DNA from: an uncultured Nitrosopumilales archaeon | GTDB taxonomy: Archaea > Thermoproteota > Nitrososphaeria > Nitrososphaerales > CAYNJB01 | Assembly (NCBI GenBank): GCA_964397515.1 | Contig: CAYNJB010000001.1 | Span: 1 to 29,380, forward strand | Length of the DNA stretch: 29,380 bases | Direction: 5' to 3' | In this document: one piece after another, positions 1-29,380 of the stretch | How the letters are laid out: each line of letters starts with the position of its first letter | How positions within the stretch are numbered: the stretch's first letter is position 1 | Translations under genes and position numbers: made by a program | The notes under the pieces: model-generated | Databases searched by the model: none | What the model saw: only the letters and a program-made list of their open reading frames with translations | Told to the model about the DNA's origin: nothing

Positions 1-1
1 A

Positions 2-1342
2 TGCGACGAAAACGGGCCTATTGTGATGATGATTACCAATGTAAATGTAGATGCCCAAGCTGGAGTAGTAGCAACAGGTCGTCTTTTTTCTGGAACAGTT
101 AAAAGTGGAGAAAGAGTACATCTTTTAGGTGCAAAAAGAGAAGGACGTATTCAATCAGTAAACATGTTCATGGGTCCATATCGTGAGATAATAGGTGAAA
201 TTGGACCAGGAAACATCCCAGCGTTATTAGGATTAGAATATGCAAGAGCAGGTGAAACTATATCATCAATAAATAATATTACATCATTTGAGTCTATTAA
301 ATATGTATCAGAACCAGTTGTAACAATTGCGGTAGAATCAAAGCATCCTAGAGATTTACCAAAACTAGTTGAAGCGCTTCGAAAAATTAGTATAGAAGAT
401 CCAAATCTTGTTGTTAGAATTAATGAGGAGTCGGGAGAGATGCTTCTTGCAGGTATGGGAGTTCTCCACTTGGAAATAGCAACAACACTGCTTCAACAAC
501 AAGATCTTGAAATTATAACATCTCAACCATTGATTAATTACCGTGAGACAGTTAGAGGGTCAGCAGGACCAGTTATGTCAAAATCACCTAATAGACATAA
601 TAAGATATTTATGAAAGTTGAGCCGTTAAAAGAGGATATTGTTGAACTAATCCGAACAGGCCGAATAGGTGAAAACATGGATAAAAAGGAAGTTGCAAAG
701 ATTCTCAGGGAGAAAGGATGGGATGCGACTGAAGCTAAGAGTATCGTCGCCTTCGATGAAAGGGGTAATGTTTTATTGGATCTTACTAAAGGAGTACAAT
801 TCTTGCAAGAGTCACTGGATTCTATAAGAGCAGGGTTTGTAGATGTTCTTCTCTCAGGAGCATTGGCTCACGAATATACCAGAGGTGTTAAGCTTATGTT
901 GCATCATTATGTTCCTCATGAGGATCCTGCACATAGGACATACGCTCAACTTATGCCAGCTTCTAGAAGATCAATATTAGGCTCCATTCTTTCAGCTGAC
1001 CCGATACTACTTGAACCATTATTAGGAATTGAGGTAAGATGTCCAACAGACCTAATTGGTGCAGTAGCTGGAGTGATTTCATCTAAAAGAGGAAAAATGT
1101 TGAATGTAAATCAAAAAGAAGTTATGGCAATAATAGACGGTGAGATACCTGCTTCAGAAACCTTTGATATATCAGAAGTTATGAGGGGGGCGACTGCCGG
1201 TAAAGCGATATGGAACACACATTTTAAGTCTTGGACAGCAGTTCCTAATTCAATGATGACTAACTTGGTAAGGAAAATTCGGAAGAGGAAAGGGCTTCCA
1301 GTAGAGCCGCCTAACCCCAATGAGTTCATAGACAAAGAATAA
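2..1342 (+). CDS. fusA: Translation elongation factor 2 (aEF-2), C-terminal part, 5'-truncated by the window edge
   Basis: Frame is open from position 2 (CDENGPIVMMIT...), so the GTG at 23 is internal. EF-2 domain II-V motifs: GRLFSGT, EPVVTIAVE, EDP, GMGVLHLE, YRETV, SPNRHN, HEDPAHR diphthamide loop, LLEP, MRGATAGKA. Confidence 0.97.
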   Translation, partial: CDENGPIVMMITNVNVDAQAGVVATGRLFSGTVKSGERVHLLGAKREGRIQSVNMFMGPYREIIGEIGPGNIPALLGLEYARAGETISSINNITSFESIKYVSEPVVTIAVESKHPRDLPKLVEALRKISIEDPNLVVRINEESGEMLLAGMGVLHLEIATTLLQQQDLEIITSQPLINYRETVRGSAGPVMSKSPNRHNKIFMKVEPLKEDIVELIRTGRIGENMDKKEVAKILREKGWDATEAKSIVAFDERGNVLLDLTKGVQFLQESLDSIRAGFVDVLLSGALAHEYTRGVKLMLHHYVPHEDPAHRTYAQLMPASRRSILGSILSADPILLEPLLGIEVRCPTDLIGAVAGVISSKRGKMLNVNQKEVMAIIDGEIPASETFDISEVMRGATAGKAIWNTHFKSWTAVPNSMMTNLVRKIRKRKGLPVEPPNPNEFIDKE

Positions 1343-1355
1343 TCATTTTAATAAA

Positions 1356-1907
1356 TTAGATCAGATCTAATAACATCTTTACCGAAGGTTCTTCTATATG
1401 AACAGCTGCTGATTCTTTGAAAGATAGAAGCGAATTATTTTGAGAGTGTGAATCATAATATTCTTGAGATTGGATAGCCATCTCAAAAGCGTCAAGTTCA
1501 TGTAATATTTTCGCTTCCTTTGTTTTTCCAGCTATAAATTCATCCCAAATAGTCTTGTATCTATTACGTATTGTTAACGGAAATTTAGAAAAAATTTCAG
1601 CGGTTGCCAGTTTTTCTTCTGTTTCCTTGTTTCGACCTCTTCTAATTTGAGTAGGAGTAATATCACCGGTTACAGCCTCAGATAAATCATGGATTAGCGC
1701 CATTCTCATCATACGATCAGCATCAAGACCTAAAATATCTCCAATAAGAGCTGCTAGAATAGTAACTCGATAACTATGGTCTGCTACTGACTCTGGATCA
1801 GATATGTTAGCTTTCTCGACCCAACCGGCGCGAACAGTTTTTTTTAATTTCCCTGCTAAATATAAAATATCTATTAGAGATTTAGCCGTTTTTTTATTCA
1901 TCAACAT
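1356..1907 (-). CDS. HD-domain phosphohydrolase (YfbR/HDDC2-like 5'-deoxynucleotidase family)
   Basis: LKKTVRAGW, ESVADHSY, IHDLSEAVTGDI and late ELD Asp form the H..HD..D pattern of the HDDC2/YfbR family; 183 aa. Confidence 0.88.
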   Translation of the reverse strand: MLMNKKTAKSLIDILYLAGKLKKTVRAGWVEKANISDPESVADHSYRVTILAALIGDILGLDADRMMRMALIHDLSEAVTGDITPTQIRRGRNKETEEKLATAEIFSKFPLTIRNRYKTIWDEFIAGKTKEAKILHELDAFEMAIQSQEYYDSHSQNNSLLSFKESAAVHIEEPSVKMLLDLI

Positions 1908-2039
1908 ATGTTATAATGATATAAGATAAGCATTTTTTAATCCATCATTATTTCCAACTGATTCTATAGTTATTTACATAGAATTATCAAGTATACTATT
2001 TCTCATTCATATAAGCCTGTTTTGTAATAGAGTGGATCA

Positions 2040-2816
2040 TTAAATTGAGAGTACAATAAATAAGATTGATGCAAAAAATAATAGTCCCCAAACAACTTTA
2101 TTCCAAGCAAAGATTTTTTGTCCATCAAAAATTCCAAAAGGAATTAGGTTAAAGAAAGCAATTATTGAGTTGACGTAAATTCCGAATTGTATGATAGTAT
2201 AAAGAGAATATTGATTAGGAAGAATAAATAGACTAATTATATACAGAATCCCGATTATCATGAAATTTGTTATGGGGCCGACAAAAGCTATTTTCCCTAT
2301 AACGTTTTTATCTCCATAGCCTGAGATCATTACTGCACCAGGCGCTATTATCTTAAAAGGTGAGATTATACTGATTAGAGTTATTAAAGCACCGAATGGA
2401 GATATTTGAAACTTTGCTAAAAGTCCATACTTTTGAGCAGCATATTTGTGAGCTAATTCATGCATGATGAATGAGAAGAAAAATATTAAACCTGTTCCAC
2501 CCATTAACCAGATAGAACCGCTCCAGTTTGTTAGTGATAAACCAACTAGCATAACTAAAATTGAGCCGATGAACAAATGCAGAATTTCCGGTTGGAATAA
2601 AATATATGTTTTCCACTCGGATTTAACACTAAAATCTTTAAACTTATTTTGTGAAGATGAAGGATTAAACCTAGGTTTGAGTTGAGGTGGATTTGCTAGC
2701 CATAAATTATGACATTTATGGTTTTCAGGAAGTCGATGCTCTCCGCAAAATATTTCCCCGCAGTATGAACATTTGAAGGGAAGAACTTCATCATTTTCAC
2801 ATATACTGCATTTCAA
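2040..2816 (-). CDS. AN1-type zinc finger fused to an M50 (site-2) intramembrane metalloprotease
   Basis: N-terminus C-x2-C-x9-C-x2-C-x4-C-x2-H-x5-H-x-C (AN1 pattern); HELAH (HExxH) and NLIPFGIFDG (NxxPxxxxDG) in hydrophobic segments; TTG start with GAGGA 7 nt upstream. Confidence 0.9.
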   Translation of the reverse strand: MKCSICENDEVLPFKCSYCGEIFCGEHRLPENHKCHNLWLANPPQLKPRFNPSSSQNKFKDFSVKSEWKTYILFQPEILHLFIGSILVMLVGLSLTNWSGSIWLMGGTGLIFFFSFIMHELAHKYAAQKYGLLAKFQISPFGALITLISIISPFKIIAPGAVMISGYGDKNVIGKIAFVGPITNFMIIGILYIISLFILPNQYSLYTIIQFGIYVNSIIAFFNLIPFGIFDGQKIFAWNKVVWGLLFFASILFIVLSI

Positions 2817-2874
2817 AGCATTATCCTCTACGCTTAATTAAAAATACATGGTTTAAGTTTTTCAATAAAGTAAA

Positions 2875-3537
2875 TCAAGATTCATTTATTGAGTTGATTA
2901 ATGGTACAAATATACATTCACAAATATCAAATGTTTCGAATTCCGTTAAAGATAATCTTTTTATTTTTTTTAGCGTTTGTGTCAATCGTCCACCAATCGG
3001 AATTAGTAAAAATCCATTTTTTTTAACTTGTTTTTTTAATAAAAGTGGAACATGAGATGCTGCTGCTGTGACAACAATCCGGTCATATAATGGTTCTTCA
3101 GATTTTGGAGGATATCCTAAAGATCCATCACCAAGAATGACATTAACTCGATTTGAGTAACCGGAACGATCTAAGTTTCTTTTTGCAAAATTTACTAAAT
3201 AAGGTATTCTTTCGATAGATATTACTGATCCAGTTTTTCCAACAATTTCAGCGGTTAAGGCAGCAGAATATCCACTTCCACATCCAACTTCAAGGATTTT
3301 CTGACCAGGTGATAATTCAAGTGCTTCAAGCATTATTGCCACCATATGTGGTGCAGAGATCGTTTGCTTAGTATCAAATAAAGGGAGAGGGTTGTCAATA
3401 TGTGCGTTCTCACGTTCATCATTGGGGACAAAATAATCTCTAGGAACTTGTGTGAAAACTTTCTCCACAATTTTAGATTTAATGATACCTTGTTTAATCA
3501 GCGACTTTACGAGGTTTTCACGTCTTGTTGAGCGCAT
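2875..3537 (-). CDS. pcm: Protein-L-isoaspartate O-methyltransferase
   Basis: VPRDYFV, QTISAPHMVA, LEVGCGSGY (SAM motif I), GDGSLGY, YDRIVVTAAA, FVPL. Confidence 0.95.
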   Translation of the reverse strand: MRSTRRENLVKSLIKQGIIKSKIVEKVFTQVPRDYFVPNDERENAHIDNPLPLFDTKQTISAPHMVAIMLEALELSPGQKILEVGCGSGYSAALTAEIVGKTGSVISIERIPYLVNFAKRNLDRSGYSNRVNVILGDGSLGYPPKSEEPLYDRIVVTAAASHVPLLLKKQVKKNGFLLIPIGGRLTQTLKKIKRLSLTEFETFDICECIFVPLINSINES

Positions 3538-3567
3538 ATGTTAAACAACCTGTTAATATTGGATCTC

Positions 3568-3575
3568 TTTTATAA
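3568..3575 (-). promoter_or_regulatory. Putative TATA box for pcm
   Basis: TTATAAAA on the minus strand, ending 30 nt upstream of the pcm ATG. Position fits an archaeal core promoter, but the AT-rich context makes chance matches common. Confidence 0.4.
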
Positions 3576-3614
3576 TAATTATCTTTAATATATTTATATT
3601 GATTACAACTGTAG

Positions 3615-3638
3615 AGAATGTCTATAAAAAAACATTCT
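3615..3638 (-). terminator. Possible terminator after fen1: T7 tract within a 7-bp inverted repeat
   Basis: AGAATGT (3615-3621) / ACATTCT (3632-3638); on the minus strand a T7 run spans 3632-3626, about 20 nt after the fen1 stop. Confidence 0.35.
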
Positions 3639-3653
3639 AAAGAGAAACAATAG

Positions 3654-4679
3654 TTAATTTATCCATTTCTCAAGACTGTTGGATATTTTCTTTTTTGATT
3701 CTGTCAATTTAACAATTGAAGATCTTATCCGTTCCTCTGAGAAATCTCGGTCTTTGGATAAGAAGTTAAGTAAGCCATCTTCATCAATATCATTCCAAGA
3801 AAAAGGTGGTGGAGAAATAACTTTTGGATTAAGGAAAATATCTCGGATTGATTCATAATTTATTTCTTTAAGCGCTTGTTTAATATCCGGTATTTTTTCT
3901 AAACATCTATACGATTTAATATATTTTATAGCTTTAGCAGGGCCAATGCCTTTGAATCCTCCTGGGTTAAAATCTGTGCCCAAGAGAATGCCAAAATCAA
4001 CTAATTGTTCCCTTGAGAGTTGAAGGCTGGATAGTACGTTTTGCAAAGTTAGTTCTTCTGGAGACAAAATAATGTAAATAGGCCTATTTGGGAGCTTTCT
4101 TTTCCCAGAGATTGTAATGTTCCTTAACAGTCTTTTTGCCCCGAATAGAATTGAGTCATAATCTTGGCTAACTGCATCAGTCGCTAAACCGATATTTGTT
4201 AGGTGAGCAGCAGTAGCTTCACCTTCAGAGGGGGCGTCAATCCAAGGTATACCTAAAAGTTGAAGTAAAGTTTTAGTGTCTTCAATCATATAGTTTCTAA
4301 GAACTGAAGTTGCTTGAGCATGTTTTTTTGCTTCTTTGAATTTACCTTTTGACAAAGCTTCTGTTAGTTTTATTTCAGCTTTTTCCTTAATTTTATGTCT
4401 ACGTGTAATTTCTGTTGATTTTAATTCAGATGGAGGCCCATCAAAAATATATACGGGTTTTATGTTCAAAGATAAGAGATTAACTGTTCGATAAAAAATT
4501 CCACTAAGATGACTAGTCACCCTGCCTTCATGGTCTCGAAGGGGTTCTCCTGCTTCACCTCGGATTATTGAAAGGAATTGATATAGAGCATTATAAGCAT
4601 CAATAGCAAAAATCCTACTAGACAGTGATTCTAAAGATACTTTCTTTCGTTGAACTATATCTCCAAGATTCACACCCAA
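3654..4679 (-). CDS. fen: Flap endonuclease 1
   Basis: MGV start, AIDAYNALYQFLSIIR, PVYIFDG, APSEGEA, SQDYDSILFG, GTDFN, GIGPAKA, C-terminal PIP-like SNSLEKWI; TTG start with GTGA 7 nt upstream. Confidence 0.97.
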   Translation of the reverse strand: MGVNLGDIVQRKKVSLESLSSRIFAIDAYNALYQFLSIIRGEAGEPLRDHEGRVTSHLSGIFYRTVNLLSLNIKPVYIFDGPPSELKSTEITRRHKIKEKAEIKLTEALSKGKFKEAKKHAQATSVLRNYMIEDTKTLLQLLGIPWIDAPSEGEATAAHLTNIGLATDAVSQDYDSILFGAKRLLRNITISGKRKLPNRPIYIILSPEELTLQNVLSSLQLSREQLVDFGILLGTDFNPGGFKGIGPAKAIKYIKSYRCLEKIPDIKQALKEINYESIRDIFLNPKVISPPPFSWNDIDEDGLLNFLSKDRDFSEERIRSSIVKLTESKKKISNSLEKWIN

Positions 4680-4759
4680 GACACAGTCACATGTTTATCA
4701 GAAACAAGATACATTTATGTTTGTTCTAATTTAGTGATTTTTGAAGATTGAGAAGGTGT

Positions 4760-4981
4760 TTAATTATCTTTGGATTCCAATATTTCTATTCTTCGCTTAT
4801 CTTTCCCAGTCCAGCGTACTGTTATAAGTCCCATAATCTCTAAGCTTAATAGAATTTTATTAAGGGTACTCATAGTAATCGTTGTGCCTTTTTTAGAGAG
4901 ATCGTTGATAAGGTCTACGTCAGATATGTTTTTTGCATGTTTTACTTTTTCGTAGATATAGTTTTTCAAGGAGATTTCCAA
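4760..4981 (-). CDS. Small winged-helix-like protein between cdc48 and fen1
   Basis: 73 aa; helix-rich body then LNKILLSLEIMGLITVRW...RRIE (recognition helix plus beta-wing). Fold call is by pattern only. Confidence 0.65.
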   Translation of the reverse strand: MEISLKNYIYEKVKHAKNISDVDLINDLSKKGTTITMSTLNKILLSLEIMGLITVRWTGKDKRRIEILESKDN

Positions 4982-5070
4982 ATTAATGCGCCTAAGAAAT
5001 TCTTCAGTATTCAGTTCATATTTGTCCCTATTTTAGTTTTCGGTAACAATATTGAAGTTTTTATTAGAGC

Positions 5071-7284
5071 TTAACCATAGAAGCTTTGTTTGGATTTTTT
5101 AGGAATATGTACATTTAGATTCTGAGAAATCGAAGAATACCACGATTCAACTTCTTTTGTTATTGAAGGCCTTACATTATCTAAAGCATATTTGAAATCA
5201 GACAAGTCTACTTTATTTGAGAGGTTAGTTGTTCTAATAGCATTTATCCCTGCTGTTCTAACAAGAGATTGAAGATCCGCACCGGTATATCCTTCAGTAT
5301 CTCGAGCAATAATATTAAGAGAGACGTTATTGGCTAAACTCATTTTTGATGTGATTAGTTTTAGAATGTCATACCTGCCTTTTTCGTCAGGCGGTGGTAC
5401 AAAAATTAACAGATCAAGTCTACCTGGTCGCAAGATCGATATATCTAATAGATCAGGCCTATTTGTGGCGGCTAAAACGAAGAGACCTGGAATGTTCATA
5501 GATGCGTCTGTCTCGGTAAGTAATTGGCTTAATACTCTCTCAGATGTAGATGAATCAGTCCCATCAACTGATCTTGAACGAACTATAGAATCAACTTCAT
5601 CTAAGAAGATAATACAAGGAGTTGAGGATTTTGCTTTCCGAAATATGTCTCTTATCGCTTTCTCTGATTCTCCAACCCATTTTGATAAGACTTCGGGTCC
5701 CCTTATTGTTATGAAGTTTGCTCCGCTTTCGTGAGCTAAAGCTTGAGCGAGCAATGTTTTTCCACATCCTGACGGTCCGTACATAAGGACTCCTGAGGCT
5801 GGCTTGATTCCGATTTTCTTGAATCGTTCAGGATGATTGATTGACCAAATAACGTTTTCTTTAAGACTCTGCTTGATTTTTTCAAGACCGCCTACTTGAT
5901 CCCAGGTTATTCTAGGGGTATCAACGTAGAATTCCCTTAACGCGCTTTGGACTATTTCCCTCATAGCTTCTTTAAAGTCATCAAAATTTACTTCAATCTT
6001 TTCAAGTAGTTCAGATGGGATTTTTTCCGCATAATCTATATCAGGGATGAATCGCCTCATAGCTTTAAGTGCCGCCTCACGGGTTAACGCTTGAATATCG
6101 GCGCCAGAATATCCATGAAGAATACCTGAGAGAGAGACTAAATCAACTTCTTTTGATAGGGGCATTCCCCTTGTATAGATAGTTAATATCTCAAGTCGTG
6201 ATGAGGGATTAGGTACACCAATATCAACTTCACGATCAAATCGACCAGGCCTTCTTAAAGCAGAGTCAACAGAGTCTAGTCTATTTGTGGCACCAATGAC
6301 AATAACCGATCTTCGTTCTGAAATTCCATCCATTAAGGCAAGAAGTTGAGCTACTACTCTTTTTTCAACATCTCCAACTACATCGTCTCTTTTTGGAGCT
6401 ATGGAGTCAATCTCATCAATAAAGATAATACTTGGGGTGTTTCCCTTAGCTTCCTTGAATATTTCTCTCAAACGAGCCTCCGTTTCACCATAATATTTAT
6501 TCATGATCTCTGGACCGCTAACTGAGAAGAAGCTTGCTTCAGATTCATTTGCCAACGCTCGGGCTATTAGAGTTTTACCGCAACCAGGGGGACCGTGAAG
6601 AAGAACACCTGACGGGGGTTCAATCCCCAAACGTTGAAAAATTTCTGGATGTCTAAGAGGAAGTTCAATAATTTCTCTCAGCCTCTTAATTTCATAATTT
6701 AAGCCGCCTACATCATCGTATGTTACCCTTTGGCCGGTAGATGTAGATTCAATTTCTGTAGATATAGTTATTTTTGTATTTTGATCAATCTTAACTATCC
6801 CTTTTGGATTAACCTTAGCAACTTTAAAGTCAATAGGGTTACCAAGAATCATAACTAAGAGGTCTTGTCCTTCCAAGATAGGAGTGCCTTTTAGTCTATT
6901 TCTAACAAATTGACAGAATTCGTCATCTGTAGTTAATTTGTCATCTAATAATTGAAGAGCAACAGATTTAGCAATCTTCGTTCCCACTTTTTTAACAGTT
7001 ATAGAGTCATTCAGAGCTACGCCGGCGTTTTTCCTTGTCTGGCCATCAATTTTAATAATGTTTTGTGATTTATCATTACTATTACCATTATCATTATCAT
7101 TATCGTTTGGCCAAACTATCGCGACCGCAGATTGTCGTCCTATGAGCTCAACTATAGTTCCCTCGTTTATTCCAAGAAGTATTATAGAATAGGGGTCTAA
7201 TCTAGCTCTAGATTTGCCAATATCTCTCTGATTTGCTTCTGTTACTCGAAGCTGTATTGATCTTATTTTTGGATCGCGAGTCAA
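5071..7284 (-). CDS. cdc48: CDC48/VCP (VAT) double-AAA ATPase
   Basis: N-domain ([14 protein letters not shown]), Walker A GPPGCGKT and GPSGCGKT, Walker B IFIDEID and IFLDEVD, RPGRFDR / RPGRLD Arg fingers; C-terminus ...FYG is an HbYX-type motif; TTG start. Confidence 0.97.
7069..7104. repeat. Degenerate hexanucleotide microsatellite inside cdc48 (ATTATC x3 plus ATTACC, ATTACT, TTTATC)
   Basis: Direct reading; on the minus strand it encodes [12 protein letters not shown]. Confidence 0.75.
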
Positions 7285-7340
7285 AAGACTGGACCTTTTG
7301 AAATCGGTGATCCTAACTTGTATTTAAAATGATAACTTAA

Positions 7341-7622
7341 CTATTTGAGAGTTGTTGATAGGTTACTCATACCTATTACTTCGACTTGACTAACATGATC
7401 TACTTCAGAAATTGTTTTTTCTAATTCGTCAGTTAAGTTTTCTTTTTCGTCCATTGTTGTATCAATTATTAAAACGGATATTCCAAAGGCGATTGGTTCC
7501 TTACGAGTGCTTCTTACTGATATATCTGGAAGTAATTTATCTGCGATCTTCTGAGTAAGATCATCAAGATTAACTTCTACACCGTCAGGAAAGACTTTAA
7601 CTCGTACAAGAAGTTTTGACAT
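7341..7622 (-). CDS. ef1b: Translation elongation factor 1-beta
   Basis: VKVFP, EPIAFGISVL, SQVEV. Start moved from 7652 to the ATG at 7622 (GGTGA 4 nt upstream; 93 aa; removes overlap with the upstream gene). Confidence 0.93.
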   Translation of the reverse strand: MSKLLVRVKVFPDGVEVNLDDLTQKIADKLLPDISVRSTRKEPIAFGISVLIIDTTMDEKENLTDELEKTISEVDHVSQVEVIGMSNLSTTLK

Positions 7623-7632
7623 TTTTTCACCT

Positions 7633-7815
7633 TTAAGGTGCCTCGAATCCACAGTTTACACATTTATAGGTTCTAAAGAATTTGCGGCATTTTTCACATC
7701 GCCAGATTAAAATATCACCACATTCAGGACAATAAAATTTTACCGCTTTCTCCCCAGGCATAATAGGCCTATTACAAGAGGTACATAACGGAAGTTGGAA
7801 TTGATGTTCGGCCAA
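7633..7815 (-). CDS. Small double zinc-finger protein (DUF1610 / HVO_2753-like)
   Basis: CTSC..FYCPECG..IWRCEKCRK..YKCVNCGFEAP; the usual neighbour upstream of archaeal EF-1beta. Confidence 0.9.
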   Translation of the reverse strand: MAEHQFQLPLCTSCNRPIMPGEKAVKFYCPECGDILIWRCEKCRKFFRTYKCVNCGFEAP

Positions 7816-7908
7816 TGTTAAGTCAGGACAGTAAGATAAACATTAGTACATATACTTTTAGAAACGGTAAGGTTTTAATCATGTTATTTGATGTGGATAT
7901 ACGTGTAA

Positions 7909-8118
7909 ATGTCTAAAAATTATTGTCCAGAATGTGGAGCCGATCTTTATTATGATGCGGCAGTTAGAAGATATACTTGTAAAAGCTGTGGATTGTATGC
8001 GACAAAAGATGAAATTAATGATATTAAAGACCGAGAAAGAGATAAGACTGATAGCTATAGGAAAAAGAGAAAATCTCAAGACGAATATCTAGATTGGTGG
8101 CTATCTAAAAAAAAGTAG
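7909..8118 (+). CDS. Small zinc-ribbon protein of unknown function
   Basis: CPECG and CKSCG pairs, charged helix, C-terminal YLDWWL; ATG start, divergent from the DUF1610-ef1b-cdc48 run. Confidence 0.8.
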   Translation: MSKNYCPECGADLYYDAAVRRYTCKSCGLYATKDEINDIKDRERDKTDSYRKKRKSQDEYLDWWLSKKK

Positions 8119-8291
8119 ATATGTTTCTGCGGTCCATCAAGTTACACACATAAAATTTACAATTAATTTATTATTCAAACAGATAATCCACAGCTAAATT
8201 CAAGCTATGAGATTGATTAGTAAATTCTGAGAAATATAATGTATCAAGAAAATTGTATATTATTATTAGCTAAGTAACAATTCTTCATTGA

Positions 8292-8866
8292 TTATTCATT
8301 AATCCAAATAGTTTTTTCCTTGAAAGATATCCGGTAACCTTTTGGAGGAGATATATCAGGGTATCCAATATATAAAAAACCAAAAAGATGTTCTTTATCT
8401 TTTAGTCCGAAAAATTTGTTCACTTTTTTTTTCTCGACACAGCTTTCCCGGTACGTAAAATACTGCCAAGACCTAATGAGTGTGCAACAAGCATCATATT
8501 TTGAGATGAAATTGAAACCGCAGCATATTCTTCTAATTCTTCAATTACAGGATTATTGGATGGAGTGATCGCAATTGCTATAATTACGGGTGCTCTTAGA
8601 GGTTTATTTCTCTCCGCATTCAACTTTAATTTAATTTTAGTCATATCCTGATTTTGCATTTCATCTTCAAGGGCATCGGCCATAGCATCACCTAATCGTT
8701 TAGAGCCTTTCGCCGTTAAAACGAAGAAACGCCAAGGTTCTGTTCGATGATGATTAGGCGCCCACGTTCCGGCCTCGAGGATTTTTTCGATCATTTCATT
8801 TGATGGGGTTATGTTCTTAAATTTACTAATACTTCGCCTAGATTGTATAACACTAAAAACATCCAT
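8292..8866 (-). pseudogene. Nitroreductase family protein (YdjA-like) interrupted by a frameshift at an A9 run: pseudogene, recoded gene or sequence error
   Basis: Frame 0 (8866-8420): SRRSI, APNHHRTEPWRF, RAPVII, QNMMLVAHSLGLGSILRTG, then a stop. The -1 frame (8423-8292) continues VNKFFGLKDKEHLFGFLYIGYPDISPPKGYRISFKEKTIWINE*, the expected family C-terminus. Confidence 0.85.
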
Positions 8867-8894
8867 GCCTTATCGGAGATAATTTATTAATATG

Positions 8895-8910
8895 ATTTAA
8901 AATAGTTTTT
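8895..8910 (-). promoter_or_regulatory. Putative BRE/TATA promoter for the nitroreductase gene
   Basis: AAAAAC (8910-8905) followed by TTTTAAAT (8902-8895), 28 nt upstream of the ATG at 8866. Confidence 0.45.
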
Positions 8911-9020
8911 GTTCATTCCATTGAATATGTTTTTTTAAACTATATTATTTTCTGATGGTATATTGATAATATTTTTTTATAGACCATTCAAGAAGAACTT
9001 TTTAATAATAAATCTTAGAA

Positions 9021-9164
9021 TTAACTAGTATATTTTTGTGGTTGTTTGTCGAATGTTTGTTTACACACGGGAGCACAGAAGTAATATGTTTGTCCTTGAT
9101 ATTCTGATTTGCTTTGTGCAGACTTCTCATCTACGATCATTCCACAAATTGGATCTTTTGCCAT
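9021..9164 (-). CDS. Stand-alone YHS/TRASH-domain protein, putative copper chaperone (47 aa, absent from the ORF track)
   Basis: [47 protein letters not shown]: DPxCGM...YYFC-x3-C...F..xPxKY pattern. Perfect SD GGAGGTGA (9181-9174) overlaps the copA stop, 9 nt before the ATG. Confidence 0.93.
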   Translation of the reverse strand: MAKDPICGMIVDEKSAQSKSEYQGQTYYFCAPVCKQTFDKQPQKYTS

Positions 9165-9173
9165 TTATTATTT

Positions 9174-11264
9174 TCACCTCCTTTTTGGTTTGAACCGCTT
9201 CAAAGTCAAGGAATTGCTGACAACGCTTACTGAGCTCATCGCCATAGCTATGGCTGCGAAGATAGGGCTTAGCAATCCTGTAGCTGCTATAGGGATAAAA
9301 GCTGTGTTATAAGCAAATGCCCAAAATAAATTCTGTTTAATCTTACTCATTGTCTTCCTGCTAAGCTGTATTGAGCTGACTACATCACGTAAATCATCCT
9401 TGATAAGCACTATTCCGGCTGTTTCTACTGCTACATCTGTCCCGCTTCCAAGTGCAATTCCTATATCTGCTTGAGCTAAAGCAGGCGCGTCATTTATCCC
9501 ATCACCGACCATAGCAACAATCTTGCCTTCCCCTTGGAGTTCCTTGATTACCGAGGCTTTTTGACCAGGAAGTACTTCTGACACCACTTTCTTGATACCC
9601 AGTTGTTGACCTATTGCCTCCGCGGTCCTCTGGTTATCACCGGTGAGCATAATCACTTCTAGTCCCATTTCTTTCAGATCGTCCAACGCTTCTTGCGCAT
9701 TATCTTTGACCGTGTCAGCTACAGCGATCAGGCCAGCTAAACTTCCATTAAGGGCGAGAAACATAGTTGTCTTTCCTTCGCGTTCCATATTCTGAATCTT
9801 TTTTTCTTGAGATTCTATGGCTATATTATTGTTCAGCATTATTTTTCTGTTGCCAAGTAGAATCTCTGTTTGATTGTGTCTTGCTTTTACACCTTGGCCT
9901 GGGACTGCTTCAAAGTTGGTAGAGTCTGAGATTTTGAATCCTTTTTCTTCTGCTTTTTGGACTATGGCTTCTCCAAGTGGATGCTCAGAACCTTTCTCTG
10001 CTATCGCAGCGTAACTAATTACATCTTCCTCGGTTTTGTTTGAAAGTGATATTACATTTGTTACTGACGGTACGCCTTTGGTTACAGTGCCAGTCTTGTC
10101 AAACACTATGGTCTGCAGTTTGTAGGTTTTCTCCAAATTTTCTCCACCCTTTATCAGAATCCCGTTTTCTGCTCCCTTTCCTGTTCCTACAATTATAGCG
10201 GCCGGTGTAGCAAGGCCTAACGCGCAGGGGCAAGCTATTATCAGAACTGCTACTAGAGCGGTGAAGCCTTGCAGAAATGAGCCAGCGTATAATGCCCATC
10301 CTGTGAACGCTGCAAGAGCAATTGTTATCACGATAGGTACGAAATAGCCCGAGACTTTATCGGCTATTCGCTCTATTGGTGCTCTGGCAGAAGACGCTTC
10401 TTCTACCAGTCTAACAATCTGTGCTAATGTGGTATCTGACCCAACCTTAGATGTCTGTATTTTAAGCATACCATTCTTGTTTATTGTTGCACCTATGACT
10501 TCGTCGCCGACTTTTTTATCCACAGGAATGCTCTCACCTGTGATCATTTTTTCGTCTACACTTGAGTACCCATCTATTACAATGCCATCGACAGGTATTT
10601 TTTCACCTGGTCGAACTATTACAGTCTCATTAACTGTGATCTCTTCTATAGGTACTTCGATCTCCTTTCCTTCCCTTATCACTTTAGCCATCTTAGGCTG
10701 TAAATCGAGTAGTTTTCTAACTGAATCAGACGCCTTCCTCTTCATTGAATGTTCAAGAAGTTTCCCTAGAAGTATGAAGCCTATGATAAGGGCCGCTGAT
10801 TCAAAATACACACCTCTAGCATTTGGAGGTACTACATTCGGGAAGAAGGTAACTAGAGTACTGTAACCCCAAGCTGCAGATGTTCCAACAGATATGAGCG
10901 TATCCATATTGGATGAACGAGCCTTGATAGCATGAAAAAAGCCTATGTATAACTTTCTTCCAGCTATGAATTGAACAGGTGTTGCGAAGAGAAATAGCCA
11001 AACCTCTAAACTAAAAAATTGAGGTAAAAGTAGGACTAGTTGGTGAAGACCTAACATGTCAGCCATACTGAATAATGCAATAGGTATTCCAAGAATAAAG
11101 CTAAGAGCAGTCATACGCTTAAGGCTTTTTACCTCCATCTCAGGTTTAAGAAATGTATCCATGCAACTCTTAGCACAAAAATAGAAAGTGGTTCCTCTAA
11201 CAGTTGCATGTAATGCTTCTGGGCTCTCATGAACGAACATTCCACATATAGGATCTTTAGCCAA
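9174..11264 (-). CDS. copA: P1B-1 type Cu(+)-translocating P-type ATPase with an N-terminal YHS/TRASH domain
   Basis: N-terminal [39 protein letters not shown] and MAMSS transmembrane motifs; TTG start with GGTG upstream. Confidence 0.95.
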
Positions 11265-11388
11265 TCGCCTGCACCGTGTTTATTACTATCAAGTATGAAC
11301 ATTAACTTACCTGTTTACAAAAAACAATAAATCACAAGAGATCTTGTTAAATTCTTTCTGAACTAAACTTATAAACACATGATAGTTG

Positions 11389-12477
11389 TTATTCAATTTG
11401 TTCTTTAATACCCAACTCGTGTAGTGATAAATTATAAGATTCTACAACTTGTCGCCGGTCATCATCTGATCTTGGGGGTGCAACTTGGATTATACCTATA
11501 CCGCTTTTTAAAATATTAACTTTGATCCTAGCATTATATTCAAAAGATATACCGAGCTTACTTTTTGTGATCAATCTATAGCCTAATACTTCAATTTTTT
11601 TGCCTAATAATGGAATTTCAATATCAATCTTATTTTTAGGTTTAATCACAAATGTACTTCTACCATCTCTTGCACATGTTTCTTCAATAGATGAAGCATT
11701 AATTATCTCACTATTTCCCTTTTCACTTCCACATGCTGAACATTCATCGACTCTAGTGATTGGAATTAAATCAAATGATAAGTTCGATAAATCCGCATAC
11801 CAAAGCTTTCCAGCTAAATGTGGTTTTTTTCCCGTGATTATTCTAGTAGTTTCAGATACCTGAATGCTTGATATTAAGCCCAAAATTGACGGATGAACTC
11901 CAACAACTGCACATCTATCCATTCTATCATCATCTATACCAGGGTATATACATTCTAAGCAAGCTGTTTCTCCAGGGATAATTGTGAAAACATTACCTCT
12001 TAGTTCTAAAGCTCCTCCAAAAACATAAGGAATGCCTATATCAACACAGGCTCGATTTAGAATATATCTAGGAGCCATCCTATCTAAACCGTCGATTACA
12101 ATGTCTGAATCGCCCAATACGTCATGAGCAATGGATGATGAGAAAGATTCTGGAATTGCCTCAATTTTTACATCTGGATTAAGCTTACTAAGTCTATTAA
12201 AAGCTGCCTCAACTTTTGGTAAACCAATATCTTCAGATGTATACAAATATTGTCTATGTAAATCTGATTTGGAAACAATGTCCCTATCGACGATTTTAAG
12301 GGATCCAACACCAAGACCCACTAATTGAAGAGCAGCTGGACAGCCCAACCCACCTATTCCAATTAAACTAACCTTCGCCTTTCTTAATGCTATTTGACCT
12401 TCTAACCCAATATCCTGTAAAGTAATTTGTCGTGCATATCGTTCTATCTCTTGGTCGTTTAGATTAGACAAGGTCAC
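11389..12477 (-). CDS. ThiF/MoeB/HesA family E1-like adenylyltransferase with a C-terminal extension
   Basis: ERYARQ, GIGGLG, DRD..SDLHRQ, DGLD, CLEC and CSAC zinc pairs, putative catalytic Cys in RCAVVGV; GTG start. No ubiquitin-like partner gene in the window. Confidence 0.9.
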   Translation of the reverse strand: MTLSNLNDQEIERYARQITLQDIGLEGQIALRKAKVSLIGIGGLGCPAALQLVGLGVGSLKIVDRDIVSKSDLHRQYLYTSEDIGLPKVEAAFNRLSKLNPDVKIEAIPESFSSSIAHDVLGDSDIVIDGLDRMAPRYILNRACVDIGIPYVFGGALELRGNVFTIIPGETACLECIYPGIDDDRMDRCAVVGVHPSILGLISSIQVSETTRIITGKKPHLAGKLWYADLSNLSFDLIPITRVDECSACGSEKGNSEIINASSIEETCARDGRSTFVIKPKNKIDIEIPLLGKKIEVLGYRLITKSKLGISFEYNARIKVNILKSGIGIIQVAPPRSDDDRRQVVESYNLSLHELGIKEQIE

Positions 12478-12637
12478 CCTAAATTGTCTAATACTTGTTT
12501 GATATGTGTTTCTACAAAAAGTATAGTATTATTATAGTTCTATCTATTAATTGAATCTTTTTTTAAAGTGAAGGCTTTGAAATTGATAAAATTAGAGAAG
12601 AACTTATGATATACCCAGTTAACATTTTTTTTATTAT

Positions 12638-12958
12638 CTATTCTTCATCATCAATGGTAAAGATAAAGCGGGCTCCTTCAAAGTTCTCTTTACCAACTCT
12701 TTCCCAATTTATTTTATAACTCCAAGAGCCTTTTTTACCTAATATTTTGATGGTTTGGGGTAACGCGGAAAATAATTTTTCAACTTTCTCAGGATCCTTG
12801 GTCATAAGTACGCTTCTACGCCGTTTCATAAGGTATTTAACAGCAACATTGCGAGGAATGTGTCCCTCAACCTCTAATTTTTCAGAACCTATATCTATAA
12901 TAAATTGACGTTTTCCCATAAAAAGAGGGTCATTGTTGATGTATTTAACTAACTTCAA
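12638..12958 (-). CDS. Hypothetical protein (106 aa)
   Basis: Only sizeable ORF in the gap; globular composition (VEGHIPRNVAVKYLMKRRRS...NWER...FEGARF). No function recognised and the TTG start is uncertain. Confidence 0.7.
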   Translation of the reverse strand: MKLVKYINNDPLFMGKRQFIIDIGSEKLEVEGHIPRNVAVKYLMKRRRSVLMTKDPEKVEKLFSALPQTIKILGKKGSWSYKINWERVGKENFEGARFIFTIDDEE

Positions 12959-13171
12959 CGTATTTTGATGTAAATAAGGTCAATTTTGGTTTAATAACTT
13001 CAGTTCTATTCATGAATATTAGTATCTAATAAAATAATAATCATGTTTGGAAGAATAAGTACTATATTATTTATTGAGTCTAAAGTTGGAAAAATAATTC
13101 AATAAATGATGCTATTCTCAATAAAATAAATATCCTAATTCTATAAAAATACCTAGTTGGAAGAAGATTTT

Positions 13172-13309
13172 CTAAGATTCGAACTTAGATTGGTGAAGTT
13201 GGCGTATTTTTTTATCTCGGTCATTTAAATCTCTTTCAAGGTTGTCTAAAGCGGCATATAGTTTTTCGATCTTATTAATATCAACGCTAATCTCGCTCTT
13301 CTTTTTCAT
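13172..13309 (-). CDS. Putative 45-aa coiled-coil protein (absent from the ORF track)
   Basis: ATG start, MKKKSEISVDINKIEKLYAALDNLERDLNDRDKKIRQLHQSKFES*; heptad-spaced I/L; begins 45 nt after the DUF790 stop on the same strand. Confidence 0.5.
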   Translation of the reverse strand: MKKKSEISVDINKIEKLYAALDNLERDLNDRDKKIRQLHQSKFES

Positions 13310-13354
13310 ACCGTAGAAATATCAGTGAAAGTAGAATAAGAACATTTACTATTT

Positions 13355-14896
13355 TTATCTTCGTTTTTTTATTATTGTGTTATTTGGATCTAGATTGATC
13401 CATTCAATTGTGTAGCCTAATGCTTCTAAAAGTTCAATAGTGTTTTTAAAACCGAGAGACTCTATTTTTGTCTCATAGTCTGGGAGAGTAGCATTTGTTA
13501 ATTCATCAATTTTCTTTTCCAAATTATTTAACTTACTTTTACTAATAAATTGGTCACCGATTATTCTATAATCTTTAATATCATCTCTCCGAAATTTTTC
13601 TCTTATCGATTCGACGGACATATTATATTCATTAGCAACCTCATCAATATTTTCTACATCCTTTGTTAGTTTTAATTTGATGTTTTGTAATAATTTTAAT
13701 TCGCGATCTATGATGATCGATTCTATATTCTTTAGATATTCAATGATTGGTTTTATTGGAACTTTCTTTTTAAAAATGATAAGGGGTCCCTTAAAATTCT
13801 TAATTTTTGAACATCCTAAATTTTCATCTATTGCCACGATCATAGAAACATTACGTAATTGTTCGAGCTTTCTAATTTTCCTTTCTAGGTATTCTTGTGT
13901 CCAAAAACCCACAATTTCAAGATATACTTTGACACCTCTTCTTTCAAAACTAAAGTCAGGTATCATCACATGTTCTCCGACTGACAAAAGTTCAGGCTCT
14001 CTTTTCAACAACCAAGATGAATTATATGAGTTAAAGTCATTAGCAAATCTTTCTTCAAGGGAGCTATCATAAATTTTCCCACTCAATATTTCACTATAAC
14101 TTTCACTAATTATTTCGGATATTTTACTATCTGATTCAAATTGATAAATTTTTGATTTTTTATTACTTAACACCTCTGCTTGTATCCACCATTCATCCGC
14201 AGATACTATTATTGGCACAATCTTAGCTAAAGTTGTTCCATATCGATCAGTCATCTTAAGTAATGATAGAGGTCCTTCCACTGTCACAACTGATTTTTCA
14301 TCAACACGTTCAATGGAGTAAATCAGACCTAACTTTTTAATTGATCTGAAAATTTCTTTCCAATTACTTGAAGAAAAAAATTTCATCCTCAATGACTTAA
14401 AAATTAATGTTTGAATTAATGAGAGATTATATTGTTTAACAAGTTTTTTTGGTTCAATAGGCTCATATTTTTTTAAGATAAGCTCATCATCAATATCACA
14501 AAATAATGCTTTTTCAAGTTCTTCGGTTTTAACATTTATCTTGATTGCGACATTGTTGATTATTTGATTTCGATTTACTAGTGCTTCTAACCTTTTTTTA
14601 CTTCCTTCTTCGAATACTTGCATTCTTGCTTCAACAGGGTTTATTATACTGTCAGCTTCAAATACACATCTTCTCTCAATAAGTTTTAAAAAACCTCTAA
14701 CAAGTTTAAAATCAAATTCTTTATCCTCTAATAATTTGATTTTTAATAAGATTTCTTTTTTCTTTTTCCCAATATTACTCGAAAAAAAATCGGTTATTGT
14801 GTTGACTAATCTTAAGGTGTTTGGATCAAAAAGAGCATACATTGGTTGAATTTTACCTTGTGAGATTCTGGCTCTTAATAGATTAGATGGAAGCAT
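13355..14896 (-). CDS. bax1: DUF790 family endonuclease (Bax1-like)
   Basis: MLPSNLL start, YNLSLIQTL, YGTTLAK, YDSSLEERFA, REPE...MIPDF...YLEIVGFWTQEYL (PD-(D/E)xK-like core); starts 4 nt after the XPB stop. Confidence 0.88.
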   Translation of the reverse strand: MLPSNLLRARISQGKIQPMYALFDPNTLRLVNTITDFFSSNIGKKKKEILLKIKLLEDKEFDFKLVRGFLKLIERRCVFEADSIINPVEARMQVFEEGSKKRLEALVNRNQIINNVAIKINVKTEELEKALFCDIDDELILKKYEPIEPKKLVKQYNLSLIQTLIFKSLRMKFFSSSNWKEIFRSIKKLGLIYSIERVDEKSVVTVEGPLSLLKMTDRYGTTLAKIVPIIVSADEWWIQAEVLSNKKSKIYQFESDSKISEIISESYSEILSGKIYDSSLEERFANDFNSYNSSWLLKREPELLSVGEHVMIPDFSFERRGVKVYLEIVGFWTQEYLERKIRKLEQLRNVSMIVAIDENLGCSKIKNFKGPLIIFKKKVPIKPIIEYLKNIESIIIDRELKLLQNIKLKLTKDVENIDEVANEYNMSVESIREKFRRDDIKDYRIIGDQFISKSKLNNLEKKIDELTNATLPDYETKIESLGFKNTIELLEALGYTIEWINLDPNNTIIKKRR

Positions 14897-14900
14897 TTTT

Positions 14901-16247
14901 TCACTCTCTAGATCTTTTTCTTTTCCAGCTTGTTCTCATTTCCGTGGTTTCTTTGGATACTAGCTCTATTAATTTTGATTTTTTGCGTCTATCCTTTCTT
15001 AATAAACGTCCTAATCTTTGGATGAACTCTCTTGAGCTTCCTGTACCACTTACAATTATTCCAAGAGATGCTTTAGGGACATCAATCCCTTCATCAAGAA
15101 CCTTTGATGTAACTACGGTCCAAAATCGCCCATCTTTGAATCTGCTTAATATTTCATTTCGCTCATCTTTACTGGTTAAATAAGTGATATAGGGTAACAG
15201 AAACTGCTTCGAGATTCTGTGAACTAGTTGATTATGCTGTGTGAAGATAATGATCTGTTCGTTTAGATTAGATTTTAATATTTCTTTTAAAGCTTGAATT
15301 TTAGTTTCTGAGTTGAACGCAATTTCTAAAGCCTTATTTCTTGAGAGAAGAGCTTGTCTAGCAGATTTATCTCTGCCAGTTATCATAATAAATTTTCTGA
15401 AATCATGTGTATTAGTTAGTTTAATCTTACGTCTAATAAGAAAATCAGTGAATTGTTTAAAATACTGGTCATATTCTTTTTTTTCATGTTCACTTAAATC
15501 AACATTTATTCTTTCAAGTGAATATTCTGCAAGATAACTACCTGCCAAATCACTAGGTTGCAGCTTAAAAACTATTCCTCCTATTAACCTTGGAAGCTCA
15601 TTATGGAGCATATCTTCTCTTTCGAAGGTTGCTGTAAGACCCATACGATATTGTGCAGTAAACATTTCCGCTATCTGCTTGTAACCTTCTGCGGGAAGAT
15701 GGTGAACCTCGTCAAAAATTATTAATCCAAATCTGTTTCCTATTTCTCCAGCTCTAAGATATGCAGAATTATAAGTTGCTACAGTAACAGATTCTAGTTT
15801 ATTAGTTCCTCCACCATAAACACCTATTTCAATATTGAAAGATTCGATAAGTTTTGTTCTCCATTGTTCAAGTAAGTCAAGAGTTGGGACGATAATTATG
15901 CTGGCTGTGTTTGCTTCTTCAATAGCTTTAATTGCAATAATCGTTTTACCAGATCCTGTAGGTAATACAATTGTACCCTTTTTTCCGGCCTTGATCCAAT
16001 TCTGTAAAGCTTTATTCTGATATCCTCTTAGAGATATGTTTGATTTAAAATTAGGTGAAGGTATTAATTGTTGGACATTGTCATCAATTAATATTTTACT
16101 TTGATTAAGATACTCGATAATATCTCTGTAATATAAACCCTGACTTCTAAATGACTTTGTTCGATTATCCCAAAAAGAGTGAGGAACTCTAACATCGCCC
16201 TTTAAAATTAAACTACCCTTGTCAAATGATAGGGTAGGAGTTGACAT
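14901..16247 (-). CDS. xpb: XPB/Rad25-like SF2 DNA helicase
   Basis: LRGYQ, LPTGSGKT, DEVH, GLTATFER, LDEGIDVP, QRLGRLLR; paired with DUF790 as in archaeal XPB-Bax1 operons. Confidence 0.92.
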   Translation of the reverse strand: MSTPTLSFDKGSLILKGDVRVPHSFWDNRTKSFRSQGLYYRDIIEYLNQSKILIDDNVQQLIPSPNFKSNISLRGYQNKALQNWIKAGKKGTIVLPTGSGKTIIAIKAIEEANTASIIIVPTLDLLEQWRTKLIESFNIEIGVYGGGTNKLESVTVATYNSAYLRAGEIGNRFGLIIFDEVHHLPAEGYKQIAEMFTAQYRMGLTATFEREDMLHNELPRLIGGIVFKLQPSDLAGSYLAEYSLERINVDLSEHEKKEYDQYFKQFTDFLIRRKIKLTNTHDFRKFIMITGRDKSARQALLSRNKALEIAFNSETKIQALKEILKSNLNEQIIIFTQHNQLVHRISKQFLLPYITYLTSKDERNEILSRFKDGRFWTVVTSKVLDEGIDVPKASLGIIVSGTGSSREFIQRLGRLLRKDRRKKSKLIELVSKETTEMRTSWKRKRSRE

Positions 16248-16262
16248 GCTTATTAAACAAGT

Positions 16263-16293
16263 TTTATTGGTATATCAATTTATTGTATATCAA
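16263..16293. repeat. Tandem duplication TTTATTGGTATATCAA / TTTATTG-TATATCAA upstream of xpb
   Basis: Direct reading: 16263-16278 and 16279-16293 differ by one G. Confidence 0.7.
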
Positions 16294-16418
16294 GTATTCA
16301 AATATTCCATTAATATTTCTAATAAAAATGCTGAAAATTTAAGATTTATTTAAAATAGATGAAAAAAGACATAAGTAAGTTATGTGCAAAGTAGTATAGT
16401 AATGAGGAGTTGTTAAGT

Positions 16419-16907
16419 ATGATATCTAAAAAGATTGTTGAAGCGTTAAATGGTCAACTAAATGCTGAATTATATTCTTCCTACTTATATCTATCAATGT
16501 CCGCATATTTTGAGTCAACAATCTTTAAAGGATTTGCACATTGGATGAAACGTCAATCTGAAGAAGAAAACATACATACTTCAAAAATCTACGATTTTAT
16601 CATAGCTCAGGGAGCAAGGGTAAATCTTACTGCAATAGAAAAACCAATCTCTGATTGGAAAACACCGTTAGCTGTATTCAAAGCGGGGTTGAATCATGAG
16701 AAGAAAGTAACAGGGTTAATTAATACTCTCATCGATAAATTAACGGGAGAAAAAGATTATGCTACTAATAACCTATTACAATGGTTTGCAACTGAACAAG
16801 TTGAAGAAGAAGATTCATTTAGTGAAATAGTGAAAACACTTACTCCCATAGAAAATGATGTTGATGAAATAATCAAAGTAGATAATCAGTTATCAAAACG
16901 ATCTTAA
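16419..16907 (+). CDS. ftnA: Non-heme ferritin
   Basis: NAELYSSYLYLSM, EEENIH (ExxH), HEKKVT, LQWFATEQVEEE ferroxidase residues. ATG at 16419 preferred over TTG at 16410 because GAGGAG sits 9 nt upstream. Confidence 0.93.
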   Translation: MISKKIVEALNGQLNAELYSSYLYLSMSAYFESTIFKGFAHWMKRQSEEENIHTSKIYDFIIAQGARVNLTAIEKPISDWKTPLAVFKAGLNHEKKVTGLINTLIDKLTGEKDYATNNLLQWFATEQVEEEDSFSEIVKTLTPIENDVDEIIKVDNQLSKRS

Positions 16908-17110
16908 TCTAGTGTGAAGAAAATAAAAAGAGTGACCAAATATAATTAGAAAAAGATAAAGTAATATTATCATAGATTCCGATTATTTTAAATAAAACGG
17001 CCAACATATTAATGAAACATGAATATAAAGACAAAGTGTTACAAAATAGTTAATTAATTACCTTACCCAACAGTACAATTGCATATAATAGAAAAAATGA
17101 GTTTTTATCG

Positions 17111-18346
17111 ATGATTAGTGAATTTGACGTTGTTATAATTGGAGGAGGAGTCAATGGTTGTGCTATAGCTAGAGAACTAAGCTCTCATTTCCATGGACGT
17201 TTTTGTTTAATCGAGAAAGAGAACTCAGTAGCTCTACATACCAGTGGAAGAAACAGCGGGGTTATACATTCAGGTATTAATCAGAAACCTGGAACCCTTA
17301 AAGCTAAACTTGTAGTCAAAGGAAATAGGATTATGCGGGAATATTGTAAGAAGAAAAGTATTCCTATGGAACAAGTTGGGACACTTGTCGTAGCTAACAA
17401 TGATGAAGAAGTAAAAACTTTGAGAGAACTAGAGAGGCGTGCTAAAGAAAATGGTGTTCCATCAGTTTCAATAATCAGCTCAAACGATCTTAAAAAAATT
17501 GAGCCCAATATAGAAGGTGTCGAAGCTTTAATTTCGCCAACTGGTTCGATTGTTGATTCGAAAAAGCTCGTTGAAGCGTTAGCTTCCGACGCGTCAAATA
17601 TGGGTGTAGATTTTTTTATGAATACAAAATTATTAGACGTCAAAGAATACCAAGATCATATTGATATATTTACAAATAACAAGACTTTTAGAACAAAATT
17701 CTTAGTAAATTGCGCAGGTCTTTACGCTGACAAAATAGCTCATGCTTTAGGAGTTGGAAAAGATTACATCATAATTCCATTTAGTGGAGGATATTATAAG
17801 CTAATTAACAAAAACGAAAATCTTATAAAAACAATGGTCTATTCAACTCCAAATCTAGAAGTACCATTTCTAGGAGTGCATTTCACAAAAATGGTAGATG
17901 GAGCTGTGTTTATTGGACCGAACGCATCGTTGGCGCCAGGACGGGAAGCATACAATCTGTCTAGTATTAATTTATTTGAGATGCTCGCATATCTATTTAA
18001 CATTCGATTTCTCAGGCTTATCTTAAATCGAAGTTTCCTAAAAATGGCCTTAAGAGAATTATGGTTAACATTAAGCAGAGAAGCCTTTACAAATGATGCG
18101 CGAAAATTATTACCTCAAATTCAAACAAAAGGTTTAATGAAAATGCCTCCAGGAATTAGAGCGCAACTGGTTGACAAAAAAGGGAATCTTGTAGGAGATT
18201 TTGTTTATAAGTCAACTAAAAACTCTTACCATATATTAAACGCGGTTTCTCCAGCTTTCACAAGTTCAATGGCATTTGCTGAAAAAATAATTTCAGATTT
18301 ACAACAAAATCAGCTAAGTTGGCTTCACAAAAAAGAAGAAAATTAA
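17111..18346 (+). CDS. lhgO: L-2-hydroxyglutarate oxidase (LhgO)-like FAD-dependent oxidoreductase
   Basis: IGGGVNG, EKE...HTSGRNSGVIHSG, VNCAGLYADKIA, FLGVHFT, GIRAQ, NAVSPAFTSS. The substrate is inferred. Confidence 0.8.
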   Translation: MISEFDVVIIGGGVNGCAIARELSSHFHGRFCLIEKENSVALHTSGRNSGVIHSGINQKPGTLKAKLVVKGNRIMREYCKKKSIPMEQVGTLVVANNDEEVKTLRELERRAKENGVPSVSIISSNDLKKIEPNIEGVEALISPTGSIVDSKKLVEALASDASNMGVDFFMNTKLLDVKEYQDHIDIFTNNKTFRTKFLVNCAGLYADKIAHALGVGKDYIIIPFSGGYYKLINKNENLIKTMVYSTPNLEVPFLGVHFTKMVDGAVFIGPNASLAPGREAYNLSSINLFEMLAYLFNIRFLRLILNRSFLKMALRELWLTLSREAFTNDARKLLPQIQTKGLMKMPPGIRAQLVDKKGNLVGDFVYKSTKNSYHILNAVSPAFTSSMAFAEKIISDLQQNQLSWLHKKEEN

Positions 18347-18429
18347 ACATTTTTAATCTTCTTGAACGCCATAATTAGTTTAAATCAAACATGAATATTT
18401 AATAATCCATAGTTTATCTGTTGTTTTAC

Positions 18430-18762
18430 ATGCTTGAAAAGATTAAGACTGTGTTTTCAGAGGAAATTATCAATAAAGATAAAATAATAATTGTAATGTT
18501 TTATGCTACATATTGTGGGTATTGTAAATCTTTTGCACCTATCTTTGAAGAATATAGCCAAGATTACGACTTCGTTTTTGCAAAATCAGATATAACTAAT
18601 GATGATAATCCTCTATGGAACGTTTACAAAATTGAGTTAGTACCAACATTAATAGCTTTTAAACAAGGAAAAGTCATAACTAGAAGAGATGCTTTACAAG
18701 GTATTGGATTAAATGAGGATAACATTAAATCACTTATTCAAGAAATCCAAAACAGTCTCTGA
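18430..18762 (+). CDS. Thioredoxin-family protein
   Basis: FYATYCGYC active site and cis-Pro motif VPTLIAF; ATG at 18430 (alternative TTG at 18421). Confidence 0.88.
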   Translation: MLEKIKTVFSEEIINKDKIIIVMFYATYCGYCKSFAPIFEEYSQDYDFVFAKSDITNDDNPLWNVYKIELVPTLIAFKQGKVITRRDALQGIGLNEDNIKSLIQEIQNSL

Positions 18763-18854
18763 AATATTAATTAATCAATTATTTATCAAATGATTATCTA
18801 CATCAACATTAAATTTATTTTGAAGAAATAAAGATATAGTAGGATGATAGCTCA

Positions 18855-19562
18855 TTGAAGATAGGAGTAGTTTTCTCAGGAGGTAAAGATAGTACCCGAG
18901 CTATCTACGAAGCTCAAAAACAAGGAGATGAAGTATGTTGTCTTATTACCATCAGTCCAATTAGCTTAGATAGTTTCATGTTTCATTATCCAAATATAAA
19001 GTGGACTAATCTCCAAGCAAAAGCTATGAATATACCATTGATAAAACAACAAACACGTGGAGTAAAAGAAGATGAACTTAGAGATCTAAAATTTGCTATT
19101 AAAAAAGCTAAAGATAAACATGATATACAGGGAATATATACAGGAGCGGTAGCGAGCAGTTATCAGAAGATAAGATTTGAAAAAGTGGCTTCTGAACTTG
19201 AATTGAAATGTATTAGCCCATTGTGGAATTTAGACGGTGAAAAAATATTGAGAGATTTAGAGCAACTTGATTTTGAGGTAATCATTGTAAGTGTAGCAGC
19301 AGCGGGATTAGACAGTAAGTGGCTAGGCAGCTATATTAATTCAGAATCTATAGAAAAATTAATGCATATCCATAATAAATATGATATTAACCTTTCATTT
19401 GAGGGAGGAGAAGCAGAAACTTTTGTTTTAGATTGCCCCTTGTTTAATAGAAAAATTGAAATTCTAGAAGCTGAACGTATTTGGGAAAAAGAATCAGGAA
19501 TATTTTTAATACATAAAGCAAGACTCAATTCAAAGGAAACTGTTAAAGATATAGTATCATAG
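18855..19562 (+). CDS. dph6: Diphthine-ammonia ligase (Dph6, PP-loop ATPase)
   Basis: FSGGKDS PP-loop, SFMFH, GAVASSYQ, PLW, EGGEAETFVLDCPLF; TTG start with AGGATGA 7 nt upstream. Confidence 0.88.
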   Translation: MKIGVVFSGGKDSTRAIYEAQKQGDEVCCLITISPISLDSFMFHYPNIKWTNLQAKAMNIPLIKQQTRGVKEDELRDLKFAIKKAKDKHDIQGIYTGAVASSYQKIRFEKVASELELKCISPLWNLDGEKILRDLEQLDFEVIIVSVAAAGLDSKWLGSYINSESIEKLMHIHNKYDINLSFEGGEAETFVLDCPLFNRKIEILEAERIWEKESGIFLIHKARLNSKETVKDIVS

Positions 19563-19575
19563 ATGGGTAATTAAG

Positions 19576-20904
19576 ATGCTTGATAAATTAAGAGAAGGGC
19601 TTCGCGGAGCCATAATGAAGATTGTTGGAGCAACTACGATAGATGAACAAATTATCAAAGAATTTGCAAAGGATTTACAAAGAGCTTTGCTACAAGCAGA
19701 CGTTAACGTTAAACAAGTACTTGAATTATCTTCAAAAGTTGAGAAAAGAGCTTTAGCTGAAGCTCCACCACCAGGTTTACCAAAGAAGGATTACATAGTT
19801 AAAATATTATACGAAGAGTTTTCCATTGTATTAGGTTTAGAATCTAAGATTGAGATACATGATGAGAAATCTACAATTATTTTGATGATGGGGATTCAAG
19901 GCTCTGGAAAAACCACTGTGACAGGGAAATTAGCACGATACCTACAAAAGAAAGGGTATGACGTAGGGGTAGTTTGCGCTGACACATTCCGGCCAGGAGC
20001 ATTTTCTCAACTTTCATCGATCGCAGAAAAAATAAATGTAGAAATTTATGGCGATGAAAAATCAAAGGATGCGCCAAAAATAGCTGAAAAAGGAGTAGAA
20101 TTCTTCAAAAAGAAAAATAAGAAAGTGATTATAGTTGATACTGCGGGTAGACATAAAGAAGAAAAAGAATTAATTGAGGAAATGCAGATCACATCAAAAA
20201 AGATTCATGAGGATATGACGATACTTGTAATAGATGGAACTATTGGACAAGCCTGTCTGTCTCAATCAGAAGCATTCCATAAAGTAGTACCAGTTGGAGG
20301 AATAATAATAACCAAATTGGATGGCGCTGCTAAGGGTGGTGGTGCTCTTGCCGCTGCAGCTGCAACAGGCGCAAAAATTTTATTCATAGGAACAGGTGAA
20401 AGAGTAGATGATTTAGAAGTTTTTTCACCGACAAGATTCGTTGGGAGACTACTTGGATTAGGAGATATACAAGCTCTGCTTGATAGGGTAAAAGATCTTG
20501 AAGCTGAAGCTGATGAGAAAAAAACGCAGAGAATAATGTCTGGAAAGATGACCATAGATGACTTATATTATCAATTTGAGCAGATGAAAAAAATGGGATC
20601 TATCCGTAAAATATTAGATCTTATACCCGGGTTTTCGCAAACTCAAATTCCAGATGATCAACTTGAGGGGCTAGATGAAAAACTAGATAAGTGGAGAAAC
20701 ATTATACAATCGATGAGTAAAGAAGAACGTATAAATCCTGAGATTATAAGTTCTTCAAGAATTAAAAGAATTTCTATAGGATCTGGAAATCAAGAGAAAG
20801 ACACAAAGGAACTCTTAGTAAGATATAAACAAACTAAGGGTATGATGAAAGCGAGTAAAGGTAGAGCATTCAAGCAAGTCCTCAGGAAGCTTCAACAAAG
20901 TTGA
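19576..20904 (+). CDS. srp54: Signal recognition particle protein SRP54
   Basis: LLQADVNV, GIQGSGKTT, DTFRPGA, DTAGRH, TKLDG, GTGE, GRLLGLGD, Met-rich M domain with IQSM and SRIKRI. Confidence 0.97.
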   Translation: MLDKLREGLRGAIMKIVGATTIDEQIIKEFAKDLQRALLQADVNVKQVLELSSKVEKRALAEAPPPGLPKKDYIVKILYEEFSIVLGLESKIEIHDEKSTIILMMGIQGSGKTTVTGKLARYLQKKGYDVGVVCADTFRPGAFSQLSSIAEKINVEIYGDEKSKDAPKIAEKGVEFFKKKNKKVIIVDTAGRHKEEKELIEEMQITSKKIHEDMTILVIDGTIGQACLSQSEAFHKVVPVGGIIITKLDGAAKGGGALAAAAATGAKILFIGTGERVDDLEVFSPTRFVGRLLGLGDIQALLDRVKDLEAEADEKKTQRIMSGKMTIDDLYYQFEQMKKMGSIRKILDLIPGFSQTQIPDDQLEGLDEKLDKWRNIIQSMSKEERINPEIISSSRIKRISIGSGNQEKDTKELLVRYKQTKGMMKASKGRAFKQVLRKLQQS

Positions 20905-22028
20905 TAAACACAAAGAAAATACTAAAAAAGTATCCGTTATGTAAAATATGTCTAAGCCGACAAATTCAGAGCTCTACATCTTATACTACTAAATCTGAAA
21001 AATGTTGCATTTGCGGAGGAATAATGAAAGATGTTAAAGAAGTAGTAAAAGATGTGATAACAACTCTTAAAGATTATGAGTTCAAAACTTTCCAAGTAGG
21101 AGCATCTATTCCTACAAAATGGGTCGAGATGGAAGATGCTATTAGAGCTGAATTTAAACTTAAAGGAGGACATTCAATAAAAAGTGATTTAACACACAGA
21201 GTTAACCAAACCGTTTCTAATAAAATAAAGAAAAAGGTACAATATAATAAACCAGATGTTGTTGCAGTAATTGACTTAATATCAAATAAAATAATAATTA
21301 ATCCTCGACCAATTTTTCTATTAGGTAAATATTTAAAGATAAAAAGAGGAGCATCACAAAAACAAAACACATGCAAAAAGTGTTTTGGAATTGGATGTCC
21401 AGATTGTGATTATTATGGTTTTTCAAAAGAAATGAGTGTAGAACAAATTCTGAATAAACATATCCTTTCAATATTTGATGGAAAGAAAACTACTTTTTCT
21501 TGGGTCGGAGGAGAAGATTCTAAAAGTCTAGTTTTGGGAAATGGAAGACCGTTCTACGTTGAAATTAATTCACCTAAAAAGACACATATAAATGACTCTA
21601 AAGATTTGAAGTATCTCTCGCATGGTATTAATCTAACTGAGTTAAAACCGACAACAAAAAAAAATCATGATACTCATTCTTTTAGAACAGAAATATTAGT
21701 AAGAGCTAAGTTTGAGAAGAAGATATCAAAAGAGAAATTAGAAAAAATTTCTAAAAAAATAACAGGTATGGAAGTAGAACAACCGTCTACAAAAAAACAA
21801 AAAATTTCTAAAAAGAAAATCTTTCTTTTCACAGTAAAATCGATGAGAGGAAAGAACGCTCAAATACATTTAATATGTGATGGTGGACTGGGCATACGTA
21901 GATTTATAGCCGGTGAAGGGATTGAAATATACCCAAATCTCCCAAATATTTTAGAAATGGAGATTAGTTTAGACGAGAATAAACCTTTTGATATATTAAA
22001 TGTGGAAATGTTTTCTGAATCTTTTTAG
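20901..22028 (+). CDS. pus10: tRNA pseudouridine synthase Pus10, divergent
   Basis: N-terminal CKIC, THUMP-like segment (TFQVG...PDVV), GKYLK, GGED..LVLGNGRPF, CDGGLGI; TTG start overlaps the srp54 stop. Confidence 0.85.
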   Translation: MINTKKILKKYPLCKICLSRQIQSSTSYTTKSEKCCICGGIMKDVKEVVKDVITTLKDYEFKTFQVGASIPTKWVEMEDAIRAEFKLKGGHSIKSDLTHRVNQTVSNKIKKKVQYNKPDVVAVIDLISNKIIINPRPIFLLGKYLKIKRGASQKQNTCKKCFGIGCPDCDYYGFSKEMSVEQILNKHILSIFDGKKTTFSWVGGEDSKSLVLGNGRPFYVEINSPKKTHINDSKDLKYLSHGINLTELKPTTKKNHDTHSFRTEILVRAKFEKKISKEKLEKISKKITGMEVEQPSTKKQKISKKKIFLFTVKSMRGKNAQIHLICDGGLGIRRFIAGEGIEIYPNLPNILEMEISLDENKPFDILNVEMFSESF

Positions 22029-22059
22029 ATACAGTTGTTATGTATATATGTGAAGGGAG

Positions 22060-23190
22060 ATGGCGACATATAAAGTTCCAGTAATACCTGGAGATGGTGT
22101 AGGACCTGAAGTTATTTCCGAAGGAAAAAAAGTTATAGACACAGTTAGTGAAGTTGATAGTTTTGAGGTTAACTGGATTGAATATCCATTTGGATCAGAC
22201 CATTATTTAACGACAGGAGAGTTAATTAATGAAAATAGCTTAAAAGAACTTAAACAATATAGATCAATATATTTAGGTGCGTTAGGAGATCCAAGAGTAA
22301 CACCTGGAGTTTTAGAACTTGGAATTCTGTTAAAGCTTCGATTCTATATGGATGAATACATTAATCTTAGACCTGTTAAACTTTTTGAGGGAGTTCCAAC
22401 ACCACTTCAAGGGAAAACTGAGAAAGATGTCAATTTTACGGTTGTACGTGAAAATACTGAAGATTTCTACATAGGTATAGGATCAAAAATTAATAAAGGA
22501 AAAAGTAAAGAAGTGCATAACTTATTTAGAGAACTTTATACAATAAAATTCAATTTAGACATAGAAACGGACACTGATGAAATAGCATATCAAATAGGAG
22601 TTATAAGTCAAAAAGGAGCTGAGAGAGTTATTAAATATGCTTTTGATCTGGCAACTAAAACAAATCAAAACAAAGTTACATCTGTAGATAAAGCAAATGT
22701 TTTAACCCATTCTTATGGTCTATGGAGAAAAGTGTTTTCTCAAATTTCAACTAACTATTCAGATATAGAAACGGAGAGCATTTTTGTTGACGCAGCTGCT
22801 ATGTGGTTTGTTAAGAATCCTGAGTGGTTTAAAGTAATAGTGACACCCAATCTTTTTGGTGACATTCTGACAGATTTAGGGGCGATGATTCAGGGAGGGT
22901 TAGGAGTTGCACCTGGAGGTAACATTAATCCTGGTGGAACATCTACATTTGAACCTATTCATGGGTCAGCTCCCAAGTATAAAGGGAAAGAGCAGATTAA
23001 TCCTATAGCAACCATCTTAGCTGGGAGTATGCTTTTAGATAATCTAGGGCTTAATAAATCTGCAAATAAAATTGAAGAAGCAGTAAAACAAGTTCTTAGA
23101 GAGGGGAAAGTTAAGACACCTGATTTGGGTGGAAGATCTAAGACAAGCGAAGTAAGTGACGCAGTTATTTCTAATATTAGAAACTCATAG
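22060..23190 (+). CDS. leuB: 3-isopropylmalate dehydrogenase (isocitrate/isopropylmalate family)
   Basis: [50 protein letters not shown]; location in the BCAA cluster supports LeuB. Confidence 0.85.
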
Positions 23191-23213
23191 GAAAATATTA
23201 GATTTAGTTTCTC

Positions 23214-24722
23214 TTATTTGCCTTTTTTAATAAATAATTTGTTGATTCCGTTGAGAAGGGCTTCAACACTTGAGACTACAATATCTTCTCCAGTACTACG
23301 TGCTGAAGCAAAATTTCCTTTATTGTCTCCGACTTTAACAAGAACTTCAGACAAAGCTTCTGATCCCCCTGTTAAGGCTTCAAGTCGGTATTCTGTAAGA
23401 GAAATTTTAGCTATTTCTTCAGTAATTTTATGTATTGCTTTTACAGCTGCATCTACTGGTCCGACACCTGTTTCGGAAGCTACATAAATTTGGCCTTCAA
23501 GATCTATCTTTACTGACGCAGTAGGAACAACATTTGTTCCGGTCATCACTGAGAAATCAATTAATTTCACCTTTTTTTTACTTTCAACAGGGTTTTCAAC
23601 TATAGATCTAGATAATGCTTCAATATCTGAATCAGTTAAGGATCTTCCTTTATCACCCATTTCCTTAATTTGATTCATGATAATTTTAAGTTGTTCATCT
23701 GTGGGGGAGAAGCCAAGTTCATTAAGTTGAGATTTTATTCCATGAGTACCAGCATGTTTTCCTGCTTGAATCCACCTTCTTCGTCCTACAAGGTCTGGGT
23801 CGATAGGTTCGTAAGTAGTAGGCATGGATAATACACCATGGGTGTGAATGCCTGATTCATGACCGAAAGCATTGTCGCCTACAATAGCTTTGTTTGGTTG
23901 AACTACGACACCCGTCAGTTTTGATACGAGCCTGCTGGTTTCATAGATAAGCTTTGTATTTATTTTTGTTTTCTTTGAATAAAAACAATGAAGAGCCATA
24001 ACGACTTCTTCTAATGATGCGTTCCCTGCTCTTTCACCTATACCATTGACAGTAGCATGAATTTGTGATGCTCCAGCTTCAACAGCCGCAAGAGAATTTG
24101 CAACTGCTAGACCAAAATCATTATGGCAGTGAATAGCTATAGGTGTTTTAATAACAGATTTTATCTCTTTTACTAAGGAACTCATTTTTGATGGAGTTGC
24201 TACACCAACTGTGTCAGGAATGTTTATTCGATCAGCGCCTGCATTTACTACTTCCTTAAGAAATTTTTTTAGAAAATGTGGATCTGAACGAGTAGCGTCT
24301 TCAGCTGAAAATTCTACAGTTACTCCATGTTTTTTAGCATATTCAACTCCAGTAATTGCGTTCTTTAGAGCTTTAGCTTTAGTGATTTTTAGCTTATGTT
24401 TAAGATGTATATCAGATGTTGCTATAAATAAGTGAATACTTTCTACATCGCACGCTAGGGCTACATCTATATCTTTTTTGTCAACTCTAGCTAAGGCACA
24501 TATTTCGGCGTTCAAACCTGCTTTAGCAATAGATTTGACAGATTTGCGTTCTCCGCGTGAAGTTATTGGAAAACCAGCTTCTATAGCGTCTACACCAAGT
24601 GTATCAAGTCGTCTTGCAATCTCTAATTTCTCATCTACGGTTAGAGAGACTCCGGGTGTCTGTTCTCCATCACGGAGAGTGGTATCGAATATTCGAATAT
24701 GTTGATTTGTTTGTTTGGGTAT
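23214..24722 (-). CDS. leuA: 2-isopropylmalate synthase; start extended beyond the ORF-track call, no canonical start codon
   Basis: Frame is open upstream of the 24515 TTG and encodes IRIFDTTLRDGEQTPG...IEAGFP, then HCHND, GERAGNA, HESGIH and a regulatory domain (GVGPVDA, GGSEAL). The nearest upstream in-frame stop is at 24768-24770. ATA at 24722 is used as a provisional start (502 aa). Citramalate/homocitrate paralog status is not excluded. Confidence 0.88.
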   Translation of the reverse strand: MPKQTNQHIRIFDTTLRDGEQTPGVSLTVDEKLEIARRLDTLGVDAIEAGFPITSRGERKSVKSIAKAGLNAEICALARVDKKDIDVALACDVESIHLFIATSDIHLKHKLKITKAKALKNAITGVEYAKKHGVTVEFSAEDATRSDPHFLKKFLKEVVNAGADRINIPDTVGVATPSKMSSLVKEIKSVIKTPIAIHCHNDFGLAVANSLAAVEAGASQIHATVNGIGERAGNASLEEVVMALHCFYSKKTKINTKLIYETSRLVSKLTGVVVQPNKAIVGDNAFGHESGIHTHGVLSMPTTYEPIDPDLVGRRRWIQAGKHAGTHGIKSQLNELGFSPTDEQLKIIMNQIKEMGDKGRSLTDSDIEALSRSIVENPVESKKKVKLIDFSVMTGTNVVPTASVKIDLEGQIYVASETGVGPVDAAVKAIHKITEEIAKISLTEYRLEALTGGSEALSEVLVKVGDNKGNFASARSTGEDIVVSSVEALLNGINKLFIKKGK

Positions 24723-24727
24723 CGTAT

Positions 24728-25210
24728 TTACCCCCGTTGTAGAGCTGTAATGCCTGTTCGAGATATGTCACGTATGCCAAAACTTGATACTAGTTTAATG
24801 AAAGAATCAATTTTAGTTGGATCACCCGTAATTTCAACTGTTATGGTTTCATTTGATACGTCAACGATTCTACACCTATATATTTGGGAGAAATTCAGCA
24901 CATCTACTCTAGTTTTTTGATCTAAAACATTTAACTTGATCAAAGCTAGTTCTCTTACTACAGATGTTTGTTGTTCAAGTAAAGTTATTTTTACAACATC
25001 TATAAGTTTACCAAGTTGCTTTATTAGTTGTTCAACTGTTAATTCATCACCGTTTACAACTATGGTCATTTTGGCAAGTCCGGGTTTCTCTGTGCGCCCC
25101 ACGGTTATACTTTCTATATTGAAGCCTCTTCGTCTAAACATGTTTGAGGCTCTAAAAAGTACTCCCGGTTTGTTTTCAACGATAGTAGAAAGTATGTAAA
25201 GATCGCCCAT
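24728..25210 (-). CDS. ilvH: Acetolactate synthase small regulatory subunit (two ACT domains)
   Basis: VENKPGVL...FRRRGFNIESITVG, EQLIKQLGKLIDV, RELALIK, EITGD, RTGITALQRG. Confidence 0.95.
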   Translation of the reverse strand: MGDLYILSTIVENKPGVLFRASNMFRRRGFNIESITVGRTEKPGLAKMTIVVNGDELTVEQLIKQLGKLIDVVKITLLEQQTSVVRELALIKLNVLDQKTRVDVLNFSQIYRCRIVDVSNETITVEITGDPTKIDSFIKLVSSFGIRDISRTGITALQRG

Positions 25211-25214
25211 GATT

Positions 25215-26912
25215 TTATCTTATATCCTGTGAACTATATAATATGTCTTTTAGTCCTTTTCCTGGAGGTACAAACGGATATACATCTTCGTCAGGGGAAA
25301 CAGGGATGTCGATTACTGTAGGTACTTCGTTTCGTAACCCAGAACGTAAAGCTTTTTCTACTTCTTTAATAGATTGAGCTCTTATTCCTTCAGCTCCATA
25401 AGATTCAGCTAACTTTACGAAGTCAGGAGTATTTTTAAATTTAATAGCTGAATATCTTTTATCATAAAACAATCTTTGCCATTGTTCAACCAAGCCTAGA
25501 GATCTATTGTTTAATATAGCTACAATGATTGGTATTTTTTCTTCGACGCATACTGCCAACGAATTTTCGGTCATGCAGAAACTTCCATCTCCGGCAAGAT
25601 CAACTACAGGAACATCTGGTTTTGCAACTTTAGCTCCAATAGCAGCTGGAAAACCGAAACCCATTGTACCTAAACCTGTAGAGGTAATCCATGTTCGTGG
25701 TTTAATAACTTTATAATGCAATTCTGCAAACATCTGATGTTTTCCAACTTCAGTTGCAAGTATGCCTTCAGGAGGTAAAATTTCGCGGATTTTTTTAATA
25801 ATTTTAATAGTTTTTAGATTGGCCCAGTCCAAATCTTTGTTGTTCTTTAGTTCGTCTCTTACTTCATTAATTCTTTTTAACCACAGTGAGCCCCTTTTTC
25901 TTTTGATTTTAAGTCTTAAAGATTCATATATTTGAGTTAATGCAATTTTGGCGTCTCCAACTATAGGTAATTGTACCTGTTTATTTTTTCCGATCTCTGA
26001 AGGATCAATATCTATATGAATTATTTTTGCGTCTGGACAAAATTTGTTAAATAGTCCAGTAGTTCTATCGGAAAATCTTACTCCGACAGCTAAAACACAA
26101 TCAGCTTCACAAATTAATTTATTTCCCTCTGGAGTACCATGCATTCCAATTGGACCTAAAGATAATGGATGATTCTCTGGAAAACTTCCTTTTCCGATTA
26201 AAGTAGTTACTACTGGAACTAAAAGAAGTTCAACAATGCTCTGAAGTGACTCTGACGCATTACATAAAATGACTCCGCCTCCAGACAAAATAATTGGTTT
26301 TTCAGCGTTTAAGAGAAGAGCAGCTGCCCGTTCAATTTGTAGATGATGAGGCTCAATTGCAGGTTTGTATCCTCTAATGACAACTTTTTCTGGAAATTTA
26401 ATATTTGTTTTCTCTTGTTGAACATCTTTTGGTATATCGATTATAACTGGACCAGGTCTGCCAGTGGAAGCTATATGAAATGCTTTCTTTAAATCATAAG
26501 GAATTTCAGCTGAATTCATTGGTTGGAAAGTATATTTTGTTATCGCAGTTGTTATCCCGATAATATCAGTTTCTTGGAATGAGTCCTTGCCAATAAGAGA
26601 TTTTGCAACTTGGCCTGTTATAGCAATAATTGGAGACGAGTCAGCGTAAGCAGTAGCTATACCTGTAACAAGATTTGTTGCTCCTGGACCAGAAGTTGCA
26701 AAGCAAACTCCAACTTTCCCACTTGCTCGAGCATAACCATCGGCCATATGAGCTGCAGATTGCTCATGTCTACAAAGTATATGACGTATATCACTATTAT
26801 AGAGTTCATCATATATAGGAAGAGTTGCACCTCCGGGTATACCAAAGATATTTGATACACCTTCACGCTTTAATGATTTCATTAAAGCTTTAGCGCCAAT
26901 CATTTCAACCAA
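25215..26912 (-). CDS. ilvB: Acetolactate synthase large catalytic subunit
   Basis: FGIPGGA, RHEQ, TSGPGATN, GQV, FQE, GRPGPV, GLGTMGFG, GDGSF...NNRSLGLV TPP motif; TTG at 26912 or ATG at 26903. Confidence 0.96.
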   Translation of the reverse strand: MVEMIGAKALMKSLKREGVSNIFGIPGGATLPIYDELYNSDIRHILCRHEQSAAHMADGYARASGKVGVCFATSGPGATNLVTGIATAYADSSPIIAITGQVAKSLIGKDSFQETDIIGITTAITKYTFQPMNSAEIPYDLKKAFHIASTGRPGPVIIDIPKDVQQEKTNIKFPEKVVIRGYKPAIEPHHLQIERAAALLLNAEKPIILSGGGVILCNASESLQSIVELLLVPVVTTLIGKGSFPENHPLSLGPIGMHGTPEGNKLICEADCVLAVGVRFSDRTTGLFNKFCPDAKIIHIDIDPSEIGKNKQVQLPIVGDAKIALTQIYESLRLKIKRKRGSLWLKRINEVRDELKNNKDLDWANLKTIKIIKKIREILPPEGILATEVGKHQMFAELHYKVIKPRTWITSTGLGTMGFGFPAAIGAKVAKPDVPVVDLAGDGSFCMTENSLAVCVEEKIPIIVAILNNRSLGLVEQWQRLFYDKRYSAIKFKNTPDFVKLAESYGAEGIRAQSIKEVEKALRSGLRNEVPTVIDIPVSPDEDVYPFVPPGKGLKDILYSSQDIR

Positions 26913-26969
26913 AATACTAAATCATCTTCATATAACAACAAATTTACATTTGAATCTTTGGGTATGAGT

Positions 26970-27068
26970 TTATAGCACTACCAAGAGGGATAGCTGGGCA
27001 GATATTAGTCTGAGAACTAGGCAAGTGTAGACCAGACTTTCTTTGAATGTGCAAATTATTCCCTGCAT
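26970..27068 (-). CDS. Candidate BCAA-rich leader peptide (32 aa) upstream of ilvB, absent from the ORF track
   Basis: ATG...TAA, MQGIICTFKESLVYTCLVLRLISAQLSLLVVL*; 8 Leu, 4 Val, 3 Ile; stop 57 nt before ilvB on the same strand; TATA-like CTTAAAAA at 27100-27093. Confidence 0.55.
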   Translation of the reverse strand: MQGIICTFKESLVYTCLVLRLISAQLSLLVVL

Positions 27069-27092
27069 TATGCATTAGGTTTAGGTTTTAAG

Positions 27093-27110
27093 TTTTTAAG
27101 TTTTATTTTT
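27093..27110 (-). promoter_or_regulatory. Putative promoter for the leader-ilvB-ilvH-leuA transcript
   Basis: A-rich BRE-like tract then CTTAAAAA (27100-27093); usual archaeal spacing puts the TSS near 27068-27070, at the leader ATG. Other TATA-like boxes exist nearby (e.g. 27158-27151). Confidence 0.4.
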
Positions 27111-27230
27111 TTTAATTTTTTATTTTATTATTGTAATTAATGAATGATATATATTAAACAAGTTACTTGGATATTTGCTACTTTTTTTCCGTAACTGATA
27201 AAAAAGACCGCGTTTCAATATAGAATCACT

Positions 27231-28889
27231 TTGAGGAGCGATGTTATTAAAAAAGGGTTTGATAGGGCCCCGCATAGAAGTCTTTTAAAGGCGTTGGGAC
27301 TTGTTGATAGTGATTTAGAAAAACCGTTTATAGGGATTGCTAATTCATTTGTAGAAATAGTTCCAGGCCATAGTCATTTACATGAACTCGGTAAGATTGT
27401 GAAGCAAGGAGTAAGAGAAGCAGGTGGTATGCCTTTTGAGTTTAACACAATAGCTGTAGATGATGGGATTGCTATGGGTCACTTGGGGATGAGATATTCC
27501 CTCCCAAGCAGGGAATTGATTGCTGATTCGATAGAAACAATGGTTCAAGCACATTGTTTTGATGGACTTGTTTGCATAACTAATTGTGATAAAATTGTTC
27601 CTGGAATGCTTATGGGTGCAGTACGAGTTAACATACCGACTATTATTGTTAGTGGAGGACCAATGCTAGCTGGGAAGACATCTAAAGACAAAGTGATTGA
27701 TCTTTCTTCTGTGTTTGAAGCGGTTGGTTCTCACCAGGCTGGACTAATAACAGATTCTGAATTCAAAGAAATAGAGGATTTAGCTTGTCCAAGTTGTGGT
27801 TCCTGTTCCGGTCTTTTCACTGCAAACTCAATGAATTGTTTGTGTGAAGCCTTGGGTATATCTTTACCAGGTAATGGAACTATACTTGCGGTTTCTCCGG
27901 ATAGAATTAAACTTGCTAAAAAAGCTGGACAGAGTATCCTTAGATTAATTGATCTAGATTTGAAACCTAGGGACATTATCACAATGGAATCTATAGACAA
28001 TGCTATGATTTTAGATATGGCAATGGGTGGATCAACTAACACAGTATTACATCTCTTGGCCGTTGCTAAAGAATCAGGAATAGAATATTCATTAAAGAGA
28101 GTTGATGATCTAACTGGAAAAGTACCTCAGATATGTAAAGTTAGTCCAGCGTCACAATATCACATGGAAGATGTGGATAGAGCAGGCGGAGTAAGCGCTA
28201 TTCTCAAAGAGATAAGTAAAAAAAATATTCTACAATTAGATCAGGTCACTGTTACTACTGAAACCCTTGCAAATAACATTAGAAATTCTGAAGTAAAAGA
28301 TAAATTAGTAATTCATTCTATAGATAATCCATATCGGTCTAATGGAGGGCTTGCTGTTTTTTACGGAAATTTAGCTCCTGAGGGAGCTTTACTTAAAATT
28401 GGAGCAGTGGAATCAGACATTATCCATACAGGTAAATCGGTTATTTTTAATTCACAAGACTCAGCTATCAAAGGAATTAAATCAGGTTTAATTAAAAAAG
28501 GTGATGTTGTAGTTATTAGATATGAGGGACCAAAAGGTGGTCCAGGAATGCCAGAGATGTTAGCACCGACAGCTATGATTGTAGGACAGGGACTTGGTAA
28601 GGATGTTGCACTTCTGACTGATGGAAGATTTTCAGGGGCAACTAGAGGGATTTGTATTGGACATATTTCACCAGAAGCCGCACTAGGAGGCCCAATAGGA
28701 TTTCTTGAAGAGGGGGACATAATAACAATAGATTTGCCTAAAAGAAAAGTTGATGTAAAAATTTCCAGTGAAGAACTTGAAGATAGGAGAAAAAGATGGG
28801 TTGCACCAAATCCGAAAATTTCAACAGGATATCTTGCAAGGTATACAAAGTTTGTTTCTTCGGCTAGTAATGGAGCGGTACTGCAATAA
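27231..28889 (+). CDS. ilvD: Dihydroxy-acid dehydratase
   Basis: [77 protein letters not shown]; TTG start. Confidence 0.97.
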
Positions 28890-28931
28890 TATATCTATTA
28901 TTAGAATTCCGATAAAAAATTAGTTAGATAG

Positions 28932-28946
28932 CGAAAAATTTAAATC
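28932..28946 (+). promoter_or_regulatory. Putative BRE/TATA promoter for cimA
   Basis: CGAAAAA directly followed by TTTAAATC (28939-28946); a good archaeal BRE-TATA match implying a TSS near 28968-28971. Confidence 0.6.
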
Positions 28947-28985
28947 TAAACACTTAAACTGGAACTTCAAATAGGTGAAAAGCGA

Positions 28986-29380
28986 ATCGATTCAACCATT
29001 GAAGTTCTTGACACAACATTAAGAGATGGATCTCAAAGTTACGGTGTATCATTTTCTCTTCAAGATAAATTAAGTATAGTCAAAAGACTTGACCAAACTG
29101 GAATTCAATATATAGAAGGAGGTTGGCCTGGATCAAATCCTAAAGATGTAAGTTTCTTTAAAAAAGCTAAGAAACTTAAACTAGACAATTCTGAAATAGT
29201 TGCATTTTCTAGTACAAAACATAAAAAAAACTCAGTAACTAAAGACTTGGCACTGAATTCTATAATAGAAGCAGAAGTAGAAACTGCTGTGATTTTTGGA
29301 AAAACCTGGAAACTTCATATTGATAAGGTCTTAAACTTAAGCATTAAAGATAATATCAGGATAATAGAAGAATCTATTTC
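28986..29380 (+). CDS. cimA: Citramalate synthase (LeuA-related, TIGR00977-like), 3'-truncated by the window edge, no canonical start codon
   Basis: IEVLDTTLRDGSQ, YIEGGWPGSNPKD, AFSST, IFGKTW; the GGWPGSNPKD signature is typical of this citramalate synthase subfamily. In-frame stop at 28947-28949; ATC at 28986 is used as a provisional start. Confidence 0.8.
   Translation, partial: MDSTIEVLDTTLRDGSQSYGVSFSLQDKLSIVKRLDQTGIQYIEGGWPGSNPKDVSFFKKAKKLKLDNSEIVAFSSTKHKKNSVTKDLALNSIIEAEVETAVIFGKTWKLHIDKVLNLSIKDNIRIIEESI

Follow-up and report, generated by a model that had tools for sequence, protein, structure and literature searches.

In the window (the whole 29,380-nucleotide stretch of DNA analysed, to which all positions refer), the 2-isopropylmalate synthase gene leuA of an uncultured marine archaeon has no canonical start codon ahead of its catalytic motif. 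Its translation probably starts at an ATA codon on the minus strand (24720–24722), aided by a GGGGGU Shine-Dalgarno match and by reinitiation coupled to the upstream gene, ilvH. The codon used, the insertion of methionine and the ilvH coupling are the most likely reading of the nucleotide sequence. Counted from ATA, leuA has 502 codons (23214–24722, minus strand) and is the last gene of an ilvB-ilvH-leuA operon. ilvH (24728–25210, minus strand, from the ORF list; NCBIfam NF008864/TIGR00119, E-value 3e-56) encodes the 160-aa acetolactate synthase small subunit, with an ATG at 25210, 4 nt past the ilvB stop, and a TAA at 24730–24728. The neighbouring pathway genes ilvBH, ilvC, ilvD and leuB are intact.

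The identity of leuA was established from NCBIfam and Pfam profiles and from homologues. The NCBIfam profile for 2-isopropylmalate synthase (NF002085) matches with 698 bits against a cut-off of 517, and the PF00682 match begins at the Ile of IRIFD and covers profile positions 2–260 of 260 (E-value 1e-93). PF22617 and PF08502 also match, so that the HMGL-like catalytic, post-HMGL and LeuA allosteric (dimerisation) domains are all present. Within the HMGL-like (DRE-TIM) domain, the catalytic motif DTTLRDGEQ lies at 24660–24686 (minus strand), as placed by PF00682, NF002085 and alignment with PDB 3RMJ. The enzyme is assigned to LeuA by profile match; its LeuA-versus-CimA substrate specificity is predicted.

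On the minus strand the junction between the two genes reads ...CAA CGG GGG TAA (24730–24728) ATACG ATA (24722–24720) CCC AAA CAA ACA AAT CAA CAT ATT (24698–24696), followed by CGA ATA TTC GAT ACC ACT CTC CGT GAT GGA GAA CAG. Read upstream in its own frame, the leuA sequence meets its first stop at a TGA inside ilvH (24768–24770, minus strand). A script covering all frames counted no ATG, GTG or TTG in the minus-strand interval 24767–24690, between that stop and IRIFDTTLRDGEQ at the catalytic motif. In the ORF list, the earliest canonical start in this frame is a TTG (24513–24515, minus strand), 84 codons past the TGA at 24770–24768; it is used in all of the public gene calls and yields a 433-aa product without DTTLRDGEQ, since the HMGL-like domain starts 61 codons, and the motif 57 codons, upstream of it. 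The initial annotation had reported both the missing start and the loss of the DRE motif from the ORF-track start at 24515, and both reports were borne out. The same length of 433 aa is shared by all eight full-length members of a nine-member protein cluster, among them NCBI's gene call for this contig; the ninth member is a 110-aa fragment. If leuA has a near-cognate start, its public annotations would thereby lose their catalytic end.

From base composition, a run of 23 codons without a start is unremarkable (P ~0.33), and 78 nt that are start-free in all frames have P ~0.03. The unusual feature is an intact, conserved and selected gene without a canonical start, not the start-free stretch by itself. 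Of the roughly 77 genes inspected on public contigs, which span about 62 kb of this organism's DNA, only leuA and its paralogue cimA are without a canonical start. An uncalled ORF on another contig, L052 (5751–6143 of that contig), was considered as a third case of near-cognate initiation and rejected, as it proved to be a winged-helix gene broken in two at a run of A8. No Rfam match was found in the window or in seven related loci, and no tRNA genes were found in the additional loci.

The window is part of a metagenome-assembled contig, and at other places in this genome the assemblies differ in homopolymer length; a true ATG at 24722 or 24725 could in principle be concealed by an error of sequencing or assembly, or by a mutation private to this one assembled genome. 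The junction is, however, unchanged in Logan contigs from at least eight independent marine metagenome runs from different studies and in four JGI/ENA contigs (L046–L049), which have overall identities of 98.3–98.8% and differ from the window at 1.2–1.7% of positions. The identical junction in independent assemblies is therefore not a sequencing error, and we regard the probability of an artefact or private mutation as negligible. No variants were seen at 24696–24751 in the metagenome contigs or in L046–L049, and the nearby variants are synonymous only (CGA>AGA at 24695, and GGC>GGT in ilvH at 24752). An ATG at 24725 or 24722, either of which had been foreseen as a sign of error or private mutation, was found in none of the at least eight metagenomes and four further contigs. 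leuA is transcribed: metatranscriptome contigs carry parts of it (three runs) and of ilvH, with coverage that stops short of the junction. The protein databases hold no LeuA relatives between 72% and 99% identity, and the ATA is seen in this species only.

The case for ATA at 24722 is built on the Shine-Dalgarno match, on the length of the N-terminus and on the position of the codon, which is invariant in all assemblies. The match, GGGGGU (24730–24735, minus strand), forms six contiguous pairs, one of them G-U, with the archaeal 16S 3′ end, and is composed of the last two ilvH codons, CGG GGG, and the T of the TAA stop. Its aligned spacing to ATA is 8 nt, and GGGGGTAA ends 5 nt before ATA. Runs of at least six pairs at spacings of 5–12 nt precede only 4 of 63 canonical gene starts of this genome (the best 6%) versus 0.75% of random positions. 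Both of the ilvH codons are rare in this organism, CGG accounting for 3.3% of its Arg codons and GGG for 10.8% of its Gly codons; CGGGGG at the end of ilvH is unique among 45 Arg-Gly dicodons, and relatives write the same Arg-Gly as AGA GGC or AGA GGT. Initiator tRNA would insert methionine at AUA, giving MPKQTNQH-IRIFDTTLRDGEQ... (502 aa), and the strong match, placed in rare synonymous codons, would compensate for the weak AUA codon. The resulting extension before IRIFD is eight residues; in 33 homologues the extension is 4–9 residues in 31, 19 and 22 residues in the remaining two, and zero in none. In the relative L002, leuA has an ATG 4 nt past the ilvH stop, at nearly the same place. Spacing, rare codons and N-terminal length thus all fit the proposal of near-cognate initiation, best at ATA, behind a Shine-Dalgarno sequence overlapping the ilvH stop, and the initial annotation is to this extent supported.

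Two further codons had been put forward, of which one shares the favourable context of ATA and the other does not. ACG (24723–24725, minus strand) is in frame, one codon before ATA; initiation there through the same GGGGGU would give MIPKQTNQH-IRIFD... (503 aa). This we consider unlikely. The nine-residue extension lies inside the homologue range, and the aligned distance of 5 nt past the Shine-Dalgarno core has a parallel in one canonical gene with a spacing of 4, but it is below the 7–12 nt found where this genome's other genes have a strong Shine-Dalgarno match, and ACG is just 2 nt past the ilvH stop. AUA initiates in E. coli at 1–2% of the AUG level, whereas ACG belongs to a weaker class at 0.1–1% (bioRxiv 10.1101/063800). 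The paralogue cimA and its relatives, moreover, start at an AUH codon.

The other codon, ATT (24696–24698, minus strand), is that of the conserved Ile of IRIFD and would yield MRIFDTTLRDGEQ... with no N-terminal extension; it fared worse, and a start here appears distinctly unlikely. ATT is the best documented non-canonical bacterial start (infC, pcnB; bioRxiv 10.1101/063800), RefSeq has it in models of Methanosarcinales homologues (one of them, from Methanosalsum, has 488 aa and starts MQFLDTT), and the RNA around it is weakly structured (−2.4 kcal/mol). Against it, the 25 nt ahead of the codon hold no Shine-Dalgarno match, none of the 33 homologues starts fewer than four residues before the IRIFD Ile, and an ATT start would not explain why a strong match made of rare codons stands 8 nt ahead of ATA. 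The codon is also 29 nt past the ilvH stop, and in Haloferax volcanii reinitiation was lost by a distance of approximately 20 nt (PMC10666635).

ATA, the preferred codon, is only 5 nt past the ilvH TAA, so that ribosomes finishing ilvH could reinitiate there by termination-reinitiation. In H. volcanii reinitiation works at +1 and +5 nt, is about 60% lower at 13 nt and is abolished at 22 nt (PMC10666635). Downstream of ATA is a G-free, C/A-rich tract, CCCAAACAAACAAATCAACAT (24699–24719, minus strand), which encodes PKQTNQH and contains the (CAAA)3 repeat noted earlier (24717–24706, minus strand). The tract is unpaired in both predicted folds and may, on these models, act as an unstructured region downstream of the start. 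A possible coupling device, a GGGUA/UACCC hairpin spanning the ilvH stop and the leuA start, was considered and rejected: it is absent from the longer fold, and the folds are not better than those of shuffled sequence (z −1.65 and −0.18). Leaderless translation of leuA from an internal promoter was considered less plausible, as inspection by eye revealed no TATA element that was both persuasive and suitably placed; leaderless archaeal mRNAs are described with AUG, GUG or UUG at the 5′ end (PMC7531240).

The G run at the end of ilvH also admits a different outcome, in which tRNA-Gly slips by −1 on G5 (CGG GGG UAA) with the stop codon waiting in the A site, to give an IlvH-LeuA fusion of about 665 aa. 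The leuA frame is indeed −1 relative to ilvH and is open across the junction back to 24767, the slipped frame would read ...QRG-VNTIPKQ... as had been predicted, GGGGG permits perfect re-pairing of a GGG-reading tRNA, and the rare codons in the G run suggest selection. A Shine-Dalgarno match suitably placed for ATA would, however, account for those codons just as well. The canonical slippery heptamer X XXY YYZ is absent, the site being A CGG GGG UAA, at which only G5 could slip, with a single tRNA. A stimulatory structure 5–9 nt downstream is not supported either, given the z-scores above and the unpaired C/A-rich tract. When the orthologous ilvH-leuA junctions of three relatives (L001, L002 and L057) were compared at the DNA level, the genes were separate, with their own TTG or ATG starts and without a G run, and the best 120 LeuA matches include none with fusion length or ACT domains. 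The start anomaly recurs in cimA, which has no gene upstream with which it could be fused. We agree with the initial annotation in ranking the fusion below near-cognate initiation, and we judge it highly improbable.

cimA (start region 28973–28988, plus strand) likewise has no canonical start, as read from its sequence and strain variants; an AGGTGA (28973–28978) is followed after 7 nt by ATC (28986–28988). In strains L046 and L048 the ATC is preceded directly by an in-frame TGA (AAG TGA ATC), and on these variants cimA must use a near-cognate start. The ATC, with GAGGT 7 nt upstream, is kept in relatives L054–L057, the CimA proteins of which are 59–63% identical; the cimA ATC is therefore old and functional. 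As its transcript begins with cimA itself, coupling to a preceding gene is not possible. Public cimA calls are cut to 441 aa.

Between strains, leuA differs by 10 synonymous and 7 non-synonymous changes (pN/pS 0.22, binomial p = 0.0019), and the gene is under purifying selection. These data bear on whether leuA is fully translated at all: it could be a recent pseudogene without a start, or could produce only the 433-aa protein from the TTG at 24515. All of the public gene calls are 433 aa, three of the seven non-synonymous leuA differences fall within the 69 N-terminal codons, and two biosynthetic paralogues without canonical starts could mean pathway loss in a streamlined marine genome. No frameshift or stop is present in leuA in any strain compared, however, and a synonymous excess between strains is found in cimA (p = 0.0048) as well as in leuA. 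The catalytic N-terminus of leuA is perfectly conserved, and the 433-aa product would be without the metal- and substrate-binding motif. Strong Shine-Dalgarno matches are well placed before the near-cognate codons of both genes, with a probability of about 2e-4 of their occurring at the right distance by chance. The retention of the cimA ATC across divergent lineages argues further against a pseudogene, and the intact ilvBH, ilvC, ilvD and leuB next door argue against pathway loss. Incomplete translation of leuA is, we conclude, very unlikely.

Near-cognate AUA, AUC, AUU and CUG starts are known generally in bacteria (translation table 11; Hecht et al., bioRxiv 10.1101/063800), whereas a review of archaeal translation gives AUG, GUG and UUG as the only starts (PMC7531240). 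A search of the literature for an archaeal AUA start, or for the start codon of leuA, found nothing specific. With the AUU starts of E. coli infC and pcnB, leuA shares an intact gene, an AUH codon, a Shine-Dalgarno site and its omission by gene finders, and would share the use of initiator tRNA. Unlike infC and pcnB, leuA is archaeal (with aIF1/aIF1A/aIF2, not IF3), has AUA rather than AUU, and has a start that is predicted from sequence; infC is under IF3 autoregulation, and no autoregulatory logic is known for the leuA AUA.

leuA also resembles the genes for the (R)-citramalate synthases of Methanococcoides and Methanosalsum, whose RefSeq models start at ATT (for example WP_177165264.1, WP_083754935.1 and WP_259133297.1). 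These enzymes belong to the same family and are about 50% identical to this LeuA; in them, too, no ATG, GTG or TTG stands in frame at a credible site ahead of DTTLRDGEQ, and their GenBank models of earlier date are cut short (485 aa, MDTTLRDG). They differ from leuA in belonging to another phylum, in having ATT, in being promoter-proximal rather than putatively ilvH-coupled, and in having no strong Shine-Dalgarno match at normal spacing, and their ATT was chosen in annotation rather than found by experiment. The organism's own cimA encodes a paralogous DRE-TIM synthase in the same gene cluster and shares with leuA an AUH codon behind a 6-nt Shine-Dalgarno match and truncated public calls, but its ATC is old, whereas the leuA ATA is in this species only, with relatives using TTG or ATG. 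The ilvH-leuA arrangement resembles the archaeal termination-reinitiation pairs described by Huber et al. (2019, PMC6728339; 2023, PMC10666635) in being co-directional, with a +5-nt gap and a Shine-Dalgarno sequence in the 3′ end of the upstream gene. The described pairs have canonical starts and mostly −4 or −1 nt overlaps, and the ilvH-leuA coupling is predicted.

Weak starts in this enzyme family are seen as ATA in leuA and ATC in cimA here, as ATC across related Nitrososphaeria and as TTG in close relatives. In Methanosarcinales and Bathyarchaeia the examples have either ATT or an ATG that is out of frame, with a short ORF upstream. We know of no demonstration in archaea of reinitiation at a near-cognate codon. 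leuA would be a further case of a known but rarely documented start type.

As read here, leuA would add a well-controlled case to the sparse evidence for archaeal AUH starts, one that is fixed in the population, selected, and accompanied by a putatively compensating rare-codon Shine-Dalgarno match. In joining a weak start codon to a Shine-Dalgarno site that is both strong and derived, leuA may offer a testable example of compensatory evolution in a translation-initiation region. It is also conceivable, though we think it rather unlikely, that weak LeuA/CimA starts in archaea are a selected feature, recurrent at the entry to the branched-chain pathway, and not tolerated decay. If so, synthesis of LeuA and CimA would depend on a strong Shine-Dalgarno sequence, upstream-gene coupling or start-codon fidelity (aIF1), and would provide a translational control point for the acetyl-CoA-condensing entry enzymes of branched-chain amino-acid synthesis. 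To our knowledge, such control of pathway entry has no description in archaea.

About one quarter of the nearest 120 CimA calls begin MLDTT, MDTT or MRDG, or are otherwise cut before the motif, and gene finders restricted to ATG, GTG and TTG would systematically mis-start the LeuA/CimA enzyme family. The 433-aa public calls are without the catalytic motif, and metabolic reconstructions could therefore score a widespread marine archaeon as having no functional LeuA, and likewise no CimA.

The window is an entire contig of 29,380 bp from an uncultured marine archaeon and has a G+C content of ~34%, and the stretch is found in many marine and seawater metagenome runs; the nearest LeuA proteins are only 72% identical and come from assembled genomes of Nitrososphaeria/Nitrososphaerales. 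The genes ilvB (26912-25215), ilvH (25210-24728) and leuA lie consecutively on the minus strand, with gaps of 4 nt between ilvB and ilvH and 5 nt between ilvH and leuA, and leuB is convergent to them. The ATG of ilvH stands 4 nt past the ilvB stop without any Shine-Dalgarno match (window 25205-25220), whereas leuA has a strong one in front; ilvH translation probably relies on reinitiation.

The initial annotation had reported that leuA (2-isopropylmalate synthase) has no canonical start ahead of its catalytic motif, and this observation is confirmed in every statement. The frame is closed upstream by a TGA at 24770-24768, ATG, GTG and TTG are absent from all frames between 24767 and 24690, and the first canonical in-frame start, a TTG at 24515, lies 84 codons past the TGA and gives a 433-aa product lacking DTTLRDGEQ. 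The match to the HMGL-like domain runs from the Ile of IRIFD over profile positions 2-260 of 260, and LeuA reaches 698 bits against NCBIfam NF002085 (2-isopropylmalate synthase). In the public protein cluster (99-100% identical), the eight full-length members are all called at 433 aa and the ninth is a 110-aa fragment; thus a usable start was found by no gene finder in any assembly.

The junction sequence is real. On the minus strand it reads CAA CGG GGG TAA ATACG ATA CCC AAA CAA ACA AAT CAA CAT ATT CGA ATA TTC GAT ACC ACT CTC CGT GAT GGA GAA CAG, and Logan contigs from eight sequencing runs of different samples and studies (X3, X5, X6, X7, X10, X12, X13 and X19) span it with zero differences at 24696-24751. 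Runs X1 and X2 share an identical 11,728-bp contig at equal depth; they may represent a single data set or the source sample. Four strain contigs from JGI and ENA (L046-L049) keep the junction unchanged despite differences from the window at 1.2-1.7% of positions, the nearest variants on either side both being synonymous (leuA CGA>AGA at 24695; ilvH GGC>GGT at 24752). An ATG in reads or close relatives, which the initial annotation had named as the sign of a sequence error or private mutation, was searched for and not found; both are ruled out by the junction common to the independent runs and the strains. All five DNA versions carry an intact gene, and between the two haplotypes there are 10 synonymous and 7 non-synonymous differences (pN/pS 0.22; synonymous excess, binomial p=0.0019). 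Metatranscriptome contigs of three runs fall on leuA and a single contig on ilvH; none spans the junction, and DNA carry-over is possible.

Between the ilvH stop and DTTLRDGEQ there are four in-frame codons one mismatch from a start: ACG 24725, ATA 24722, ATT 24698 and ATA 24692, the last of which was rejected because only MF would precede the motif. Shine-Dalgarno pairing was judged against the conserved archaeal 16S 3' end (Shine-Dalgarno consensus GGAGGUGA), with spacing counted from the fifth G. The sequence GGGGGU (24735-24730) can form six contiguous pairs with this end, its third G in a G-U pair, and is spaced 8 nt from ATA 24722 and 5 nt from ACG 24725. A match of at least 6 nt at a spacing of 5-12 occurs at only 4 of the organism's 63 canonical starts (spacings 7, 8, 12 and 12) and at 0.75% of random positions. 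The codons of the G run are rare (CGG, 3.3% of Arg codons; GGG, 10.8% of Gly codons), and CGGGGG is unique among 45 Arg-Gly dicodons; since relatives encode the C-terminal Arg-Gly of ilvH as AGA GGC or AGA GGT, the match is derived, put into ilvH by synonymous rare codons. A start at ATA 24722 places 8 residues ahead of IRIFD, where 31 of 33 homologues have 4-9 and the other two 19 and 22, and it lies 5 nt past the ilvH stop, much as the leuA ATG of relative L002 lies 4 nt past. In Haloferax volcanii, termination-reinitiation tolerates +1 and +5 nt, loses ~60% at 13 nt and is abolished at 22 nt (PMC10666635).

Ribosome-binding site, N-terminal length and distance to the ilvH stop thus all favour ATA 24722 as the putative start, and the near-cognate initiation read by the initial annotation is supported; that it is ATA specifically we consider probable, with modest confidence. 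A start at ACG 24725, whose product would be the same bar one residue, is inseparable from ATA by sequence, and we rate it as unlikely. Use of ATT 24698 is quite improbable, as it is without a Shine-Dalgarno match, would leave 0 residues ahead of IRIFD (found in none of the 33 homologues) and at +29 nt is outside the H. volcanii reinitiation range. After the ATA, the tract 24719-24699 is G-free, contains (CAAA)3 and is unpaired in both predicted folds, and may be useful as an open landing site; a small GGGUA/UACCC hairpin is not significant. We propose that leuA has a near-cognate start, most likely AUA, whose weakness is offset by a strong and derived Shine-Dalgarno site, with initiation probably coupled to ilvH termination.

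Among ~77 genes surveyed over ~62 kb of the organism's DNA (window plus walked contigs L050, L052 and L053), leuA and its plus-strand paralogue cimA are the only two without a canonical start. The 63 called genes start with ATG (46), TTG (13) or GTG (4), and by our own reading of the list a Shine-Dalgarno match is convincing in fewer than 20% of them. A third start-less candidate (L052 5751-6192, minus strand) was rejected: it is a winged-helix regulator with a weak LexA_DNA_bind match and an ATG at 6192, split by an A8 run 1 nt short and so left uncalled in a 700-nt gap. The nitroreductase gene (window 8424-8432; L051 16029-16601; L053 ~3477) has an A run of varying length, A9 in the window, A8 in L053 and A7 in L051, and an intact 190-aa protein only with A7; its frameshift is thus a homopolymer-length difference, from strain variation or assembly error.

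The start region of cimA (window 28947-29000; also in L048 and L050, L050 5812) consists of AGGTGA, 7 nt and ATC (28986). Strains L046 and L048 carry a C>T change that puts an in-frame TGA right before the ATC (AAG TGA ATC), so that in those strains the start is not upstream of ATC; the gene is intact and under selection (6 synonymous, 3 non-synonymous changes; p=0.0048). GAGGT, 7 nt and ATC GAT TC are kept in relatives with CimA identities of 59-63% and a G+C of 46-48% (L054 1231-1300; L056 1294-1350; L057 7935-8000). In two of the three relative lineages, no canonical start stands in frame ahead of the CimA motif; in the third (L057), callers use an in-frame GTG that precedes the Asp by two codons, and public CimA proteins are either truncated, at 441, 461 or 478 aa, or begin at such a GTG. 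The AUH start of cimA therefore appears to be an old, conserved state in the clade, which makes AUA at leuA credible. As relatives start leuA with TTG (L001, L057) or ATG (L002), the ATA is specific to the species-level lineage of the window; the TTG starts stand behind GGAGG-like sites.

The initial annotation had also offered, as a less likely option, that a -1 slip on the G5 run yields an IlvH-LeuA fusion. The frame geometry fits, but an X XXY YYZ heptamer is absent, downstream structure is not significant, no relative is fused, and cimA has the same anomaly without an upstream gene; we regard a fusion as extremely improbable. Selection on the gene, the derived Shine-Dalgarno match and the age of the cimA ATC all contradict a reading in which leuA is dead or makes only the 433-aa product, which is very improbable.

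Near-cognate AUH starts are established in bacteria, where infC and pcnB use AUU, and in E. coli initiation at AUA, AUC and AUU reaches 1-2% of that at AUG (bioRxiv 10.1101/063800); a recent review of archaeal initiation names AUG, GUG and UUG only (PMC7531240). By exact look-ups, RefSeq (R)-citramalate synthases of Methanococcoides and Methanosalsum have an in-frame ATT start (494 aa; e.g. WP_177165264.1), whereas older GenBank records begin at a TTG directly before the Asp (485 aa); a near-cognate start is thus already known for the LeuA/CimA family at the annotation level. A plausible canonical start is missing, too, from the family's genes in Methanosarcinales (ANME-2, Methanococcoides, Methanosalsum). 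ANME-2, Methanimicrococcus and Bathyarchaeia have an ATG at Shine-Dalgarno distance that is one nt off the enzyme frame (xxA TGG) and opens an 8-10-codon upstream ORF (MARRDRFICQ*, MGNRFLRP*, MGWYFIVKL*), which may be a leader ORF, reflect a +1 shift or be irrelevant. The loci concerned are L008, L010, L011, L016 and L026 (~1460-1520), L017/L018 (~1485-1518), L019 (~1479-1512), L020/L022, and L007, L009, L013-L015 and L024.

Of the 120 nearest Nitrososphaerota CimA entries, about a quarter either begin MLDTT, VLDTT, MDTT, LDTT, MRDG or LRDG or show a truncation downstream of the motif; other entries have extensions that are not conserved and end in ...GG(R/K)IDY/IDS, and the Ile of ID(Y/S) aligns with Met1 of entries beginning MDY/MDK. 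This pattern points to an ATH start behind GGNGG for CimA across much of Nitrososphaerota, checked at the DNA level in three relative lineages (L054-L057). The most interesting thread is that LeuA and CimA genes across archaea repeatedly carry weak or non-canonical starts.

Follow-up and report, generated by a model that had tools for sequence, protein, structure and literature searches.

At which codon does translation begin in a gene that carries no ATG, GTG or TTG (NTG) ahead of its catalytic motif? The stretch of DNA analysed here (the window; 29,380 nt from a marine thaumarchaeon, GC content 0.28-0.43) raises this question twice, each time for a DRE-TIM paralogue: 2-isopropylmalate synthase (LeuA, gene A) and citramalate synthase (CimA, gene B), the first enzymes of leucine synthesis and of citramalate-route isoleucine synthesis, respectively. 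The locus is laid out as follows.

22060 to 23190: leuB, ATG start
23214 to 24722, minus strand: gene A, leuA, 502 codons if the start is ATA 24722
25210 to 24728, minus strand: ilvH, ATG start
24728 to 24730, minus strand: ilvH stop codon TAA, 5 nt upstream of ATA 24722
26903 or 26912 to 25215, minus strand: ilvB
27231 to 28889, plus strand: ilvD, TTG start, followed by gene B
28986 to 29380, plus strand: gene B, cimA (TIGR00977), first 131 codons, the gene being cut by the window's end

Gene A scores 569 bits against the equivalog profile NF002086 (cut-off 532) and 694 bits against NF002085 (cut-off 517), and its product can be aligned with 3rmj, the LeuA structure of N. meningitidis, starting at residue 4. 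Gene B is citramalate synthase; a full-length, 528-aa conspecific copy (L070) scores 599 bits against TIGR00977 (cut-off 450).

According to the initial annotation, these two paralogues are the only genes in the window without NTG starts, and inspection of the frames confirms this; the other genes, ilvB, ilvH, ilvD and leuB included, all have NTG starts. When the window was scanned for long ORFs with at least 20 NTG-free 5' codons, a criterion that a non-NTG start soon followed by an NTG codon escapes, gene A was the only real gene found, the four other matches being antisense shadows. Among orthologues of the neighbouring genes, a nearby NTG codon is missing from 0 of 45 for ilvH, 1 of 29 for ilvB, 0 of 21 for ilvD and 0 of 11 for leuB (1 of 106 altogether), while in the wider TIGR00977 family an NTG codon lies 4-12 codons before the motif in about 75 of 80 loci.

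Start regions of leuA and cimA

The frame of gene A is open from 24767, an in-frame stop lying at 24770, and no ATG, GTG or TTG occurs between that stop and TTG 24515. This TTG was rejected as the start because it lies 57 codons past the DTTLRDGEQ catalytic motif (from 24686). The in-frame ATH codons are ATC 24764 (within ilvH), ATA 24722, ATT 24698 and ATA 24692, and no in-frame stop separates ATA 24722 from the other candidates. The features that bear on the choice are these.

24730 to 24735, minus strand: GGGGGT, Shine-Dalgarno (SD)-like run in the last ilvH codons (CGG GGG TAA), 7 nt before ATA
24720 to 24722, minus strand: ATA, proposed start of gene A, by SD pairing and its distance of 5 nt from the ilvH stop
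24696 to 24698, minus strand: ATT, less likely alternative start, SD absent (-1.3 kcal/mol)
24513 to 24515, minus strand: TTG, start chosen by public gene callers, internal, 433-aa product

In gene B, the upstream in-frame stop is at 28947 and the frame is open from 28950; between this stop and the catalytic motif there is likewise no ATG, GTG or TTG. The start candidates are CTG 28959, ATA 28971, ATC 28986 and ATT 28998.

28939 to 28945, plus strand: TTTAAAT, TATA-box-like element, beginning 47 nt upstream of ATC
28973 to 28978, plus strand: AGGTGA, SD, 7 nt before ATC
28983, plus strand: polymorphic base, C here; strains L070/L080 have T, so that the codon just ahead of ATC is an in-frame TGA instead of CGA
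28984 to 28993, plus strand: palindrome GAATCGATTC across the ATC, its core AATCGATT invariant in the eight lineages with ATC
28986 to 28988, plus strand: ATC, proposed start of gene B, ATC GAT T being kept in eight lineages
28998 to 29000, plus strand: ATT, second in-frame Ile codon, an ordinary one, SD absent (-1.8 kcal/mol)

The initial annotation favoured ATA 24722 and ATC 28986, a choice borne out by both the strength and the spacing of SD pairing. With an assumed anti-SD of GAUCACCUCCU, the 3' end of the 16S rRNA lying outside the window, the pairing energy is -10.0 kcal/mol before ATA 24722 (top 0.7% of the window's 4956 ATH codons) and -8.3 kcal/mol before ATC 28986 (top 2.2%), which places both starts among the window's strongest SD pairings; the other in-frame ATH codons of the two genes give -1.3 to -3.8 kcal/mol. 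The initial annotation bounded the region at 24720 and 28988, the outermost bases of the ATA and the ATC codon.

Initiation at ATA 24722 would place 12 residues ahead of DTTLRDG, which is typical among homologues, and its 5-nt gap to the ilvH stop falls within the range of -4 to +8 nt spanned by 15 tightly coupled relatives, in which ilvH and leuA either overlap by ATGA or are 1-8 nt apart. QTNQH, encoded in the segment that separates ATA from ATT, is aligned with QTNR in 3rmj. The codons that form the gene A SD are rare in the window's genes (CGG, 3.6% of Arg; GGG, 12% of Gly). Between ATA 24722 and ATT 24698, neither polymorphism nor orthologue conservation is informative.

Gene B is not coupled to any upstream ORF. 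Its TATA-like box lies 44-50 nt from the ATC in the eight lineages, as read from their sequences, which suggests a 5'UTR of about 15-20 nt. In L070/L080, neither ATA 28971 nor CTG 28959 can be the start, given the TGA immediately before ATC. The palindrome occurs once in the window, yet is not above chance there, and structure prediction gave no conserved RNA fold at the start of gene B.

Reproducibility and conservation of the two proposed starts

The 5' regions of both genes are the same in 12 of 12 independent assemblies of the species (L070-L081; JGI, TARA/ENA and Logan), which come from different samples, groups and assemblers. The initial annotation had allowed for a sequencing artefact, and this agreement rules it out. 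The reading frames are intact over 502 codons in gene A and 528 in gene B, and the ratios of synonymous to nonsynonymous changes within the species, 10:7 and 11:9, respectively, do not indicate neutral decay. No coverage over the locus was present in the metatranscriptome runs found. The public gene calls for this species are all shortened, to 433 aa for gene A (every member of cluster P0001) and 441 aa for gene B, and lack the DTTLRDG(E/S)Q motif, with which the barrel begins in solved LeuA and CimA structures.

The initial annotation had also made its reading depend on conservation of the AUH starts across the lineage. This holds for gene B, whose AUC extends far beyond the species, and fails for gene A. 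ATC-GAT-T is invariant in eight of the ten Nitrososphaerota lineages read as DNA, each time behind a G-rich SD 4-7 nt upstream. An in-frame stop lies no more than two codons upstream of the ATC in L013, L165, L172, L170/171 and L070/L080, the last being two strains of this species. In L082-84, the sister lineage, ATC GAT TCR AAG ATY GAT is preserved, all changes in it being synonymous, and an indel of 2 nt lies upstream of the ATC.

Among the 120 closest CimA homologue clusters, about 46 of the 113 informative ones (~40%) are called either shortened, beginning at (M/V/L)LDTT, (M/L)DTT or LRDG, or over-extended, running through 'GGxR-IDY/IDS', as would be expected from an ATC start. Where miscalled clusters were inspected as DNA, ATC or ATA was found at the predicted place in eight of eight. 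In gene B lineages with canonical starts, the position that aligns with the ATC holds a hydrophobic residue (L/I/F) inside the protein, with 1-5 residues ahead of it, so that aligning this 'I' with an initiator 'M' is valid only in some clades. The proposed AUC start of gene B is conserved over a large part of the phylum and routinely mis-annotated, and the arrangement is old, being shared by many Nitrososphaerota lineages, Caldarchaeum-like ones included.

The ATA of gene A is confined to this species: the sister lineage starts with TTG and most Thaumarchaeota with ATG, and GTG and CTG occur in one lineage each. It would therefore be a recent species-level change, and the pair is better described as an ancient AUC and a recent AUA than as a shared device.

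Probable initiation at AUH codons and alternative readings

Together, these observations make it probable that genes A and B encode intact, expressed enzymes whose translation begins at near-cognate AUH codons, behind strong SDs at the usual spacing. Initiator tRNA is expected to decode such near-cognate starts as Met, and an Ile-specific logic for the AUH starts is not indicated. For gene B, transcription would start from a TATA-box promoter of its own and give a leader some 15-20 nt long, and the AGGUGA would pair with the 16S rRNA 3' end to place AUC 28986 in the P site. The initiator Met-tRNA would read this codon despite the third-position mismatch, and the protein would thus begin M-D-S-T-I-E-V-L-D-T-T. 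Gene A would be the third gene of an ilvB-ilvH-leuA operon; as its AUA follows the ilvH stop by 5 nt and GGGGGU lies 7 nt upstream, the SD would lead initiation, probably with assistance from ribosomes that finish translating ilvH (translational coupling). Initiation at either codon would be expected to be slower than at AUG, a cost that the strong SD would partly offset. In Thaumarchaeota, first genes are leaderless and other genes RBS-led (PMC6028130). Counting against AUH starts, archaeal aIF1 has been reported to disfavour non-canonical start codons (PMC6237735).

That the ATA of gene A is functionless is a serious contender, although we lean against it. On this view the codon would be a slightly deleterious substitution, fixed not long ago in a streamlined, AT-rich genome (34% GC), and it would be tolerated since the strong SD and coupling to ilvH still allow enough LeuA to be made. 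The species-specificity of the codon, the evolutionary lability of the leuA start and the GC content of the window are all consistent with this account, but the codon is fixed in all 12 assemblies, and an unusually strong SD built from rare codons resembles compensation or tuning.

The initial annotation had proposed that start-codon stringency throttles both pathway entries. We consider it unlikely that the weak AUH starts are a regulatory device of this kind, responding to the levels or state of aIF1/aIF2 or to BCAA supply; while such a throttle may be envisaged, its regulation by stringency, aIF1 or BCAAs is speculative. In its favour, the gene B ATC has been kept over deep divergence with no reversion to ATG, Methanosarcinales CimA independently has ATT or ATC, one Nitrososphaeria lineage has an ilvB with an ATA start behind a perfect AGGAGGTGA, one relative has the CTG-start leuA, and a strong SD joined to a weak codon suggests initiation that is tuned rather than decayed. 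However, neither LeuA nor CimA is an initiation factor, and a feedback loop in the style of infC or eIF1 is therefore not available to them; nor is the gene A codon conserved, or a conserved RNA structure predicted at the gene B start. Moreover, the apparent clustering of such starts in the BCAA pathway is biased, every locus having been retrieved around BCAA genes, and by one uniform criterion non-NTG starts number 2 in about 110 BCAA ORFs versus 0 in about 150 others, a non-significant difference.

It is improbable that the true starts are instead the second Ile codons, ATT 24698 in gene A (MRIFDTT...) and ATT 28998 in gene B (MEVLDTT...). The TIGR02090 and TIGR00977 profile matches do open near these residues, a few homologues are called as VRIFDTT or MEVLDTT, and Methanosalsum CimA is annotated in NCBI from its second ATT (MQFLDTT). 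Yet both codons lack an SD, and codon 28998 varies among lineages (ATT/ATC/GTT/GTC) as an ordinary codon does, whereas ATC 28986 is invariant. ATT 24698 lies 29 nt from the ilvH stop, beyond the range of the coupled relatives, and would leave four residues before DTTLRDG, an arrangement seen in 2 of 120 homologues.

An IlvH-LeuA fusion, which would arise if tRNA-Gly slipped by -1 within the G5 run beside the ilvH stop (CGG GGG UAA), is very hard to credit: gene A does lie in the -1 frame relative to ilvH, open from before that homopolymeric run, but an X XXY YYZ heptamer and an obvious stimulatory structure are absent, the genes are clearly separate and coupled in relatives, no fusion is found among the homologues listed, GGGGGT serves as the SD before the gene B ATC of L165, and gene B shows ATH starts to be used in this lineage where no upstream ORF is present. 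Sequencing or assembly error, or pseudogenes without starts, to which the shortened public calls might have pointed, is effectively refuted by the identical 5' ends, the intact frames with their non-neutral changes and the conservation of the gene B ATC across lineages.

Comparison with known systems

Near-cognate initiation at the AUH codons, the reading preferred here, has a close parallel in the CimA of Methanosarcinales (MJ1392-type), an orthologue of gene A at ~49% identity. Like the window's genes, it encodes a DRE-TIM entry enzyme, there of the citramalate/isoleucine route, with no in-frame NTG before DTTLRDGEQ; its NCBI proteins begin MTLFENIRFLDTT, at ATT or ATC, and other calls are mostly shortened (MDTT, MRDGEQ or later), as in the window's species. 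NCBI start choices differ inconsistently among species. The mechanism may differ, however: the Methanosarcinales enzyme is an A-type paralogue, whereas the conserved thaumarchaeal case belongs to TIGR00977, and the ATY codon is directly preceded by a purine tract (GAAGGG/TGAGGG) rather than by a normally spaced SD; Methanococcoides reads TGA GGG ATT ACA TTA TTC. ANME-2 cimA has an SD and an out-of-frame ATG opening a 10-codon uORF, which ends 4 nt before a second ATC.

E. coli infC, encoding IF3, and pcnB have AUU starts, with lower initiation and sensitivity to start-codon proofreading. Both resemble the window's genes in carrying a conserved AUU/AUH start in a functional gene, but they are bacterial, whereas initiation here is archaeal (aIF1/aIF2). 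Furthermore, the autoregulation of infC depends on discrimination against AUU by its own product, IF3; LeuA and CimA take no part in initiation, and any stringency control of them would thus be open-loop. Eukaryotic eIF1 and eIF5 offer a similar comparison, through autoregulation by poor context and near-cognate (non-AUG) initiation. Expression there too is set by stringency against imperfect starts, and aIF1 is the archaeal homologue, but the window's genes are positioned by SDs, with neither scanning nor an evident feedback loop.

Translational coupling, or termination-reinitiation, of adjacent prokaryotic genes has been reviewed (PMC12548453), and the position of the gene A ATA, 5 nt past the ilvH stop, resembles it. 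The cases of coupling described have canonical start codons, unlike gene A, and gene B differs from coupled systems in having no upstream ORF with which to couple. An AUH start is a known kind of feature, and its conservation in gene B is apparently new within the literature searched.

LeuA and CimA genes without canonical start codons

The branched-chain amino acid (BCAA) genes of the window are arranged as follows.

Features of the BCAA cluster
22060 (ATG start), strand opposite to gene A: leuB, adjoining gene A
24722 (proposed ATA start) to 23214 (end), minus strand: gene A, 2-isopropylmalate synthase (LeuA), third in the row after ilvB and ilvH
25210 (ATG start) to TAA stop 24730-24728, minus strand: ilvH
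26903 (ATG) or 26912 (TTG) as start, minus strand: ilvB
27231 (TTG start) to 28889, plus strand: ilvD
28986 (proposed ATC start), leaving the window at its end, plus strand: gene B, citramalate synthase (CimA), after ilvD

The names LeuA and CimA in the initial annotation are correct. Gene A exceeds the NCBIfam cut-offs for 2-isopropylmalate synthase (569 bits versus 532 for NF002086, and 694 versus 517 for NF002085), and gene B, at full length via a conspecific contig, scores 599 bits against a cut-off of 450 on the citramalate synthase equivalog TIGR00977, with the 131 residues inside the window covering profile positions 2-128. The window has a GC content of 34% and belongs to a marine member of Nitrososphaeria (Thaumarchaeota); it matches Nitrososphaerales and Nitrososphaeria MAGs most closely, and TARA and JGI ocean metagenomes contain identical contigs.

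In both genes the catalytic motif DTTLRDG(E/S)Q lies upstream of the first in-frame ATG, GTG or TTG (NTG), leaving no such codon between the upstream stop and the indispensable N-terminal residues. The frame of gene A is open from 24767 down to its stop at 23214, and its first NTG is TTG 24515, 57 codons past DTTLRDGEQ; the in-frame isoleucine codons (ATH, or AUH in RNA) are ATC 24764, within ilvH, ATA 24722, ATT 24698 and ATA 24692. The frame of gene B opens after TAA 28947 and contains CTG 28959, ATA 28971, ATC 28986 and ATT 28998, with no NTG before DTTLRDGSQ. Two of these codons, ATA (24722-24720) and ATC (28986-28988), form the outer limits of the feature marked in the initial annotation.

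Twelve independent assemblies of the species (JGI, ENA/TARA and Logan; loci L070-L081) agree over the two start regions save for three single-base differences, and sequencing errors are therefore excluded as the source of either anomaly. Synonymous and nonsynonymous differences within the species number 10:7 in gene A and 11:9 in gene B, few counts that are nonetheless far from the ratio of ~1:3 expected without constraint. Genes A and B are two intact, conserved enzymes without a canonical start.

They are also, as previously claimed, the only two such genes in the window. Every other gene has an NTG start close to the N-terminus of its product, and a scan of long ORFs for many NTG-free 5′ codons, which is blind to a non-NTG start closely trailed by an NTG, returned gene A as its sole match to a real gene. 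In the fetched loci of relatives (L-numbers), neighbouring-gene orthologues without a nearby NTG number 0 of 45 for ilvH, 0 of 21 for ilvD, 0 of 11 for leuB and 1 of 29 for ilvB. In the wider TIGR00977 family, ~75 of 80 metagenome loci carry an NTG 4-12 codons ahead of the motif; these loci, from a scan with the gene B alignment, are mostly distant (42-47% identity) non-thaumarchaeal members and served purely as a control. Depletion of NTG over the first 60-90 codons was rejected as a special feature, ATG-start orthologues being equally NTG-poor there. A search of the window for tRNA genes, made with an unusual initiator in mind, found none.

The order of the cluster varies: ilvC lies between ilvH and leuA in some Nitrososphaeria, its TGA overlapping the leuA ATG (L001-L007 and L012, versus the window and L008-L025), and in the window's lineage it is located after gene B (L070, 1-843). 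Directly 3′ of the ilvD TTG start (product MRSDVIKKG...) stand GAGGAG, CG and an out-of-frame ATG (27241), an arrangement resembling a Shine-Dalgarno (SD) sequence (27231-27245). The divergent ilvB/ilvD intergenic region (26913-27230) spans 318 nt and is very AT-rich, with stuttering repeats (ttaggtttaggttttaagtttttaagtttt) and long T runs; the candidate leader peptide of the initial annotation presumably sits here.

The start codon of citramalate synthase

Several lines of sequence evidence, among them an upstream stop codon and conservation on the scale of the phylum, support AUC at 28986 as the probable start of gene B. Position 28983 carries a T in two strains (L070 and L080), which creates an in-frame TGA directly before ATC 28986; ATA 28971 and CTG 28959 are therefore ruled out as starts. 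AGGTGA and a spacer of 7 nt precede the ATC, and its SD pairing of -8.3 kcal/mol, calculated with an assumed anti-SD (GAUCACCUCCU), falls in the top 2.2% of the 4956 ATH codons of the window. For the other gene B candidates, pairing with the assumed anti-SD amounts to -1.8 to -3.3 kcal/mol.

In the syntenic sister lineage (L082-L084), with protein identities of 62% for gene B and 72% for gene A, the 5′ end of gene B reads gAGGTAAacgga ATC GAT TCA/TCG AAG ATT/ATC GAT GTG CTT GAT, and gene callers took the GTG as the start, reporting (M/V)LDTT. Downstream of the ATC, L082 and L083 differ by synonymous changes only; upstream of it, a 2-nt indel separates the sister lineage from the window. Across ten lineages read as DNA, the proposed start codon is ATC in eight, ATA in one (L166) and ATG in one (L085), the L166 ATA aligning to the first residue of an 88%-identical relative (P0136, MELDNY...). 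ATC GAT T is invariant in eight of the ten, and all eight have a G-rich SD-like motif 4-7 nt upstream.

SD-like motif preceding the gene B ATC, by lineage
Window: AGGTGA
L082/L083 (sister lineage): GAGGTAA
L165: GGGGGT
L013: AAGGTGGG
L172: AAGGGGGC
L167/L168: AAGGGGTG
L170/L171 (Caldarchaeum-type): GGGGGTGG
L173: GGTGGGGGTGG

In-frame stops lie no more than two codons upstream of the ATC in L013 (TGA), L165 (TAA TGA), L172 (TAA, with one codon between) and L170/L171 (TGA), as in L070/L080. Codon 28998, the next isoleucine, varies between lineages among ATT, ATC, GTT and GTC, like an ordinary codon. Furthermore, a TATA-like box, as read from the sequence, begins 44-50 nt upstream of the ATC in the eight ATC lineages. 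With the usual archaeal geometry, this would give a leader of ~15-20 nt bearing the SD, and the far-upstream in-frame codons chosen by gene callers (GTG in L167, TTG in L173) would therefore fall inside the promoter. In other, canonical clades the residue aligned with the ATC is an internal Leu, Ile or Phe after 1-5 residues, and in the ATC lineages the start would thus coincide with a conserved hydrophobic position.

A frameshifted start, at an out-of-frame NTG 4 nt before the ATC (ATGA, GTGA or TTGA followed by ATC, in L013, L165, L170 and L070), was rejected: the in-frame TGA accounts for this NTG, which is missing from the window, L082, L172, L167 and L173. Around the preferred ATC start, a perfect 10-nt palindrome, GAATCGATTC, spans positions 28984-28993, and the 8-nt core of this palindrome, AATCGATT, does not vary among the eight ATC lineages; this core might be the reason why the codon is always ATC, and not ATT or ATA. 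As a shared operator the palindrome was rejected, since the window contains a single copy, as many as chance would give, and the other BCAA promoters contain none. The predicted RNA fold around the gene B start has a minimum free energy of -8.4 kcal/mol, no better than shuffled sequences (z +0.7), and a riboswitch-like or SD-masking fold there is therefore unsupported. Two marine metatranscriptome runs mapped to both start regions, those of genes A and B, gave zero depth and no shared words.

The start codon of 2-isopropylmalate synthase and a possible mode of initiation

For gene A the evidence favours ATA 24722, although it is thinner than for gene B. The SD pairing of this codon, -10.0 kcal/mol with the assumed anti-SD, is the strongest of the window and ranks within the top 0.7% of its ATH codons; NTG starts attain -8.5 kcal/mol at best, and ATT 24698 and ATA 24692 reach -1.3 kcal/mol. 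The final two sense codons of ilvH, CGG GGG, account for 3.6% of Arg and 12% of Gly codons, respectively, in the window genes. Together with the T of the ilvH stop they yield GGGGGT, which matches the SD-like string before the ATC of L165, and the ATA follows 7 nt on.

Close juxtaposition to the ilvH stop likewise supports AUA as the putative start. ATA 24722 lies 5 nt from this stop and ATT 24698 lies 29 nt from it, and in relatives the LeuA start is nearly always tight to the upstream gene, either ilvH or an inserted ilvC (gaps of -4 to +8 nt, 15 cases). Twelve residues precede DTTLRDG when counted from ATA, homologues typically having 8-13; from ATT there are four, as in 2 of 120 homologues. 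QTNQH, which lies between the two codons, has its aligned counterpart in QTNR of structure 3rmj (LeuA of N. meningitidis), a weak hint that this segment may be coding. No in-frame stop lies just upstream of ATA 24722, the frame being open back to 24767. A programmed -1 frameshift from ilvH into gene A is very unlikely: the ilvH frame contains no X XXY YYZ heptamer, only a G5 run beside the stop (CGG GGG TAA).

The gene A start is not conserved, being TTG in the sister lineage (GGAGG, 12 nt and TTG; MVDRC...), ATG in most Thaumarchaeota, GTG in L012 and CTG in L009. In the LeuA gene of L009, a thaumarchaeal MAG (~1715-1745, plus strand), NTG is absent and GGGGAG with 5 nt precedes the CTG. This CTG is a likely start because CTG GTA GAT CCA GCT ATC GTA AGG ATT TTT GAT aligns with TTG GTA GAC AGA TGC ATT AGA ATC TTT GAT of L082. 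In gene A the ATA may have arisen recently, as a change whose effect is buffered.

At both genes, the SD, among the best of the window and standing at standard spacing from the AUH codon, would set that codon in the P site. Initiator Met-tRNA would read it with a third-base mismatch, and both proteins would start with Met. The initiation rate would lie below that of AUG, the strong SD compensating in part, and at gene A ribosomes ending ilvH could aid re-initiation. Thaumarchaeal genomes mix leaderless first genes with other genes led by a ribosome binding site (PMC6028130). Since aIF1 has been reported to disfavour non-canonical codons (PMC6237735), AUH starts are potentially sensitive to initiation fidelity.

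Annotation, regulation and archaeal parallels

The public calls for LeuA (433 aa) and CimA (441 aa) both lack the N-terminal catalytic motif. Of the nine proteins in the public gene A cluster, eight are 433 aa long, one of them the call in the window's own NCBI record, and the last is a 110-aa fragment. Standard gene callers accept ATG, GTG and TTG only. For gene B, protein calls from the nearest 120 homologue clusters, 113 of them informative, point indirectly to the ATC start as well: 29 begin at or inside the motif ((M/V/L)LDTT, (M/L)DTT or (L/M)RDG), and 16 over-run upstream through an apparent translated SD (...GGxR-IDY/IDS...). Truncated or over-extended calls, the window's own cluster included, make up ~46 of the 113. 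DNA was fetched for eight such mis-called clusters, and ATC or ATA stands at the expected place in all eight. In a neighbour-joining ordering, mis-called clusters fall mainly in two large groups, 'IDS', which holds the window, and 'IDY' (Caldarchaeum-like and hot-spring lineages), with canonical-M members interspersed; two of these, P0201 and P0223, have M at the ATC position in their protein calls (ATG, or ATC annotated as the start). About 40% of the closest Nitrososphaerota citramalate synthase clusters are truncated or spuriously extended. Truncated LeuA and CimA calls can pass for pseudogenes and feed wrong auxotrophy predictions, and mis-called starts pollute protein families with false N-termini.

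Gene A orthologues of Methanosarcinales carry the annotation (R)-citramalate synthase, belong to the M. jannaschii CimA type and likewise have no in-frame NTG before the motif. Their cimA start regions read TGA GGG ATT ACA TTA TTC GAA AAT ATC CGG in Methanococcoides, ATG TGA GGG ATT ATA in Methanosalsum and GAA GGG ATC GTT TTA TTT in ANME-2, and the NCBI proteins of the group begin M(T/A/V/I)LFEN(I/V)RFLDTT, that is, with ATT/ATC read as Met. AUH starts of archaeal CimA are therefore already in public annotation, if inconsistently. NCBI start choices (P0249-P0300) are of at least five kinds (M(T/A/V/I)LFEN, MFENIRF, MRFLDTT/MQFLDTT, MDTT and deeper truncations), and calls of other pipelines are mostly truncated to (M/L)RDGEQ or later.

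Two further arrangements were observed upstream of these genes. In ANME-2 (L029, L035, L037, L048) and L034, 40-70 nt upstream of DTTLRDGEQ, a good SD (GGTGA) and 6 nt precede an ATG out of frame with cimA, the main frame being without NTG. This ATG opens a conserved ORF of 9-10 codons (M-A/T-RRDRFIC-Q) that ends 4 nt before a second in-frame ATC and could be a uORF with re-initiation. In both LeuA-family paralogues of apparently Methanosarcinales-like genomes, the A-type loci (L038-L040, L029 and others) and the B-type metagenome loci L100 and L138, the presumed ATT/ATC start belongs to a string (G/T)(A/G)AGGG-ATY without any spacer. In L138 the motif is not preceded by an NTG.

The initial annotation proposed that start-codon stringency may throttle both pathway entry points, LeuA and CimA, an idea that is speculative. 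Conservation, proposed there as a check on both starts, holds for the AUC of CimA but not for the AUA of LeuA. Three observations make a selected role for AUH starts plausible: ATC has been retained for long, Methanosarcinales offer a parallel, and there is an ilvB with an ATA start. This ilvB, in the hot-spring Nitrososphaeria locus L006 (~3725-3765, plus strand), reads AGGAGGTGA-ATTTAA-ATA GCC AAA; its SD is perfect, a TGA and a TAA stand in frame shortly before the ATA, and the ATA corresponds in the alignment to the ATG of L001/L002. The L006 gene is the single NTG-less case among the 29 ilvB orthologues. The related L005 (~3735-3775, plus strand) shares this ilvB ATA, though its SD contains an in-frame GTG. 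All AUH-start examples come from loci fetched around BCAA genes, a biased sample. A uniform screen of 367 kb of Nitrososphaerota loci (~260 long ORFs) matched 2 of ~110 BCAA ORFs versus 0 of ~150 others, a difference that is not significant in an underpowered, BCAA-biased set. The matches are ilvB of L006 and gene B of L013; for the remaining flagged ORFs, a TTG is a plausible start or there is an overlap with the preceding gene. We consider it unlikely that AUH starts on BCAA entry enzymes (CimA, LeuA and, in some cases, IlvB) form a recurrent translational control under selection in archaea, of independent origin in Nitrososphaerota and Methanosarcinales, which couples Ile/Leu flux to start-codon stringency (the state of aIF1/aIF2) or to upstream-ORF translation, and does not merely set a low constant level.

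What is new is a deeply conserved AUC start on Nitrososphaerota citramalate synthase and, at the level of the species, an AUA on LeuA; public gene calls get both wrong systematically. AUH starts in archaeal leuA or cimA were not found described in the literature searched, and no mention of cimA was found in an M. mazei Ribo-seq paper (PMC11456600). The practical value lies in annotation and in a test case for archaeal start-codon fidelity: an AUC kept over phylum-scale divergence is a natural substrate for studies of aIF1/aIF2, and opens the question whether pathway entry enzymes are translationally tuned.

To our knowledge, conserved initiation at codons other than AUG, GUG and UUG is hardly documented in archaea. 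Near-cognate AUH starts are known from infC and pcnB in E. coli and from translation table 11. In feedback of the infC/eIF1 type the product sets start-codon fidelity, and here the products are LeuA and CimA, not initiation factors. The parallel ATT/ATC starts sit in CimA of Methanosarcinales, a group with genetics and Ribo-seq, and their geometry is unlike that of the thaumarchaeal starts, the purine tract abutting the ATY codon.

Follow-up and report, generated by a model that had tools for sequence, protein, structure and literature searches.

The window, by which we mean the whole 29,380-nt stretch analysed here, carries on its minus strand the branched-chain amino acid (BCAA) operon ilvB-ilvN-leuA, and profile matches confirmed the identities ilvB, ilvH and leuA that the initial annotation had given to the genes downstream of a candidate leader ORF (Table 1). 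The conserved N-terminus M-V-E-M of its relatives leads us to place the ilvB start at the TTG at 26912; this start, as ATG or TTG, was found in 146 of 161 loci. The true leuA start is uncertain, since frame analysis found the conserved IRIFDTTLRDGEQ motif to have no canonical start codon ahead of it. On the other side, ilvB and the divergent ilvD share a 318-nt intergenic region, an arrangement also seen in L002, L003 and L081.

Table 1 Features of the leader region and the neighbouring genes in the window.
Feature	Position	Strand	Basis
leuA, 2-isopropylmalate synthase	23214..24697	(-)	NF002085, 581 bits; match begins at profile position 75
ilvN/ilvH, acetolactate synthase small subunit	24728..25210	(-)	TIGR00119 / NF008864
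ilvB, acetolactate synthase large subunit, TTG start; putative first regulated gene	25215..26912	(-)	TIGR00118, 775 bits
57-nt spacer with weak interrupted hairpin, U-rich and SD-like stretches	26913..26969	(-)	folding versus shuffles
Leader ORF, 32 codons + TAA, MQGIICTFKESLVYTCLVLRLISAQLSLLVVL	26970..27068	(-)	ORF translation; in-frame homologues
BCAA-rich tail, candidate control codons 17-32, 11/16 L/I/V, reaching the stop codon	26973..27020	(-)	family profile and rare Leu codons
Two tandem TATA-like boxes, predicted leader-ilvB promoter	27085..27100	(-)	alignment with boxes of relatives
ilvD, dihydroxy-acid dehydratase, divergent neighbour	27231..28889	(+)	TIGR00110, 817 bits

The leader ORF opens with an ATG at 27068-27066 and closes with a TAA at 26972-26970, with 57 nt (26969-26913) between its stop and the ilvB start. 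Its peptide contains eight Leu, three Ile and four Val residues (15/32), of which 11 fall within the last 16 positions. The eight Leu residues are encoded by CTA (four), CTC (two), CTG (one) and TTG (one). TTA and CTT, which together account for 65% of the Leu codons in 19 genes of the window, are absent (0.35^8 = 2e-4). Re-checking of the sequence bears out the initial annotation on every count: the ORF coordinates and the L/I/V content, the Leu codon usage (four of eight CTA, no TTA or CTT), the 57-nt distance given the TTG start at 26912, a TATA-like box 25-32 nt upstream of the leader ATG, and a small hairpin, CAAAT-GTAA-ATTTG, at 26952-26939. Gene finders left the ORF uncalled on TARA scaffolds near-identical to the window; one scaffold of such near-identity is TARA_SAMEA2619970_METAG-scaffold_814. 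A second ORF of 43 aa in another frame (27075-26944) was set aside, being neither BCAA-rich nor kept in L083 and L084.

An intergenic region as AT-rich as this one may contain ORFs by chance. We shuffled the 318-nt region with dinucleotide composition preserved and scored ATG-ORFs that span 20 codons or more and stop 15-130 nt short of ilvB. Some correctly placed ORF of this kind appeared in 28% of the shuffles, which leaves a chance origin some room, but one whose final 16 residues include 11 or more L/I/V was reached in just 1 of 5000 (0.02%). A chance ORF is moreover effectively refuted by the comparative data, in which in-frame homologous leader ORFs reach down to relatives with 60% IlvB identity.

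For this comparison we assembled 147 ilvB loci from Nitrososphaeria and Bathyarchaeia and scored a locus as positive when a same-strand short ORF ends 15-130 nt before ilvB and carries at least six L/I/V in its last 10 residues. Positive loci numbered 119 of 147 (81%), compared with 18% for the reverse complement, and the tail comparison gave means of 6.29 for the real sequences, 3.35 for the reverse complement and 3.13 for shuffled sequences. As controls, the regions before 262 other long ORFs from these loci were positive in 8.8% of cases, with none reaching 8 (Mann-Whitney p = 3e-40). The check proposed with the initial annotation, a search for a conserved short ORF before ilvB that keeps its BCAA codons, was therefore passed clearly (119/147 loci versus 8.8% of controls). 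Loci of the Nitrosocaldus type, many from Nitrososphaeraceae, and L001 have either no leader or a degenerate one. Across the window and the 163 fetched loci, a set with few biosynthetic operons, a search for mini-ORFs rich in other amino acids before other genes gave nothing convincing.

In-frame homologous ORFs of the window leader are present in L081, L083, L084, L002, L082 and L003. The aligned peptides read MQGIICTFKESLVSTCLVLKLISAQISLLVVL in L081, MTNTLETFTSRIGLTLLVVAVVPVLSLLVLI in L083, ...VVVQLVLLQVA in L002 and ...LLAVQLVLLIVS in L003, and the last nine leader codons of the window align codon for codon with L002, L003 and L082. Between the window and L081, whose ilvB genes share 98.3% nucleotide identity, the leaders differ by four substitutions (Y14S, R20K, L26I and one synonymous Leu change), with frame, stop and BCAA content all retained.

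Across the family the peptides vary from 17 to 43 aa and the leader stop lies about 20-70 nt before ilvB. The N-terminal part is polar and variable, and L, I and V make up 66-91% of the residues at positions -9 to -1, directly against the stop. F, M, A and W are almost absent from the tail, other hydrophobic residues stay at or below 6% except at the last position, and D, E and K are tolerated. What is conserved in the leader family is composition, not sequence. The codon bias noticed in the window also runs through the whole family: CTA, CTG and TTG make up 78% of the Leu codons in leader tails and 35% in ilvB. A minimum spanning tree built from 85 distinct tails gave 61 synonymous changes at L/I/V codons, 32 changes from one of L/I/V to another, and 35 to or from other residues, compared with 34%, 20% and 46%, respectively, expected for random single-base changes at these codons. 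Synonymous and L/I/V-to-L/I/V changes thus dominate in the family, the pattern of synonymous variation with retained BCAA codons that the initial annotation had named as its test.

These data bear directly on whether the ORF instead encodes a small hydrophobic protein, for example a membrane-anchored one, working in trans and merely lying beside ilvB. The C-terminal stretch of the window peptide, 22 residues and mostly hydrophobic, would suit such a product, and some bacterial leader peptides, reportedly peTrpL among them, have functions in trans. In most relatives, however, the hydrophobic run spans 8-10 residues, is broken by D, E or K (e.g. ILLLVDLKL) and is almost devoid of F, M, A and W. 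Neither N-terminus nor length is conserved, and three of the four substitutions relative to the 98%-identical relative are non-synonymous. Of ten leader-family members tested, a single unnamed one turned up in a collection of 15 billion proteins. We regard a trans-acting protein as distinctly improbable.

The arrangement upstream of the ORF would suit a leaderless transcript. Two TATA-like boxes, CTTAAAAA at 27100-27093 and a second copy, CTTAAAAC, at 27092-27085, align with CTTATAAAC / TTTATTAA boxes in relatives. The first T of the window box lies 31 nt from the leader ATG, within the family range of 25-38 nt (mode 35-36). This spacing in the family predicts a transcription start site (TSS) at or a few nt from the ATG at 27068, downstream of the out-of-frame ATG at 27075. 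The window sequence has no Shine-Dalgarno (SD) motif before the leader ATG. The leader ORF is probably leaderless, and the TATA-to-start spacing over the family agrees with the earlier suggestion of a leaderless first cistron. A separate ilvB promoter in the window spacer is unlikely: with its end 19 nt ahead of the TTG, a TTATAT hexamer there is wrongly spaced for a promoter, and the TTG has an SD-like GAAGATGAT before it. Within the MKLGGS... clade, ilvB begins with an SD-preceded ATG just about 30 nt away from the leader stop, too near for a promoter of its own to fit, which counts for co-transcription. In Nitrosopumilaceae, an invariant TTAAAATTATGG at promoter-like distance from ilvB is a possible second promoter in that clade. 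A scan of the window for bacterial-type promoters and terminators was uninformative and returned no terminator.

We then turn to RNA structure, which in the window itself is weak. In the spacer, TCATA (26967-26963) can pair with TATGA (26932-26928), CAA (26960-26958) with TTG (26938-26936), and the CAAAT-GTAA-ATTTG hairpin lies between them, followed by TTGTTATAT; a U-rich TTTGTTGTTATAT occupies 26942-26930 and the SD-like stretch 26929-26921. The spacer folds at -3.5 kcal/mol with z = +1.6 relative to shuffles, and the 201-nt leader plus spacer, with z = +1.0, folds no better than shuffled sequence, so that a stable RNA structure in the window leader was rejected; in L081 a substitution disrupts the internal hairpin. 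The initial annotation had judged the hairpin too weak for a classic attenuator, and for this window that is true. No intrinsic terminator was found between the leader and ilvB in the window, although part of the family has one, and the window lacks a BCAA run overlapping a terminator hairpin and poly-U. Its ribosome-binding site (RBS) is not sequestered, with P(unpaired) of 0.40 versus 0.37 for shuffled upstream sequence. Rfam 15 at the gathering threshold gave no match, either in the window or among 15 related loci; permissive thresholds added only hits dismissed as noise, such as a SNORD56-like one on the plus strand (E = 0.91), and an ARAGORN tRNA search found nothing.

The relatives are richer in structure, and the weak hairpin of the window occupies the same position as their strong stop-adjacent hairpins. 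Among 50 diverse loci, a stop-adjacent perfect-stem hairpin scored at least 15 in 58% versus 19% of shuffles, and at least 20 in 30% versus 2%. In many Nitrosopumilales relatives a T-run follows a hairpin that overlaps the BCAA run, e.g. GCTGTAaattTACAGC + TTTACTTTTG, or CCTGCG..GCAGGG + TTTTTG. At least four T after the stop were seen in 46% versus 30% of shuffles, an enrichment too modest to make the T-run a universal trait. The leader tail pairs with the ilvB SD in L005, L007, L018, L023, L049, L078 and L088, and RBS sequestration was scored in a subset only (L005, L007, L015, L018, L023, L024, L049 and L078); as a family-wide property, sequestration of the SD or start was rejected, with a mean P(unpaired) of 0.45 versus 0.43 for shuffles. 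No conserved antiterminator alternative was found, and extending the fold to take in the last 11 codons leaves the stop hairpin in place. A classical antiterminator, in which the codon region pairs with the 5' arm of the stop hairpin, was limited to L030-type Nitrosopumilaceae.

Could it then be the RNA structure that is conserved, for example as a leader that binds a protein or ligand, a plain terminator or a processing site, with the ORF incidental? Conserved hairpins do occur both inside the ORF and at the stop, and the hairpin inside the ORF shows three compensatory pairs between clades. In Nitrosopumilaceae, manually specified helices gave 84% paired cells versus 17-54% when slid, with little covariation within the clade. 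The LLV codons of Nitrosopumilales (TTGCTAGTTG), conserved at the nucleotide level, double as one arm of a conserved hairpin, and part of their conservation could be structural. Against such an account, 81% of loci keep an open frame with the same end point despite very different nucleotides, the start codon falls at the predicted TSS, and the 61 synonymous changes occur at the L/I/V codons themselves. In addition, the window and L081 retain the ORF without any stable structure, and the Rfam searches gave no family. An incidental ORF seems improbable to us.

A further possibility is that the leader is translated but senses no BCAA, serving a constitutive role such as leaderless ribosome entry with termination-reinitiation into ilvB, or protection of the mRNA 5' end. 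The closeness of the stop to ilvB (30-70 nt), the SD-preceded ilvB starts after the leader, and a family showing neither general RBS sequestration nor an antiterminator are all compatible with such a role. Yet it leaves unexplained why otherwise unrelated peptides carry 66-91% L/I/V in their last nine codons, why changes preserve BCAA and rare Leu codons are preferred, and why the association is with ilvB rather than with the 262 other genes tested. A constitutive role is therefore unlikely in our view. We favour instead another reading, to which we assign a probability of roughly two in three: the ORF at 27068-26970 genuinely belongs to a conserved, probably leaderless family of upstream ORFs before ilvB(-ilvN-leuA), and is most likely a cis sensor of charged Leu/Ile/Val-tRNA.

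As a sensor, the leader would work as follows. Transcription would begin about 25-30 nt downstream of CTTAAAAA, at or beside the ATG, and a ribosome would load on the 5' end and translate the 32 codons. When BCAA-tRNAs are scarce, it would stall on the L/I/V codons, with their rare Leu codons, in the last 9-16 positions up to the stop. The archaeal ribosome has a 27-nt footprint, with 15-16 nt from the P site to its 3' edge (PMC7261190). Since it covers about 12-13 nt past the A site, a stalled ribosome would sit on the stop codon and the first spacer nucleotides, preventing RNA structure that starts at or just after the stop. In many Nitrosopumilales the blocked structure would be the terminator-like hairpin with its T-run, and in Bathyarchaeia and some basal Nitrososphaeria a helix of the leader's last codons with the ilvB SD. 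With both structure types, stalling would raise ilvB-ilvN-leuA expression, while fast translation and ribosome release would let the structure form and expression drop.

We infer that the element senses BCAA and controls read-through or re-initiation, as first proposed; an FttA-based version of the mechanism found no specific support. Hairpin-dependent termination is, to our knowledge, no established property of archaeal RNA polymerase, and a terminator-type output would have the right sign only if RNA polymerase and ribosome were suitably timed to each other. For the copy in the window, signal transmission is the least certain step, its stop-adjacent structure being too weak to claim.

Taken together, the sequences point to an amino-acid sensor that works through the ribosome, a type for which descriptions have so far come from bacteria alone. 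A wider claim, which we hold to be evenly balanced, is that this is the first archaeal amino-acid-sensing leader-peptide (ribosome-mediated attenuation) system, old and widespread in Nitrososphaeria (marine and soil ammonia oxidisers) and Bathyarchaeia, in which a leaderless mini-ORF holds its control codons against the stop and the stalled ribosome, with no antiterminator helix, blocks a terminator-like or SD-masking hairpin. If true, translation-coupled, hairpin-assisted control of transcription or translation works with archaeal RNA polymerase and ribosome. Confirmation would mean that archaea regulate amino-acid biosynthesis by ribosome stalling at cognate codons. It would provide a natural compact reporter for archaeal transcription-translation coupling and termination, give a first handle on BCAA regulation in globally abundant ammonia-oxidising archaea, and open a systematic search for cognate-codon mini-ORFs before other archaeal biosynthetic operons. 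The leader family is absent from Rfam and protein annotation, and its cultured carriers in Nitrosopumilus and Nitrososphaera, such as Nitrosopumilus maritimus and Nitrososphaera viennensis, make the question directly testable.

Leader-peptide attenuation is a bacterial textbook mechanism whose logic needs coupled transcription and translation. A full-text literature search found no precedent for it in archaea, matching the remark of the initial annotation that it knew of no described archaeal BCAA leader-peptide system. In enterobacteria, ilvL (ilvGMEDA), ivbL (ilvBN) and leuL encode leaders of about 28-32 aa with Leu/Ile/Val runs, on which ribosome stalling is the sensor; the control codons of leuL are the rare CUA. 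The window ORF is likewise a short BCAA-rich leader directly before a co-oriented BCAA operon (ilvB-ilvN-leuA). Classical attenuators have mutually exclusive 1:2 / 2:3 / 3:4 hairpins, a strong intrinsic terminator, mid-peptide control codons and a leader SD. In the archaeal family, by contrast, the BCAA run abuts the stop, the ORF is apparently leaderless, and there is no conserved alternative pairing.

Another parallel lies in the leaderless polycysteine sORFs of mycobacteria, where ribosomes stalled on a stretch of cognate codons block a structure that masks the RBS of the next gene (bioRxiv 10.1101/834739). The mycobacterial Cys 'ribulon' and the archaeal family share an unannotated sORF as first operon cistron, leaderless by prediction on the archaeal side. 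They differ in amino acid and domain of life, and RBS sequestration is neither family-wide in the archaeal leaders nor present in the window; in Bathyarchaeia and in loci of the L005/L007 type, pairing between the leader tail and the ilvB SD does resemble the mycobacterial case.

The ilvB leaders of actinobacteria (C. glutamicum, Mycobacterium, Streptomyces) also present an Ile/Val/Leu-rich short ORF directly before ilvB(-ilvN...) with a leaderless or near-leaderless 5' end, again predicted on the archaeal side. In C. glutamicum the TSS lies 1 nt from the start of the IlvL leader (MTIIRLVVVTARRLP) (PMC11857589). Mutating candidate control codons of a similar ilvB leader in Streptomyces coelicolor left regulation unchanged (PMC1262725), which counts against the BCAA-sensor reading. 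The archaeal leaders differ in their host, with its TATA/TFB promoter, archaeal RNA polymerase and ribosome, and no sequence similarity between the peptides was detected. Their spacer to ilvB measures 30-70 nt compared with a 292-nt regulatory region in C. glutamicum, and they have no three-hairpin terminator/antiterminator/anti-antiterminator set; the window copy has no convincing terminator. The actinobacterial layout, in which the BCAA runs overlap the terminator hairpin (PMC1262725) with its U-run, is the same in many Nitrosopumilales relatives of the window.

The minus-strand ORF that the initial annotation reported ahead of ilvB was confirmed in frame, codons and coordinates, and the small spacer hairpin with its following TTGTTATAT lies at the positions it gave. 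The peptide contains eight Leu, three Ile and four Val, with Leu/Ile/Val (L/I/V, the branched-chain amino acids, BCAA) making up 11 of the 16 C-terminal residues. Its Leu codons are CTA (four), CTC (two), CTG (one) and TTG (one), whereas TTA and CTT, together 65% of Leu codons in 19 window genes, are both unused. An equally BCAA-rich ORF at the right place arose in only 1 of 5000 dinucleotide-preserving shuffles of the 318-nt intergenic region. Since the M-V-E-M N-terminus is kept in relatives, the ilvB start was placed at the TTG 57 nt past the leader stop. The window is near-identical to TARA Oceans metagenome scaffolds (e.g., TARA_SAMEA2619970_METAG-scaffold_814; also L161-L163 among the related ilvB loci fetched for comparison), which identifies the source as a marine archaeon (35% GC); on these scaffolds gene callers annotated nothing across the leader interval. 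No Rfam family matched in the window or in 15 related loci, and no tRNA was found in the window.

Features of the leader-ilvB region and other window loci
Feature	Coordinates	Strand	Remarks
TATA-like box CTTAAAAA	27100-27093		upstream of leader
Second box copy CTTAAAAC	27092-27085		upstream of leader
Out-of-frame ATG	27075
Predicted transcript start	~27068-27070
Leader ORF	ATG at 27068, TAA 26972-26970	minus	32 codons, product MQGIICTFKESLVYTCLVLRLISAQLSLLVVL
TCATA with TATGA	26967-26963 with 26932-26928		encloses the small hairpin
Small hairpin CAAAT-GTAA-ATTTG	26952-26939		then TTGTTATAT
SD-like GAAGATGAT	26929-26921		ahead of ilvB TTG
ilvB	start TTG 26912	minus	biosynthetic acetolactate synthase large subunit; TIGR00118, 775 bits
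ilvN, then leuA			acetolactate synthase small subunit, then 2-isopropylmalate synthase; downstream of ilvB
leuA start region	24516-24727	minus
ilvD	from 27231		dihydroxy-acid dehydratase; divergent to leader-ilvB
ilvD start region	27195-27233	plus	TTG start
XPB helicase and DUF790 (Bax1-like) genes	13355-16247	minus	paired
CxxC zinc-ribbon ORF	7633-7815	minus	small; beside aEF-1beta gene
CxxC zinc-ribbon ORF	7909-8118	plus	small; other side of aEF-1beta gene

Among the matches listed, the closest IlvB, from the metagenome contig L081, is 99% identical (98.3% for ilvB nucleotides). L001-L003 and L082, labelled Nitrososphaeria or Nitrosopumilales, follow at 74-75%, and the nearest IlvB listed from the species-level genome collection is 75% identical; L083 and L084 reach 66-67%, and Nitrosopumilaceae, Nitrososphaeraceae and Bathyarchaeia about 60%. 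Going by the genomes among these matches, the source may belong to a marine lineage related to Nitrososphaeria that is so far poorly sampled. We anchored 161 loci at the ilvB start by tblastn and, in the 147 with 250 nt of upstream sequence, considered ORFs on the ilvB strand whose end lay 15-130 nt before ilvB, taking the one richest in L/I/V over its final 10 residues. At least 6 of 10 were L/I/V in 119 of the 147 loci (81%) and at least 7 in 63%. Reverse-complemented, these sequences gave 18% at the lower threshold, and the mean count was 6.29 versus 3.35 for the reverse complement and 3.13 for shuffled DNA. Upstream of 262 other long ORFs from the same loci, at least 6 were found in 8.8%, at least 7 in 2.7% and at least 8 in none (Mann-Whitney p = 3e-40). 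The comparison that the initial annotation had proposed, a search for a conserved BCAA-coding short ORF in relatives, thus came out in favor of its leader-peptide interpretation.

Typical leader peptides are MKLGGSTSISSILLLVDLML, MTVMNKISPISILSIVLLVDLSL, MLNTYSETTGTHVDLLLLVVLLD, MPQTGSEHSRHKIKILVLLVIA and MSHNVAAVSGAFRPSPVVIAASLILVIILLL, and Bathyarchaeia tails read ...QLLKVVVVLH, ...AVILEVVVILH and ...LIALLIVVLVLLV. Judged by sequence, the nearest relatives (L081, MQGIICTFKESLVSTCLVLKLISAQISLLVVL; L083, MTNTLETFTSRIGLTLLVVAVVPVLSLLVLI) have leader peptides clearly homologous to the window peptide, whose final nine codons line up one by one with those of L002, L082 and L003. The leader family occurs widely among Bathyarchaeia and ammonia-oxidising archaea. 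Nitrosocaldus-type loci, many Nitrososphaeraceae and L001 lack the element or have it in degenerate form; L001 also differs in its upstream neighbour. In L008 and L090, both Nitrosocaldus-type, the ORF ahead of ilvB is rich in Met (…CIMMMMVMSIIGLGL…) and lacks a clean L/I/V run.

Across the family the peptides span 17-43 residues, with a polar, variable N-terminal part. Positions -9 to -1 from the stop are 66-91% L/I/V; as the profiled loci were pre-selected for at least 6/10 L/I/V, only exclusivity and position count as independent information. Phe, Met, Ala, Trp, Cys, Gly and Tyr jointly reach at most 6% there, the last position excepted, and Asp, Glu and Lys are tolerated within the run. 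When 85 distinct 9-codon tails were joined in a minimum spanning tree, 61 of the changes at L/I/V codons were synonymous, 32 exchanged one L/I/V residue for another and 35 gained or lost an L/I/V residue, against 34%, 20% and 46% expected for random single-base changes. CTA, CTG and TTG supply 78% of tail Leu codons versus 35% in the adjacent ilvB genes. The window and L081 leaders differ at four sites (Y14S, R20K, L26I and TTG to CTG), with identities of 96.0% for the leader, 98.3% for ilvB and 95.7% for the promoter region; the amino-acid sequence thus drifts while frame, stop and BCAA content stay. What is conserved is composition and position rather than sequence, as expected for a leader peptide that acts through its codons rather than its product. 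The same pattern argues against a trans-acting membrane peptide. In a 15-billion-protein collection, one of ten family members tested was present, unnamed.

TATA boxes (TTTATAAAT, TTTATTAAT or CTTATAAAC) precede the family leaders, their first T lying 25-38 nt from the leader start codon (mode 35-36; window 31). Archaeal TATA boxes are centred near -26/-27, so transcripts are predicted to start at the leader start codon or a few nt before it. In the window this predicted start falls downstream of the out-of-frame ATG, which makes the BCAA frame the 5'-end frame. The SD-like GAAGATGAT suggests that window ilvB needs a 5' leader, and only ~30 nt lie between the leader stop and the ilvB ATG, itself preceded by GGTGA, in the MKLGGS... 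clade, leaving no room for a separate ilvB promoter. Separately, an invariant TTAAAATTATGG occurs ~36 nt ahead of the ilvB ATG in L019, L027, L096 and 26 further Nitrosopumilaceae loci (columns 101-112 of alignment A2), where it forms an AT-rich hairpin with the T-run that comes after the leader stop hairpin. Next comes a 7-codon mini-ORF (e.g., MVIMFGV*), or in some lineages an N-terminal extension of IlvB in frame; TTAAAATTATGG itself may serve as a second promoter or belong to the switch.

In most relatives a hairpin starts between 4 nt before and ~14 nt after the leader stop codon. Perfect-stem stop hairpins scoring at least 15 occurred in 58% of 50 diverse loci versus 19% of shuffles, and those scoring at least 20 in 30% versus 2%. 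The stems differ wholly by clade (GCTGTA/TACAGC, CCTGCA/TGCAGG, GCCCACA/TGTGGGC, GGGCTCA/TGAGCCC, GCGCCTTAAG/CTTAAGGCGC). In many Nitrosopumilales a T-run follows (e.g., TGTGCTGTAaatTACAGCATA-TTTTTGG, CCTGCGtttcttTGCAGGG-TTTTTG), with modest enrichment (at least 4 T in 46% versus 30%, diverse set). In predicted folds of the four Bathyarchaeia loci, of the L005/L085-88 type and of the L007 type, the end of the leader ORF pairs with the ilvB Shine-Dalgarno (SD), for example TCCTCC with GGAGGA; anti-SD-like ends (TCCTCC, CCCCTTCT or CTTCATTAA) predicted to pair in this way occur in L005, L085-L088, L007, L018, L023, L049 and L078. By these folds, such tails are a translational variant of the same element. 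SD masking as a general family trait was rejected (mean RBS accessibility 0.45 versus 0.43 for shuffles). Additionally, an intra-ORF hairpin pairs polar N-terminal codons with LLV codons, with three compensatory pairs between two clades; in Nitrosopumilaceae 84% of cells are paired versus 17-54% when slid. In the MKLGGS... clade (L026, L036, L037 and others) its conserved 5' arm is a perfect SD-like AGGAGG within leader codons 3-5 (K-L-G-G). No conserved antiterminator was found across family loci.

The window and L081 have the weakest structures in the family. Their structure, in the window the TCATA/TATGA pairing, sits at the homologous position but lacks statistical support; the window's leader region folds no better than shuffles (z = +1.0), its spacer fold reaches only -3.5 kcal/mol (z = +1.6 versus shuffles), and a sigma-70/terminator scan of the window returned no terminator.

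We consider a BCAA-sensing function of the leader ORF likely, with a probability of roughly 65%. The output mechanism we infer builds on the family-wide features: a probably leaderless mini-ORF, an L/I/V run with rare Leu codons up to the stop, and structure starting at the stop. A ribosome awaiting BCAA-tRNA at one of the final codons would sit over the stop codon plus the next 5-12 nt, where the 5' arm of the stop-adjacent helix lies, and would itself keep that helix from forming; rapid translation and release would let it form. Lineages differ in whether the helix resembles a terminator or masks the SD, but starvation would raise ilvB-ilvN-leuA expression either way. Such occlusion would explain why control codons abut the stop and would not require an antiterminator. 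However, the window copy's own RNA structure is feeble for this model, and a termination output would need RNA polymerase-ribosome synchrony; to our knowledge, hairpin-assisted termination is not established for the archaeal polymerase. An FttA/aCPSF1-dependent version, suggested in the initial annotation, may operate instead, but no feature seen would give it the right sign.

Downstream, the leuA frame, which reads ...GVNTIPKQTNQHIRIFD, holds no ATG, GTG or TTG from the preceding stop up to the conserved IRIFDTTLRDGEQ motif, so that gene callers begin at an internal TTG (433 aa, ~74 residues missing). The 98%-identical L081 likewise has no canonical leuA start, and other relatives have ATG or TTG 3-8 codons before the motif. 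From this, leuA may start at a non-canonical codon (ATT or ATA) or be translated by re-initiation after ilvN. The divergent ilvD starts with TTG also in L002, and an A-rich box, GATAAAAAAG, ~30 nt upstream points to a divergent promoter within the shared intergenic region, which would yield a leaderless ilvD mRNA.

Full-text literature, covering few subscription journals, yielded no archaeal leader-peptide attenuator, which is absence of evidence only; the leader is potentially the first such attenuator in Archaea. As a weak point of the proposed mechanism, the S. coelicolor ilvB leader, a precedent, did not pass a codon-substitution test: regulation was unchanged when its candidate control codons were mutated (PMC1262725). 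Unlike the archaeal family, classical enterobacterial leaders do not have control codons abutting the stop, and the structural tests defining the classical attenuator family come out negative for the window element. Mycobacterial polycysteine leaderless sORFs, whose attenuation logic was shown experimentally (bioRxiv 10.1101/834739), share the logic of the SD-masking archaeal variants. In actinobacterial ilvB leaders, BCAA runs overlap a terminator hairpin and poly-U (PMC1262725), the layout of the terminator-like archaeal variants, and C. glutamicum IlvL is leaderless (PMC11857589). By analogy of mechanism, the element would group with bacterial leader-peptide attenuators, the actinobacterial leaderless ilvB type being the closest.

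Follow-up and report, generated by a model that had tools for sequence, protein, structure and literature searches.

A conserved AUC codon behind a Shine-Dalgarno motif is the probable start of the citramalate synthase gene cimA in Nitrososphaerota

The main finding of this study is that cimA, which enters the 3' end of the window—the whole stretch of 29,380 nucleotides that was analysed—probably initiates at an AUC codon positioned by a Shine-Dalgarno (SD) motif, is read there by the initiator tRNA and has been selectively kept as a weak start, a reading to which we assign a probability of roughly 80%. Initiation at this AUC had been proposed by the initial annotation, and it is now supported by comparative data, from which we infer it. 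In the sequence of events that we envisage, a promoter of the gene's own (28930–28946) would give a cimA mRNA with a leader of ~17 nt, in which AGGUGA would base-pair with 16S rRNA at its 3' end, so that the AUC at 28986 would come to lie in the P site. The initiator Met-tRNA would then read AUC with a mismatch at the third position—a step suggested by the anatomy of the site and by what is known of near-cognate initiation—and the protein would begin Met-Asp-Ser-Thr-Ile-Glu-Val-Leu-Asp-Thr-Thr. The AUC would be an old feature of Nitrososphaerota cimA under purifying selection; most likely, it serves to make translation of the first enzyme of the pathway low or sensitive to the stringency of start selection (aIF1), a selective reason that is speculative.

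The layout of the cimA 5' end offers no conventional start. The frame is closed upstream by an in-frame TAA at 28947–28949 (plus strand), and frame checks in the window found no ATG, GTG or TTG in this frame between that stop and the segment encoding DTTLRDG (29010–29030). The intervening codons are ACA CTT AAA CTG GAA CTT CAA ATA GGT GAA AAG CGA ATC GAT TCA ACC ATT GAA GTT CTT, after which cimA reads GAC ACA ACA TTA AGA GAT GGA from 29010. As in AUH-start genes of the infC/pcnB type, there is no canonical in-frame start before the essential residues of the protein, the earliest being a TTG at 29247 (codon 88), past the catalytic DTTLRDG motif. A near-cognate codon does stand at a functional distance from an SD. 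The SD-like AGGTGA at 28973–28978 (plus strand; GGTGA at 28974–28978), complementary to the archaeal 16S 3' end, is followed by a spacer of 7 nt (28979–28985) and then by ATC at 28986–28988 (plus strand), the proposed initiation codon, and relatives have GAGGT or GGAGG(T) in the same place, 5–7 nt upstream. Re-reading the sequence with frame checks confirmed every coordinate given earlier for this region, namely those of the TAA, the GGTGA, the ATC, the out-of-frame GTG ORF and the A4 run (28978–28981). Counted from the ATC, the 5' part of cimA occupies 28986–29380 on the plus strand and continues past the end of the window. The upstream gene in the ORF list is ilvD (dihydroxy-acid dehydratase; 27231–28889, plus strand), with a probable TTG start and with ILVD_EDD Pfam families on its homologues in L161, L162 and L251.

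Directly 5' of the TAA lies AGCGAAAAATTTAAATC, a putative BRE/TATA-like core promoter (28930–28946, plus strand; CGAAAAATTTAAATC at 28932–28946), whose role is suggested by archaeal promoter geometry and by a conserved distance described below. The archaeal TATA box is centred ~26–27 nt before the transcription start. In the window, the TATA-like element is centred ~43 nt 5' of the ATC, which predicts a leader of ~17 nt that contains the SD and a transcription start near 28969, 3' of the in-frame CTG at 28959. Leaderless initiation, with the start codon within ~5 nt of the transcript 5' end, would not agree with this predicted leader and was provisionally set aside.

Comparison with orthologues gave a consistent picture. 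Close relatives were gathered through a metagenome scan, protein-cluster look-ups and two DNA-pattern scans, while protein-pattern scans of genome contigs gave relatives of at most 56% identity among the matches listed and an exact look-up of the IlvD protein gave no match. The nearest proteins outside the window's own species are 59–63% identical to the query, and we compared nine lineages (61–63% identity in protein), the window's own and L162, L165/L166, L167, L249, L250, L251, L252 and L278. The eight relatives read AGCGTTAAACTTATAT...(A)GAGGTAAAC(G/C)(G/A)A ATC GAT TC(A/G) AA(G/A) (A/G)T(C/T) GAT (GTG/GTC/ATA) CTT GA(C/T) ACA, with the SD-like GAGGT kept 5' of ATC GAT. ATC GAT is invariant in nine of nine lineages, none of which shares a conserved in-frame canonical start with the others; the orthologues thus have the same ATC rather than a canonical start at this place. 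The promoter argument advanced earlier against CTG 28959 is strengthened, since a BRE-like AGCG lies 55–57 nt 5' of the ATC in every lineage of the clade (56 nt in the window). The eight relatives have no in-frame near-cognate codon between the predicted transcript start and the ATC. The pattern of substitution changes abruptly at the codon. The 25 columns 5' of the ATC vary without a period, and 3' of it the variable columns at codon positions 1, 2 and 3 number 3, 1 and 12 of 14, the earliest downstream change of third-position type falling at codon 3. Since this periodicity starts just after ATC GAT, the cimA frame opens at the ATC, or at the GAT at the latest. The third base of the ATC itself is invariant, although third positions mostly vary elsewhere.

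These alignments also bear on the main rival explanation, which we consider improbable: that the true start lies farther downstream, within the first beta-strand, at either ATT 28998 (codon 5) or, in some relatives, GTG at codon 7, and that ATC GAT TCA ACC is leader. Gene callers do use the GTG of codon 7 in six lineages, giving proteins that begin MLDTT or VLDTT, PGAP took a downstream ATC for P0017 and P0093, and homology to solved structures of LeuA, homocitrate synthase and CimA starts only at residue 5. However, neither candidate is conserved. Codon 5 is ATC, ATT or GTC, and codon 7 is GTG in six of the nine lineages, GTC in L162, ATA in L165 and GTT in the window, so that it behaves like an ordinary codon for Val or Ile. 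Third-position variation is already present from codon 3 onward (TCA/TCG, AAG/AAA), SD spacing would become 19–25 nt, and in distant homologues the real initiator methionine aligns with the ATC position (MDYIEILDTT in P0015).

The case for the AUC extends beyond the nearest relatives. Four deeper lineages likewise open cimA with ATC GAT downstream of an SD-like motif: L264, from hot-spring Nitrososphaeria (GGAGG+7+ATC, immediately preceded by TAA), L269, from groundwater Thaumarchaeota (TGA directly upstream), L170, from Aigarchaeota (GGGGGTG+5+ATC), and L314 (GGAGG+7+ATC, with TGA directly upstream), where PGAP already annotates the same ATC as the start of P0097. Altogether, 13 sampled lineages have the ATC, with protein identities as low as 49%. 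In a maximum-likelihood tree, 20 of 20 Nitrososphaerota sequences fall into one clade (support 98/98), and the ATC occurs in four of the five deep branches of this clade. Both archaeal outgroups, Euryarchaeota UBA186 and Methanomethylicota, start cimA with ATG.

The picture differs in a second clade, 56–58% identical to the query, in which the codon 7 nt after GGAGGT (hereafter the SD+7 position) is TTG in L254 (388–406), TTA in L253 (103–121), L276 and L309, or TTC in L255 (376–394), L298, L263 and L290, and is always followed by GAT or GAC; an independent case of TTC is L169. Neither TTC nor TTA is a near-cognate of AUG, from which both differ by two mismatches. Among the sampled sister lineages, a strong start codon has been regained nowhere at the SD+7 site, and the near-identical proteins L254 and L309 differ in having TTG and TTA, respectively. 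Other starts are at hand in some of these genes. In the TTA/TTG lineages an in-frame ATA precedes that codon by two codons and lies just 1 nt past the SD; PGAP uses it as the start of P0010. L290 has an in-frame GTG two codons upstream of its TTC, at the position aligned with the first residue of P0020 (HK02M2; protein only). In L255 and L298 a TAG stop lies two codons upstream and the sole near-cognate is a downstream ATC. This clade counts against the AUC reading: either the start is elsewhere in it, or position may matter more than codon identity.

A second kind of signal overlaps the codon. A perfect 10-bp palindrome, GAATCGATTC (28984–28993), spans the start codon; it is extended to 12 bp, TGAATCGATTCA, in the allele with TGA directly upstream (described below) and in L269, and all ATC lineages share its 8-bp core, AATCGATT. 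The window has a single copy of GAATCGATTC, which gives no hint of a regulon there. In the RNA, UCGAU (28987–28991) could pair with AUUGA (28998–29002) in a small hairpin (28987–29002, plus strand) that encloses two bases of the start codon. Across lineages this hairpin has 5–7 bp between coding-region bases 1–7 and 12–18. In it, 81% of the cells are paired, versus 75% in shuffles and 27–52% when slid, and one pair covaries: that of start base 1 with base 18, which is A-U, U-G or U-A. We treat the hairpin as a weak lead only, because the peptide I-D-x-x-I-D/E largely forces the pairing whatever the codon choice. Nevertheless, the strict invariance of the C of the ATC and of the GAT could stem from the overlapping palindrome or hairpin instead of from start function.

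Two related readings build on these observations. According to the first, position sets the start and any NUN codon at SD+7 (AUC, UUC, UUA or UUG) is accepted, or else the site is under the control of a factor bound to the palindrome or hairpin. The spread of TTC (L169, L255/L298, L263/L290), TTA (L276, L309, L253) and TTG (L254) with an unfailing GAT or GAC next to it, the L254/L309 pair and the variation of the base 1–base 18 pair would all fit such a scheme. Against it, the TTA/TTG lineages may simply start at their upstream ATA and L290 at its upstream GTG, the hairpin is mostly dictated by the peptide, and we know of no precedent; we judge it slightly less credible than a downstream start. 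The second, broader reading, which we find unlikely on balance and put forward tentatively, is that cimA of Nitrososphaerota has long been kept at a purposely non-canonical initiation site, that the start is defined by the SD+7 position together with a central U, that the codon has drifted among AUC, UUC, UUA and UUG, never AUG or GUG, and that the site lies in a palindrome or hairpin that is a possible target of a regulator. If true, entry into isoleucine synthesis would be controlled in these archaea at this site, at the level of translation.

The whole-protein score and the set of domains place the gene product among the citramalate synthases, and it would accordingly condense pyruvate with acetyl-CoA to (R)-citramalate. 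The intact cimA of L081 (2537–4123; 528 codons) scores 599 bits against TIGR00977, the NCBIfam equivalog model for citramalate synthase, versus a cut-off of 450, and the next-best model, NF002085 (LeuA), gives 287 bits, under its own cut-off of 517. Residues 5–524 match model positions 2–521, and the N terminus counted from the ATC is thus only three residues longer than the model. Pfam domains HMGL-like (PF00682), HCS_D2 (PF22617) and LeuA_dimer (PF08502) all score above gathering. It resembles CimA of the Geobacter/Methanocaldococcus type in its full set of domains, its DTTLRDG motif, a score that exceeds the equivalog cut-off and a neighbourhood of ilvB (on the opposite strand), ilvD, cimA and ilvC. 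Its best homologues are Nitrososphaerota citramalate synthases, which makes the source organism an uncultured marine member of this phylum. This evidence makes it very improbable that cimA is a decaying or untranslated pseudogene, as the shortening of the gene to 441 aa by automatic callers (P0003) might suggest. In addition to the intact 528-codon frame of L081 and a TIGR00977 score above the cut-off, the frame is open in 23 of the 23 relatives examined, 22 of which have a complete ORF of 523–542 codons, and variation at third positions is strong.

Sequencing error as the cause of the missing start is excluded. Six further independent assemblies—the JGI metagenome contig L081 (100 kb), the ENA contig L161 and Logan contigs of four public marine runs (X1, X3, X4 and X6)—have the same A4 run and the same ATC with no indel, and across 28600–29380 the compared assemblies show no insertion or deletion. 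L081 is 99% identical to the window over 201 aligned bases, and word depths of the Logan contigs are 12.6 for X1, 7.8 for X3 and 15.2 for X6. Neither an A5 run nor an ATG at 28986, two outcomes that would have overturned the initial annotation, turned up in any of them. The sole informative difference is a C/T polymorphism at 28983 (plus strand; position 2534 of L081 and 1237 of L161), where the window, X1, X3 and X4 read CGA and L081, L161 and X6 read TGA, a stop directly 5' of the ATC. In strains with the TGA allele nothing 5' of the ATC can be translated in frame, which removes CTG 28959, ATA 28971 and a hypothetical A5 frame. A stop directly before the ATC recurs in four independent lineages, as TGA in the window's species, in L269 and in L314 (298–300), and as TAA in L264.

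Two explanations that look upstream of the ATC are left with hardly any credence. A single extra A would indeed put the GTG at 28975 in frame (MKKRIDST...), by way of a true A5 run or of a programmed frameshift from the GTG ORF, but seven assemblies agree on A4, the A5 frame would meet a stop in the TGA allele, the GTG is missing from all relatives, no upstream start is conserved in any frame and there is no slippery site in 28986–29022. Near-cognate starts at CTG 28959 or ATA 28971, both in frame after the TAA, are cut off by TGA 28983–28985 in conspecific strains and are not conserved in relatives; moreover, the CTG lies 5' of the predicted transcript start and the ATA has no SD. Programmed ribosomal frameshifting of the prfB/dnaX type was rejected as a model for this gene, the GTG ORF being confined to the species, with no conserved leader start and no slippery heptamer. 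That out-of-frame ORF (28975–29022, plus strand; 15 codons) is probably meaningless. Where the window has GGTGA, relatives read GGTAA, which confines the GTG with its short ORF to the window's own species, and the suggestion that an out-of-frame GUG competes with the AUC is not supported. A four-codon mini-ORF, GTG CAC GAG AGG TAA, overlaps the SD in L162 (1238–1252) and L167 only and is not conserved.

What supports the ATC as the start codon is thus its invariance, its place at SD+7, the codon periodicity that begins just after it and the stops immediately 5' of it in L081, L161, L264, L269 and L314. Several known systems help to place it. The closest are infC and pcnB of E. coli, whose conserved AUU start is likewise an Ile codon one base off AUG that stands behind an SD and is conserved among orthologues, and which are thought to be decoded by the initiator tRNA with weak and potentially regulated translation. 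The differences are that cimA is archaeal, with fidelity ensured by aIF1, aIF1A and aIF2 rather than by IF3, that its codon is AUC and not AUU, and that its start is proposed from sequence comparison. Furthermore, cimA encodes a biosynthetic enzyme, to which the autoregulation of infC, in which IF3 polices its own start codon, is inapplicable. In E. coli, AUC initiates at ~1–2% of the level of AUG, with methionine at the N terminus (10.1101/063800). Counting against an AUC start, reviews of archaeal initiation name no start codons besides AUG, GUG and UUG (PMC7531240), and discrimination by aIF1 against codons other than these has been reported (PMC6237735, PMC8211752). There is also a likeness to eukaryotic initiation in poor context or at non-AUG codons under the control of eIF1, the archaeal start-selection machinery being of the eukaryotic type; low levels of factor 1 favour suboptimal starts (PMC6237735, discussion). 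By this analogy, the conservation of a weak start could make CimA synthesis depend on the stringency of initiation. Unlike in the eukaryotic system, there is no scanning and the SD would set the position, and the link to aIF1 is conjectural throughout. Our literature search found no description of AUC starts in archaea or of a conserved ATC position in cimA.

On present evidence, the ATC of cimA appears to be a new archaeal example, deeply conserved, of an already known feature, the near-cognate start codon. It would mean that a near-cognate AUC has been kept at one gene across a phylum, including relatives of the ammonia oxidisers as well as Aigarchaeota. Such a codon would offer a natural substrate for learning how aIF1 and aIF2 police start codons, and it hints at a throttle, set at translation, on the enzyme that opens the citramalate route to isoleucine.

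Another consequence concerns annotation. NCBI translation table 11 allows ATC and ATA as starts, and PGAP, in agreement with our reading, begins P0097 of L314 at the same ATC. It differs in choosing another ATC or ATA as the start of P0017, P0093 and P0010, inconsistently between genomes, and a single phylum-wide position is not recognised. The same-species protein cluster, P0003, is a truncated call of 441 aa with seven members, and the calls of relatives are either truncated (P0039, P0047) or begin MLDTT or VLDTT. In a survey of the best 120 homologue clusters of cimA (P0003–P0122), 13 are without DTTLRDG, a further 24 start just one or two residues ahead of this motif, and 16 are extended upstream, with an internal ...I-D-[SYQ]... 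at the ATC position that is in many cases preceded by G-G, which looks like the SD read in frame. Automatic callers fail systematically on Nitrososphaerota cimA. About one-third of the public calls for this enzyme in Nitrososphaerota are shortened or misplaced, often with loss of DTTLRDG, and shortened calls can make the pathway seem absent in metabolic reconstructions of uncultured members of the phylum.

Finally, an SD-led weak start for cimA fits the local style of the genes around it. Its AGGTGA ties for the longest SD match before any candidate start in the window, and SD fragments lie 6–8 nt before candidate TTG starts of six other genes: fen1 (3654–4679, minus strand; XPG_N/XPG_I, a FEN1-type nuclease), dph6 (18855–19562; diphthamide synthase, with Diphthami_syn_2 from residue 1), a CDC48-like ATPase (5071–7284), a P-type ATPase (9174–11264), ilvB and an AN1 zinc-finger/M50 protein (2040–2816). 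For fen1 and dph6 the arrangements are GTGA+7+TTG and GATGA+7+TTG, just as earlier pointed out. Genes that start with ATG are mostly without an SD, which suggests two classes of gene in the window, one with weak starts led by an SD and one with leaderless ATG starts. The window contains no tRNA genes, Rfam gave nothing relevant and a look for the cimA locus in RNA runs found no match. The cimA paralogue leuA (region 24690–24770, minus strand) likewise has no in-frame ATG, GTG or TTG from an in-frame TGA to IRIFDTTLRDGEQ, and its best candidate start is ATA 24722, with GGGGGT + 7 nt upstream. This case looks lineage-specific, because leuA of L167 has in-frame GTG and TTG candidates. With its ATA at SD+7, leuA of the window may share the control by position and central U that we raised as a tentative reading for cimA.
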